From: Adineta vaga
Lineage: Eukaryota; Animalia; Rotifera
Direction of reading: 5' to 3'
Length of the DNA stretch: 64,000 bases
Assembly: GCA_021613535.1 (NCBI GenBank)
Contig: CP075493.1
Coordinates: forward strand, 1,240,001 to 1,304,000
Shown piece by piece: positions 1-64,000 of the stretch; the stretch's first letter is position 1; each line of letters opens with the position of its first letter. A program made the position numbers and the translations under genes. The notes under the pieces are model-generated. The model saw only the letters and a program-made list of their open reading frames with translations. It was not told the DNA's origin and ran no database searches.

Positions 1-8
1 AAGAGTGT

Positions 9-935
9 ATGATCGAACGATGTAAAAATCAAGCAGATTCTCATTGTTATCATTGTTCCCAAGATGTATGCACAAATCATGCAAATGAACATAAAACATG
101 GGTCGAAAAACAACTTTTACCTGTTGTTAATCGAGTTGATACAATGTATGATCATTGTCATCAAATTGAGAAAGATCAAACAATGTGTACACTTGATTAT
201 TTAAGTGATATTCGTGAACAAGTTGATCAATGGAAAACAGATTGTTATCAACAAATTGATACTATTTATGATCAAGTTCTAAGTCAAATTAAAAATATTT
301 TAGAAAAACATAAAACTGAAATAGTTGAAAGGGCAACAAATAATTTAGAATCAATCAAACAAATGCGGAATCAACTTGGACAATTATTAAAAGACGATAA
401 AATAGAATATCGATTGATAGAAAATATTACGGAAGAATTAGAAGAAATAAAACAAGTAGAACCAGAAATTAATCATCCAAATATTCGAATTTTCACTGAA
501 CAGCTGAATGTTGAAAATCTTGTTCGTGTCATTGATGAAACCAACTATCTCACTCGATCACTAGAAAGACAAGTAACACAAACAGTACCACTTATCTATA
601 AGTAACTTATTTATCATTAATTTTCAACATCATCTTTCTTTGTTCTTTCATTTGTTGTAGAAATTCTATTCGGTTTTCTTCACCTATTCATTCTGATGAA
701 GAACAGCTTCCAAGAGAACAAATAATAAAGAAATCCTACGCTCAGAAGTAAATATTTCATCTATAAGTTTGTAAAATTCTTCTAATGGTACTTTTATAGA
801 AAATCTGTTCGTCCATCATTACCTATTTCGAAAAAACCGATCGACAAAAGTCAAATGCATCGCAGAACATTTCCTAAATATAAATCTTATCATGATCGAA
901 TATCTCATCTAGATGAACATAACAAAAAGAAATAA
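9..935 (+). CDS. B-box-like zinc finger / coiled-coil protein (3 exons; the 5' end may extend beyond the window)
   Basis: ORF 9..605 begins with CKNQADSHCYHCSQDVCTNHANEH (B-box-like C/H pattern) followed by heptad-rich helices. GT-AG introns at about 602-660 and 748-799; stop TAA at 933-935. Confidence 0.6.
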
Positions 936-1107
936 TGAAAATAAATTTAGTTAACATCCATTTTCTCATTCAATCTTTTAAAATACACAATTTTTTCGAA
1001 AGCTCTTTTATTTTTTATATACTAGGTTATTGGAAACAATATTTTGATTGGGTGACAGTACTATAATTTCAAATAGAATTTTAGATGAGTTTTATAACAA
1101 ATGTGTA

Positions 1108-1180
1108 CACAGGTCGATCAAAACGGTTACAATACGGCTATGTACCAATTTAGAACGGAGACTGTATCGATCAACGTGGG
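1108..1180. mobile_element. Very short MITE-like element (CCCAGGTCGA-type termini) flanked by TA
   Basis: Left end cacaggtcgatcaaaacggt matches the reverse complement of the right end (cccacgttgatcgatacagt) at 14 of 20 positions. TA on both flanks. Termini resemble the elements at 15751 and 48349. Confidence 0.5.
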
Positions 1181-1492
1181 TAAGTGTCATCATTATTAGA
1201 TATTTTGAAAAAAATATTATTCAATCAATTTCAAAGTCTTTTTTTTTGCTATTTATTATGTATATATGTAGAATTCATCCTAGAGTCAAAAATCAATTAA
1301 AACAAAGAAATTATTTATCGCAAAGACGATAAAAGAAATTTGAATACAGGATAATGCAAAAATTTCTCCATCAAGTTCTTAATGAAATATGAAAAGAGCT
1401 TCACATCGTCACTCTTAAAGTTTTTAGATAAATTCACAAATGAAGGAACATTATTTATTCGGTAATGAAAAAACACTAAATTCATTAGATGA

Positions 1493-3185
1493 TTATTTAC
1501 GCGACCAAATGCGCATCCACATACCATATTTTGGTCTAAAAAAGATATGATAATATAAATATAGAAGTGTTCAATAAGAGAATAACATAACAAACCTAAT
1601 CGTAACAGCAATATCTGGTGCATGTTTTTGTCCAGGTACAAGTTCGAAGCGAAAATGTTTAATAATAAGAGCTAACATAATTTTTGCTTCTAACATTGCA
1701 AAATTTTGTCCAATACATGATCGAGGTCCTGAACTAAAAGCTAATACTTTATCTGCATTACTTTCTTCAAATCTTGATGGATTAAATTTATTTGGTTCAT
1801 GCCAATATTTTTCTGATCTATAAGTTACATTACAAAACTATAAAAATATTCAATGAAAATAATATCTTACCGATGTAAAATATTCAAATTGATTGCTATA
1901 TCTGTTCCTTTCTTTATATGAATTTGTTTTCCTTCGCTTGTCACAATTATATTGTCTACAACTGCTGTACGCAGCATTGTTGGCACAGGTTGATGAGTTC
2001 TTAATGTTTCTTTCAAAACCATTTCTGTATAAGTCAGAAGTGAAATAGTTGGGATATCTAATTCATCATTATTATCACTAAGAACAGAATCAACTTCAGT
2101 TTGACATCGTTGATAAACCTCTGGATGAGTTGCCAAATTATAAAGTGTCCATGCCATTAAAGTCGATGTTGTTTCATGTCCAGCCAGCACTATATATATA
2201 TATATATATATAAAAGATAAGTCAAATTGATTTGTAATAGAAAGAAAATCTTACCGAATGTAATTGCTTCATTTGATATTTCTTCTTGAGAAAATTTTTT
2301 TGTTTTTTCATCACCTTTTGTTGTTAAAAGTAGATCAAGTAAATCCGAACCTTTACATGTCGATTTTGTTAATCCATTCAATCGTTGATTGATAATATTT
2401 TGAATGACTTGTTGAATTTCTCGTCTTGATTTATCCATACGTCGCTTACCTGCTAATGGTAACTGATTAACAATTGGAATTAGACCGAGCATATTAAAAA
2501 TTCGTTTTTCCATTTCTTTTAATACGATATTCATATTTCGAAAGATTATTTCATGAACATTGTTATCTTCAATGATTTGTGTACCAAAAATACATCCAGT
2601 AACAATATCTAATGTAAGACCTGATAATTGTTCATGAATATCAAGTACTAACGGATCATTTGTTTCTTTATCATTTATCAATGTTGTCCATTTTTGTATA
2701 AACCGATTCGTTATTTGTGTCATTAAGGAAAACATTGAATTAATATTTTGATGTTGAAATACGGGAGCAATTAATCGTCGATGTCGTTTATGATCTTCAC
2801 CTTCAGCTAATAAAATATTTTCATAACCTAGTAAAGATGCAAGAATCGTTTGTCCTATTGAAGATTTATGATACGAATAAACATTTGTTTTCAAAACACC
2901 TTCAATTAATGATGGATCAGTTATAACAAGATGAGCTTTAGGACCAAATGAACTATGGTAACAATCACCATATTTCAAACTCATTTCTCTACTAAAAGAT
3001 AATGGATCATCAGCGAGAAATGCACGACGACGATTAAGAAGATCACCAATGATCGGTTTGTATTGACCTGGAATTCCTTGCTTCCAAAAATGTTGATGAA
3101 TAGACCATGGTTCAAGTATCCAAAAGGTAATCAATCGATAAATTATCAAGAAAAACAATCCAATCAAAATAAGAGAAACCAACAT
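1493..3185 (-). CDS. Cytochrome P450, plant CYP72-clan-like (4 exons)
   Basis: N-terminal TM anchor; I-helix TFVLAGHETT across intron 2190-2254; K-helix KETLR; heme motif FSSGPRSCIGQNFAMLEAK; further introns 1818-1870 and 1536-1595; ends ...PKYGMWMRIWSRK*. Confidence 0.95.
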
Positions 3186-3521
3186 GTTTATTGCTTCAAA
3201 AACTTTTAAACCAAGAATAAGTATTCATTTTTCTATCGACATGATGATGACAAATATTGTCCACGTGTTCGACAGAACGCAAAAGTAAATACGTGATATA
3301 CAAGTAGATCTTACACTTTACGAACATACTTAATCGATCTATTCGTCGCATGAAAATTCGAGTTATCTTTTCGACATGTTGTTCTAGAATATTGTAGAAA
3401 TTCTCAAAACAATCATTTCATGTGACTAATTTGCAAGTTAAACACTATTCGTATCTTATTATTGATTTTTATTTAAAATCTTCTGTATCATTATAGATTC
3501 ATATCGTTCTCGTCGTCAAAT

Positions 3522-4019
3522 ATGTCTGAAGAATTGAAGGATATTGTTGGAAAACATCTTCTATACAAATATGCAAATGGATGGCAATATGAAATATACA
3601 TTAAAAATAATACTACAATCGATTATCGAATTCATTCAGGTCTCGTTGGTGGTCGATGGGTGAAAGATCAACAAGTTCATTTAGTAAAGCTTTCATCAAC
3701 AACAGCTATTTTTAAATTTTCATGGACAGAACCTACCGGTACATCAGTTAGTTTGTCAATTAACTTGGATGAACGTCGTCTTCATGGTACAATATTTTTT
3801 CCTCGTTGGATTATCGATGAACCGCAGAAGACGGTCTGCTTTCAAAATGATCATCTCGACGAAATGCGTCAACATCGCGATCGTGGACCAACATATCCAA
3901 TAGAAGTTATCGATGAATTTGCTGACATTATATTTGTAGAAGATTGTAAAGAAAATGATGAAACAATAATTGCATGTGCACCATCACAATTGTCCAATGG
4001 ATGTACTAATCACGCGTAA
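3522..4019 (+). CDS. padC: Phenolic acid decarboxylase (bacterial PadC/PdcA type, cofactor-free), intronless
   Basis: [35 protein letters not shown], [25 protein letters not shown] and [11 protein letters not shown] follow Bacillus/Lactobacillus PAD closely. Tyr15, Tyr17, Arg45 and Glu70 sit at the catalytic positions. AATAAA at about 4113. Confidence 0.93.
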
Positions 4020-4227
4020 TGAAGATGATGATTTGCAAACTTCTCAAAATTAATCTAGTCATTCTCATATTTCTATTTCTCATTTTTTTCTTTCAAGAAA
4101 GAATTCATATTTAATAAAACAATCTATTTATTTGGTAATCACAATAACTGTACTTACTGATTTATTATCAATAAAAAAAATATCTAAATCGTTTTGAATG
4201 TTAGATAAAAAAATCTATACAATTAAA

Positions 4228-5153
4228 CTAGAACAGAGTTCTTTGAGAAAATAAAAGTACTGTTGGTGGAGATGGATTTGAATTCGATGCAGAAATTTCT
4301 GAAGATTGGTTATTATAAACTTGAATCGGTGGTGTTGCTGTTCCTATCAATGCTTGGTTTGCTTCTGTTAATAAAGCAAGACGATGTGTTGCAATAGCTT
4401 GAACAAATTCTGATGTTATTGTGGAAACAGGTGTTTGAGAAGTTGTAGACGTTGGAAATGTTTCCTAAAAATGAATCAGATGGAAATTCTTTTTTTTTTC
4501 ATAAGAAAAACTTTACTGTTGTTGGGTGTGATTTTATTCTTGATTGTTGCTCATTCGTTACACTATATTCATCAAATGCTGCGTTTATCTCACCTACAAG
4601 AAAATCAGTATTTGAATATTAACAACGAAACAAAGTTTGATTTTACCGTTTGGAAATGATTCAGATGGACTTTTAATTACAGAAATAGATGGAGAATTCT
4701 GAAGAAAAAAACAGAAGTTCTTGTTCGATTGAATAAGAATTAAGTTTTCTCTCTTACGATTTGATTGTAGACAATTGTTTCAGTATGTGGTCGAAAAGAG
4801 GGTCGATAAGATAAATGATGTTTCTTGTCGAGATACGATCGTCGATTGATATTCGATGGAAGATTTGAATCAAAAGAATCTAATCGACAAGAATCTCCTA
4901 AAACAAGATTTCTCTTCAAAGTCTTTCAAATAAAAAACCTAATGATTAATTTACTATTTGTTTTAAACCATAATTTTGTTAATCTTCGTCGATAACAAAT
5001 AATAAATGAAATTAATAAAACAAGTGATATTAATATTGGTAAAATAATTGAAAGAGTAATGATCAATATTTTGTTATGGTCAGTACTAGATTGACTAGTA
5101 GTTGTTTGTATCGTTTCATTCGTGAGTAAAAAAGATTGGTTTGTGTTATTCAT
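4228..5153 (-). CDS. Single-pass (type III-like) membrane protein of unknown function, multi-exon
   Basis: Short N-terminus with N-glycosylation sequons (NNT, NQS, NET), TM segment ILIITLSIILPILISLVLLISFIIC followed by YRRR. Several short GT-AG introns lead to a last exon ending ...SPPTVLLFSQRTLF* (4228-4230). Confidence 0.65.
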
Positions 5154-5672
5154 CTGAAAAATATATATCAGAAGTTAATAATTTTCTTTTCAATTAAAAT
5201 ATAAGTAGAAAAGATATCATCTAGTGATAACGATTGGTAATCATATAAAGAGAAATTATCGAGTAAATACGAACAGAAGGAAGAAGCAATGAAGCAAGAA
5301 AATATCGAAATAGACAGAACATGCTTGTCAAGAAAATAGAAGAAACACATGCGCGAATAGTCATCATTACAAAAAACAAAAAAGAACAAGAAAAATACTC
5401 TCATCAGTGACAAACTAGTAACGATTTTAGACGATAACTTTGATGTAACTAGATGAAATAATCTTGCAGATGCTTGACGATTTCAATATTCTTTTGCTTT
5501 TGCCACAATCGAATAGTTTATTTTCGTAATACATTTCGATTATGCTTGAAGCGATAGATCAAAAATGATTTACATACTAAATAGTGTGGTAAGCTATAAA
5601 TTCTTATGTTTTGATTCGTTCTTATCTTGATTGAATTCATGAATGACTATATTTAGATTTGAGTATTGTGAA

Positions 5673-6584
5673 CAAATGCTTAACATTATGGAAATTAACT
5701 TAGATTAGATAAGACAATGCAAATGAAGTCCGAAAAAAAGAATCAATAGATAGAAAAATCGATAATCTTACTGTTTTCTTTTCTTTCTTGTTTATAATGA
5801 TCGACTGTTTAATGACGCCTTACCTCTTTTTCTTTCGTCATGTTTATTTTTCAAAAGATTTCATTTTGTTTAAAATCAGAGAAATCGAAATGTTCTACTA
5901 TTTCTCTTCTACTCTTTTCACCTTTTGAAGAAACAAAATACTCCAACATCAAAAACAAACTTCAATAACTCTTCAAGAAGAAATATTTCTTTTTATTTCA
6001 AAATCATCATGGAGAAATATGTTTTATGTCGATTTGTATGACGAAATCTCCACTAAGACTTAATATCACAGAAAAAAATTCATTTTTCTCTATGAATATT
6101 TTTCTTATTAAAATAGAATTTGTTGATGGTATGTTAAAGACAAAAAAAAAGTTTTATCTCGTCAATATATTTCTTCGAGTATTGCTTTTGGCGAATAGGT
6201 AATCTAGAAGATTGAAAGACATCTTGGTTTAGTCTCTAAGAAATACTAGAGCCTTTGATGATCAGATGTAGTTAGTAAATGAAAAATAGAGAAGAAATCA
6301 TTTTTATGCAATAAAAAATACAAATTACCTCGATAACTTCAAATTAACAAACAATAAACATCGTATTTCGTATTGATTGGTTGTTTTTTGTCTGAAAAAA
6401 ATCAACTGACTAATATAAAAATAAAAAACAATAAAATTTCCAATGACAGTTGCTTGTTTATCGTTTTAAAACATGTTTTCACGTTCATTATTGAACATCA
6501 TCTTGTCGTCCACCAGCGAATGAAAATCATCCATTAGCTCATTATGAATCTTTACAAAATCTTCATCAAACACAAAAAGATAAA
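5673..6584 (+). pseudogene. Degenerate duplicate of the cyclin promoter and first ~37 codons (5' fragment)
   Basis: 5673-5742 matches about 11891-11953, and 6150-6584 matches about 11957-12444. ATG at 6473 is followed by a +1 frameshift (ttattgaacatca vs ttatcaacatca). Homology ends abruptly after ...caaaaagataaa. Confidence 0.85.
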
Positions 6585-7228
6585 GGACACCATCGGCTAA
6601 GATCGTAAATCTGTCTACCGTCTCTGTTCTTCTTTCCAATAGTCTAGAAAGATAGAGCTTGAAATTCTATAAATTTTTTTGTATTTTTTGTATTCTTTAT
6701 GGGAGGCAGAAAAAATTCTAAAGATCATATTTGATTTGAAAGGGAAAACAATTGTTGGTAAGAAATTGGTATCCATATCTGAATCTCAATTGTACACACA
6801 ATACAATTCACGAAGTGAATGTTTTGAATTTTATGGTAATATCAACAAATATTCACAAGGAAATGATGAAAACAAAACAAAATATTATGTGATAATAAAG
6901 ATAGTGTAGAAAAGCATGATGTTTTTCAGTATAAGAACGCTCGGATCACTATTTTAACTTTTTCAAGAAAGACTTAACGAATGCAAGGAATTAGCGTTAC
7001 TTATTGTGTAATTGTCTGTCGATTGATATGTCACAAGGATCCCTTAGTCATAAGAATATTTATCTCTGAAATAGAAATGTTTTTAACGGACAAAATCAAT
7101 AAATTCGGTTTTGTTAATTCTTCAGTCGAGGGCTCGACGAGCGTTATTAATAAATTATTTTTAACTGCAACAACGTATAATTTGATTCATCTATTTTTGC
7201 TCATCTTCTTTGGTTAATTTTATTTCCA

Positions 7229-7751
7229 CAAAACTTTGATGAGTCTTCATTCTTACATGGTCGGATAGAGCGTTGATTGCACTATCCATCTGCATAGATT
7301 GCATTTGATTTACTTCTAAGAACTGAGCTAAACCAGACTGAAATCACATCAATCAATAGAATAGTGCTCATTCTGTCCAATGATATATAAGTAGAAGCAA
7401 GTCGTAAAAAGTAAGTAAACTATAGAAGCTACTTGAAAAGAAAATAATTCACAAAATTTTCAAAAAACTTGTTAAGAATTTATTGAATATTCAGGCAATC
7501 TGAAGAATTGGATGATATATCTAGCTATATAACAAAGAGGAATGTTCATTTACTCATTAAGTCATAATTACTGGAATTACGCAACGAAAACACTTCAAAA
7601 GTTCCAAGAAAAATAAATTGGTTTTGGCCGCTTCTCGAAATCTCTTATTTTTTATCAGAATAAGGAATAAATCGGATACAAACTATACAGACCAATAGAT
7701 CAGTCAATGCCCTATCCGACCATAAAAGAATAAATATCTGTCAAAGTTTTG
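7229..7751. mobile_element. MITE-like element, about 520 bp, with ~90-bp imperfect terminal inverted repeats
   Basis: caaaactttga...atggtcggatagagcgttgattg (7229-7320) aligns with the reverse complement of 7660-7751 (caaaactttga...atggtcggatagggcattgactg). No ORF inside; TSD unclear. Confidence 0.75.
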
Positions 7752-7928
7752 AAAAATTTTATTCAAATGTTATTATTTAATGTATTCATTGAAGCATCAC
7801 ATATTCTAATACATTATACTTTTCTCTTCTTTATTTCTATGAGATTATTTTATTTATTCATGTCTATCATTTCATGCAATTTATAACAACTCTTCAACAT
7901 CTTTCATCTATAATCTATTGCGTTCACA

Positions 7929-8930
7929 ATGAACACGAATGTATCCGACGATACGAATATCATCGTTGAAGATGATTTAACTTATCTATATGATTTCTTT
8001 TTAAACTACAGTGGATTAATAATATACTTAATTTTTGATATTCCATCTATTCTTATGCATCTCATTGTTTTTGGTCTTATTTTTTTCAATAAAACTCTTC
8101 GTTCAGCAGCAAATAATTATATTATTTTTTTCATCTTATGTTGTTCTTTTGGTATCGTTTCTATCGCTATTCCCTTCTATATCGACGCATGTCGATCGGA
8201 CCCAATTATTCATGTAACGAATCTCTTTTGCAACATTTCGATGCTCATTGAAAGTCTATGTTACTGTTTAATTTACTTTTTTATTGCATGGGCATCATTT
8301 GAACGACATCTTCTCATTTTCCATGCTTCTGTATTCAATATCAAATGGAAAAATGTTTGTTTTCATTACATGCCACCAATCTTTATCATCATTTATATGG
8401 TAGCATTTTATATTTATGCTATCTTCATCTATCCATGTGAGAATCCAATGGATATTGAAACGAATAAATGCACTTTCAGCTGTTATCTGAGCGATCCATT
8501 CCTAGGTATGTGGGATATGTGTTTTCATGGAATAGTTCCAACAATATCTATATTGTTGTGTAATTGTACACTTTTATTTCGAGTGTATCGATCGAAAATT
8601 CGTCTTCGACAATCAATGGATTGGCGTAAGTATCGAATAATGATATTTCAACTTGTTTCAATTGCATCGCTTTACCTTTTAATTAATATACCATATACGG
8701 TTGTTACTATATTGTCTATTGTAGCTTGGACACCTTTAATAGGAGGATTAGCAAGAACTTTCGGTAATCTTTTAAGTTTTATTCCATTTTTTTTGCCTTT
8801 TGTCTATATAACCTCAATACCAGAACTGAAGTCAAAATTGAAAAGAATTTTCAATCTTCAGGCCAGTGATCGAATAGGACCTGTTACCTTACAAATGCGA
8901 ACTAGGTCGATTCGTCCTATCGTCAATTAA
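7929..8930 (+). CDS. Rhodopsin-family (class A) GPCR, intronless, bdelloid-expanded type
   Basis: 333 aa with seven hydrophobic segments. TM3 Cys (FCN), WASFERH in place of DRY, ECL2 cysteines, and TM7 FLPFV. Confidence 0.9.
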   Translation: MNTNVSDDTNIIVEDDLTYLYDFFLNYSGLIIYLIFDIPSILMHLIVFGLIFFNKTLRSAANNYIIFFILCCSFGIVSIAIPFYIDACRSDPIIHVTNLFCNISMLIESLCYCLIYFFIAWASFERHLLIFHASVFNIKWKNVCFHYMPPIFIIIYMVAFYIYAIFIYPCENPMDIETNKCTFSCYLSDPFLGMWDMCFHGIVPTISILLCNCTLLFRVYRSKIRLRQSMDWRKYRIMIFQLVSIASLYLLINIPYTVVTILSIVAWTPLIGGLARTFGNLLSFIPFFLPFVYITSIPELKSKLKRIFNLQASDRIGPVTLQMRTRSIRPIVN

Positions 8931-9609
8931 ATACACTACAAATAACTTCAAAGAAAACAAGCAAAGACATTTCATAATGCTTTTGAATGGAATTATTCAA
9001 CTAAAATTGACATCTTTATACATGAATTGACGGAAATGTTCGCAGAAATTTTTGTAAACATTTCAAAATTAAAAGTTCTGAAATCGTGATTATAAAAGAG
9101 ACAAAGTTTCAAATCATTTAGCACAAATAATTTGGAAAAATTGACTAATATCGATTGCCGTATTTTTCAATCTTTTCTTTTTTATTTTGTTTTTCTCGTG
9201 TTGTTGTTTTCTTTTGTTTGTCAAGTGTGAAGATGTGAAGCGTGGCAAAAAAGGAACAACGAGAATGCTTTTAATGAATAGTAGATTCTTAAAAGGGTTT
9301 ATAAGTGTTGAATCAGTGTATCAGTGCGCTCTACTTTCTAATAAATGGTTGTTCCTCAACAAAATAACCAAGGATTTATCATGATTTAGAAGAAACGCAG
9401 CATTCTGGGATTGATTTTATAGATGGTTTAATAAACTGACTTAGCTGAGGTTGAGAGTATGGGTAAAAAGAAGACACTCACATCCTATCCGAATGTAAAA
9501 TAAAGACAGTCATTTGCTATACATATCGAAGAAAATAAACAATTATTATGACATATTTTATCTTTTAAAATATATTTCGCTATTTAAACCATCTTCTTTT
9601 ACAGACAAT

Positions 9610-11512
9610 TTACAACAAAGGAAAATATTGATGGAAATTTTCTGGACGAACAAATGGTTGACATAAATCAAGACTTTTCAATGTGCCAAAATTGAAGTAT
9701 GTTGCACCACGCTTAAAATTCTTTGTAATTTTTGTCAATGATTTGTATGTAATTCCAAGATGTAATAGACAACGTAGATGAGTATTTTTCTTCAAGAGAA
9801 ATAATTTAGCATAGTCTATGTGTGCATCTAGTACATTAAGATATCTAACATAAGGAAATGTTATTAATATTAATGAAGATGATTTGTTGGCCAGTGGAAA
9901 AACATTTTGTATACATCAGAATTTGAGACAAGGAAAATCTTTAGAGATCAGTCGAAGTAATTTATGTTCAAAAGGAATGACATCAACCATTTTTAATTGT
10001 CGAACTTTATCAAACATGCCACCTTGAAAAGAATTGTCGAGGTGAATGAACTCTTCGAAATCATATGGAAGCGAATAGATTAAGCAATGACTTTTAGTCT
10101 TTCTTAAATTTGTATGAACATACGAAGTCACTTGTTGATATCCGATGCTAGCAAAACTATGTTCAATATCTCTATTGGATGGAAGTTCAATTTTAATTTT
10201 GTGAGGATAAACTTTTGCGTCGATGGAGAATGTAAATTTCTCTAATTGTGTCATATACATAAGAAATTGATCATATAATTGAGTACCATCTGGAAAATCC
10301 GAGTCAAATACGAATAATAATAGACATAATCTCAAGTTTTCGAGATTTATCATTCGACGAAGCAATGGAAATATTATCTTCTTATGATTACACGTATAAT
10401 CAGATGTAGTCAATGAAAAATATTTTAATTTTAGAAACTTCTCCTATAAGACATAAAAACATTCATTTAATTTAGTATTTTACATGCAAATTATAGTGGT
10501 AATTCTATTTACTCCTCCATTAACATCTGTTAAGGGATCAAAGATATCTCGAACTTTAATAATTAATATTGACAAATTTAAACAACCATCGAGAATATAA
10601 GTGCAATCAGTTATATTCGAAACATTAATTTTCAATTTAGTTAAACTTGAAGACACATATCTTGACGATGATAGATGATTAATAGAAGTTGCATATGTTC
10701 GTGTAGGAAACATATCACAAAAATTTAAATCAGTTAAATTCTTGCATAAAGAGAAGATTAATGCAAGAATCTTGGACACTAGTGGGATAAATTATTGTTT
10801 TCCTTTTAATATCCACATTGAGATATGTTACTTGTTTCATAAGATTACGAAGAATTAAATTATCTGTAATTAAAACAAAGATAAGTGTTAATCTGTATAA
10901 ATCATACGAATATAAAAATCATTCAGTGCAATGCCTAGAGCATTGTAAGAACTAAAAAGAGAGGAAACTGTAGATGTGTGATTTGTTGTTTGAAAGAAAA
11001 GACAGAGAGATATTATTTATTCGTTCTTTCGGATAACACAGGCTACAGATTTGTTCGTCTCTCTTAAGCACTTAAGAACATTATCTCGAATGCCTTTTAT
11101 CATAACTCCAACCATCCATTCTATCATTGATTGAAATGAATAAAATTAAACAGTATATACCTTTTAGATGTTGATAAAGTACATTTTTTTCGAAATTAAT
11201 GAGCGACAAAGAATAAAGTTGAGGATAATTGGCAGCACGAAGAATTCGTTTCATTGAATATTGTTCAACAGTCAGCTTATGTACTTGATCATGAATGCGA
11301 GGTAAGATATTTGAACAAATTTTTGAAAGGACTTTTCTATCGATTAACGAAGTTTGATTATAGAATGAATCAATGGTCATATCGATTTCACGAACATATA
11401 TGGAATCGTGCTAATCGATCAAGTCGTTGATTAACATGAACAAATGAGTGAAATACATCAGTGGTATTGAGTTTCATAAAAATCTATCAGTTCTAGTTTT
11501 TTGAATGTCCAT
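9610..11512 (-). pseudogene. F-box/LRR-like repeat family pseudogene
   Basis: F-box-like start (FMKLNTTDVFHSFVHVNQRLDRLA) with a frameshift at about 11410. Typical motifs ILPRIHDQVHKLTVE, YPQLYSLSL, PLLRRMINLE, IYSLPYDF and HLRCL. In-frame TGA at 9916-9918 inside an otherwise continuous reading frame. Confidence 0.8.
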
Positions 11513-12202
11513 TTATATTCGAAATCGAATTAGGCAGCTACTTTAATTTGAGCGAATTCATCAATAGTATCTATACTGGATATGTTGGTCCACAGTCACG
11601 ATATTGATACATTTCATTGCGATGATCATTTTGAAAACATATCGTCTTTTTAGGTTCATCGACAGCTCGACGAGGAAAGAAAGTTGCATCATGAAGACGA
11701 CGTTCATCTAGATTAATTATCAAACTAACTGATGTACCCGTAGATTCAGTTCATGAAAGTTCATAGATAACTATTGATGATGCCCGAATGTATTCGATAA
11801 TCGGGTGTAGTATTATTTCAATTGAAAATAGTTGTTTTCAACTGAGTTCAAGTTTCTAGTTTAACATTAACATGTATGCGACATCAAAAGCAAATGAGTA
11901 ACATTATGGATATTGAGTTATTTGAAACAATGCAAATGAAATCCGAAAAAAGAAAAGTTTTATCTCGTCAATACATTTGTTCGAGTGTTCTTTTTGGCGA
12001 ATAGGTAATCTGGAAGATTGAAATACATCTTGGTTTAGTCTCCAAGAGATATTGGAGCGTTGGATCATCAGATGTCGTTAGTGTCTCGAAAAATAATAAT
12101 AAAAGAAAATTAAAATAGAAAAAAATTCTTTTTATGTAATAAAAAATAAAAACTACCTCAATAATTTTGAATTTAATGAACAACGAACGTCGAATCTCGT
12201 TG

Positions 12203-12211
12203 TGATTGGTT
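12203..12211 (+). promoter_or_regulatory. Inverted CCAAT box (NF-Y type) upstream of the cyclin
   Basis: tgattggtt about 125 nt upstream of the cyclin ATG, retained in the duplicate at about 6374-6382. NF-Y CCAAT boxes are typical of G2/M cyclin promoters. Confidence 0.4.
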
Positions 12212-12333
12212 GTTCTTTGTCTGGGAAAATCAATTGACTTGCGTAAGAAGTTTCTCTCATTCTCTTCTCATTATATAGCATAAGAATCAAATCAAATTTT
12301 CCAATGATATTTGCTTATTTATTGTTTTAAAAC

Positions 12334-13871
12334 ATGTTTTCACGTTCATTATCAACATCATCTTGTCGTCAACCAGTGAATGAAAATCATCCATTAACTC
12401 ATTATGAATCTTTACAAAATCTTCATCAAACACAAAAAGATAAACCTTCTCATCCATTAACTGTCGATAATAATCATCTAAATTTACCTGTTGTTCCTCA
12501 TGCAATCAAAGAAAATGCAGTAAGCAATGAGAAAAAAACGGATAAACTTCGACGAACAATTGCTCAAGATGATATTGAAAATTTGCAAGAACGTTTAAAT
12601 GAAATGCTTATTGCTGTTCCTCTTACAAATGAAAAACAATTTCTGGCACAACAAAAATCCACGAATGAATATTTTACACCAAAAGTTTCAATTGACGATG
12701 AAGAAGATGAACAACTCGATTGTAAATATTGATTTTCTCTCTTTTTTCTTGCCAATTGTGACAAATTTCATCTTTCATTTTTCTTCCAGCAACAATCAAT
12801 GAAATTGAATCAGAAACACATCCATTTTTTGATGTTTTAACAACAACAACATATGAAAAAGAAGTTATGAATTATTTACTTAATTTAGAATCATGTTTTA
12901 TGGCTGAAAATGAAAAATTACGTTCAGCAAAACATCTACGAGAATCAACAAATACTTTAAAACCGATTGAAGGTATTCCAACACCAGGTTGTCAATCATC
13001 TGTTATTATTACACCTAAAGTTCGATGTAAACTTATCGATTGGATGATATCTGTACATGATTATCATCGATTAAATGCAGGTAAATTATAATTTTAAGAA
13101 AGAAAAAAAAAGAGAAAAGATTAATCAAATTATTTTAGCTATTCTTTGTCGAACTATTCATCTTATTGATCGAATTTTACTTTTAAATGATCAAATGACT
13201 AAACTTGATTTACAGTTACGAGCTGTCAAGTAAGAGATGCTAAGTTTTGCTATTAGACTATATCTGATTCTTTCAGTTGTTTCACAATTGCTTGTAAACT
13301 TGAATCACGTCGTGTACCTGATGCTAACTCATTATTAGCTCTATTTGATTCTCGATATCATGTTAATCAAAACCAATTAAATCATGGTGAAAAACAATTA
13401 TTAACTCAATTAGATTTTCAACTTGGTTTGTTATTATAATTTTCATTTATTTATTTGAATTTATTTCTTTTCGTTTTAATAGAATATCCATTAGCAATAC
13501 ATTTTCTTTGTTATTATCTTCGATTTATTCCATTTCATTTTGTTATTTATTCATTATCAAAATATATGATTGAATGTGTTTTATGTGATGAAATCTTATC
13601 TGAACAAATGCCTGGATCATTATTAGCAGCTGCATCACTTCTCTTATCATTAAAACTCACTGATCAATTAGATAAACCACAGATTATGAAACGTTTCTAC
13701 AAGCATCAACCATATAAACGTGAAGAATTAGAAAAATCGATGCAGAAAATTCTTAAACTCATGCAACAAGTACCAAAATCATTGTATCATACAAATGTAC
13801 GTGAAAAATATAAACGAAGCGAATTTGATCGTGTTGCTACTTATCAATATAATAATGATCTTGGTAAATAA
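12334..13871 (+). CDS. Divergent A/B-type (cyclin B-like) mitotic cyclin, multi-exon
   Basis: Cyclin box VRCKLIDWMISVH...TIHLIDRFL...LQLRAV...IACKLE; second fold YPLAIHFL...KYMIE...GSLLAAASL...NVREKY. KEN in the N-terminus. Short GT-AG introns. Confidence 0.88.
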
Positions 13872-14898
13872 ATTATATAGAAATATTTTTCATCTTTTTG
13901 TTTATTTATGTTTAGTAATTCCTATTTTGTGAAAAGGAAACCAACGATAATGTGCATGATCTTCTTTCGTTAATTTATTTGATCAAAAGACAATATTAAA
14001 TGAATCATTGTTTGATTTCTTGCTTGTATATTATTTGTTGTTTTTTCCTGTTTGTTTGTTGTTGTCCTCTACAAATTTATTAGAAAAAATCAAATTTACT
14101 TTTTTTGTTGAAAATTATCTACTTGTAAACTTGTATGTATCGATATATATGTTGTGACAATTATCTGAGTCAAAAGAACATACATAAATTGTTTATGATA
14201 TTTTGTGAGAATGTGAATCACACTAGATTAAAATAGTATTACGTAGAAGCACATTACTTGATTTGGAATTAGAAATCATTGTTAGATGAAAGATGAGACT
14301 TTTATCAGAAGTGAATGCCAATTACGATTTCGATCTGTCTACTTGCTTGTACTCAATCACGTCACATCTCGACCTTGTTTCTTAGATAATGAAACGAAAG
14401 ATAGAATAGACAGAAAGGAAGGGAGGAAGAAAGCGAAGATATAAGAAGACTGTAAGAATAATAGAACAGTATGCATTCTTTGAATATTCATAGAGTAGAT
14501 GTGTAAAGAACATTCGAACTTAGTTACATCGTTGTATATATATATATATATCAGAATTCGTATATTGGTATTGATTTATAATTACGTATGTAGTTCATTT
14601 GATAATATTTATTATATGTGTCTCAATTATTAATCGACTGTGTGTGTGTCTATGATTTAATTCCAGTAAACATCATTAAAACTATCACGACATGTATTTT
14701 CTCTTTAAACTATCTGTTCAATTGTCGAAGATCAGACAGTATCAATATTTATGCTTATATGTATACATTTGAAAAATCGTTACAATCATTATAATTCTGT
14801 CAGAAAAGAGTCCTTGAATCCAATGGATGAGCATTGCTTGTCGAATATGTATTCCAGTGTCATCTTATGTTTCAATCTTCATTCGTTGACCAAATCTG

Positions 14899-16324
14899 AT
14901 GATAGCACCTCAAACGTCTGAAACTTTCTTAGTCGAGATTAACGATTTTCTGGATTACCTGAAAAAAATATGTTTGGTTATTTTTAATTTCTCTTCGGAT
15001 TCAATTAATATCGATCGATTATTTGGTGATGAATTAACTTATCAATTGGTAGAAAAATTTATTCGTAATGATCGATGTCAAGCCATATATGTTTCCAAAA
15101 AAAGTTCTACAACTAAAGATCGAACATCTCGATCGTTCTCGTTATCTAATGTATGTACAATATGGAACAAAGATTAGCAGATTAATTCCAACTGTTCATA
15201 GTTTATTTTGGTCAAGCGTCATGAAACGATTGTCAAGGGTGAAAGTTATTACATACAGCTCCAAATCATTAATTTGCTTGCTTCAAATCAGAATAAAATT
15301 ATGTTTAAAAACGAATTCGATCAACAACATATTGATTTACCGAAAATTATTTTAGCAGCAGTTGTACCTACTGATGAAACAACAGTTGGAGAATTTATTA
15401 ACAATCTTATTCCAACAGCAAATTATGTATATGAAGGTGTGGTTTTATATAATGCATCATCGATAGTTGATATTGAAAGATAGTGAACAGAGTGTAGATA
15501 GTCGTGGTAATGCCTGGACATTTCTATGATCACTGATGATTCACTCAATTCGTTTACGACAGATATTGATGTATATGTATTGGGAAAAGCACGATATGAA
15601 GTATACATTCCTCTTATAAACAGAAGACTATGTTTACATGTAGAGAAGAAGAATTCGAACTGAATATATTCTTTTTTATTTTAATTTATTCGCTTGTTCT
15701 AGACGATAATGAATACAACGAAGACGATGAGGAGGACGACAAAGATGATACCCAGGACGATGCTTCCCGGCTATGGATCCGCACGGAACCTGCCGGAAAT
15801 CACGCCTTGCCGAGGATATTCCGGACAGTTCCAGCTAGTTCCAAAGGTACCAACTGGAACTTACTGGAAGTTAGTCAGAAGCGAGCGGAAAAATCTGAAA
15901 ATATCTGGTTCGGAATCCTGGTTCCGGCAGGATCCGGCTCGGATTTTTCGATTTGGGATATGGTGTTGTTTACGTTTTCGTTTACACGTGCATTAAACAA
16001 TTTCCAACGAGCGCACATATATGGTGCCATAATTGCATTTAGTGGTATGTCAGTGTCTCCTTTAACAAAAGCTGGTTCTCAATCTTGTTTTATTTTCGTT
16101 TAGTACTAAAATCTTCACAGATAAGATCGAATCTTCAATGTCATATACGAAGAACTGCTGATCCTAATACAATTTTTGTAACAGATGAAGAATTTTGTGT
16201 TTCGTTTAATAGTCAATCGGCATTTCTGAGTTTTCAAGCGTGGGTTTCAAGACAACACTCAGGATCTCATCACATATTGACTATTATTCAGCCCAGTCAG
16301 TTCGCGATGAACATTATTGTTTAA
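14899..16324 (+). pseudogene. Disrupted gene: cytoplasmic dynein heavy chain N-terminal-domain-like region fused to an unrelated C-terminus
   Basis: FLDYLKKICLV...VEKFIRND..QAIYV..VQYGTK..HSL..VKR..QLQIINL resembles the N-terminal dimerisation domain of DYNC1H1. Frameshifts at about 15152, 15206, 15480 and 16088, and a MITE insertion at 15751. Confidence 0.5.
15751..15957. mobile_element. Non-autonomous DNA transposon (CCC...GGG termini, CMC/EnSpm-like MITE) with ATA target duplication
   Basis: GC-rich island. Ends cccaggacga / tcgatttggg, ATA at 15748-15750 and 15958-15960, internal ccgga/ggatcc/ggaatcc repeats. Confidence 0.8.
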
Positions 16325-16665
16325 GTTGTTTTTTCTTTTTCTGTATTGATCTTTTCTCAATAAATCTCAATGATAAAGGTCATATAATGTAGATATCTAA
16401 CCATATTAATTGGTTTTGTTGAATAGAATCTTTCTATATAAAATGAACTTATAAACCGTTTCCCATCGTGAATCATTTACTCGGTCTTTAATCTAATAAA
16501 TTCTTAATCTTCAAGGACAGTACAAACTAAATAATAAGGTGGCATAAGAAATATCGACTATTATGACATTTCTCACTAACGGACATAAAATTGATATTTT
16601 TGAGTTTGTTCTGATTTTCTCTATTCATCTAATCGGACATATCCATCCATTAAACTACAAAGCTT

Positions 16666-17260
16666 CTCATTATTAACTCTATTTGATTCTCGATATCATG
16701 TTAACCAAAACCAATTAAATCATGGTGAAAAACAACTATTAACTCAATTAGATTTTCAACTTGGTTTGTTATTTTAATTTTCATTCATTTATTTTACTTT
16801 ATTTTTTTTTGTTTTATTATAATAGGATATCCATTAACGATACATTTTCTTTGTTATTATCTTCGATTTATTCATTATCAAAATATATGATTGAATGTGT
16901 TTTATGTGATGAAATCTTATCTGAACAAATGCCTGGATCATTATTAGCAGCTGCATCACTTTTATTATCATTAAAACTCACTGATCAATTAGATAAATCA
17001 CAGATTATGAAACGTTTCTACAGGCATTAACCATATAAACAAAGTGAATTTGATCGTGTTGCTACTTATCAATATAAGAATGATCTTTGTAAATATTTTG
17101 AATAAAATCTATATTGATTTGATATTTATTGTTGTATTTTAGTTATATCAATATGATGAGAGACGGAACAAAATTCGAATGAGAATCATGTGCGTGATCT
17201 TCTTCCATTTATTTATTTCAAACTGAACAACAACAATAATAAATAAATCTTTCTTTGTTT
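16666..17260 (+). pseudogene. Degenerate duplicate of the 3' part of the cyclin gene, including one intron and part of the 3' UTR
   Basis: Matches about 13328-14020 with a 22-bp deletion, a 96-bp deletion and a CAA->TAA stop at 17028-17030. The retained intron indicates DNA-level duplication. Confidence 0.9.
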
Positions 17261-17707
17261 TTGTGTTCTTTATGAAAATCTAGTTGAAGATAAAATACAA
17301 ACTTAATTTTGGTTACATGAGACTTAATTAAAAGTGATATAAGAACCAATTTATATATAACCACTATTCATAAAGAAAATTAAGCTTTCAACGCTTTCTA
17401 TATTTTAAACAAAAGCGTCATACTATTGAGTAAATTTTTAGTTTCATATGAAAATGAATAAAAGGAAGATAAAGAATTTTATTTCAATGAAAGATACATA
17501 GGTTTTCACCGAACCCTGACATCTGGTGATTATAATTATTCATTTTTATAACCGAACTGTGTCACATTGGCTAATAATTCTGCAAATTAAACCATCTACA
17601 CGTCTGTGAAAAGATAAATTTATGATTGACATACTTCTCAAATGACAGAACAAATTTGAGAAAAACAACATTAATTCAAGGAAAATATATCGTTGTTCCT
17701 ATCAGAA

Positions 17708-19161
17708 ATGGCATATCGAACTCTTACCTTACTAATCTTAACTTTTCTTGTTATCAAAAGTAATAACAGTTCATCTTATTTTGTAAGAATTTATTCTAAT
17801 CAAGCAGAATTTATACGACCGTTGGATAGGTTACCACTTGAATTTACTATAGATGAATGGAATGATATTCGTTCTGATTCGATTACACTTCTTAGTGAAA
17901 ATATGAATATAACATCTCAAACAATAACTGAAAAACAGAAATCATTGAATGGGGCAAAAATTTTAATTCGTTCACCGATGTCATTTGATAAAAATACAAT
18001 GATATTAGTACCTGGAATTCTCATCGATGAAAACATAAATCTAGTTCGAATCGATGATGAATCAATAACTGGCCATCCAACATTATTTTTTACTGTTTCA
18101 TCTGATCATATTTTCTATTTGGAACAACCTACAACAGCTAAATTCTATGTTAATTTTACTTATACAACTACAGATTCAAAAGTAAATATTAGTTATCTTC
18201 AATCAAATCTGAAATGGCACACACAATATAAATTAAATTTATATGATAATCAAAGTACATTGATTGCTATGGCAAATATTCGAAATAATGGTAAATCATC
18301 TGTATCGATTGATCATGCTGAACTTATCGGTGGTCAAGTGAATTTAAATGCACAACCGAAATACAACAATTATCGTTCTGGTATGCACGAACGTACCGGA
18401 GGAATAGAACTTCAATATTTATCTATGGTCGATGTAAATCATTCTCCTCCGATGATTGAGCAAGGTCAAGAACTGACTGGACTCTATATTTTTACTATTA
18501 GTAAACCATTTATAATCGATGCTAAAACAGATTATCTTTTACCAATGTTTCGTCCACAGGTGACTGTTGAACGATATGGATTAATTTCGAAATATTTTCA
18601 TACAACAACAAATAGTGACAAAGCTCAACGTGCTTATCGTCTTCGATCTGATCGATTTATCTCGAATGGAAAGTAAGAAAATTCAAAATTTTCATTTCGA
18701 AAGTGTATAAAAATATATTTTTTAGTTGTATTGTACGAGAAATGGATCGAATTGTTGGTGAAACTTTTCTACCTAATCTTGCTGCAAAGGATAAATTTGA
18801 ATTTTCACTTGGAACTGATCCTGATATTGTTTATAAAGAAAACGTTACATTGATCTCATCAATAATATTCAATGAAGAAGACATCAATTCAGATGAACAT
18901 ATCTCCAATGTTAATAGAAGACAACGTCATACTTCTCGTACACAATCCGTCTATGAAATTCATCTACAAATTAAAAGCTATAAAGCACGTTCCGTCCTTA
19001 TTGAATACGAACAAAAAGATTTGACCGGTTACAAAAGTGTTAAATTAACAATATTAAATGATCATTTATTTACACATGATAGTTCAATTATCAAATCCAG
19101 TATGTTGTTAAATGCTTATGCTGTTCAAACTTATTCGTATACTATTGAACTAATTCAATAG
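17708..19161 (+). CDS. Secreted DUF4139/DUF4140-like beta-rich protein (2 exons)
   Basis: Signal peptide MAYRTLTLLILTFLVIKS; motifs VRIYSNQAEF, SYLQSNLKW..Y.L.L, ANIRNNG, AELIGGQV, GLYIFTI and FSLGTDPDI. One GT-AG intron at about 18672-18725. Confidence 0.75.
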
Positions 19162-19330
19162 GAGGAAATATTTCATTATTAAACTGTCGCATTCTTCAAA
19201 AAAAAACAAAGCAAAATATTGATTACATCGTGTTTATAAATAATAAGTTATGAATTTACTTTGTTCGTACACACACTACTTATCTTTAATGTAGCAGCGA
19301 CTATAAAGTATACATTTCTGCTTATACGTT

Positions 19331-19332
<2 letters not shown>

Positions 19333-19361
<29 letters not shown>
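19333..19361. repeat. (CA)n microsatellite
   Basis: Perfect CA run. Further CA tracts at about 19603-19622 and 30175-30192. Confidence 0.9.
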
Positions 19362-19365
<4 letters not shown>

Positions 19366-20077
19366 AAAAACGATACACACACGGAGAGAAGAAAACGAAA
19401 TACAAAAAAAAATGTATTTTCATAACAAAGAAAACGAGATATATAGCATAGATGTGTATTATTTGTTATTATTGTTCTTGAACTTACAAAAAAGAAAACA
19501 AACGAGAAAAGATTGCACAACACACACAGGGGAAGAACGAATAGATGTTTTTCTTTCTTTTGTTCGTTTACAATTCAAAACAAAACAAAAGCCGGATAAA
19601 AACACACACACACACACACACATACGCATAAAAACCAGATGTATACAATCGAGTATTGTTCGTTTTTCTTTTTGTCATGAAAAAATTCTTTTGTTCTAAG
19701 GTTTGCACACACTTTACATACGTATATATATATACATATATACGAAAAACTACACTGCACTGCACACCCTAGAAATATGTGTATATAAACACATAGAAAG
19801 TGTGTTATAAAGATGTGTTCATTACATTCATATCGACGAGATTTTTCAAGAAATTTGTTCGAATGATGATTACGTTAAAAAAATAAGGATTGCGAGAGAA
19901 CTGTTCGATAGAATATAGATGTGATAGACTAGCTCAACACACGTACATTAATAGATAGATAGATAGATATATATATAATATATAGAAAAGAGAAAAATGA
20001 AGAGAAGAATAAAACATATCTGAACTTGAGCTTTCGAAAGATTCAATGATGTTTTTTTGTTTTTGTTTAATTTGATA

Positions 20078-23000
20078 TTAATCGGTAGTTGCTGTTGTCG
20101 AAGTATTATCAACAGGTTTCAATCGTAATGATACTTCTAATGGTTTTGTTACACGATGTCGACATGGTAAATAAACCATACATGGAACAAATAAATCTTT
20201 ATATAAATCATCATCACTTTCAACAAGAAATGGTTGCATAGACAAAAGTTGATTATTATTATTATTATTGTCATTGGATGATGAGAGATTTTCTGATTCA
20301 TTACTATCAGTTTGATGACCATTGATATTAGTTATTTCATTATCATTTGATAAAGTATATTTTGTTAAATTTAATTGACTATCAGTTGGAATTGTTGATG
20401 TTGGAGATAAGATATTTGAAGATAACGAAAAGATTTGATTAGTCGATTGTTTATCTGAATTAGGAGATGATTGAGATGTTGAGTTTGGTTGTTGTTGAAC
20501 CAAGCGTAAATCATCAACAGATATATTATGAACATTACGCATATGTGCACGTAAGAAGTATTTATTACATAATTCCTAAACAAAAGATATTTGTTTTATT
20601 CAACTAATATAATTATTATGCTTCAATATGAATCTTTCGGAATCAAAGTAAAGATAGACTAGAAATAAGATTGAACTAACCTTCTTGCAAACTTGACATG
20701 TCACACGTAATTGAACTTGTGGTGTTTGTTTTAATCGAACAGGATTATTTCCATTTATTAGTGGTTTTTTAATTCCTATATTAATCAATTGATTGTTATT
20801 ATTATTGTTATTAGTCGTTAATGCTGTTGTTACTGTTGTTGTTGTTGTTGATGATGGTGGTGGTGGTGTTCCATTTATTGTTGACGTTGTTTGTTGAATT
20901 CCATGAACATTTGTCATATGAATATGGAGAAGAAATTTTGATGGAAACGTTTTTGAACAAAGGTCACAAGTAATTGATGGAATTTGTTCATTTGAATCAT
21001 TATTTATTCCAAGAAATGTATGAACTGATGCTGTCAATGCATCTGGACTTGGTATAACGCCTGGTTCTGTACTTTTTTCATCTACAACAAGTTGAGGTGG
21101 ACTACTATCCATTGATTGTTGTTGATCATTTTCTTCATCATTTGTTTCAGTTGTATTCGATGATGTTACCAATGGATCAGATGCAATACCATGAACTTTA
21201 AGTTTATGAGTTTTGAGAAAGTATTTATTGCATACTTGCTAGAATACAAAGAAGAAAATATTTGATGAATTCTTGTTTTAGAAATCAATTTTACCTTATG
21301 ACAAATGTCACATGAAACTCGATCGGCCATTTTTGCTGCAAAATATGTATCAACAATTCCAGGTATAATAGTGGAAGAATTTTGTGATGTATTCGAATCA
21401 CTTGGTGATGATGATGGTTTAATAATTGATGTTATTGTTGTTGTTTCATTGGGTTCTAGTTTAATTTTTTTATATGTATTACTATTTAATGATTGATTAG
21501 ATGTTGTTATAAATTGATTTAATTTTGTTGTTGTTCGTTGTTGTATATCGGTTTTAATTTGATGTTTATTCATAAGATGTAATTGTAAATAATCATTGGA
21601 TTGAAATTTCTTTCCACATAAAGTACAGGTACTAATTTGAGGTTTGGAATTATTTGTTATTAATTGATTTGCAAGAACATTAGCGACATCTGACGTTAAG
21701 TATTGACATTTAGATGATGAAGAATCATCATTTGAACTATCAGTATATCGACGTTTATTTGTTAGTAAATTTTGTTGATCAGTCGTAGTTGATGCTTGAA
21801 CTAATGGAGAAAATATTGGATTAAGTAACATTCCAAGACTTTGTTGAACGGAAGAAGCTAAAAATGAAACAAGTCATTCGTTTGCTTGAAAGTATATAGA
21901 AGAAAAACAAAATACTTACGTTTGAATGTGACATTGGGAAATGAAATTGATGGTGTAAGTTGTTGAATTGATGTTGATGGTGGTGAATTTTTGATTGATA
22001 TAGAATTATTATCAATACGTTTATATGGTTTTATATTACAATCAGTTTGAACGCCATGAACATCTAATTTATGTTTCTAAAAACAAAGAAAATTTAGTAA
22101 AAATCTTTTTTTATGAAAGAAAAACTTACTCTTAAATAATATTTATTACAGAAATGTTTTTGACAAATATCACAAAAATCTTCTAAGATTTTCGTTGAAG
22201 ATTGTCGCGATGAACTTGCAGTTGCTGATTGAAAATCTAGATTATTTGTTGGAGAATTATTTGTTATAACTTGTTGATCATCATCAAGTTTGAAATTTGT
22301 ATTATCATTCGATAAAATTGAAGCGATTTGTTGTGGAAGATTTATTAAACGATTTGAACTGTTTCCATCTTGTTCATCATCATCATCATCGTTTTCTTCG
22401 TCATGATGATGATTATTATTATTGTTCTGATTCTGATTTTCATCGTCATCATCGTCACCGGCTATAACACCATTCATTTGAAGTCTTAATGACTCAAGTT
22501 CATTATCATGATTATTTTGTATTATATCAGATGATGGTGAAGATATCAAATCATCTTGATCATGTCCTAATAATGTCGAAATTACGGCATAGGATTGTTG
22601 AAGATTTGAATCATTTGTTGTATCAGTAAGTTCTTTTGATGATGTTGAAACAGATGGAAGAATAGATTGATGATCAAATATACCATGTTTATTAGCCAAA
22701 CTAAACAAATATTTCAATATTTAATTGACGAATTACTTCAAATAAATATAGTAATAAATTAATCTTTGTATACTTAAATTTGAGTAGATTAGATTTCTTT
22801 TGATAAATATATAAGAAGAAGAAAGAAAAATTGTCATTTCTATTTGTATCTCATGTTCATTTAATCTGTAATTTAATCTTCGTATTTAAAAAAAAAAAAA
22901 GAAGAAGAAGTTTGTTTCTTTCTCTCAAATTTCATCTTAAAAATAATTTGAGATCGAATGAATAGATGAACAAAATCTAATTATTCTTTTCAATAGATAA

Positions 23001-24233
23001 GTACTTACTGAGTTTTAAGAAAATATTTATTACAAAATTCCTAGAAAAGAAAGATATGAAATTAAAGAAAAGCTTTACATTCTTGGATTTGTTTTTTCTA
23101 CCTTTCGACAAATTACACAGAATGCATCAGCATGAAATATTCTTGTTGGTGTTGATAGTGTTCCACTTTGATCAATATTCCCATTAGAATGTTTTCTTTT
23201 CAGTGAACGTGATTTCTTCGATGTATTTAATGAACGTGAACGATTGCTTGAATTATCTATTTTAAAACTACTATCAAGTATACCATTGATTTGATCATTT
23301 TTAGTCAAAAGTTCTCCATCATTTGTTGAGATAACATCTGTTTGAGATCGATTATTCATATCATTAATTGTATAATGTTCACCTGTGGATTGGGATGATA
23401 ATGATCCATCTTCACAATTTAAACTGACTCGATCACATTCATCATCAACAACAGTAGTATGAAGACCAGTTTGTTCTAAATCTTGTTGTTGTTCAGCAGC
23501 AACATGATATTGAGTAAGAGATGGAAGAATTGAAGAAGAAGAATTTCCTGAATCTGATACTAATGGAACAGTTGATGAATTTTCCGTAATGACATGTTCA
23601 AGTCTAAAAAAAAGATTCAATTTAAATTTCGTTTTTCTTGATTTTTAATCATTCAAAAATTGGATGCATCATACTCCTTTCTCCTTTTTTTCTAAAGCTT
23701 GAATCTCGTGCATTGATGCGTGTATTTGCATTTGAATGAGTTCGTTTCCCGGTCTCTTTTCCCTTTATTTATGAGTTTTTTTGTCTGTCTGTTTCTCTTA
23801 TTGTCGTTCGAGGCAAATACTTGATGAGTTTCGTTTCCGTTTGTATATGTTAGTAGTGTGTCTCATCAATAACTTTCAGACAATTTTAGTTTTTTTTTTA
23901 GTCTATGATTTTATTCAAATGAGACTGAAGATTATTGTTTGTGTGCGTGAGCTTCAAAACTGATTAAAATTTTCGACACATACGAACGAGATAAATATTC
24001 GTAGAATAGAATTTTAAAATAATTTCTTAGATTATTGATGAGAAATGAAGATGTAAAACTTTAGTTTCTAACGCTCATCTGTCATGTTTCTATTTTGATA
24101 AAAAAATCCGGAATGAAAAATGATGATGTACTTACCTATTAGGTTTGCTCTGTTTCCGCCGACTACTACTATTGTTAATCGGTATTGTAGGTGGAGTTTG
24201 TTGATCGTTAGTAGAATTTATTGGTTCCATCAT
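20078..24233 (-). CDS. C2H2 zinc-finger transcription factor (6 dispersed fingers, four of the CNKYF/YL type) with an N-terminal SRRKQSKP motif
   Basis: Spliced fingers CVICRK|EFCNKYFLKTH|LANKHG, CDICQKHFCNKYYLR|KHKLDVHG, CTLCGKKF..HLMNKH, CDICHK|QVCNKYFLKTHKLKVHG, CDLCSKTF..HMTNVH and CQVCKK|ELCNKYFLRAHMRNVH. N/T/S/D low-complexity linkers; C-terminal MQPFLV..FVPCMVYLP..LRLKP domain. Confidence 0.88.
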
Positions 24234-27200
24234 GTTTTTAGTATTAGGGTTTTTTGGTTTTCGTAACGAAAAGGAACAGAATTTAGAATTTTTTCATAAT
24301 AAATTTCATCGATTGAATTTCGATTTTTAAAAGATGTATTTTAATGCAAATAGAAAATGCATCTGAAAAAAAATAATCAAGAAAAATCTGTTAAATTTCA
24401 AGTCAACTTCTTCTTTTTGCTGCTGCTGCTTCTTCTTCTTCTTCTTCTTTTTTTTCTTCCCATTTTTGCGTTTTTTTTTCTGAAGCGAACATATCAAATA
24501 AAGGAAAATATAGTAGAAAGAGAAAAGTCAATTCTCTCATCGTTGTCGTCTAGTTTTTTTTTTATTCTGTTGATGACCGTCGTAAAAAAACTGAATCTAA
24601 TTAGATGACGATAAGATAGATAGAGAGAAAAAAGTGCATGTGATGATTGAAATCTTCGAAGGATGATCATCGTTTTTTTTTTTTGCTTTTCTCGAGATGT
24701 TTATGTCATTTATTTGATGAGCGACATCTTAGTTTTTGAATCTTAAGCACACATATGGAATTATGACAATTATTCTTATTTTTAATCTTGATATTAAAAA
24801 AAGAAAAAGTTTTCCCCCTTTTACTCACCCTTGATAATTGAAAAGAAGAAGAAAAAAGAAAAAAAAATTACGAACAAAAGTCGATTGAAAAAAAAAATCC
24901 TGTTGTCAAGTATTCTAATATATAACACGCATCGATGACAATATTATATAAAAGTCAATGTAAAATAAATGAATGAATAATTCGTAGTTGGATTGCTTCT
25001 ATCTGTTTTTTTTTCTCTTCGTTTTTTTTTGTCATTATTGCTTTTCTTTTATAGTTGAAAAATCGACTTATTGTTTGCATTCGGTTTTTTTTTCGTGAAG
25101 GTGAACTGACGATGATTATAAATGCAAATTTTTTTTCAATGTATACTAAATGTCGATATATTACCTTCAAGAAGTACATCGAAAAAAAAAACAGAACACA
25201 AACAAAAAAAAAAAGAGAAAACCTTGTGAAAGAAAAAAAATCAAAATGAGTTTCGGTTGATTGATTTTCGAAAAGAAAAAGATTTGATGTCTTCTTCTTT
25301 TATTTAACAATCAAATATGATCATTCACTTTTAGCATCATATTGAGAATCAAGAAAATAAATAAAACTTACATCTGCTTCTTCTATCCTATGTTGATGAT
25401 GATAGTTCCTCAACTTAATGAACTTCTTTCTCTCGGTTTTTTTTCTTCGTATTCACAATTCTTTTTTTTTCAGTTGTTCTTCTCTCTTACTCCCCTTTTT
25501 TTCCCATCGTTCTAACATCGGTCTTAGATTAATTTGGTTACATAGAGAAAAAGAAAGAAGAACTGTTCTTTAGAGAGAACACATCATTTTATTTCAAAAA
25601 TATATCAACAGAAAAAAGAAGAGAAAGAGAGAAAAAATCGACTTCGATTAGAAACTAAAAGGAACACTTGATTAAATTTATCGATAAATCTTAATCTTAT
25701 TGAAATAAATGAATTAAGAGAAAGAAGACGAAATAGTGACGTATAACGGATGTCTGGTCGAGTTAAATTTCCATGAGTAACTTACTTATACCTTCAATAT
25801 CTTAATTAAATTAGAAATTTTATTGAAGAAAAATTTCTTTCTCATCATTTCTTATTATTTACCTGCAAACTTTCTTCTTCTGATCATCATCATACTATTT
25901 CTACATAACCTAAAAAATGTTTCTATTATCATCAACAATTCTCTATTGTAGCACTCGAAGAAAACGATGGAATCCGAAGAGAGAAAAAAAAATATAAAGA
26001 AACACACTCGCATTATACTATCTTTATATGTAAAGATATTTGGTTGGTTAAGAAAAAAAAAGAAGAAAAAAAAAACTCATCGACATTTATTATACTAATA
26101 CTGTCGATGCTTGTACATATACTCTTATTCTAGTCGAACTTTTCTGTCTCTCTCTCTCTCTTTGGTACAAAGAAAAGAAAAAAAAGAATTTTCCTAAAAT
26201 AATATCCTGTACAAACAGAATGAGAAAAAAAAAGAAGAAATATCAAGACGGAACGCGAACGATGAATCGGTTAAAGAAACAGAAAGGAGCATCATTTCTA
26301 TTCTTCTCGTTCTCATATTCTCGATAAAAAAAACGATGTAATCCAGAAGAACATTAAGCGTAGTTTACTAATGTGCTGATATCACTATGCTTAGAAGTTC
26401 AGTTCTTCTTTCCATTCTTAGAAAAAGGAATGCATATATCTATTGAATGCATCTTGCCGTTAACCGGCAATCGTTGAGAAATATCGTACAACTAAAAGAA
26501 CGAACAAGAAAAGAGAAATGTACAAAAGTTCAACTCATCTTTTCTTTAAGGATAATCAAGTCTTTTCTTTCCTATGTACTGTTATCAATAGGAAACTTCT
26601 CCCTCGTTTTTCTTCCTTTTCTCAATATATATCTATACAAACAAATTAATCAGATGAAGGAAATGGAAATAAACGAAACAGATGTGTTTAAAGAAGATTC
26701 TTCTTTTTCTCCTCTCGTAGAAAGAAGAATAGAAAAGTTAGCGATTATTTTAAAAAGCTAGATGAAATAATTCGTCGTTTCTCTTTCTATGCAAATGAAC
26801 AATCCAGATGTGTAGAAAAATCAATGAATCAAAACATAAAAGAAAATAAATTAAACTATTGAAACCATTTAAATGTTATTTTATTCATTGAAATGAAATA
26901 AACAATGTAGAAAAAAAGAAAAGTCTAATCGATGTAATTTTACATTCTTCCACACTTACTTGTTATTTTTAAATCAAATGAGACCAATGTCGGTCGGCTG
27001 CCCGAAGCCTCGGTTACTTCTTTTCTCTCTTTTCACACATCGGCATCTGTTCTGTTTCATTTGACTTTCAAACCAAAAAAAAAAAAGAAGAATACAAGAC
27101 CGAAAATAAAAATGTGCGTAAGTTGAGGACGTTGCTATTAAAACATGTACACACACATAAAATATAAAAATGAGAGAAAATGACTGTTATCTTTAAAAAA

Positions 27201-27526
27201 ACTGAAGGAAAAAAAGAATATTGCTCTTTATTCTCTTGTTTTATAAGAGTCAATGAGTAAGGATTGAAATTTTTTTCATCCCTACATTTCTATTCTCCTG
27301 TTTTTTCTCACTTAATCAACAATATAAAAATGAATGAATGATTATTGTGTGTAGTTTAAAAAAAAAGTGTATACACGCGCTTCCCGAGAGTCTCCTTCAC
27401 CTCTTTTAATATAAAGTCATGTTCTTTTATGAGCAAGAACAAGAAAAAATTTAATTTTGTTCCATCCTCTCTTTCTCTCCCATATTACTATTATTTTGAA
27501 ATTGTCTGTCAAGTGCATATGTTCCT

Positions 27527-27527
27527 T

Positions 27528-27559
<32 letters not shown>
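27527..27559. repeat. (CT)n microsatellite
   Basis: Near-perfect TC/CT run in the non-coding region upstream of the zinc-finger gene. Confidence 0.85.
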
Positions 27560-30500
27560 GCGAGTCTATTGAACAGGTATACCTGTGTATGAACTTCAAA
27601 CTTTGTACAATTCATTTTTAGGGTAAAGAAAATGTTTGAATATTCATCGGATGATCCATTACCTGAATCTTTGACAATGCTTCGTATTGTTTCATGATCG
27701 TCATTTAAAAAAAATTGATTTGAAAAGAAGAACATATGAAGAAAGAGAGAAGAACAGCTAAAATCTGCTGCCAACAAAAAAGTATATGTACGAAGAATAA
27801 AATTGAGTGAAAAAAGCACATAAAATGCATATATCGATTCTATACTTAAACTTGCAAATAAAAAAAACTTTTCTCGTCTCTCCCATTCTTCTTGTATTCA
27901 TATCAAAAATATATTAAAAAACCAAGACAAAACTGCCGCCATCACTATTGCTGCTTTTATTCATATATATATACACAATTTTCAATGTTTCTGTTCTCCG
28001 GACATGATGCCCGCCTACTTGAATGAAAAAGAACTCGATAGAGTTAAAAAGAAATGAAATAGTGAGCAAGTCGATAAAAGAAATAAGAGAAGAAATATAA
28101 CAACACATAACACATACACATTTATATATACATATATAAATATAAATATTTCTAAATAAAAGCCAAAAGAAAAAGAAAAGTTCAAGAATCCAAAACATCG
28201 CATTCATTCGTCAAAAAAGCTCATTCTAATGAGCTCGAGTGGTGTTATTATTGTTATTCTTATCCTATAGAAAATAATGAATTTTTAACCATGTGTAAAA
28301 TGATATTATTTTCTAGTTCAATTCATTGTTTTTAATTGAAAAAACCGACTGAGATAGCAATCTTCATGTCGCACCTTACATGACGGACGCTGGAGGGAAA
28401 AAAGAAATAGATAATAGTTAACTTTTTTTTTTGAGAAATAGCTCGACATGTTTTAGTTAACATGAATCTTGTGCGTGTGTGCATTCACCATGCAATCATC
28501 AGGGGCCAGCGCGCGTCCATATAAGAATCGTTCTCATCATCGAAAATTTTCACATTATTAGATTCTTTTTTTTTCTAGCTCTTAGCAAGAAACAAAATTT
28601 GTCAATTACACTCTTCAAGTAGTACCCATCGGATTTAGTATGAAAAAGAAAACGACAATGACGACCGCAATTGACAAGACAATTGTATAGAAAGAGAGGG
28701 AGAAAAAAACTTTACGGAAATGTGAGAGAGGGCAACATATATACCGATTGAAATCGTCTCGCAATGTATATGAGTGGATCGTCCGAACGCATACCTTTAT
28801 CAATATATATGTCACGCGATCGGTCGCCTATTGTTTTATTTTATTTGAAGAAAAAGTAATTGTCTACTCGCTTTAAAATACTCAATGAATTACTATAAAT
28901 ACAATTAAGAACATAAGAAGTAATTGAGAATTAGCTGTTAGATAAAAAGAGCAGCAGGATTTCTTAACAATAGAAATTTCAAGGAAGACCACAAACTGAG
29001 TTTGATAAAAGATATTTTAACATGAAATGATAATCTTTTTATAGATTATCAATGTGATTCAGATGAAAATATTTGTTTTAATCTACTTTAGTTCAATTTG
29101 TTCTTCTTACCTGTCTTCTCTCTTTCTTTCGCAATGGAGAGAACGAGAGACGATCACTCATCTTTGCTCTTTTATGTCTATCGTCGAAAATATTATTTAT
29201 GTATAAGCTCAAAATGTAGTAAAGCAATAAAAAAAAAACTGAACGACAAAACATGAAATAGTAGTCTCATTTCATTTTTGATCTCTACTTGTAGTTTTCT
29301 CTTCTGTAGTTGAGCTTAACACGCGACAAATTAATTCTCTAACAATAATATAAGCATGCAAAGTTCTCTCGTTTTTTTTTACTTCGTTTTTTTTTATGTC
29401 TGTTGATTCTTTTGTTTCATAGAATTACTTTTCTCGAACAGTCGACATATATATATATATATATCGGTTAATTATTAATTGAAGCATCAATTACAATTAT
29501 CATGTGATGAAAGCTCGAACTTACCAAATTTTAAATGAATAATGATGATGTTGTAATAAGTTTGCAAAGAATTCTTTTGCTTCTTCTTTTTTATTAGATG
29601 TGCGTTCTGATCTTATTTCAAGACTGAACTATCTATCGAGAAAATGGAGCACTATTCTATCAAATAAAATCGCATTTGTAGTTCTAGTCAAGTAGAGTAA
29701 ATGCGCTAGGGAGAATTTTTTTTCTTCTTCGTTCCATCTTTTTTTTTCATCTCTCTCTCTCTCTTCTCTCTTACTCATCTTATCTTGAATAGAAAACAGA
29801 GTTTCAAATTCCGGATGACACTCTAACAACAGTAACTGCACATAGGACCGTTACTACTTATTACTACTCAGTACACAAAGAAAACGATTGCTTCGAATAG
29901 CAAAAAAAAAAGAAAAACTGAGAGAACTGAATGATAAAACTCAATCATTCTTCCAAGTTTTTTTTTCTTAGATAGAATTCTTTTTTTTTCTCGATTCTAG
30001 CTACACTTGTTTGTTAACATTCTGTTCGATGTAAAGAAAAAAAAAGAAACGGTTCTAAATTCCTCTCATTTTTTTCCTCTCATTCTGTTTTTTTTTCATT
30101 GCATTCACTAACATGCGATCAAATTCGAATCTAGTCTCTTCGCGGAAGGTCTACCAATATATCGTTGACTAGGTCACACACACACACACACAGGAAATAC
30201 GCGATGAGTTCCTGTAAAACGACTCAGAAAAAAATGACCGAACGAATGAGAATTAGAATAAAGGAAAGAAATATAGAGCGGGCAAAGATGAAGAAAGTAC
30301 GAAGATATAAAATAAAAGAAAAGCGATAGAGAAAGAAAAACAATAAATTTATGATAATATTCTAACTATGCTGATGAAAACGAACAAATATTATGGATAT
30401 ACACAGGTTAAAGATATTAAAAGAAACTATCTTTCGTTTAAAGCGATGTTCAAATAAAATATTTGTCACGATTTCTTTTCTAAGACAAAAGAAAATCATG

Positions 30501-31654
30501 CGATAAACTGATTAAAAAAAATGAACATTCACCAGAGACACATTAATATCAGTTTTCATTTTTCACATTATTCTACTTCTCAAACACGCAGAAAAAAATA
30601 TATAAAGGAGATTTTTTTTCATATATATATATATTCTTTTCTATTTTTCTCTTTTTGTAATTGAATGTTTCCTCTTGATGTTTATTACTTATTTCATATT
30701 TGTAATCATCATTCCAATTACAATCGTCATTCTATTTTGACTTTTTTTTTCTCCATAGCATAGAAGGAAAGTTGATCGTCAAAAGAAGAAGAAGAAGAAG
30801 AAAAAAAATTAAAAAGAATCGATAGATCATCATCAGAGACGTTGTCAAAATTTCAGGAAGCAATCAAAATGTTATTCGGCTGCTCTTTTTATATTTCACT
30901 GTAGGGAAAAAAAATGACGAACACATTCACACATGATATAATCTGTATATGTCGTAAAAGAGACAATCAATAATAAAAAAAAAAGAAGTTGTGAGAACAA
31001 CAGAAACAGGCAGACAAAGAAATGAAAAAAAAAGAAACTAAGATCAATTTTGATTTATTAGAAGGAAATTTTTACTAGATGTGTTATGTTAAAAAATTCA
31101 TGATAGACAGCTGAAGTTATGCAAGCAAAGCGAAAAAGATCATTTATTAGTATTATAGTGATAGGTTATAGGAAAAAAAAAGTTAACACTTGCAAGAATG
31201 AGTCAAGTGGAGACAAGAGAGAAAAATGAGCATGCGGGAAATCAATTCAAAAAAGCATTAGACCTACGGCAATGTTAAGCGATTTTTTTTGAAAAGAATA
31301 GAAGTAAAATTATGTGTGAGGAAGAATATTGTCAGTATGAATGAATAAGAAGCTAAAAAAATGCATACATATACCACTTAAGTACTCTAAAATTTGATGT
31401 GAAAATCGATCGACAAGAGAGAGAAGAAAAAGAGATTGTTGGACATTAGAAAAAGTATGAAACAGATGTGCGAGTAAAATTAGTTAGTAGGTACGAGAAA
31501 AAAAACGACGAACCATTTCATGCAATGACAATAATGAAAAGAAGACAGAGATTAACAATGAAAAACAAAAAACAAAACACTATTTCTGACTAATACGTAT
31601 TCTATTGTTGTTTTTTCTTGGTTGTAATGAATTAATTAACTACTAGTTTGGATT

Positions 31655-33318
31655 TTAACGTTTAATTTTTAATTTTTCGACATCTTCTGTTACTTTCTCA
31701 ACGGTTGATGATGTATGATGTGGTTTAACACCCGGTTTAATACCACGTTTTTCAAGCGCTTTAGCAATTTGTTCTTTGCATTCGTCAAATTCTTTCTCTA
31801 CAGCTACATCATATGCATCTTTTCCTGAAATGGAAAAACCAAATTATAACCTTTTACAAAGCATTCTTGTTTGTCTCCCACCTTCATTATTTCGAGGTGT
31901 AGGATCTGCACCATGTCGAAGTAAAGTTGTTAAAATTCTTGGTTTATTAAAGAAACAAGCAACCATTGCAGGCGTATTATTTTTCAAATCATGTGCATTC
32001 ACTTTCGCACCATGTTGTAACAGTAATTCGATACATTCTGGACTGTCAACAATACCTAAATATGATTTTAAATGAAAAATAAATTCATCATTATTATATG
32101 GTGATTTTATGAAAATTTACCAGCACTAGCAAAATGTAATGCAGTACCACCTTGATCATTACGATGATTCACATTTGTTTCTTTGTGACTTAACATGATT
32201 CTAAAGAAGAAAAAACGAATCATGGGAATTGCCATATTTGTTCGGCTGTTTTTTTTCATATCCTTACTGAACGATTCTTTTTCGATTATGTCGAGCAGCA
32301 ATACTTAATGGTGTATCACCCATAAATGCAACATTTGGATCAGCTCGTGTATCCATCAATGCTTCAACACATTCAGGACGATCATGGATAACAGCTCTAG
32401 AACAAAAAAGAAGATGTTCTCTTTCCTTTTAGAACAATTATTCTTTTTACTTATGAATTGGTGCCATTGAACTTCGATCTAAATGATTGACTTGAGCACC
32501 ATGTTTAACGAGTAAACGAATTAGTTCGGCTCGATCTTTTTGCTAAAATATCAATTGGATAAAACAACACAAATCATACAAAAGATTTTTTTACTCGTAA
32601 ACTTTGTCCATGATATTCTGCATCACAGAGAACATGAATTGGTGTTAAATGGTGTTCACTTTCTGTTTGATTTGGATCAGCACCGTGCTTAAATAGAATA
32701 TAAAATGATAAAGTGATAATAACTTTCTTTTTTCTTTTCTTACTTCAATAAAAAGTTTAATAATATCAATATCACCTTCGAAACATGCAATAATCAATGG
32801 TGATACTTGAGCGATAGGTGTACCAGTTTGTTCATGAAGAATTTCACAATTAACACTAGGATCTAAACAGGGAAGACATTTTTGCGTAAGAAACAATTAC
32901 AAATTTATTTCTATAGAATAATACTTGTGCCTTTTTTGAACAATTCACGAAGACCTTTCAATTTTTCATCTACATTTGCTTGCGTTCGATCTGTATTCCA
33001 GATGGCAATTAACAATGGATGATGTTTTTCTTTAAAAGCTCGATCGGTTGCCGAGGAAGTACCATTATTGGCTGCTGGATGTTGTGATGGCGGTTTACGT
33101 TCACGACTTTCCTTATGAGGTTCTTTTTCACGTGTAGGTTCTTTTGAATTACGTGGTGATCGAAGATTATTATGAGAACTAGAAAGTTTTTTTTTTAAAT
33201 AAACGTCCCATTTAATTCATATTATTCTTACTTAGATTTGCTATCATGAATTGAAATAAATATTAAAATTATAAAATAAAGACTTTTCTATGGATTAAGG
33301 AAGATATTTTTACCTCAT
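31655..33318 (-). CDS. Ankyrin-repeat protein (multi-exon, includes a 9-nt micro-exon)
   Basis: Repeats SPLIIACFEGDIDIIKLFIE, HLTPIHVLC, GDTPLSI, GGTALHFASA, TPAMVAC and GGDKQECF. ATG at 33316-33318, stop at 31655-31657. Confidence 0.85.
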
Positions 33319-34429
33319 TTTATTTGGACACGATGTGAAAAAAGGTGTATTGGTTTAGATGGTTGTTTTTACTCCGACGTAGAGCGCGAACAGCAAAGGC
33401 CTATCACCGAAAGTGGTTATCGATGTGGTGTGTGGGTAAGAAGACAAATCGAGTGTGGGCATTCAAGCATGACCAAAATAAAATGTTCGTCATAATATCA
33501 TGATCACTATACAGAGGTAATAGTGGTATCTCGCAATGAGTAGACCTCCGAGAGGTAATAAAAAATGAATAATGTAAAAAAGAAAGAATAAACATTCATT
33601 GCTTCAATCTATCTATGCATCATGCATCGGTATGTAATAAATGCAAAGTTTAACTGATTGACTATATGTTTCTTACATATAGATATTCATACAATAATTA
33701 AGTATAATACGTTTAAAGATATAAAATTTTCAGGTAGAACATTTTTCTCAATGTAACTACGTTAATTACGATAAAATAGTAGATAAATCATATTCAAGGC
33801 GAAAAAAAAAGAAACGAAAGATTCACGTGCTTTGTCTGAAGGAAATATTTATTCATTACGATTCAATGCCGTTCTAAATGAAAACTCATTGTCAACAAAT
33901 ATATATCTTTCTAATTAAACTTCAACTATTCAAAAATATTTCTCTTAAGGTATATTGACACATTATTACTATATTACGATATCAAATTGTATATTATAGT
34001 ATTCTTTCATTTCTGTATATACATAAGAATGCCTATATATTATGAAATCATTATTATATACATTCGTAGAAAGACCTTGAATAATCAAACTCAACGATCA
34101 GATAATTAAATGTGACGTAGGTATCGAAAGATGTTTTTATTGATAAATATTTCATTACATTAATACAGAATATATATATATATCAAGTTCTATATATAAA
34201 TATAGATTGATTAAAGAACTTTTTAAAAATGGAAGAGAAAGAGTAGTCAGCTAGTTTCTTAACTATGAAACTAACTAAATTCTTATTCTACTTAAGAAAG
34301 AAAGAAAGAAACAAGATACTCGCTCAAAAGATACTAATTCTAATCAATTAATTGAATTGATTGGTGTTAATGATTATAATTTTCATGGCTGGATTTAGAT
34401 TGCTAGATCGCAAAACGAGAAAATTATCT

Positions 34430-35700
34430 CATAATTTTTATGAGTGACCGATCTGGTTTCTTTTTAACTAGATAATCTTGAAGATTATGCAGCTTTTTAG
34501 TACCAACGACTGGTTTTATTCTACAAATGGTTGTGTCTGAGAAGCATTCATTCCAGATCTGATTGAAATGAGCCGAGAATTTTTCCATACCTTTACAACA
34601 AGTAAAATGGCATAAGAAAGTGTTTTCGAAGTCAATTCTAGCCTTCTTTGCTTTTGGTCTTTACCTACATTGTCAAGAAAGATTTTTTTATTTCAAAGAA
34701 ATTCTTTGATGTAGAAGTTGGACATTGATATGTTTTGAAGACTCTATTAAATTGATTTAAAATAAATTTTAATGGATATTTATTCAATAATAGTGATACA
34801 CAAATGTGATTTTCTTCATGTTTAAATGCATCGTAACTTGAACAATACCTCACGGCACGTATAAGAGATATGAATGGAATATTTCTCTTGATGTATTGTG
34901 CATGTATACTAGTGAAAGGGAGAAAATATGGTTCATGTGAAGGTTTATGAAACACATCAGATACCAATGCTCCTCTTCTATTCTCCAGTTTCGTATCTAG
35001 GTATTCCGCGGTAAAACCTATAGACTTGGACAATTCTATGTTATTGTCTAGTCTATTCTGAAATTAACTAGGCCGTTTAATGTGTCTATATGTATGTTTG
35101 TCATAATGAAAAAGTCATCAATTTTTTCGAGATGAAAGACTTTCGACTTCTCGGTTTTCCGTCTAATGGTCTTCGTATCTTCAAATTTATGTATTAGATT
35201 ATTTATTCTCTCTAGTTGATTCAACGGAGGGTATTTATGATGATATTCTATCAGAATCTTTTGAATGGATTCTTCAAAGGTATGTAATCGTTCTTTAGGT
35301 AATATCCATCCGTGATCTCCCGATATTTTTCTGATCTTTTTTACCACTACATCCATCTCTTGCGACAGACGCCGCTGAGCTATTTGAGGTTTATTAGGAA
35401 TATAACGAGGTCCAAGATTTAGTAAGACCTCTTCGTTTGGATATAATTTTGATGTTGATTCATTAATTATGCTAGGAGCTGAAAATCCTTTCGTAACAGC
35501 GGCGTGATATCTTTTGCTACTTGCATTACGGAGGGCGCTTCTATGGCGCTGGTTTCGGCTAAAAAAGAATTTCTTTTTAATGCTAATTCAATAAATTAAT
35601 ATCTTTGATAAGTTATTTCTCTAAGCCAAGAAGAGCATATGATAATCTATAGACAAAAGTCGTCCACATACTCTTAGTTTCAAATGATTTAGAAATATAT
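34430..35700 (-). mobile_element. Decayed Athena-type (endonuclease-less Penelope-like) retroelement: end of coiled-coil ORF plus internally deleted RT
   Basis: LLNLGPRYIP, RKTEKSKVFHL, IDDFFIMTN, EYLD, VFHKPSHEPYFLPFTSIH, LIRAVRYCSS, LLLNKYP, and C-terminal NLQDYLVKKKP. No GIY-YIG domain follows. Stops and frameshifts present. Confidence 0.85.
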
Positions 35701-35747
35701 ATAAATCGTTTATTAAACATAAAAAGTTTTCATATAAATAACATAGG

Positions 35748-36620
35748 TTATTGCGCTTTGCTGTCTTTTAAACACTCATTCTCATAGATTTTTCCACTAA
35801 TATTGACAGCATTACTCTTGTTCAGATTTAAAGTTGGCACGTCCATGGTATTGTGAATGAGCTTTAATGTATTATATAAATCACACCAGCTCATTTTAAA
35901 TTGTTGAATCAATTGATTAGCAATTTTACGTGAGTCATCTAAAATACTTTGTTTAATAGAAATTATTTTTAAAAAAGTAAATTACTTTGATTCATATTTG
36001 AGTATTTATTGAAGAAGTAAAATATCTTTCTATTACAAATCATTCTGTTGTGTTTTCTAATGGCTTTAATTTGAGCATCGTTCATTTTGTTTAATCCACT
36101 CGTTGAAATCGAAGAAACATAATGTATATGATTATCAACATCACTTTTATCACTTTCTGAATTTGATGACATTGACGATAATTCAAAAATGAGTTTGTTA
36201 CTATTATCACTGAATGAAAGGACTCCAGAAACAAAATACAATTTTATGTGAATGAAATGGTATTTAAAGAAAAAAGAGATACCTCGTGTTTGATTAGAAC
36301 TGTTCACCACTTCTGGTGACGATTTTTTTGAATAAGAACCATTTGTTTTCACGAGTACTCGTATATTCTTTGGTAAATAAAGTAAAGACGATAAAGAAAT
36401 GATTGTTTNNNNNNNNNNNNNNNNNNNNNNNTAAAGAAATGATTGTTTCATCTTCCATATCAATCATAGAATAGCTAATATCAAATGGAATCTTTAATTC
36501 TTTTCGAATACCATGATCCAATGCTTCAATACTTTCATTAGATGGAAATTTATATTTTATTTGAAAAGATTCATTTTCTGATATAAAATTTATAATTTTC
36601 ATTTCAATTATAGATGTCAT
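35748..36620 (-). CDS. Protein of unknown function (3 exons; possible ubiquitin/PB1-like N-terminus), artificially split by an N-gap
   Basis: ORFs 36294..36620 and 35969..36463 join in frame when the 17-nt duplication around the gap is collapsed. Two short GT-AG introns; ends ...CLKDSKAQ*. Confidence 0.6.
36409..36431. other. Assembly gap (23 N) with a duplicated overlap
   Basis: taaagaaatgattgttt occurs at both 36392-36408 and 36432-36448. Confidence 0.95.
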
Positions 36621-39090
36621 AATTGCTCAATTAAGACGATTTTGCAAATGAAAATCGAAGCGATGAACAGTTGACATAGAATCTGAGTTGAACAACAAAC
36701 AGATAAATGAAGCAATAGCTAATGGTATTTGGTTGATTCTTTAGTTTTCTGAAGGAATTAGAGATAGTTTTGAATGTCAGTAGATAGAAAAATAATTCTC
36801 TGTCAAAGTACGTTTTGGGTTTCTTTTTTAAGAAAGAGAGAAGTGAAAAATTAAAAGATAGATGGCGCTATCATATCATGTCAACATGATTGTTTGGTGG
36901 AATGAAGAAACTGGCTTTCATCAATATTGCACAAACTATATTTTCTCAAAATGATTTCAAAAGAAACTCAAATAATAATAAAGATTGTTTTGATTCAATT
37001 TATTTAGAATTTTGTAACACCACAACTTCCAATTCTATCTGTCATCTTTATTATATTTTCATATTTATATTTCTAATTATGGAATGAATAAAACTGAGAA
37101 AAAAGATATCAATTTATTTTAATTGTGGCGAAAATATACAAATATAGATATGATAAACAAACATTTTTTTGAGTCAATACGTTGAATTCATGTTTGTTTC
37201 AACGTATATGATTTCATATGACGTAAATCTATAGAAATAGTAATGATAAATTCATTGAAGCATGACGTACGATACAATGTCTAAACAAGAGAAAGAAAAG
37301 AAAGGATTATAAATATATAAGTTGAATTTATTTTTAAGTGAAACAAGTATTTTCAAATAGTTCCAAGGATCTTTTTCTTAATTACCACTCAGTATAATTC
37401 GAATAATCATCGTAAAACATTTCATCAAGTCAATCACTTGATAATTTTCAACACCTTATAATCGTGATATGAATATTTAAACTTACATCAGAAAATCATT
37501 TCTATCATTTATACATATGTTTTGTAAAAGAGTATTCTTTTCCTCATCTGTGTAACCATTCTCCTTTTCAGTCGAAAAACTTATTCCAATACATACATAT
37601 GTATATCAATATTCATCGACAACATATTGTAATCAATATTTTGATTATTATTCTTTGATAAAAATTTGAAAAACTTTCATATTATTTTACTTTGCATTTT
37701 CTTGTCTATTGATAGAAAATCATCTGCATATGCATTCGATTACTCTAGGAAAGACACAATTCTTTTCTCTATATTCGATTAATAGACAAAGAAATAATGC
37801 ATCTAAGTGCTTTAACATTTTACAGTTACCCAATGAAGACTGCGCTACATATCTGTAGACATATTGCTTTCCTATGCCAGTCAATTGTAAAAATAAGTGT
37901 AAGTTATCCGTATTATTAGCCTTGAAAAGATTTCTTTCAATACACATATATTGTTATCTAAACATATCCTAACGAATTCACAACTAAAATAAAGATCTTT
38001 TTTTCTCATGATATAAATATTATTCATTCTAACAAATCATTGATATTCTCTCGTCTACTTCATTCAACAATTCTATGTGAAGAGAAAAAAACCTTTTTCT
38101 TTTTTTCATTAGATATCAATAAGAAGGAAAAATTAATAATTCTATCATCAAAATAAGTAAATTTCTCTTATTTTGTTTTGAATATATTCATAGAAAGCAT
38201 TCTTATATTCCCTAAAGTGTTTTCTCATATCCTGTTAATGTATTATTGCACTGTAAGGATCATCTTTATCACAGGAAAAAATATATATATATATAAGATC
38301 AATCCATCCATACATTATTTTCGATCGAGGAAAAGAAATTGACATAGAATATCGACTAAATGATCAAATATGATTATTGAAGAAGATGATGGGTAAGAAA
38401 AATAAGATAAAAACTAACGTCAACCAGTAAAAAAGAAAAAAACATATCTCTAGCGAGAAAGAAAAACGAGTAAATGAATAGAGTGCTAGTGTATATCGTT
38501 TACGCATAACTAAACTTTTCTATGTCTTAATTTGTGTTCGATAAGAATTGAACGGGTGCTCTTGAAGATGCCATTATGATCTAAACATACTTACAGATAC
38601 AAAAGCGAGATAGAAAGCAAAGAAAAAAACGATCCTTTTCTTGATCTTTATCTCGCCTCATTTCACATAGACACATATATACGGAGGATATATCGAACCT
38701 ATTCTTATCGATTAGAAAGAACAAGAAATCATATAGATATGAGTTTGTATCGATTTATTTTCCCCGGTTTTGTTTTAATCGAATCTGTAAATGAGAAATA
38801 TTTATTACATTAGAAGACATTCAACACAAATCTGTCGAATATATCAATTATTTATAGAGAATTGACATCAGAAACAATTTTTCTTCATGTAAATCAACAG
38901 AAAGAAAGAAAAGGATGTTAAAAACATGTTTTTCTATTGAAATAAATAACCTTTCTTTTTTTTTCGCCAAGTTTATTCAGTAGTTTCTATATACATACAT
39001 AACATTTATTCTAGATAATAATTTAATGTTTAATGCTGATAATCATTATGGAATGTTATATTCAAGTATCTTTCTTTAATTCTCTTGGCG

Positions 39091-42000
39091 ATGTCTTCGT
39101 TCAAAACTTATTCATTAAAGTACGATTTTAATCAATTAATTGAATACAAAGAAACGATGTCAATATTAACGAACAATGATGATAAAACTGATAATGATGA
39201 AGATGGAAACGATGATGTGAAAGATGATTTACAAATTATTCCAATAATTATCGAAAATCATCATATAGAATCATCCTCACCTCCAGTTCTTCGTTCAATT
39301 TTACGCAAACATGTTGTGAAAGAAGTATCGTCAAAACTTGCTCATGATGTTCAGCAAACATTGATGCCAATAAATGAGAACGAGGACGGTAATGATGAGA
39401 GAGATTCCGATTACACCGAAGACGAAGACGAAGAAGATGAAGAAGAAGGAGGAGAAAATAATAATGTTAATACCGTGAGTAGATGAGAAAAAAAAGAAAG
39501 GTAAAAATTTTGAACAATATTATCACAAATCTTTTTTTCTGATCAGCAGCATAAAAGTCAATCTTCCTCTTTTATTTTTGCCAATGAACTTTCAAAATCT
39601 ACAACATCTACACGTCAAACATCTGTAAAATTTTCGGAAGAAGAACCAAAAATTATTCGTCTTAATTTATCTCCATCATCTTGTGAAGAATCAAAAGTTG
39701 AACCACGTCATTCAGTTACGTTTATCAATATGAAAGAAGATCTTCCAATAGCACCAACAACAATGACATCAGATTTTCGTCCTGTTTATGTTTCACCATT
39801 AAAATATCGACCATTACTTGGTTTATCAGCAAATGATAGTCGTTTATTACTTGAAAAACGTGTTTCTCTTCTTGGAAAACCAGTCATTTTTCATGCAACG
39901 CAAAAACGTTCACCAAATTATCGTCGTGCTCAATTAATTATTTATAATTTCTTAGAACGAGCACATGGATATAAAGCTATTATTTATCATACATTTGTGT
40001 AAGTTATTTCACAACAACATTGACTTTCTCCTCAGTTAATTCACTATTCGACGAGATATCGAGAAATGTACTGAAAAAACAAATCAATCGATTTCTATAA
40101 GTATTTTATGACAAGATAGAAGAGAAAGCAAATCAATGACTTTGTTTTTCTCTTCAGTACAATCAGATAATGAGCAGAAGCGTAGGCAGATAAATACGTA
40201 ATAAAAATTTCTAGTCATTTGCTTTCTATTATCTAAACATGTTATAAATAGAAAAAGAAAATCAATAGGAACTTTTTCTTTCTTCTTCTTCTACTTCTAT
40301 GAACATGTTATTGATGTTTACATTGTTTGTTACACTTTGCATGCTTTAATGAGAAAAGTAAAGATACAATTAATATGATCAAATATATTAGAACAAATAT
40401 ACTTTCATGTTTATAACTATTCAGAAGAAAAAACAATATACATGATTGATGAAAAGTACTCAGTGTTCTTTTGAGACTATTCGAAACATGTATGATAACT
40501 TATTAAGATCTAATGAGGATAATTAGTTTATTTCCGAAGTATATCAAATAAACGGAAGAAGAAGATTATTAAAATATCGTATAATGATTGAACATTTTCG
40601 AGGTATTCTATTTGAAATACGAACTACTGATGAAGGCGGAATATTTGCAAGTATCAAATCAATCCTTCGAAAGGCGAATGAGTAAATCGATTTTGAGAAA
40701 AAAATGAATAACTCATTTGATAAAGTTGAACAGGTGGAAATGTTTTCTTGTTCAATGTTAACGAGTGCTCATTTATGTAATCAGTGAATATATATATATT
40801 TTTTTTTTTGGTAGATTTATCACTGTTTTCGTATGTTTATTTTTGTCTGTGGTTGTAACAATGCCAGAATATGAAAAAATAGCAACATCTGTGTTATTAC
40901 CTAGTGTAAGAAATGAATTTTAAAGAAAAATAAATTTATTCGAATTTGAATTGATTATTTAGGAAATTATAGTATTTATTTGGCTTTCACTTGAATTATC
41001 TTTGCGTGTATGGAGTGCTGGTTGTCGTTCACGTTATCAGACAGTGATGGGTCGATTACGTTTTATGCGCAAACCTTTTTGTGCACTTGGTTTGTATTTT
41101 CCAAAGCAAAGATATTTGAAGAAAGAAAGAAAGAAATTTATTTTGATTTGTTTAGATTTAATTATGATTCTTGCGACTGTTTTAACACTTTGTTTGAATA
41201 TTCGTAGTGGAAATGGTGTTTTTGCTGCGTCAGCTTTACGTGGTTTAAGATTTTTTCAAATTCTACGTATGTTAAGAATGGATCGTCGAGGAGGAACTTG
41301 GAAATTGTTAGGTTCTGTTGTTTATGCACATCGACAAGTTTGTTTTTAGAGATACAATCCGAAAAAAAGGAAGAAATTTCATTTTAAATCTTTAGGAATT
41401 AATCACAACGATTTATATTGGATTTTTAGTTTTAATATTTTCTTCATTTATCATGTTTCTTGTTGAAAAAGATAATACCTACGAAAGAAATCAAACATCA
41501 ACAACCAATATGACGCAACTTACATCTTCGACTTCAATAGCTCATCTAATCGATACAGATCGACATAAATTCGAAACATTTGCTGATGCATTGTGGTGGG
41601 GAATTGTATGTTTTCTTTATCAATGATTTCGTTTCTTTATAAATGCTAAATTTCTTTGTTTTTCATTTAGATTACATTATGCACGGTAAAGATATTTTCA
41701 TAAATCAATTTCTTTACATATTTTCTCATAGGTTGGATATGGTGATAAAGTTCCTTCATCATATATTGGAAAATTAATTGCTGCAATTTGTTCATTTATT
41801 GGAATTAGTTTCTTTGCTTTACCAGCGGTAACCTTTTCTTTTGTCATAGCTTTGATAGTTTTACACGAGATAATCTATTTTTGATTATATAGGGTATTCT
41901 TGGTTCAGGTTTTGCTCTTAAAGTTCAACAACAACAACGACAAAAACATTATAAACGACGAAAAATTCCAGCTGTTTTATTAATACAAAATCTATGGCGT

Positions 42001-43266
42001 GTTTATGCTGCTGATGAAAAATCACTTTCAAAAGCTACATGGAAAGTTCATGTTCGACCAGCACGTGAAAATACTGATGGTTCTTTAGCATCACATAGTA
42101 ATCATCATCATTCATTGTAAGTTTAATCATTGTTGTTAATCAAATTTTATTCTTTTCTTTTTCTTCGAGATCATCGAAACTACGTAATAATCCATCATTT
42201 TTAAATCGAGTCAGTTTTCGACGACGTACAACATCACATGATACACCAACAATATCAGTCAAATCTCCAAATCTAAAAGCAACTCCTTATGTAACAGTTT
42301 CTGCAATGCGTTCATGTATCGATACACTTTCCGACACAGCAAGTATATCACCGCCAGCAAGTCTTTTTTCACCACCTGAAGCAGCATCATCATCTGGTAA
42401 AAAGATCTTTTCTAAAGGCAACTTTCCATCTGATTTTGTTTCTGTTTTAGATAATGATGATGATCATTTATTTTATGCAAATGATGTAAAATCATTAACA
42501 GCAATTCATCGACATGCAATTCGATTTACTCGAAAAGTGAAATATTTTGTTGCAAGACGAAAATTCCGTGAAGCATTACGACCTTATGATGTAACAGATG
42601 TTATCGAACAGTATTCAACAGGGAATGTTGATATGCTTGCAAGAATGAAATATATTCAAGCAAGGTATGAATTATTAAATGTTATCTTCCAAAAAAAAAC
42701 ATCATCTCTTTGTTCGTATTTTCGTTTGTAGATTAGATAAAGTATTTGGTACACCGAAATCACTTGAAAGTTATGAATCAGGTCCAAGTTTAGCAACTAG
42801 AATATGTAAAATTGAAAGACAAGTAAGAAGAATGATTGTTCACATCAAGAGAATAGAAAAGATAAATAGTTTTTAAATTCAATATTTTTAGGTTGATGGA
42901 TTAGATGTAAAAGTTGATCGACTTTGTAAATTAGCTAATAGTCTATTAGATGCTCATATTCATAAATTAAAAGAAACAGTAACCGCATCATCGGTAATTC
43001 CTATTGTAATAAATCGAATTCGAACTGGAACTCGTGCTTATATTCATCGTCGTCGTCGTCGTCGTCGTTTTCGTCAACCAGATTCTCATTTTGGATCGAA
43101 TATGTCAACAATGAATGGATTATTTCCAACAGAGAATTCTTCTCAAACAAATTTAACTCAACAACCATCATCATCATCTCTTGCAGATCATTCTCATGAA
43201 AGTCTTATAAGTCTTTATTCTTTATTACAAGATAATTTTAATTCGCCAAAATTAGATCCGGTATAA
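39091..43266 (+). CDS. KCNQ: KCNQ (Kv7) voltage-gated potassium channel
   Basis: IYNFLER..G..YH; S2-S3 [11 protein letters not shown]; S4 [30 protein letters not shown]; pore FADALWWGI|ITLCT|VGYGDKVP; S6 [25 protein letters not shown]; helices [23 protein letters not shown]. Confidence 0.96.
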
Positions 43267-44562
43267 TAAGAAAAACAAACCGAAAGTTTTGTTAATTAAT
43301 GTGGACGGTGCCTTTCTTTGGTTTGTTAAATAAAATAAAAAAAAGTCATTTGTTTGTTTTTTGCAATTAAATCATCAGAAAATACCAAATAAATTTTCCA
43401 ATATTTGTTTTTTACAATGACAGGATTTTTGCTTTTGAATAACAGTAATACGATTTATATGAATTATAGGTTTTGATGACAAATGACGTGGGAAATGTTT
43501 AGTTTTATGTCCTTGTGGAGTGCTTGTATAATAATGATTTGCGTTCATTGATAGAAGAAAACGTTTATAACCTTGAGATTGTGCCATTATCGACTAAATA
43601 AATCGTTTAGTTCAAGAAAACTCAACAAATTGACTTACTTCGAAATTATGTTGATAAATTCAGTGATCGAATGAGTATTATATAGTCATTTCATAAGAGA
43701 AAAAAGAAGTTGTCTATTTCTGTGATGATGCAATGAGAACTTATCAATAACGAATATATGTGACAGCTTTTTTTTTCTGTTATGAAAGCCGAGAGAGAGA
43801 GAGAGAACGATGACAGATATAAGAATAGATGACATCGTTATTTTCTGATGTGTTGTATTTTTTTAAAACTATGCGTCAATAATGCCTTCATTATGAGACG
43901 AATTGATTGTTGTTAAATTTCAAACATTCCATTTGATGATATTCAATTTTGAATCATCATTAAATCTTGTATCGATGATTATAACCGGAACTAATTTTGT
44001 AAACATGAAACGGATTGAATAGCTGATGTTTTGTATGTTTCTTTGATGCATCTTCATTGAATTGAATAATATATTTGCTCGCGTGTTTTATTAAAGATTC
44101 ACCTCGCTAAGGCGCAAAACTTCAGGGATGTATAAGAATCTGTTCAAAGGTCAAAGAATGCCGCTGCGTAATTGTATGCGTGATGATAAATATATAAACA
44201 AGTGAAAAACATAAATCTGTCGAATTCCTCGTTTCGGTAATTTAAACATTTAATCCTATGGAAGATTGTCTACTATCAAGTATATTTTTCTTCAACCGCC
44301 TCATAAAAATAATTCTTAGAGATACACGCTTGAAGAAATGACGTATTTCTCTCAATTCTTTGACAGAATTATTATACTTGTGTTCTTTTATATAATGTCA
44401 CTCGTTTTCGTTTCCATAGTATTTCTCTTTCGTATAACAGATGTAGTAGATATCAGAATTAGAGATAAAACGTTCTTTTCTTTCTTTCTTTTTTTCTTAC
44501 TCTCACATCTGTTAACGTTTTTTTTAGCTTTTACTGTTGACTTCTTCACGATTTTTATAAGA

Positions 44563-45102
44563 ATGGCGCGAATGAGTTTTGATACGCGTTCACAAAATGC
44601 ATGGAAAGAATTGATCGAAAAAGAGTCGGTTACTCGTATCTCTTGGCATAGAAAATTTCAACCAACTAAAAATCCCGATGAATGGTTTAAACGTGCATTT
44701 TATACACAAGCTACATCAAAACCTATTACTCAATCATTACCAACAATTGTTTTTCCTCCACGACTTAAACCACGTTCTAATCCAACTGATACATTATATC
44801 AATTAGGACAAAAACTCGATATAGAACACCATCCCAATGTTTTAAAAGAAATGTATCCAGTTAAAAAAGAACATCAGCAAATTCTTTCTGATGGATTTTC
44901 AGGAGAAGAGAAAGGTCGTTATAAATATCTAAAAGTACGTCAAGAAATTGCACCAGATCATAAGTATCAATATCCAGTATCTAGTTCAATGGAATATGGA
45001 TGGAAATTAGATGAAAATGCTTATCATTATCAAACACCAAAACATGCACAAGGAAATCTGATTCAAGAATCATTTTATCGAACGAATGGAGCATTTCAAT
45101 GA
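44563..45102 (+). CDS. SPMIP1/ATP6V1FNB-like microtubule inner protein, intronless
   Basis: Q.AWKELIEKE...R.SW, EMYPV, DGFSGEEKGRYKYL..R...P..KYQYP.SSSMEYGW and FYRTNG motifs. The true start is probably ATG 44563 rather than 44338. Confidence 0.75.
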   Translation: MARMSFDTRSQNAWKELIEKESVTRISWHRKFQPTKNPDEWFKRAFYTQATSKPITQSLPTIVFPPRLKPRSNPTDTLYQLGQKLDIEHHPNVLKEMYPVKKEHQQILSDGFSGEEKGRYKYLKVRQEIAPDHKYQYPVSSSMEYGWKLDENAYHYQTPKHAQGNLIQESFYRTNGAFQ

Positions 45103-46106
45103 ATGTTCCAATTTCTTTTTCTATGATATTCTATTAAAACAGAATCCATTATTTTACAAATATGTCGAATATCTATTTTCTTTTTTTTTCTTTCTTTCTT
45201 TGAAGTTATCAAGTAAATATATACATACTCATCATTGAAGGTTATTATATGAGTTGTTGTTTTTTTCTTTCTTTTCTGTTTTCTAATCAGGTAAAAATGG
45301 ATGATGATCAAACAAATATAAAACGACATCGAAAATATTTTATGATATCACAGATGTAGATGAACGCTTAGTAGTAAGATATACTGTTACTAAAGGAGAG
45401 GTTTTGCGTTCTTGTTGTGTTCTCATCTCATTTCATAATGAGACGAATGTTTTTCGTTTAGAAAGAGTTTATAACTATAGTAAAACGTTTCTTTTAATGA
45501 CATCGCTAAGATACGTTGTATAAGAGAAGAATAATATATGATATTTAATGTTTTGTTTTTGTAGTTCATTTTGTTGTCGGTTCTAAACATACATTTCTTC
45601 TTTACAATGGGAAAAGTTTTGTCTTCTGCTTCTGTTTATTCTTACTGGACAATTAGTTGCACAAGATACGCGATCATTTCAAATAGTTATAATGAATGTT
45701 TGACACATTTTATGTGCAAACACATAATTTCATTTACAAATTGATTTTTGCTTAACAAGGTTCTTTTAATTTTTTTCTTTTCATTTATAATTCGAATGAA
45801 GATATATTGTTAGAATGCATTACAAAATCGTTTTCCATAGGTGTCTTTATGATTTCTCCTTGATGTACAACGTCGTTAAGGAATTATATTTTATTTATCA
45901 TAAATTTACCATACAATCTTGTGAGACGAAATATTAATGTTCATATGACTCTTGTGATTTGATGATATAATCTATTTAACGAATTTACAAGCTATAGTTT
46001 GTAAGAGACACAGAGATGTTCACTGAAAATCAAGCTTTTGATCATTTTTATTCGAACTGATTTGTTTCTCTTTGTCCAGAAACATACATTTGAAAAGATA
46101 GAAGAG

Positions 46107-46257
46107 AATGGAACGTTTCAACCTCAAACGATTTATAAAGCTAGAAACCATGTATACTCTGCGACGGCAATAGCAAACATCATTGATGATAATAAACCCG
46201 ATATAATTGCTGCAAACAAAAAGTGCAGCTATTGTTAGTGTACTTATACATTGTTGA
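46107..46257 (+). pseudogene. Isolated FG-GAP/VCBS repeat relic
   Basis: NGTFQPQTIY....YS..IANIIDDNKPDIIAAN, then a frameshift before SAAIVSVLIHC*. No intact upstream repeats. Confidence 0.6.
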
Positions 46258-46725
46258 AATGTACTCAGGATTCTGTTACACATACTTTGAACGATAGAGA
46301 CGATCAATCATATTTATTTGACTAGATAATATTTAAGATATATTCTAAACTTTAATAGAATTATGACTTCCTTCTTTTTTTTGAGTCAGTACATATAGTT
46401 ATAGTATGTAGCAGAAGACCAATCGTACGAATTTTGTAGAAAAAAAACAACTACGTATAAAGCAATGAATATTTTGAATTCTTTTATGCGATATTTTATT
46501 AAAACAAAATCCGTTATTTCACAAATATACTAAAAAAAGCTTTTTTTTCGTTTTTCTTTTGTCGCAATAGAATGAAATTGTAAGTGAAAGATATGCTTTT
46601 GTTTCTTGTTCTTCATCGTTTTTTTCACCCTATCAAGATAACAGATGTTACCATTATAGAAAGTTATAACACGTACATTGTTTTCTTTTCTTTTCTTTTT
46701 CATTTGCTATCAAGTAAAAGAAGAT

Positions 46726-48000
46726 ATGACGACCAACGATCAACAACCATCTAAGGAACGTATAAAACGACGTAAAAAATGTTCCACAATATCAAGCAGT
46801 GCATTTGATGCTGAAGCTCAAGATCTCATTCAACAATGGGAAGAATTATCAAATGAAATCAATACATTTGAACATGATCATCAAACATATTTAACTCAAT
46901 TAGAAAATGTTGAAAAACTTAAAAAAACTCATCGATTAGAATTTAATAAAATTGAAAAAAAAATTCAAAATCTTAATGAATCGATTGATGTTCATCAATC
47001 ATTAATTATTGTCGCAGATAATCATAAACAACAAGTGTCGAACAATTCCGATCTATTACGTATTCGTCGTGATAGTGAAAAGAAAAGAGAAACACCAGAA
47101 GAACGTCTTATGCGTTTAAGTACAATTCGTGAACATTTAATAAAACAACGTTCAGATTATTTAAGACGAATTCAATATACATTACCACAACCACCTGAAA
47201 GATATTTACGTATTATTCTTGGAAGTGAATTACCTGTATCAATTTTAGATAAATCCGAACAATGGAAATATAAAGAAAGTTACGAACGATTTAAATTACG
47301 TGTTACATTAATTATCATGATTCTATCGTTATTAATGACAACAATAATTCCAATTAATCGTGCATTTGATGCACTTTTTCATTTCTTACTTGTTTGGTAT
47401 TATTGTACATTAACAATTCGTGAATCAATTCTTGTTGTTAATGGTTCAAAAATACAATTTTGGTGGCGTTTACATCATTTCATATCAACAATAACGACAT
47501 GTATTATTTTAATTTGGCCATCAACAAAATCCTATAAAATCTTTCGACAACAACATTATGTTTTTAGTTTATATATTAGTTGTGTTCAAGTTCTTTTATA
47601 TTATTATCAACGAGGTCTTCTTTATCGTTTACGTGCATTAGGTGATTCCGATGAATTACAAATATCAATTGAAGGTTTTCAATCATGGATGTTACGTGGT
47701 CTTTCATTTCTCGCACCATTTCTAATTGGTGGATATTTATTTGAATTATACAATGCTTATGTTCTCTACAATATATCAATAAATCCAAACAATGAACCAA
47801 ATTCTGATTGGCAATTTATGTTGAAGATTCTTGCTGGATTATTTTTGATATTATTTTTAGGAAATATGATAACAATGTATATGGTAATTCGGCGTAAAAT
47901 TCGAGAACGTATTCCTGATATTCAATGGTTACAACATCGATATGAAAGTGTGAAAACATTATTAAATCGTGTTCGATCAGTTAAATCATTTCATAAATAA
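46726..48000 (+). CDS. TMEM120: TMEM120 (TACAN)-family membrane protein, intronless
   Basis: N-terminal coiled coil; YLRIILG..VSIL, YKESYERFK, FLLVWYYCTLTIRESILVVNGSKI.FWW.LHHFIST, YQRGLLYRLRALG, EGFQSWMLRGLSFL. Confidence 0.95.
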   Translation: MTTNDQQPSKERIKRRKKCSTISSSAFDAEAQDLIQQWEELSNEINTFEHDHQTYLTQLENVEKLKKTHRLEFNKIEKKIQNLNESIDVHQSLIIVADNHKQQVSNNSDLLRIRRDSEKKRETPEERLMRLSTIREHLIKQRSDYLRRIQYTLPQPPERYLRIILGSELPVSILDKSEQWKYKESYERFKLRVTLIIMILSLLMTTIIPINRAFDALFHFLLVWYYCTLTIRESILVVNGSKIQFWWRLHHFISTITTCIILIWPSTKSYKIFRQQHYVFSLYISCVQVLLYYYQRGLLYRLRALGDSDELQISIEGFQSWMLRGLSFLAPFLIGGYLFELYNAYVLYNISINPNNEPNSDWQFMLKILAGLFLILFLGNMITMYMVIRRKIRERIPDIQWLQHRYESVKTLLNRVRSVKSFHK

Positions 48001-48348
48001 ATCAGAATATTCTTTTTTTTTCTATTTCCATATGATATCATTAGTTTTACAAATCAAATTTCATTCATTCAATATAAAGATAGTGATTCTACGCATATTT
48101 CAACATTATTTTTCTAATTACTTGCTCAAAATACAAAACCTTTGAGAATTTCCTACTCAAAAACCAACATTCGTCGTTGTATTCATTATTATATTGTTAA
48201 TTAAACAGTTGTATCAGTTTCTTTTTATCTATTTATAAATTCATTCTTCTTGTCTATGACCTTTCTCATTATTGACCTATGAGAGTATTTCCTTTTGTTT
48301 TGAAAAGTGCGCGGTAAATGTATCATCCAGTTGTATATATCACATCCG

Positions 48349-48728
48349 CCCAGATCGATAAATCCGATAGGATCTAACGTTTCCAAAAAGATCCTATCGG
48401 ATTCCTGGTAACGGATCTGTATTTTATTACGATCTTATGGCCACCTGTCGGATCCGTCGAAATCCGTTTATATAATGTCACGTAAAAGTTGTACTTCCTG
48501 CATCCTAGGACGATGGTTCCTGGAAGCAGTATTGTGCTTATTTCTGGTGAAAACCTCCAGGATATCTATGTTTTCCGCGTTGGATATCATGGGAAAGTGC
48601 CTGGAATCCTGGTGAGGGAACCGATGATCGTAGCCGATGACAGAATTTGGTCACCGGAATACTGCTTCCATGAAATCTCCGGTAGGTCCTGGAACTGGAC
48701 GGTTCCTGACAGGATTGTGTTACCTAGA
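48349..48728. mobile_element. Degenerate MITE of the CCCAG...GGG family
   Basis: GC-rich island starting cccagatcgataaatccgatagga with many ggatcc/ccgga/ggaatcc motifs and a degenerate right end (tgttacctaga). ORF 48489..48995 is a by-product. Confidence 0.7.
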
Positions 48729-49496
48729 ATTCATTTCTTTCACAACCGGACGCACAATTTTGAATACACATCCAAATATTTTCAATGGAAAAAGAATTAT
48801 CAGATTGGGATAAGGAGGTCAGAAGTATACTGGAATTATGTCAGTTCTCAAGTTTTTTGCTTTTTCCAACAGAGAGTCGAACTAGCCAAGCAAAAAAAGA
48901 ATTCTAACCAAAATCTGGATGGTTTAGTAGAGGAATTAAATGTGTTCAAGAATTACATTGCAATTGTTGACAAGAAGATAAATAAGAAGAAATGAAACTT
49001 TAAATTTCATATATATATATTTTTCTTTCGATTTAGATATGTTGTTAAAACAAATGGAAAGTGAGAAAGAAAACTACAGAAATCCAACAACATAGGCTCA
49101 TCTCGAAGATGATATATATTATCATTTTTTTTGTATGTTGCTTGTCATGCTGGCCATTGGTTTCTTTTCTCTCTGTCGTTTGTTGTGCTCTCAACTGCTA
49201 CGATTGTTAATGAGATTATCGATGAAAATTGACAGTAAATGAGAAGAAAATTTTTAGCAAATGCCGGAAATTTTTACAGATATATCGGAAAAGTAAGATG
49301 AAATAGATCTTCATGTCTGGATATCGACAAGTTTCCATCTCAAAACTGCTTACCAGATAATAGCTTTATCAACGAGGTCTTCTCTACGACACGTTCATTT
49401 TATCAAAAGAATCACTCATGTAAAGTATTTTCATAAATAAAACTTTTATTTTTATTTTCTCATTTTCAAAAACAATATCACCGAATACATCATAAA

Positions 49497-52400
49497 TCAA
49501 CTTTCTTTTCCGTTTATTTATTGATAAATGATCGATTTTTTTCTGAAGTATTCATATAAACAGAATTTTCAACTGCATGATTTGATGCTGTACCAAAAGA
49601 TAAATATTCTTGTGCATAATCAATCATCGATACAAATAAATTTTCATATTGATTCTAAAAAAAAACTTTATTTATTGAAATATTTGATATAAAATCTAAA
49701 TTACTTGATCAATGAATTCTTTTCTATTCGCACGTATCAAACGAACAATTTTGAACGGATCAATTATTTGTTCTGTTAGCATTTTATCAATAGAATTACA
49801 TAAAGCAACAAAATAACCCGACCATGTTACACCATTTCTTTAACGAAAACAAATCTCTTTATAAACGGAAAAACGAAAACATATTTTGACTTACAAACAT
49901 TGTAAAATAACATTTTGTTCAGTACGTGTTCTCATTTCTTTGAGAAAACGTTTTACAATCGGTAATAAACGTGTCGTACTTTTCACTTCAAATTGACGAA
50001 TTGTTCTGGTTTGATCACTTGTCTAAACAAATTGACGAATTTCGAAATAAATCAAATTTTATGAAAATAACTTACCGATGCACTTTTACTTGTATATTTT
50101 ATTTGAAGTATTCTTTCAATGAGATAATCATCTTCTTTTTGTGAAATTAACAAAATTTCGAACGGTCCAAATGTGATAGTTTGAGACACAGAAGATGGCC
50201 AATAGGGAATATTGTTCTATAACAAGAAGATTTATGAAATCAAAATGAAATGTTTAGTTGATACTTACTGAATCATGCGGTATTGTTTCTATGAGCATAA
50301 TTATTGAAATATTATGATCATAAATAAGACGACAAAAATCGATTAAAGTTCGTGGTAATGGATATTGTGTGACAATATACATAGATGTTTGACGATATGA
50401 CTAAAAGATTGCCATTTATACAAAAGATTTAAGATTTGAATTCTATTTACATTTACAAATACTGCATTAATATAATCAGTTGTTTTTTCAACTTGTGTCA
50501 TTAAATAAGGTCGATGATTATCAGCTAAATAGACGAAAAGAAATGATTTAAAACAATTCAAAAACAAAAACTCATTACCAGCAAGTATAGTTTCTACACG
50601 ATTTTTTTCAACATTTACTGGATCAAGTGCCGCATGATATGAAAATTCTACTGTTAATTGCAATTGTTCTAATAACTATTTTTTTTAACAAAATCAAATT
50701 ATTTATCAAGTTATATTCATTCATTATCTTACTCTATATTGATCTTTAATATCCATATGAACTTTTCTTGTTGCCATAAATTCTTGTGATGATATCCATG
50801 TATTCATTGTTAAGATGCCTTCAATTAATGTTCGATATAAAAATACATATTGACCGACTGTTTGAATCATATAAACACGATTTTGTCTAAGAAAGAAATC
50901 ATTTCAATGTAAAATTCTTGAAATTAATTCTTCTTCTTACCTCATTCGATGAGTAAACTCAAGTATATCGATCGTATCCACAGATGTAGACATTTCAAGT
51001 AAAGCATCTAGCGCAATAAATGTTCCCGATCGACCAACACCCGCACTAAAAAAGATTTGTTGTTTTTATTTATAGAGAAATCAATATATCTGAATTTTTA
51101 CCTGCAATGAACTAGAATTGGTGTTGTTGATATCTTATAATCACTACGAAATCGTTGTCGAAATTCAAGTAATGGTGTAGGTAATGATAAAAAATCATGA
51201 TCTAAATCATTATTGATTTTGAAGAAAACTCGTCAGATATTTCAAGTAACTTACCTGGCCAAGATAAGAAATGAAATTGTTTAATCGTTAAAACTTCGGA
51301 TGACTAAAATAAATCCATTGAACATGATCTAATTACGCGAATCATCTTACTTCAATTGGATTTGATAAACTAAATCGACGTATTGTATAATACATATATT
51401 TCTCTTCATTTTCAATACGAATTATAAAATTATTAATTTGTTTTTCACCTTCATCAGGCCAATATTGTAAACATTTATGCTGAGAACAAAAAAAAAGAAT
51501 TAATCAATGAAAAGCCATATGTCTTACTTTTCCATCTTCGAATAATCTTGTTAGCATTACTATTGATTGTATACGAAATTGCCAAATCATTCGAATAAAA
51601 TCATACAATGTTGTATCCGTCGGCGCTAAATGAGAGATGAAGTCTTTTTCTTTTCATGATTTAAATAAATAAATAAATAAACCTTGAGATGCTATATAAA
51701 CTTTCTTTGTTCTATATCCATCGATATACGATGCATTGATATAATCACTTGTTGAATCATGTGGTAATGTTCGAAGAATAACTCGAGAATGATCGTCTAA
51801 ATAAATTGAATGATGAATTGCGAGTTTCTTTATTTTGACAATTTGTCTACAAACATGGTTCGATACAATTGAATCGATTTTTCATTTTATTTTCCGGACG
51901 AAGAGCTACTGTTTTTGGATGAAGTGATTCTATTGGTAATTTCTAATAGAAAATTCAATAGAAGATATTTTGTTTTTCTTTCGGAAATTTATACTTCGAA
52001 TTCTTGACGAATTTGTTGTTCGGGGAAACGATCTGGATTAATCCATGATTTTAATTCTGATAATGTCACAGGATTTCGTAAAAGATTAGTATCAAAATTA
52101 TCCGTTATAGTTTGATCTGAATAAAATGAGAAAGGTTTTTTTTGTAAAATTTTCTTCCAACGAAAGACTATTTACTTGATTCATTTTCGGAAATTTCATT
52201 AAGAAATAAAGTTGGCATTTTTGATGATGGATGTTTGCGTTTTTTTGGTACGATCATTTTTTTAAAACGTTTCCATAATGGTATTTTATGTGCTGGAGAT
52301 GGTTGTGTTATATTCAACGTATTTTTCGTTGGTGATGTTGTTATCGGAATTCTTAATGACATAACGGATTGAGGTGAATCCGTTGAATAATTTATTTCAG

Positions 52401-52863
52401 TCATTTTCTTTATTGGTGATAATGATAAGGTTGAATTTTGTTGATAAAGTTCATGATGAGATTTAGCATGATATAATTTATTTGTTTTTAATTGTAATTG
52501 AGAAATTGATTGATCTTCATCATGTATTTGTAAACTATGATAAGTATTTGTTAACGATGGATTTGATGTATATTGTGGTCCTGTAGAAGAATTCATGTGT
52601 GAAGTTATACGTTCAGATGGAAGAATAATTGGTGGATAATGATGTTCATTATGTCGACGTCGAGAAGGTCTTCTGATCTTTTTATTGAAAGAAAATATTT
52701 AATGAAGAAAATACATAATAAATGTTACTTGATTATCGATACTAGTACAACTGGTCAATGAGAGATGAGGATAACGTTTACTGTGTTCTTGTGTCTGTCG
52801 TTCTCTTTCTTCTTTATCGTTGTTGTTGTCGTCGTCGTCGTCGTCTTCAATTTTTTTCTCCAT
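49497..52863 (-). CDS. Tandem-domain (D1-D2) classical protein tyrosine phosphatase lacking an ectodomain and TM segment
   Basis: D1: [38 protein letters not shown]|D, VHC|[19 protein letters not shown]2: [16 protein letters not shown], degenerate ILQCL|NGVTWSG. Many short introns; ATG at 52861-52863. Confidence 0.92.
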
Positions 52864-54383
52864 GATATGTACGGATTAATTCTGTCGCCTCCACATTCAC
52901 ATAGACATAAACAAGCAATAGAAAAAGTCAAATCGGACAAAAGTTCAATTTTATCGTTATTATTCGTCCTCGAACAATAACAAATAGAAAAACATGCGTC
53001 TCGCTTTCGAGAAATATTTAGAAATTCATACGACGTAAAAGTTAAATAGAAAAAGAAAAAAATGCTTTGTCTGAAATAATATCCTGATTATACATAAAGA
53101 GACCTTGTGTCAGAAAAAATCAATGAAACAAAATGGATTTTTACTCAAAATATTATTTCGACGTTTAGGATTCTTTTTCTTTTTCGTTTCTTGAATAAAT
53201 CTATATTTATAAATATACATTTACATTTCATTGATTTTTTTAATCTCTTCTCTTTCGCGTTTTTCTCTCTCGTTCGATGCATTGATTTGTATAGGAATAA
53301 AAGAACGAAGAAAGAAAGAAAGAAAAAAAAACTCCGCGATCTATTACGAAACTCATTTTGTAAGTTAGATAAACAAATGTAGATTTTTATCAAAATAAAG
53401 AAATAGTTTAAAAAATTAACCAGAAGACTTTCGATCGATAATATACATCAATAGACATGAATGAAGAGAAAAGTGATGTACTTCTTTATTCAAATCAAAC
53501 TGTAAATTATGATTGAAATGTTCGATTATCATGTAATGCTGCTTTTGTGATTTTGAGTCTCATGAATACAACCTTCATTCGCTTAAGTCAAAGAGATATT
53601 TCTTTAATTGATATGTGTTGCTTTAACTATCTTAATACTAATGACTATTTTTTTTCTACACGAATAATTTCATTAGAAAAACAAGAAACATAACAACTAC
53701 AGACATATAGAAATAATTATATGAATAATAATAAACATGAAGATCAAGACAATCAAATGAGGTCTCGTCTTCGATCTTTACATATTTTGTTTTCACAGTA
53801 GATTCCTGATTAAAAACGATTTTGATGAGTAGTGTCACATATCTCACGTTTCGGAGACGAGGGTGTGTCTCCAAATGTTGATTCAAATGATTTGTATATA
53901 TACTTTTTAAGCAATGATAATAGAAAGTAATTCATTGATCTCTGCATCTTTCAATCAAACATTTCTTCATCATTTATCGTTTCAATCTGATGATATTGTT
54001 TGCATTCCTAGTAGAAATCAAAAATGATTTTTTCCTTGACGTCATCAGTATGAAGAATATTCTTCAAAAATGTATCATGTGAAAGAAATATGTCTGATTA
54101 AACAAAAATAATTATCATTGTATATTTCTTTTTCTAATATAGGTTTTTCAGTGTAGAGAAAATTAGTTCATATCATAAACAATTTATGATATTCTTCAGT
54201 GAAATGAAAACATTAAATTACTTTTCAAAATGGAAATGAAAACTTTAGATCTAGTCTTGAATATTTCTCAGTTGATTATAAAGACACTTTTATAATAGAA
54301 CGTCTTTCATTATGTGTTGTTTTTTTTTCTTAACTGATCGAATAAAAGTGTTTTTACTTTAGATTGATAACGTTTTTCTATTT

Positions 54384-55950
54384 ATGGATTGTTCAACTGA
54401 CAGTACTGAAATTCCTACAATAACGATCGACAAACCGTAAGAATAAAATTAACAATATTTTTTAGTTTATATCAAATTTATTTTGTTATTTTTAGGAAAA
54501 AAAATGTTTCGCAAAAGAAGATTTTTTTTCTTGTTATGGGAACTGTTGCATGTGCAGTTATGATAATACTAGCTATTGTTTTATATCTTGTTATATCTCG
54601 TAAAGATGCAATTCCATTAGCAAATAACTTATCAATACGAACATCAACATCTGGTATGTTCGAATCATTTTCATTGAGATCTTTAAGACAAATACAAATT
54701 CATAAGTTTTAAAAATAAACAAAATAGAAAAAAAAACGTTTCTAATCCTTGATTTTTCTATTATAGCATCTCTTCTAAATTCTTCAGTAGAAGGTATTCT
54801 AACATATTATCCTGGTACATTGACCAATACTAGTTATAAGTATGTGCAATTATCATATGTATATCGATATTATTATGAAGCAATCCAAGTCACTGTATCG
54901 ATTTCCGGCGTCTACACATTTACAGATTTGGGTACGATGGATAGTTATGGTTATTTATACAAAAATGATCCACAACCAATAGATACATGTGGAAATCTTC
55001 TTATTGAAAATGATGATATGAATGAGGATAGTACACAATTTCAAATTCAATATACATTGCAATCAGATATGGTCTACATTTTAATTGTATCTACATATGA
55101 TGCTGAAACCTTTGGCGAATTTCGTATCAGGGCAATGGGTCCAGACATTGTCGACTTTCACCGTATTAATGATGATTATGGACCACTTGGTAAGTATGCT
55201 AATAGAATGTTTATTCTTACGAGAAAAATCGATAAAGAATTAGAATTACATAAATCAACTGAGAGTCGACTGTGCACTAGTCAGTCAGATAGATGGGCAA
55301 GTAACTAGAAGAGGTTGCTTGCAAATGAGGCAATTCTATGTGATATTTTTTAAACACAGTATTTGAATATTATAATAATATATATTTATTCTATTTTAGC
55401 TTCAGATTCATTATCACTTCTTAGTAATAATGAAGTAGTCTATGGAGTATTTAACACAATTGCGGGTAATGACAATATTGCAGCTACAGCTGGTTCGGGT
55501 ATTGGAAAATATCCATCAGCTGAATCACCAAGTAATGCATGTGATAATTATCAAACAACAAAATATTTAAGTTTTGGTCCATGTACTGGGCAAACTCTTG
55601 ATGGATCGTGTGGTTTAAATACTGGTTTCTATTTAACATTAACACGCGGTTTATCAACAATGTTTGGAGTACAATTTTGTACAGCTAATGATTGGCAACA
55701 ACGTGATCCCTCTCGAATAACAATAGAAGGAAGCAATGAATCTGGTGACGATCTTATTCGTGGTTCAAGTTGGAATTTGATTTATAATGGAACTACCGGA
55801 TTTTCTTCATATCGTGAAAGACAAACATGTTATTCCATACAATACTTTTGTAATTCAATTCCTTATACAAGTTATCGAGTTCTTATTACAGCTAAATTTG
55901 AAAGCTCGAATTCTGTTCAATATTCTGAAGTCAAATTCTATGGGAAATGA
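54384..55950 (+). CDS. Type II membrane protein with a PPC-like beta domain and an F5/8-like (galactose-binding-fold) domain
   Basis: TM segment IFFLVMGTVACAVMIILAIVLYLVI. Domain 1: YYYEAIQV..SGVYTF..DSYGYLY..NDD..YILIVSTY. Domain 2: ESPSNACD..TKYLSFG..QFCTAND..RDP..IEGSN..YRVL..VQYSE. Three GT-AG introns. Confidence 0.8.
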
Positions 55951-57263
55951 TATATATATAACCATTTAACAACTTCAAAACTCATTACAATAAAAATTGC
56001 TTATTTAATTTACCAATTTTTGATGCTTGTTATATTCTATATATTCATTTATATCGCAGCTAATAAATATTTCTTTCAAATAAAATTATTTTTAAACATT
56101 TTATTTTTTTGAACAAATAGAAATTCAATTGATAATTATATATATTCAAAGCGAACGTTTGACAGGTACAACTCAAATGGCAAATACAAATTGAAAATAA
56201 TTGTTACCTCAGATTCTCATGTGTATTCAAAATGAAATCGTCTTTTAATAATGAGAGATTTTTTATTCACTTCTATCTATCCGCATATATTTTAGTGTAG
56301 CGCTGACCATAAAGTGAACATTAGAAATCATATATTTTTCTTTTTTTGTCATCTTGATAGGAAATGAAGTGTTACCCTCGATATAGACAGATGAAGGGAA
56401 ATGATTCTATTGATTGACATGTATATGTTTTTGTTTCTCACAAATGAAATTATTTTTTCGATCTCAAAAACTGCATTCCTACGATTTTATTTCAGTTGAC
56501 TTGACTTATGAAATATAGATTTCTACTTTCATATTAACATCTATCAAGATCAAGTCATTTACTTGAAATCCTTTTTTTAAAGGGTAATCTTTTTTGGATA
56601 GAACAACAAGAATGGTACTGATGAATAGTAACAGTTATTCACCAGACACTAACTTTGCTATCTCTCTGTCCTTTCGAGATGCGGCCATACTTCTAAAGAA
56701 AAGATAGGCATTCGCACAATTCGTCTTATGGTTTTTCTTTTCGTATAAGAACCATATTACATTATGTTTTAAATTTTGACTATCTTGAAAACAATGTATT
56801 TGCATTTTTGTTATGTATCAACTTGATTCTTTCGTAGATTAGCTATAGTTACTCAAGAATAATACTCTTTGTTTACGTCAATTGGTATACCTCATAAGTA
56901 CAATACCTTAAAATTCGAATTTTAAAACAACAAAATATATCATGTTCCTTTGAAAACAAATGAATCTTCAAGCGAACGAACAAAAAGAAAAATTCAATGA
57001 TCAATCTGTCTATAATTTTTCTAGTAGTTATAATTTGACGATCGAGCAAACTTTCGCACATATAAATCATCAATATGAAAAGTATAAACTTTGATTTATT
57101 CTGTATAGTCAATCATTCCAATCGAAATATGTTTCAAATTTTGACTTTTCCTATATTATAAATAAAAACAAAGATTTATCATAACTTAGAAATGAAATGA
57201 AAACCATATTTCATTTTTTCAAAAATTTCAGTAGAAAATTTGTATATACAAAAAAAAAGATCA

Positions 57264-59451
57264 CTATGATTTGAATGTTTGTTGAAGATCTTCTAAACTG
57301 AGATTTTCAAGCATTATTGGTTCATTTTCAAAATTATATTTCGATGAAGTTGAACCACTTGTTGTTGGTCTTGATGTTAAATATTTAACAACATCTTGTT
57401 CTTCTTCCGTTATTGGTACACTTGTTCGACGACGCATTTTTGTTTCACGACGTGTATTGGAAAGAGTCAAATCGACTCGATTGTTATTCGAATTCATTGA
57501 TAGATCTCTATGCAAAGATGAAGCTGGTTGAGAAGTAGCATAAGCCGAACGACAACGTGTTGGAGATAAGTCATTTTGAGCAGCGGTAGCAAATGTACTT
57601 AAGCGACGTGTTTCACGATCAGCATTCAATGATACAGCAGATGATACACGAATATTAAGTAATTTCTATATACAAAGAAATAGATCAAAAAAGATTGTCT
57701 TTGGTTAGGATTTTACCTGTTTAAATTGTTTTCGTGTAAGCTGAACTTGTTCTTCAATTTTCTGTTGTGTTAATGCTCGTTCATCAACAAGTTCAGCACA
57801 TTTTTTCATATATAGATTTCTAAAAACATCTTCAATCTTAACATGTACAATTTCTTGAAATAAATCTGTACCGTAGATCAGCATTTTCCAGATGTAATTG
57901 ATCCATTCGTGCTAAAGAACGACGTTCTGTTTCTTTAATCTTCTCATCAAATCGTGTTCGGAAGTCATGTAACTCTCGATTCTAAAGAAATTCAAATTCA
58001 TTAAAGTTTCAAATGGCAAATAAAATCATTTCATTACAGTTTCAACATGTTTAACTTCTAAATCTTTTAATCGCACAGCTAAATTAACAGCGCGATCTTT
58101 TGTATCTTCAAGTTCAATTTTCGTTTCTGTTAAATCTTTTGTTAATGATTCTACGCGTGCTCGATCATAAGCTGAATCTGTAAATGTTTTTTGAATCGTC
58201 TAAAAACTAAGAGTTTGCAAACATTTTTTGTAATTAAACAACTAAATTTACATCAACTTCTTTCTTATGTTGTTTTTTTAGATTTTCAATTTCCATTTTT
58301 TGTCTTGTTGTTAAATTCTTTCGTTCTTTAATAATTGCATCATTAATTCGTTTACTCATTTCGTCATCTTTCACTTTTAATTCTTTCTTTAATCCTTCAA
58401 TTGCTTCGTTGATTTTTGTTTGAAGTTGTTCAGTATTTTCTTTTTCAAGATTGATCTAGGCAAATAGAAAGTTTTGTTTTTTCTTCTTTAACAAAAGAAA
58501 ACAAGTTTCAATGATAAATTTATACTTTATAAGCATGAAATGAAGTTTTGACAAAGTCAAGTTCATTCTTCAAATGTTCTTCACGTTTATGATTTTGACT
58601 TTTTTCTTCTTCTAAGACTTTTAAATGCTTGGCATTTTGATCTTCAAGTTCTTTTTCATGTTCGAGCATTTGATGATGAAGTAACTCTTGAAATTGTTTA
58701 TTTTGACTTTGTAATTGATTAGTATGAAGTTCATCTGTCTACTCAAAAAAAAATACATTGTAACAAAGATATACAACGAATATTCAATACTTTATTTCGT
58801 GCTATTCGATTATTCATACGATCTTCAGCTAATTGTACAGCTAAATCATCGATTTGTTCACATAAATGATCGATATATGCTTGAATTGGTGGTGGAAGAA
58901 GAGCACGTCTAAAAGAATTCCCTAAAGAATTACAAATCTACAAAAGAAAATGTTCATACTGTGCTTTGTCGTCATAATTAATCGGTTCATCTATAATGTT
59001 AAATAAGTCATCATTTATAATAGCATCAACATTTTGTTTATTCTTTTTCACAGTTAATCCCTGTTGACTATAAACTTGTCGTTTTTCACCCTATGAATAA
59101 AAACAAACAAGAATATTTTATCATTTATTTATCGAGTGATTAACATACATCAAAAAATCGTTGCCATGGTTCAGGTTTGAGTTTTTTCAATGGATGATGT
59201 GATGGAAAAATCTGATTTGAAGTCGAACCATTCGATTGTATTCGATGAACAGAAATAGCTGAACTAAAAGATAGATTCTGCTTAATCAAAACAGATAATT
59301 CTCTTAAAATACTATACGTTGGTCGATTTAGAGAACTTGATGAGAATGGTCTAGTATTTGGAAGTAATCTAAATAAACAAATATTGTATAGAATTGTTTT
59401 CTTGTGAAATAGAAAATCTTCCTACACAGGTAATGTTGTTTGTTGATTCAT
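57264..59451 (-). CDS. Long coiled-coil protein of unknown function (about 10 exons)
   Basis: Spliced reading frame from MNQQTTLP through E/K/Q-rich heptads to the last exon ...LEDLQQTFKS*. Consistent GT-AG introns. Confidence 0.75.
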
Positions 59452-60449
59452 CTTATGGTCAGAAACAAAAAAGTCTAGTCTTCGATACCAATACGGTCTC
59501 AAATTGTTTTACCGACAATGTTTGAGAGAGATGCAAACATTGAAAGATGAAAAAAGTAGAGAGAAAAAAAAGAGAAAGAAAAAATTGCAGAACGGCATCA
59601 AAAGCTCTTGATTAAGAACGATGTGAGAAAGAAAAAGCATAAATGGTCTGTCAAAATAGCTCGACTTTCAAATACAAAAAAGAACTGTAAAGATTGTGTT
59701 TTGTTTGGATGTAAAATAGGTGATTTCTATGTACGATATAGAAATGAAATTTTAAGTTCTAAAGTGATCAACAATTACTTTTACGATCGAATTTTCTTTT
59801 CGAAACTATATTTCTAGGAGATGTTTGCTTACATTGGAGAGAACTGTTCGGTTTGAGATGCACTTCGTAACTATAGAAGCAAATGGAAATCTTGTGTTGT
59901 TTAATTATTTATATATGAATAAGAGAGAAGAGAATTGATCACAGTTACATTTTTCAATCTTTCAAATACATTTGTGATGTATCAAATGAGTATAGAGATC
60001 TAATTAAACTTAGAAAAACATCGATATGAATGTAAACAAATACCTGCACCTTTTTTCTAAAGGAAGACGACATGTTGATGTTTGGGACATTTTTCATTCT
60101 GTCACTTTTTTAAAAGTGTCAAATTTTTCATACAAGTTTTCTCTTTCACCGTTGGATGATATATAAACCAATGAGAAATCATCATTTGACCTCTTTAATG
60201 ATCAAACTGTTTTTTAACGATAAAATATTATTAATTCATTAAATAATCATAATATTCAAGTTTTACAATCATATAATAGATTTACTTCAATTTGAAGTTA
60301 TTGAATATTTCATTGGCTGGTATCATTTGATGGAACAAGTCAATGGATCAATGCCGATTTGTTTATTTATGTTGCTTTTGTAATGCATTGACATTGACAA
60401 TGACACACATTCTCTTCTAATGTTAACTTGAATTTACTTATATATATTT

Positions 60450-62282
<1,833 letters not shown>

Positions 62283-62670
62283 ACAAAAAAAAATTCATTT
62301 TATTGTTTATTTTACATATTGTACAGAATATATTATCATTCTGTTAGATGGATGTTTTTCTTGTCTCTGTTTATCTGAATATTGTCTCAGTACATGAATG
62401 AAATAAATATTTAATCGTTTTTGAGAGAAAAAAAAGATTAGTTTTATGCTTGAATATTTTCCTAAAGGTGAGTTTTCGACGTCGATCATTATTCCAAAAC
62501 CATGTGAGTGCAAATATTTTTAAATAGAGACAATTACTGATTCATTATTTATTCAAAACAAAAGATTGATATTCACCATAGATTATTCGTTTTCTCATTT
62601 ACATCATTCATAGTTAAGTTTATATCACCGAAGGTAACTGTTATACAGTACAATTCATCGAATAACCAAT

Positions 62671-63459
62671 ATGAATTTATGGAAATTCTTATTAATAATA
62701 TTTTCTCTGATAATGTTAAGTAATGTTGAATTATCTACAATTGAGATTCAAAAGGATATCACACTAACAATGAAAATTATTAAACTTGAACTTGAAGGTA
62801 CAAAAATGATCTTTTAATATCCAACAAGTTTTTTCTAGTAATCAATTAATTAAAATCCAGACATATGTATCAGATACAACAGCGCATATTAATAATATTA
62901 AAAAGATTATTCTAAATGCATCTGATGGATTGAAAGTTGCTATCAATGATTTAACAAATACAAGAACTGATTTTGATCCAGTTGCGTCGAATAATATCTT
63001 TGATTTGAATACGAAATATCCATTCAAGATTACAAGATGCATTGGTAAGAAAATTATCTTGTTTTTATTTTGTATTATATTTGTAATATTTTAGATGAAA
63101 TTAAAAGCATATAATACAATTACACAAGAGAAATTGATTGATTTGATGATCTCAGAATCGACTCAATTCAATGAATTGATATATTCTAGTAAAAATCTTT
63201 TGAATATAATGATACACAAGTTTCGGTAGATGTTTTACAGAATAAACTTATAGCTTTGTCTAATTTGATCGATATTCAATGTTATTTTAATAAATTCAAT
63301 TACTCGCCACAATTGTTAAAATTGATTTCAACAGTTATTGAGTCATATGATGGAATCAATATCCCAATAATAGATCTACTTGTTAGAATTCTCAATCAAC
63401 TAAATCAATACCCTGATTGTTTAAATTCTACGGTTGACGTTATCCTACTCACACAATAG
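62671..63459 (+). pseudogene. Probable pseudogene of a secreted alpha-helical protein
   Basis: Signal-peptide-like start MNLWKFLLIIFSLIMLS and GT-AG-bounded exons. The third exon needs a frameshift and contains an in-frame TAG at about 63226. Confidence 0.4.
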
Positions 63460-64000
63460 AAGAAACTTCATTCATAAGATGTTTTTTTGCTGTTGTTTGT
63501 TTTTGTAATTTTAACTAAACATATTTTTGAGAAAAAGATGGAGAATTCTATTCTTATAATGAACGAAGATAGTATGAAAACATTATAGGGAAGAGGTTTT
63601 CAATAGAAGTATATATGTACATGTTGTAACTTTGATCATTTAAAATACCTAATTACTATTTCATTGAATTACAAAATATTTCTGGTTTATTTGTGATTGT
63701 TCATTGAAAACTACTTCGTGAAAATATCTATACTACACTTTGCGACGAAACTTTATATAGAAATTTACATATACGGCGTGTTCATTGTACTTGTATTTGT
63801 GTGTGTGCGTGTGCGTGAAAGAGAGAGAGAAAGTTAAAAGAAACACGTTTCGTTTAGTTTGTATATAAAACAACAAATAATGTTTGGACAACAATCAGCA
63901 GATCAACAAGATTTAAGTGATATTAATACACAAGCATGTTTCATCATTAAATGTTCGTTGAAAAGGATTTTCTTTTCGGATAAGTTTATTAAATGAAAAA

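Follow-up and report, generated by a model that had tools for sequence, protein, structure and literature searches.

The window analyzed here, a stretch of 64,000 nucleotides, comprises positions 1,240,001-1,304,000 of chromosome 1 of the bdelloid rotifer Adineta vaga (assembly of six contigs, 100.8 Mb; NCBI locus tags of the I4U23 series). Near its left end two genes are arranged head-to-head. A gene encoding a phenolic acid decarboxylase (PAD) occupies positions 3522-4019 on the + strand as a single uninterrupted, intronless ORF of 165 aa plus stop, and a P450 gene of 504 codons in four exons runs in the opposite direction on the - strand, from an ATG at 3185 to a stop codon that ends at 1493. 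The two start codons are separated by a spacer of 336 bp (3186-3521). The upstream neighbor of the pair, on the + strand at 9-979, encodes Cys/His-rich motifs; it appears B-box-like by eye, has no Pfam match in a profile search, and provides a synteny anchor with A. ricciae. A decayed second copy of PAD, a pseudogene fragment on the - strand (11565-11783), lies 8 kb from the intact gene; it is 63% identical to PAD residues 58-130 and contains one TGA, one TAG and an internal deletion. A preliminary description of this DNA had proposed two intact, divergent genes with 336 bp between their starts, and the ORF, the exon model and RNA contigs all agree on that arrangement.

Exon positions for the P450 gene were placed by reading the sequence and were confirmed by RNA contig joints. 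On the - strand, exon 1 (3185-2255) encodes an N-terminal membrane anchor and the helices up to the I-helix, exon 2 (2189-1871) the I-helix motif AGHETT and the ExxR motif (ETLR), and exon 3 (1817-1596) PSRF and the heme loop FSSGPRSCIG, with the Cys codon at 1715-1717; exon 4 (1535-1493) includes the stop codon. The introns are of the GT-AG type (65, 53 and 60 bp). Exons 1 and 2 both match PF00067 (Pfam; E = 3.9e-29, profile positions 6-270, and E = 1.5e-28, respectively), the P450 hallmarks FxxGxRxCxG, (A/G)Gx(D/E)T(T/S), ExxR and PxRF are all present, and the translated 3' exons agree with the C-terminal end of P0122, the full-length A. ricciae orthologue. In the deposited A. vaga model (P0121, 417 aa) the protein ends after exon 2, without the heme-binding cysteine; its shortness is an annotation error, and the gene is not broken. 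Because of its hydrophobic N-terminal anchor, the protein would sit in the endoplasmic reticulum membrane.

For evidence of expression, RNA contigs from four runs of three studies were placed on positions 1300-4300. Each run contains one P450 contig, which extends from ~1312 to 3185-3189 and skips 1536-1595 and 1818-1870 (joints 1535 to 1596 and 1817 to 1871). The exon 1 piece covers 2255-3189 and the exon 2 piece 1871-2179, with ten letters of the record (a masked TA repeat) filling 2180-2189 before the third gap. All three introns are skipped at exactly the joints of the model, in four runs and three studies; the contigs are therefore RNA, and the P450 gene model is confirmed. The P450 3' untranslated region spans 1312-1492 on the - strand, with contigs extending to 1312-1318 or beyond. 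PAD is represented by a separate unspliced contig, and its transcript occupies 3495-4144 on the + strand, with a 5' end at 3495-3497 in all four runs and a 3' end at 4058 or further. None of the contigs of the four runs covers 3190-3494. Contigs of each gene in four runs and three studies show that both are transcribed, in the same libraries, although contig depth does not measure level or co-expression. The 5' end of the PAD transcript falls on an AG (3495-3496). This AG would fit a trans-splice acceptor and spliced-leader addition; no spliced-leader letters were seen at the 5' ends of the PAD contigs.

PAD is viewed as an enzyme of bacteria. The A. vaga protein matches the Pfam family PF05870 over its full length (E = 9.6e-79; residues 5-162 on profile positions 1-156 of 158), and its best matches among solved structures are PADs (258 bits). 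Mapping by HMMER coordinates to 4ALB and by the motifs LLYKY, DYR, GGRW and WTEPTGT equates Y15, Y17, Y35, R45, E70, T72 and T74 of the A. vaga enzyme with Y11, Y13, Y31, R41, E64, T66 and T68 of B. subtilis PAD. In the latter, Tyr11, Tyr13, Tyr31, Arg41, Glu64, Thr66 and Thr68 bind the p-hydroxyl and carboxylate groups and perform decarboxylation (PMC10915792). With the full set of catalytic residues present, the A. vaga PAD looks functional. Judged from its family, it probably acts as bacterial PADs do, by a cofactor-free removal of CO2 that converts p-coumaric, ferulic and caffeic acids to 4-vinylphenols, and in this way would make such acids more tolerable to an animal that lives on moss, litter and microbes. 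Membership in the Pfam family (full length), size and catalytic residues are common to the Adineta PAD and bacterial PADs (PadC/PDC; B. subtilis 2P8G/4ALB, Enterobacter 3NX1, L. plantarum 2GC9). Unlike the bacterial genes, the A. vaga gene resides on an animal chromosome, has the base composition of its host and is transcribed out of a eukaryotic spacer; no regulator of the PadR type was observed with it.

The closest matches to PAD outside the window are A. ricciae proteins (79% identity), named phenolic acid decarboxylase in UniProt, followed by unnamed metagenome proteins (70-76%) and then by named bacteria (60-68%). When prokaryotes were scanned with each species represented by one genome, PADs of Acidobacteriaceae and Alphaproteobacteria came out with 63-67% identity, then those of Myxococcota and Actinomycetota. 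PAD has a G+C content of 35%; the window as a whole has 29% and the closest bacterial genes 47-63%. The metagenome PADs with 70-76% identity are on AT-rich contigs (30-33% G+C) and are flanked by ubiquitin-domain genes, a gene family that A. vaga has as well (41-45% identity); we read these contigs as other bdelloids. Maximum likelihood analysis unites the 15 AT-rich PADs (from A. vaga, A. ricciae and metagenomes) in a single, weakly supported clade (SH-aLRT 74), and the putative donor is not resolved beyond “soil bacteria” because the tree backbone is a polytomy.

PAD is a horizontal transfer from bacteria and not contamination, since it lies among ordinary animal genes, 1.24 Mb along an 18-Mb chromosome and flanked by intron-bearing animal genes; those nearby include the P450 gene itself, with its introns, and a cyclin gene. 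Its nearest named relatives outside Adineta are bacterial among the matches examined, it is integrated among host genes and it is expressed, so that the preliminary description was right to call it bacterial in type and foreign. Bacterial contamination or misassembly would also account for a PAD that is highly identical to bacterial PADs and has no intron, but we consider this extremely improbable and reject it in view of the chromosomal setting, the AT-rich, host-like composition, the occurrence of the same P450/PAD arrangement in two A. ricciae assemblies, the RNA contigs of three studies and the decayed PAD copy 8 kb away.

The P450 belongs to a family with many bdelloid members. Named matches among the 120 best to exon 1 are all from bdelloids (Adineta, Rotaria, Didymodactylos), and the A. 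vaga genome encodes 12 or more other members (30-39% identity), each a single uninterrupted ORF of 517-549 aa. The intron positions of the subfamily to which this P450 belongs are common to paralogues on chromosomes 4 and 6 and to Rotaria, and the A. ricciae orthologue has lost intron 2. Searches with the A. vaga P450 took its exons individually; for whole-protein searches and trees the A. ricciae orthologue P0122 (77% identical, exon 1) was used. In single-domain phmmer comparisons P0122 scored 250-350 bits against unnamed eukaryotic metagenome proteins, 185-235 against bacteria-sized P450s, 190-205 against plant CYP709B, 143-174 against other plant CYP72-clan members, 168 against CYP97A3, 150 against human CYP3A4, 137 against P450 BM3, 132 against CYP4B1, 125-145 against oomycete domains and 93-105 against arthropod domains. 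The plant (143-205), bacterial (185-235) and vertebrate (150 bits) scores are close together. Long top-ranking matches from beetle, tick, oomycete, chytrid and plant were rejected as close relatives, being gene models with several P450s; taken singly, their domains score only 93-156 bits. Based on cluster look-ups, the nearest non-bdelloid relatives are mostly unnamed metagenome proteins, encoded on contigs that carry eukaryotic genes (Patched, Dzip-like, FNIP repeats, GH32); these contigs were rejected as close bdelloids, their neighbor genes being only 35-54% identical to A. vaga genes.

A P450 tree of 68 rows (quick IQ-TREE with SH-aLRT only, without curated CYP3/CYP4 references or monogonont rotifers) groups the bdelloid family with unnamed eukaryotic metagenome clades and a chytrid. 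This group is separated from the plant, bacterial, oomycete and arthropod rows by a split with 99% SH-aLRT; across it, the plant CYP72-clan rows form a 98% clade with one protist, and in this tree the bdelloid family does not nest within the plant CYP72 clan (CYP72/709/734/749). The four arthropod P450 domains in the tree do not group with the bdelloid family either. The bdelloid P450 resembles plant CYP72-clan members (CYP709B, CYP734A, CYP72A, CYP749A) in length and N-terminal layout, with ~30% identity; unlike them it is not nested in the clan, and its scores against CYP97A3 and CYP3A4 (168 and 150) are comparable. The label “plant-like” given to this P450 in the preliminary description thus holds for sequence resemblance (190-205 bits to CYP709B) but not for descent, and the P450, whose family spans Adineta, Rotaria and Didymodactylos and falls outside the CYP72 clan in the tree, is not demonstrably plant-derived or recently foreign.

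These data bear on the proposal that a bacterial PAD and a P450 of plant-like type, both foreign and acquired from separate donors, came together in the animal as a co-regulated mini-cluster. The proposal draws on the uninterrupted ORFs of most A. vaga family members (at least 12 paralogues), on top named single-domain matches to CYP709B (190-205 bits) and bacteria (185-235) that exceed those to CYP3A4 (150) and arthropods (~100 bits), and on a profile built from the nearest P450 relatives, which retrieves mostly plant CYP72-clan names. It is improbable nonetheless, given that the 99% split sets the bdelloid family apart from plant CYP72-clan, bacterial, oomycete and arthropod rows alike, that a language-model search places the P450 nearest to arthropod CYP9-like (CYP3-clan) clusters, and that Adineta, Rotaria and Didymodactylos all have a subfamily whose introns are conserved. 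The P450 family as a whole could be of non-animal origin, a possibility that we put somewhat below even. If so, the transfer would be ancient and unconnected with that of PAD, because the intron-bearing subfamily extends across those three genera.

The preliminary description had also expected the pair to be linked in related species, and this is the case in A. ricciae, where it is duplicated as a unit. On A. ricciae contig CAJNOJ010000123 (L017) the P450(-)/PAD(+) arrangement occurs twice in tandem, and in a second A. ricciae assembly (L018) it occurs once; the spacers are ~340-347 bp. The order B-box-like gene, P450, PAD is common to A. vaga and A. ricciae, with synteny of the upstream gene seen by tblastx (L017 3681-4497 vs. 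window 138-979, up to 67% identity). Downstream of PAD the two species differ throughout and synteny is lost, so the trio survived a rearrangement close by.

Conservation of the pair extends to these two Adineta species and not to the Rotaria sordida orthologue or to other PAD-bearing, bdelloid-like contigs. There is no PAD within 10 kb of the R. sordida P450 orthologue (P0126, 60% identical), none near the A. steineri family member that was examined, and no PAD from Rotaria, Didymodactylos or A. steineri among the 120 best matches to PAD. The AT-rich metagenome contigs with PAD carry no P450 of this family, and a metagenome scan for further pairs found two more AT-rich PAD contigs, with zero P450 genes; the existence of bdelloid-like contigs with PAD but lacking the P450 implies that the decarboxylase can do without it. 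In A. vaga itself, PAD is missing from the chromosome 4 and 6 loci of the closest P450 paralogues, which share no flanking genes with the locus described here, and these loci were rejected as homoeologous regions since only the P450 itself is common to them and the window. Two other PAD-like genes, on chromosome 1 at positions 276,835 and 432,712, are adjoined by no P450 of this family. Among bacterial PAD loci, 1-2 of 80 have a P450 within 3 kb. The pairing, found only in Adineta, would therefore have arisen in the Adineta lineage.

Identity between A. vaga and A. ricciae is 80-93% in coding DNA and 47-49%, the AT-rich background, in UTRs and downstream DNA; positions 3225-3375 of the window, within the spacer, are 70% identical. 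The conserved block (3228-3367, ~140 bp) has a local alignment score of 49, compared to 21.8 +/- 2.6 for dinucleotide shuffles, none of which (0/300) scored as high. With scoring kept equally harsh, pair 1, the other A. ricciae copy, does not rise above shuffles (score 24, 53/300 as high), and the regions upstream of the Rotaria orthologue and the A. vaga paralogues showed no similarity to the block. As a candidate promoter or other regulatory element, the block occupies the half of the spacer nearer the P450, 43-182 bp upstream of that gene's start codon. The two motifs earlier suggested as part of a shared promoter, CACGTG at 3262-3267 and TCATGTGA at 3418-3425, are present in A. vaga but neither is kept in A. 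ricciae; both are outside the columns conserved between the species, and the 5 occurrences of CACGTG in the window (4.75 expected) correspond to chance frequency. The CACGTG E-box and TCATGTGA were accordingly rejected as conserved promoter motifs. In a compact genome, so short a distance between divergent genes is not remarkable.

On balance, and with slightly more confidence than doubt, we favor a history in which an acquired bacterial PAD adapted to its host and was set beside a resident bdelloid P450 in Adineta. A bacterial PAD gene would have entered a bdelloid ancestor and later taken on the host base composition; in the Adineta lineage it would then have come to lie head-to-head with a resident, membrane-anchored P450 of a bdelloid-wide family, and in A. 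ricciae the P450-PAD unit was duplicated as one piece. Whether the neighbors also cooperate is a separate matter. Nothing points to physical binding between the two enzymes. That PAD and P450 work together as a module is plausible, if on the unlikely side. In such a module the P450 would be driven from the same spacer and might act on the PAD product (vinyl or ring oxidation) or supply the PAD substrate, a doubtful coupling for which the basis is position, the conserved spacer and duplication as a unit. A fuller version, slightly more doubtful again, is an Adineta-built two-step pathway served by one conserved spacer, in which hydroxycinnamic acids would be converted to vinylphenols and these to oxidised products, for detoxification or as a bioactive metabolite. 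The two genes would be under selection as a unit, which would explain the tandem duplication in A. ricciae.

The two genes could instead be chance neighbors, and this is a serious possibility that we place not far short of an even chance: PAD would be a working, horizontally acquired detoxification enzyme that functions alone, like its bacterial counterparts, the P450 would have an unrelated substrate, and the pair would persist because the species are close and each gene has its own promoter in the spacer. The occurrence of PAD without this P450 on other bdelloid-like contigs, the Rotaria P450 orthologue without PAD, and the rarity of P450 genes next to bacterial PADs all favor chance, and the conserved block, 43-182 bp from the P450 start, could be the promoter of the P450 alone. 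A chance association fits less well with the duplication of the P450-PAD unit as a whole in A. ricciae, its survival despite the loss of synteny just downstream, and the RNA of both genes in the same libraries.

Foreign metabolic genes are known by the thousand in bdelloids. The fern Ceratopteris richardii acquired PAD from bacteria and has 26 tandem copies (PMC9477723), and is the only eukaryotic PAD acquisition found in the searchable literature. Its history, a bacterial PAD that entered a eukaryote and was then duplicated in tandem, has parallels in the tandem copies of A. ricciae and of a metagenome contig (L021); in Adineta, however, the recipient is an animal, copy number is low and the duplicated unit includes a P450. 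Bdelloids also express horizontally acquired biosynthetic clusters, and a P450 gene flanks a foreign gene cluster (Nowell et al. 2024, PMC11258130). Like PAD, those clusters are foreign, metabolic, expressed and located in a distal part of the chromosome; they are NRPS/PKS clusters, whereas the Adineta PAD-P450 locus is a two-gene divergent pair. A search of that paper on the bdelloid pathogen response (PMC11258130) and its supplements found no mention of PAD, and no paper linking PAD with rotifers was found in the searchable literature.

What is new is thus PAD, within the known class of bdelloid horizontally acquired genes; the relationship to its P450 neighbor is interesting and unproven. 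As it stands the value of the finding is modest, since foreign metabolic genes of bdelloids are already a well-known class. An expressed PAD with intact catalytic residues in an animal is nevertheless an easily assayed addition to the catalogue of bdelloid foreign genes, and it suggests how bdelloids handle plant-litter phenolics. If the P450 is coupled to PAD, the pair would be a small case in which an animal combined a foreign gene with a resident one into a pathway.

Beyond the intact phenolic acid decarboxylase (PAD) gene, the window carries a decayed PAD copy at 11565-11783 (-), which matches residues 58-130 of PAD at 63% identity and is interrupted by 2 stop codons and an internal deletion. 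Its position 8 kb from the intact gene is evidence for an old local duplication. Elsewhere in A. vaga, two PAD-like genes of 177 aa each, with 48-49% identity to the window PAD, are located on chromosome 1 at 432712-433191 (locus L002, 1462-1995) and 276835-277314 (locus L003). They form a near-identical pair on a very long branch, with His and Cys replacing the two phenol-binding tyrosines, Phe replacing Tyr31 (B. subtilis PAD numbering), and Arg41 and Glu64 retained; the pair may have an altered function or an independent origin. PAD is also repeated on a metagenome contig with 33% G+C (L021, 1-14026), where a tandem array of 4 repeats (period ~3.47 kb) has units in which a PAD gene (75% identity to the window PAD) is accompanied by a ubiquitin-domain gene and a gene of 227 aa. 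The family of this last gene is represented in A. vaga by roughly a dozen copies.

PAD RNA contigs from all four runs have their 5' end at window 3495-3497, on or directly past an AG that is preceded by a pyrimidine-rich stretch. This is the pattern expected for spliced-leader trans-splicing, but no leader sequence was seen at this transcript start in the contigs of the four runs.

Among 80 bacterial PAD loci, that of Streptomyces minutiscleroticus (L086, 930-3468) is alone in having a clear P450 gene within 3 kb of PAD, and its P450 shares 27% identity with the rotifer protein. The deposited A. vaga P450 model (I4U23_000299, 417 aa) stops after exon 2 and leaves out the haem-binding exons. 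The missing part lies at window 1493-1870 (-), where both the A. ricciae orthologue and the RNA contigs show the gene running on through two further exons to a total of 504 codons. Intron 2 (window 1818-1870) is present in A. vaga and Rotaria sordida but absent in A. ricciae (contig CAJNOJ010000123, 8049-9653), which indicates recent intron loss. At least 12 A. vaga paralogues of this P450 family each consist of one uninterrupted ORF, 517-549 aa long (e.g., chromosome 5, 12989092-12990615; chromosome 3, 4443556-4445070 and 5647103-5648569; chromosome 6, 1037757-1039274). Such uninterrupted ORFs are unusual among animal P450 genes, and they are relevant to the origin of the family.
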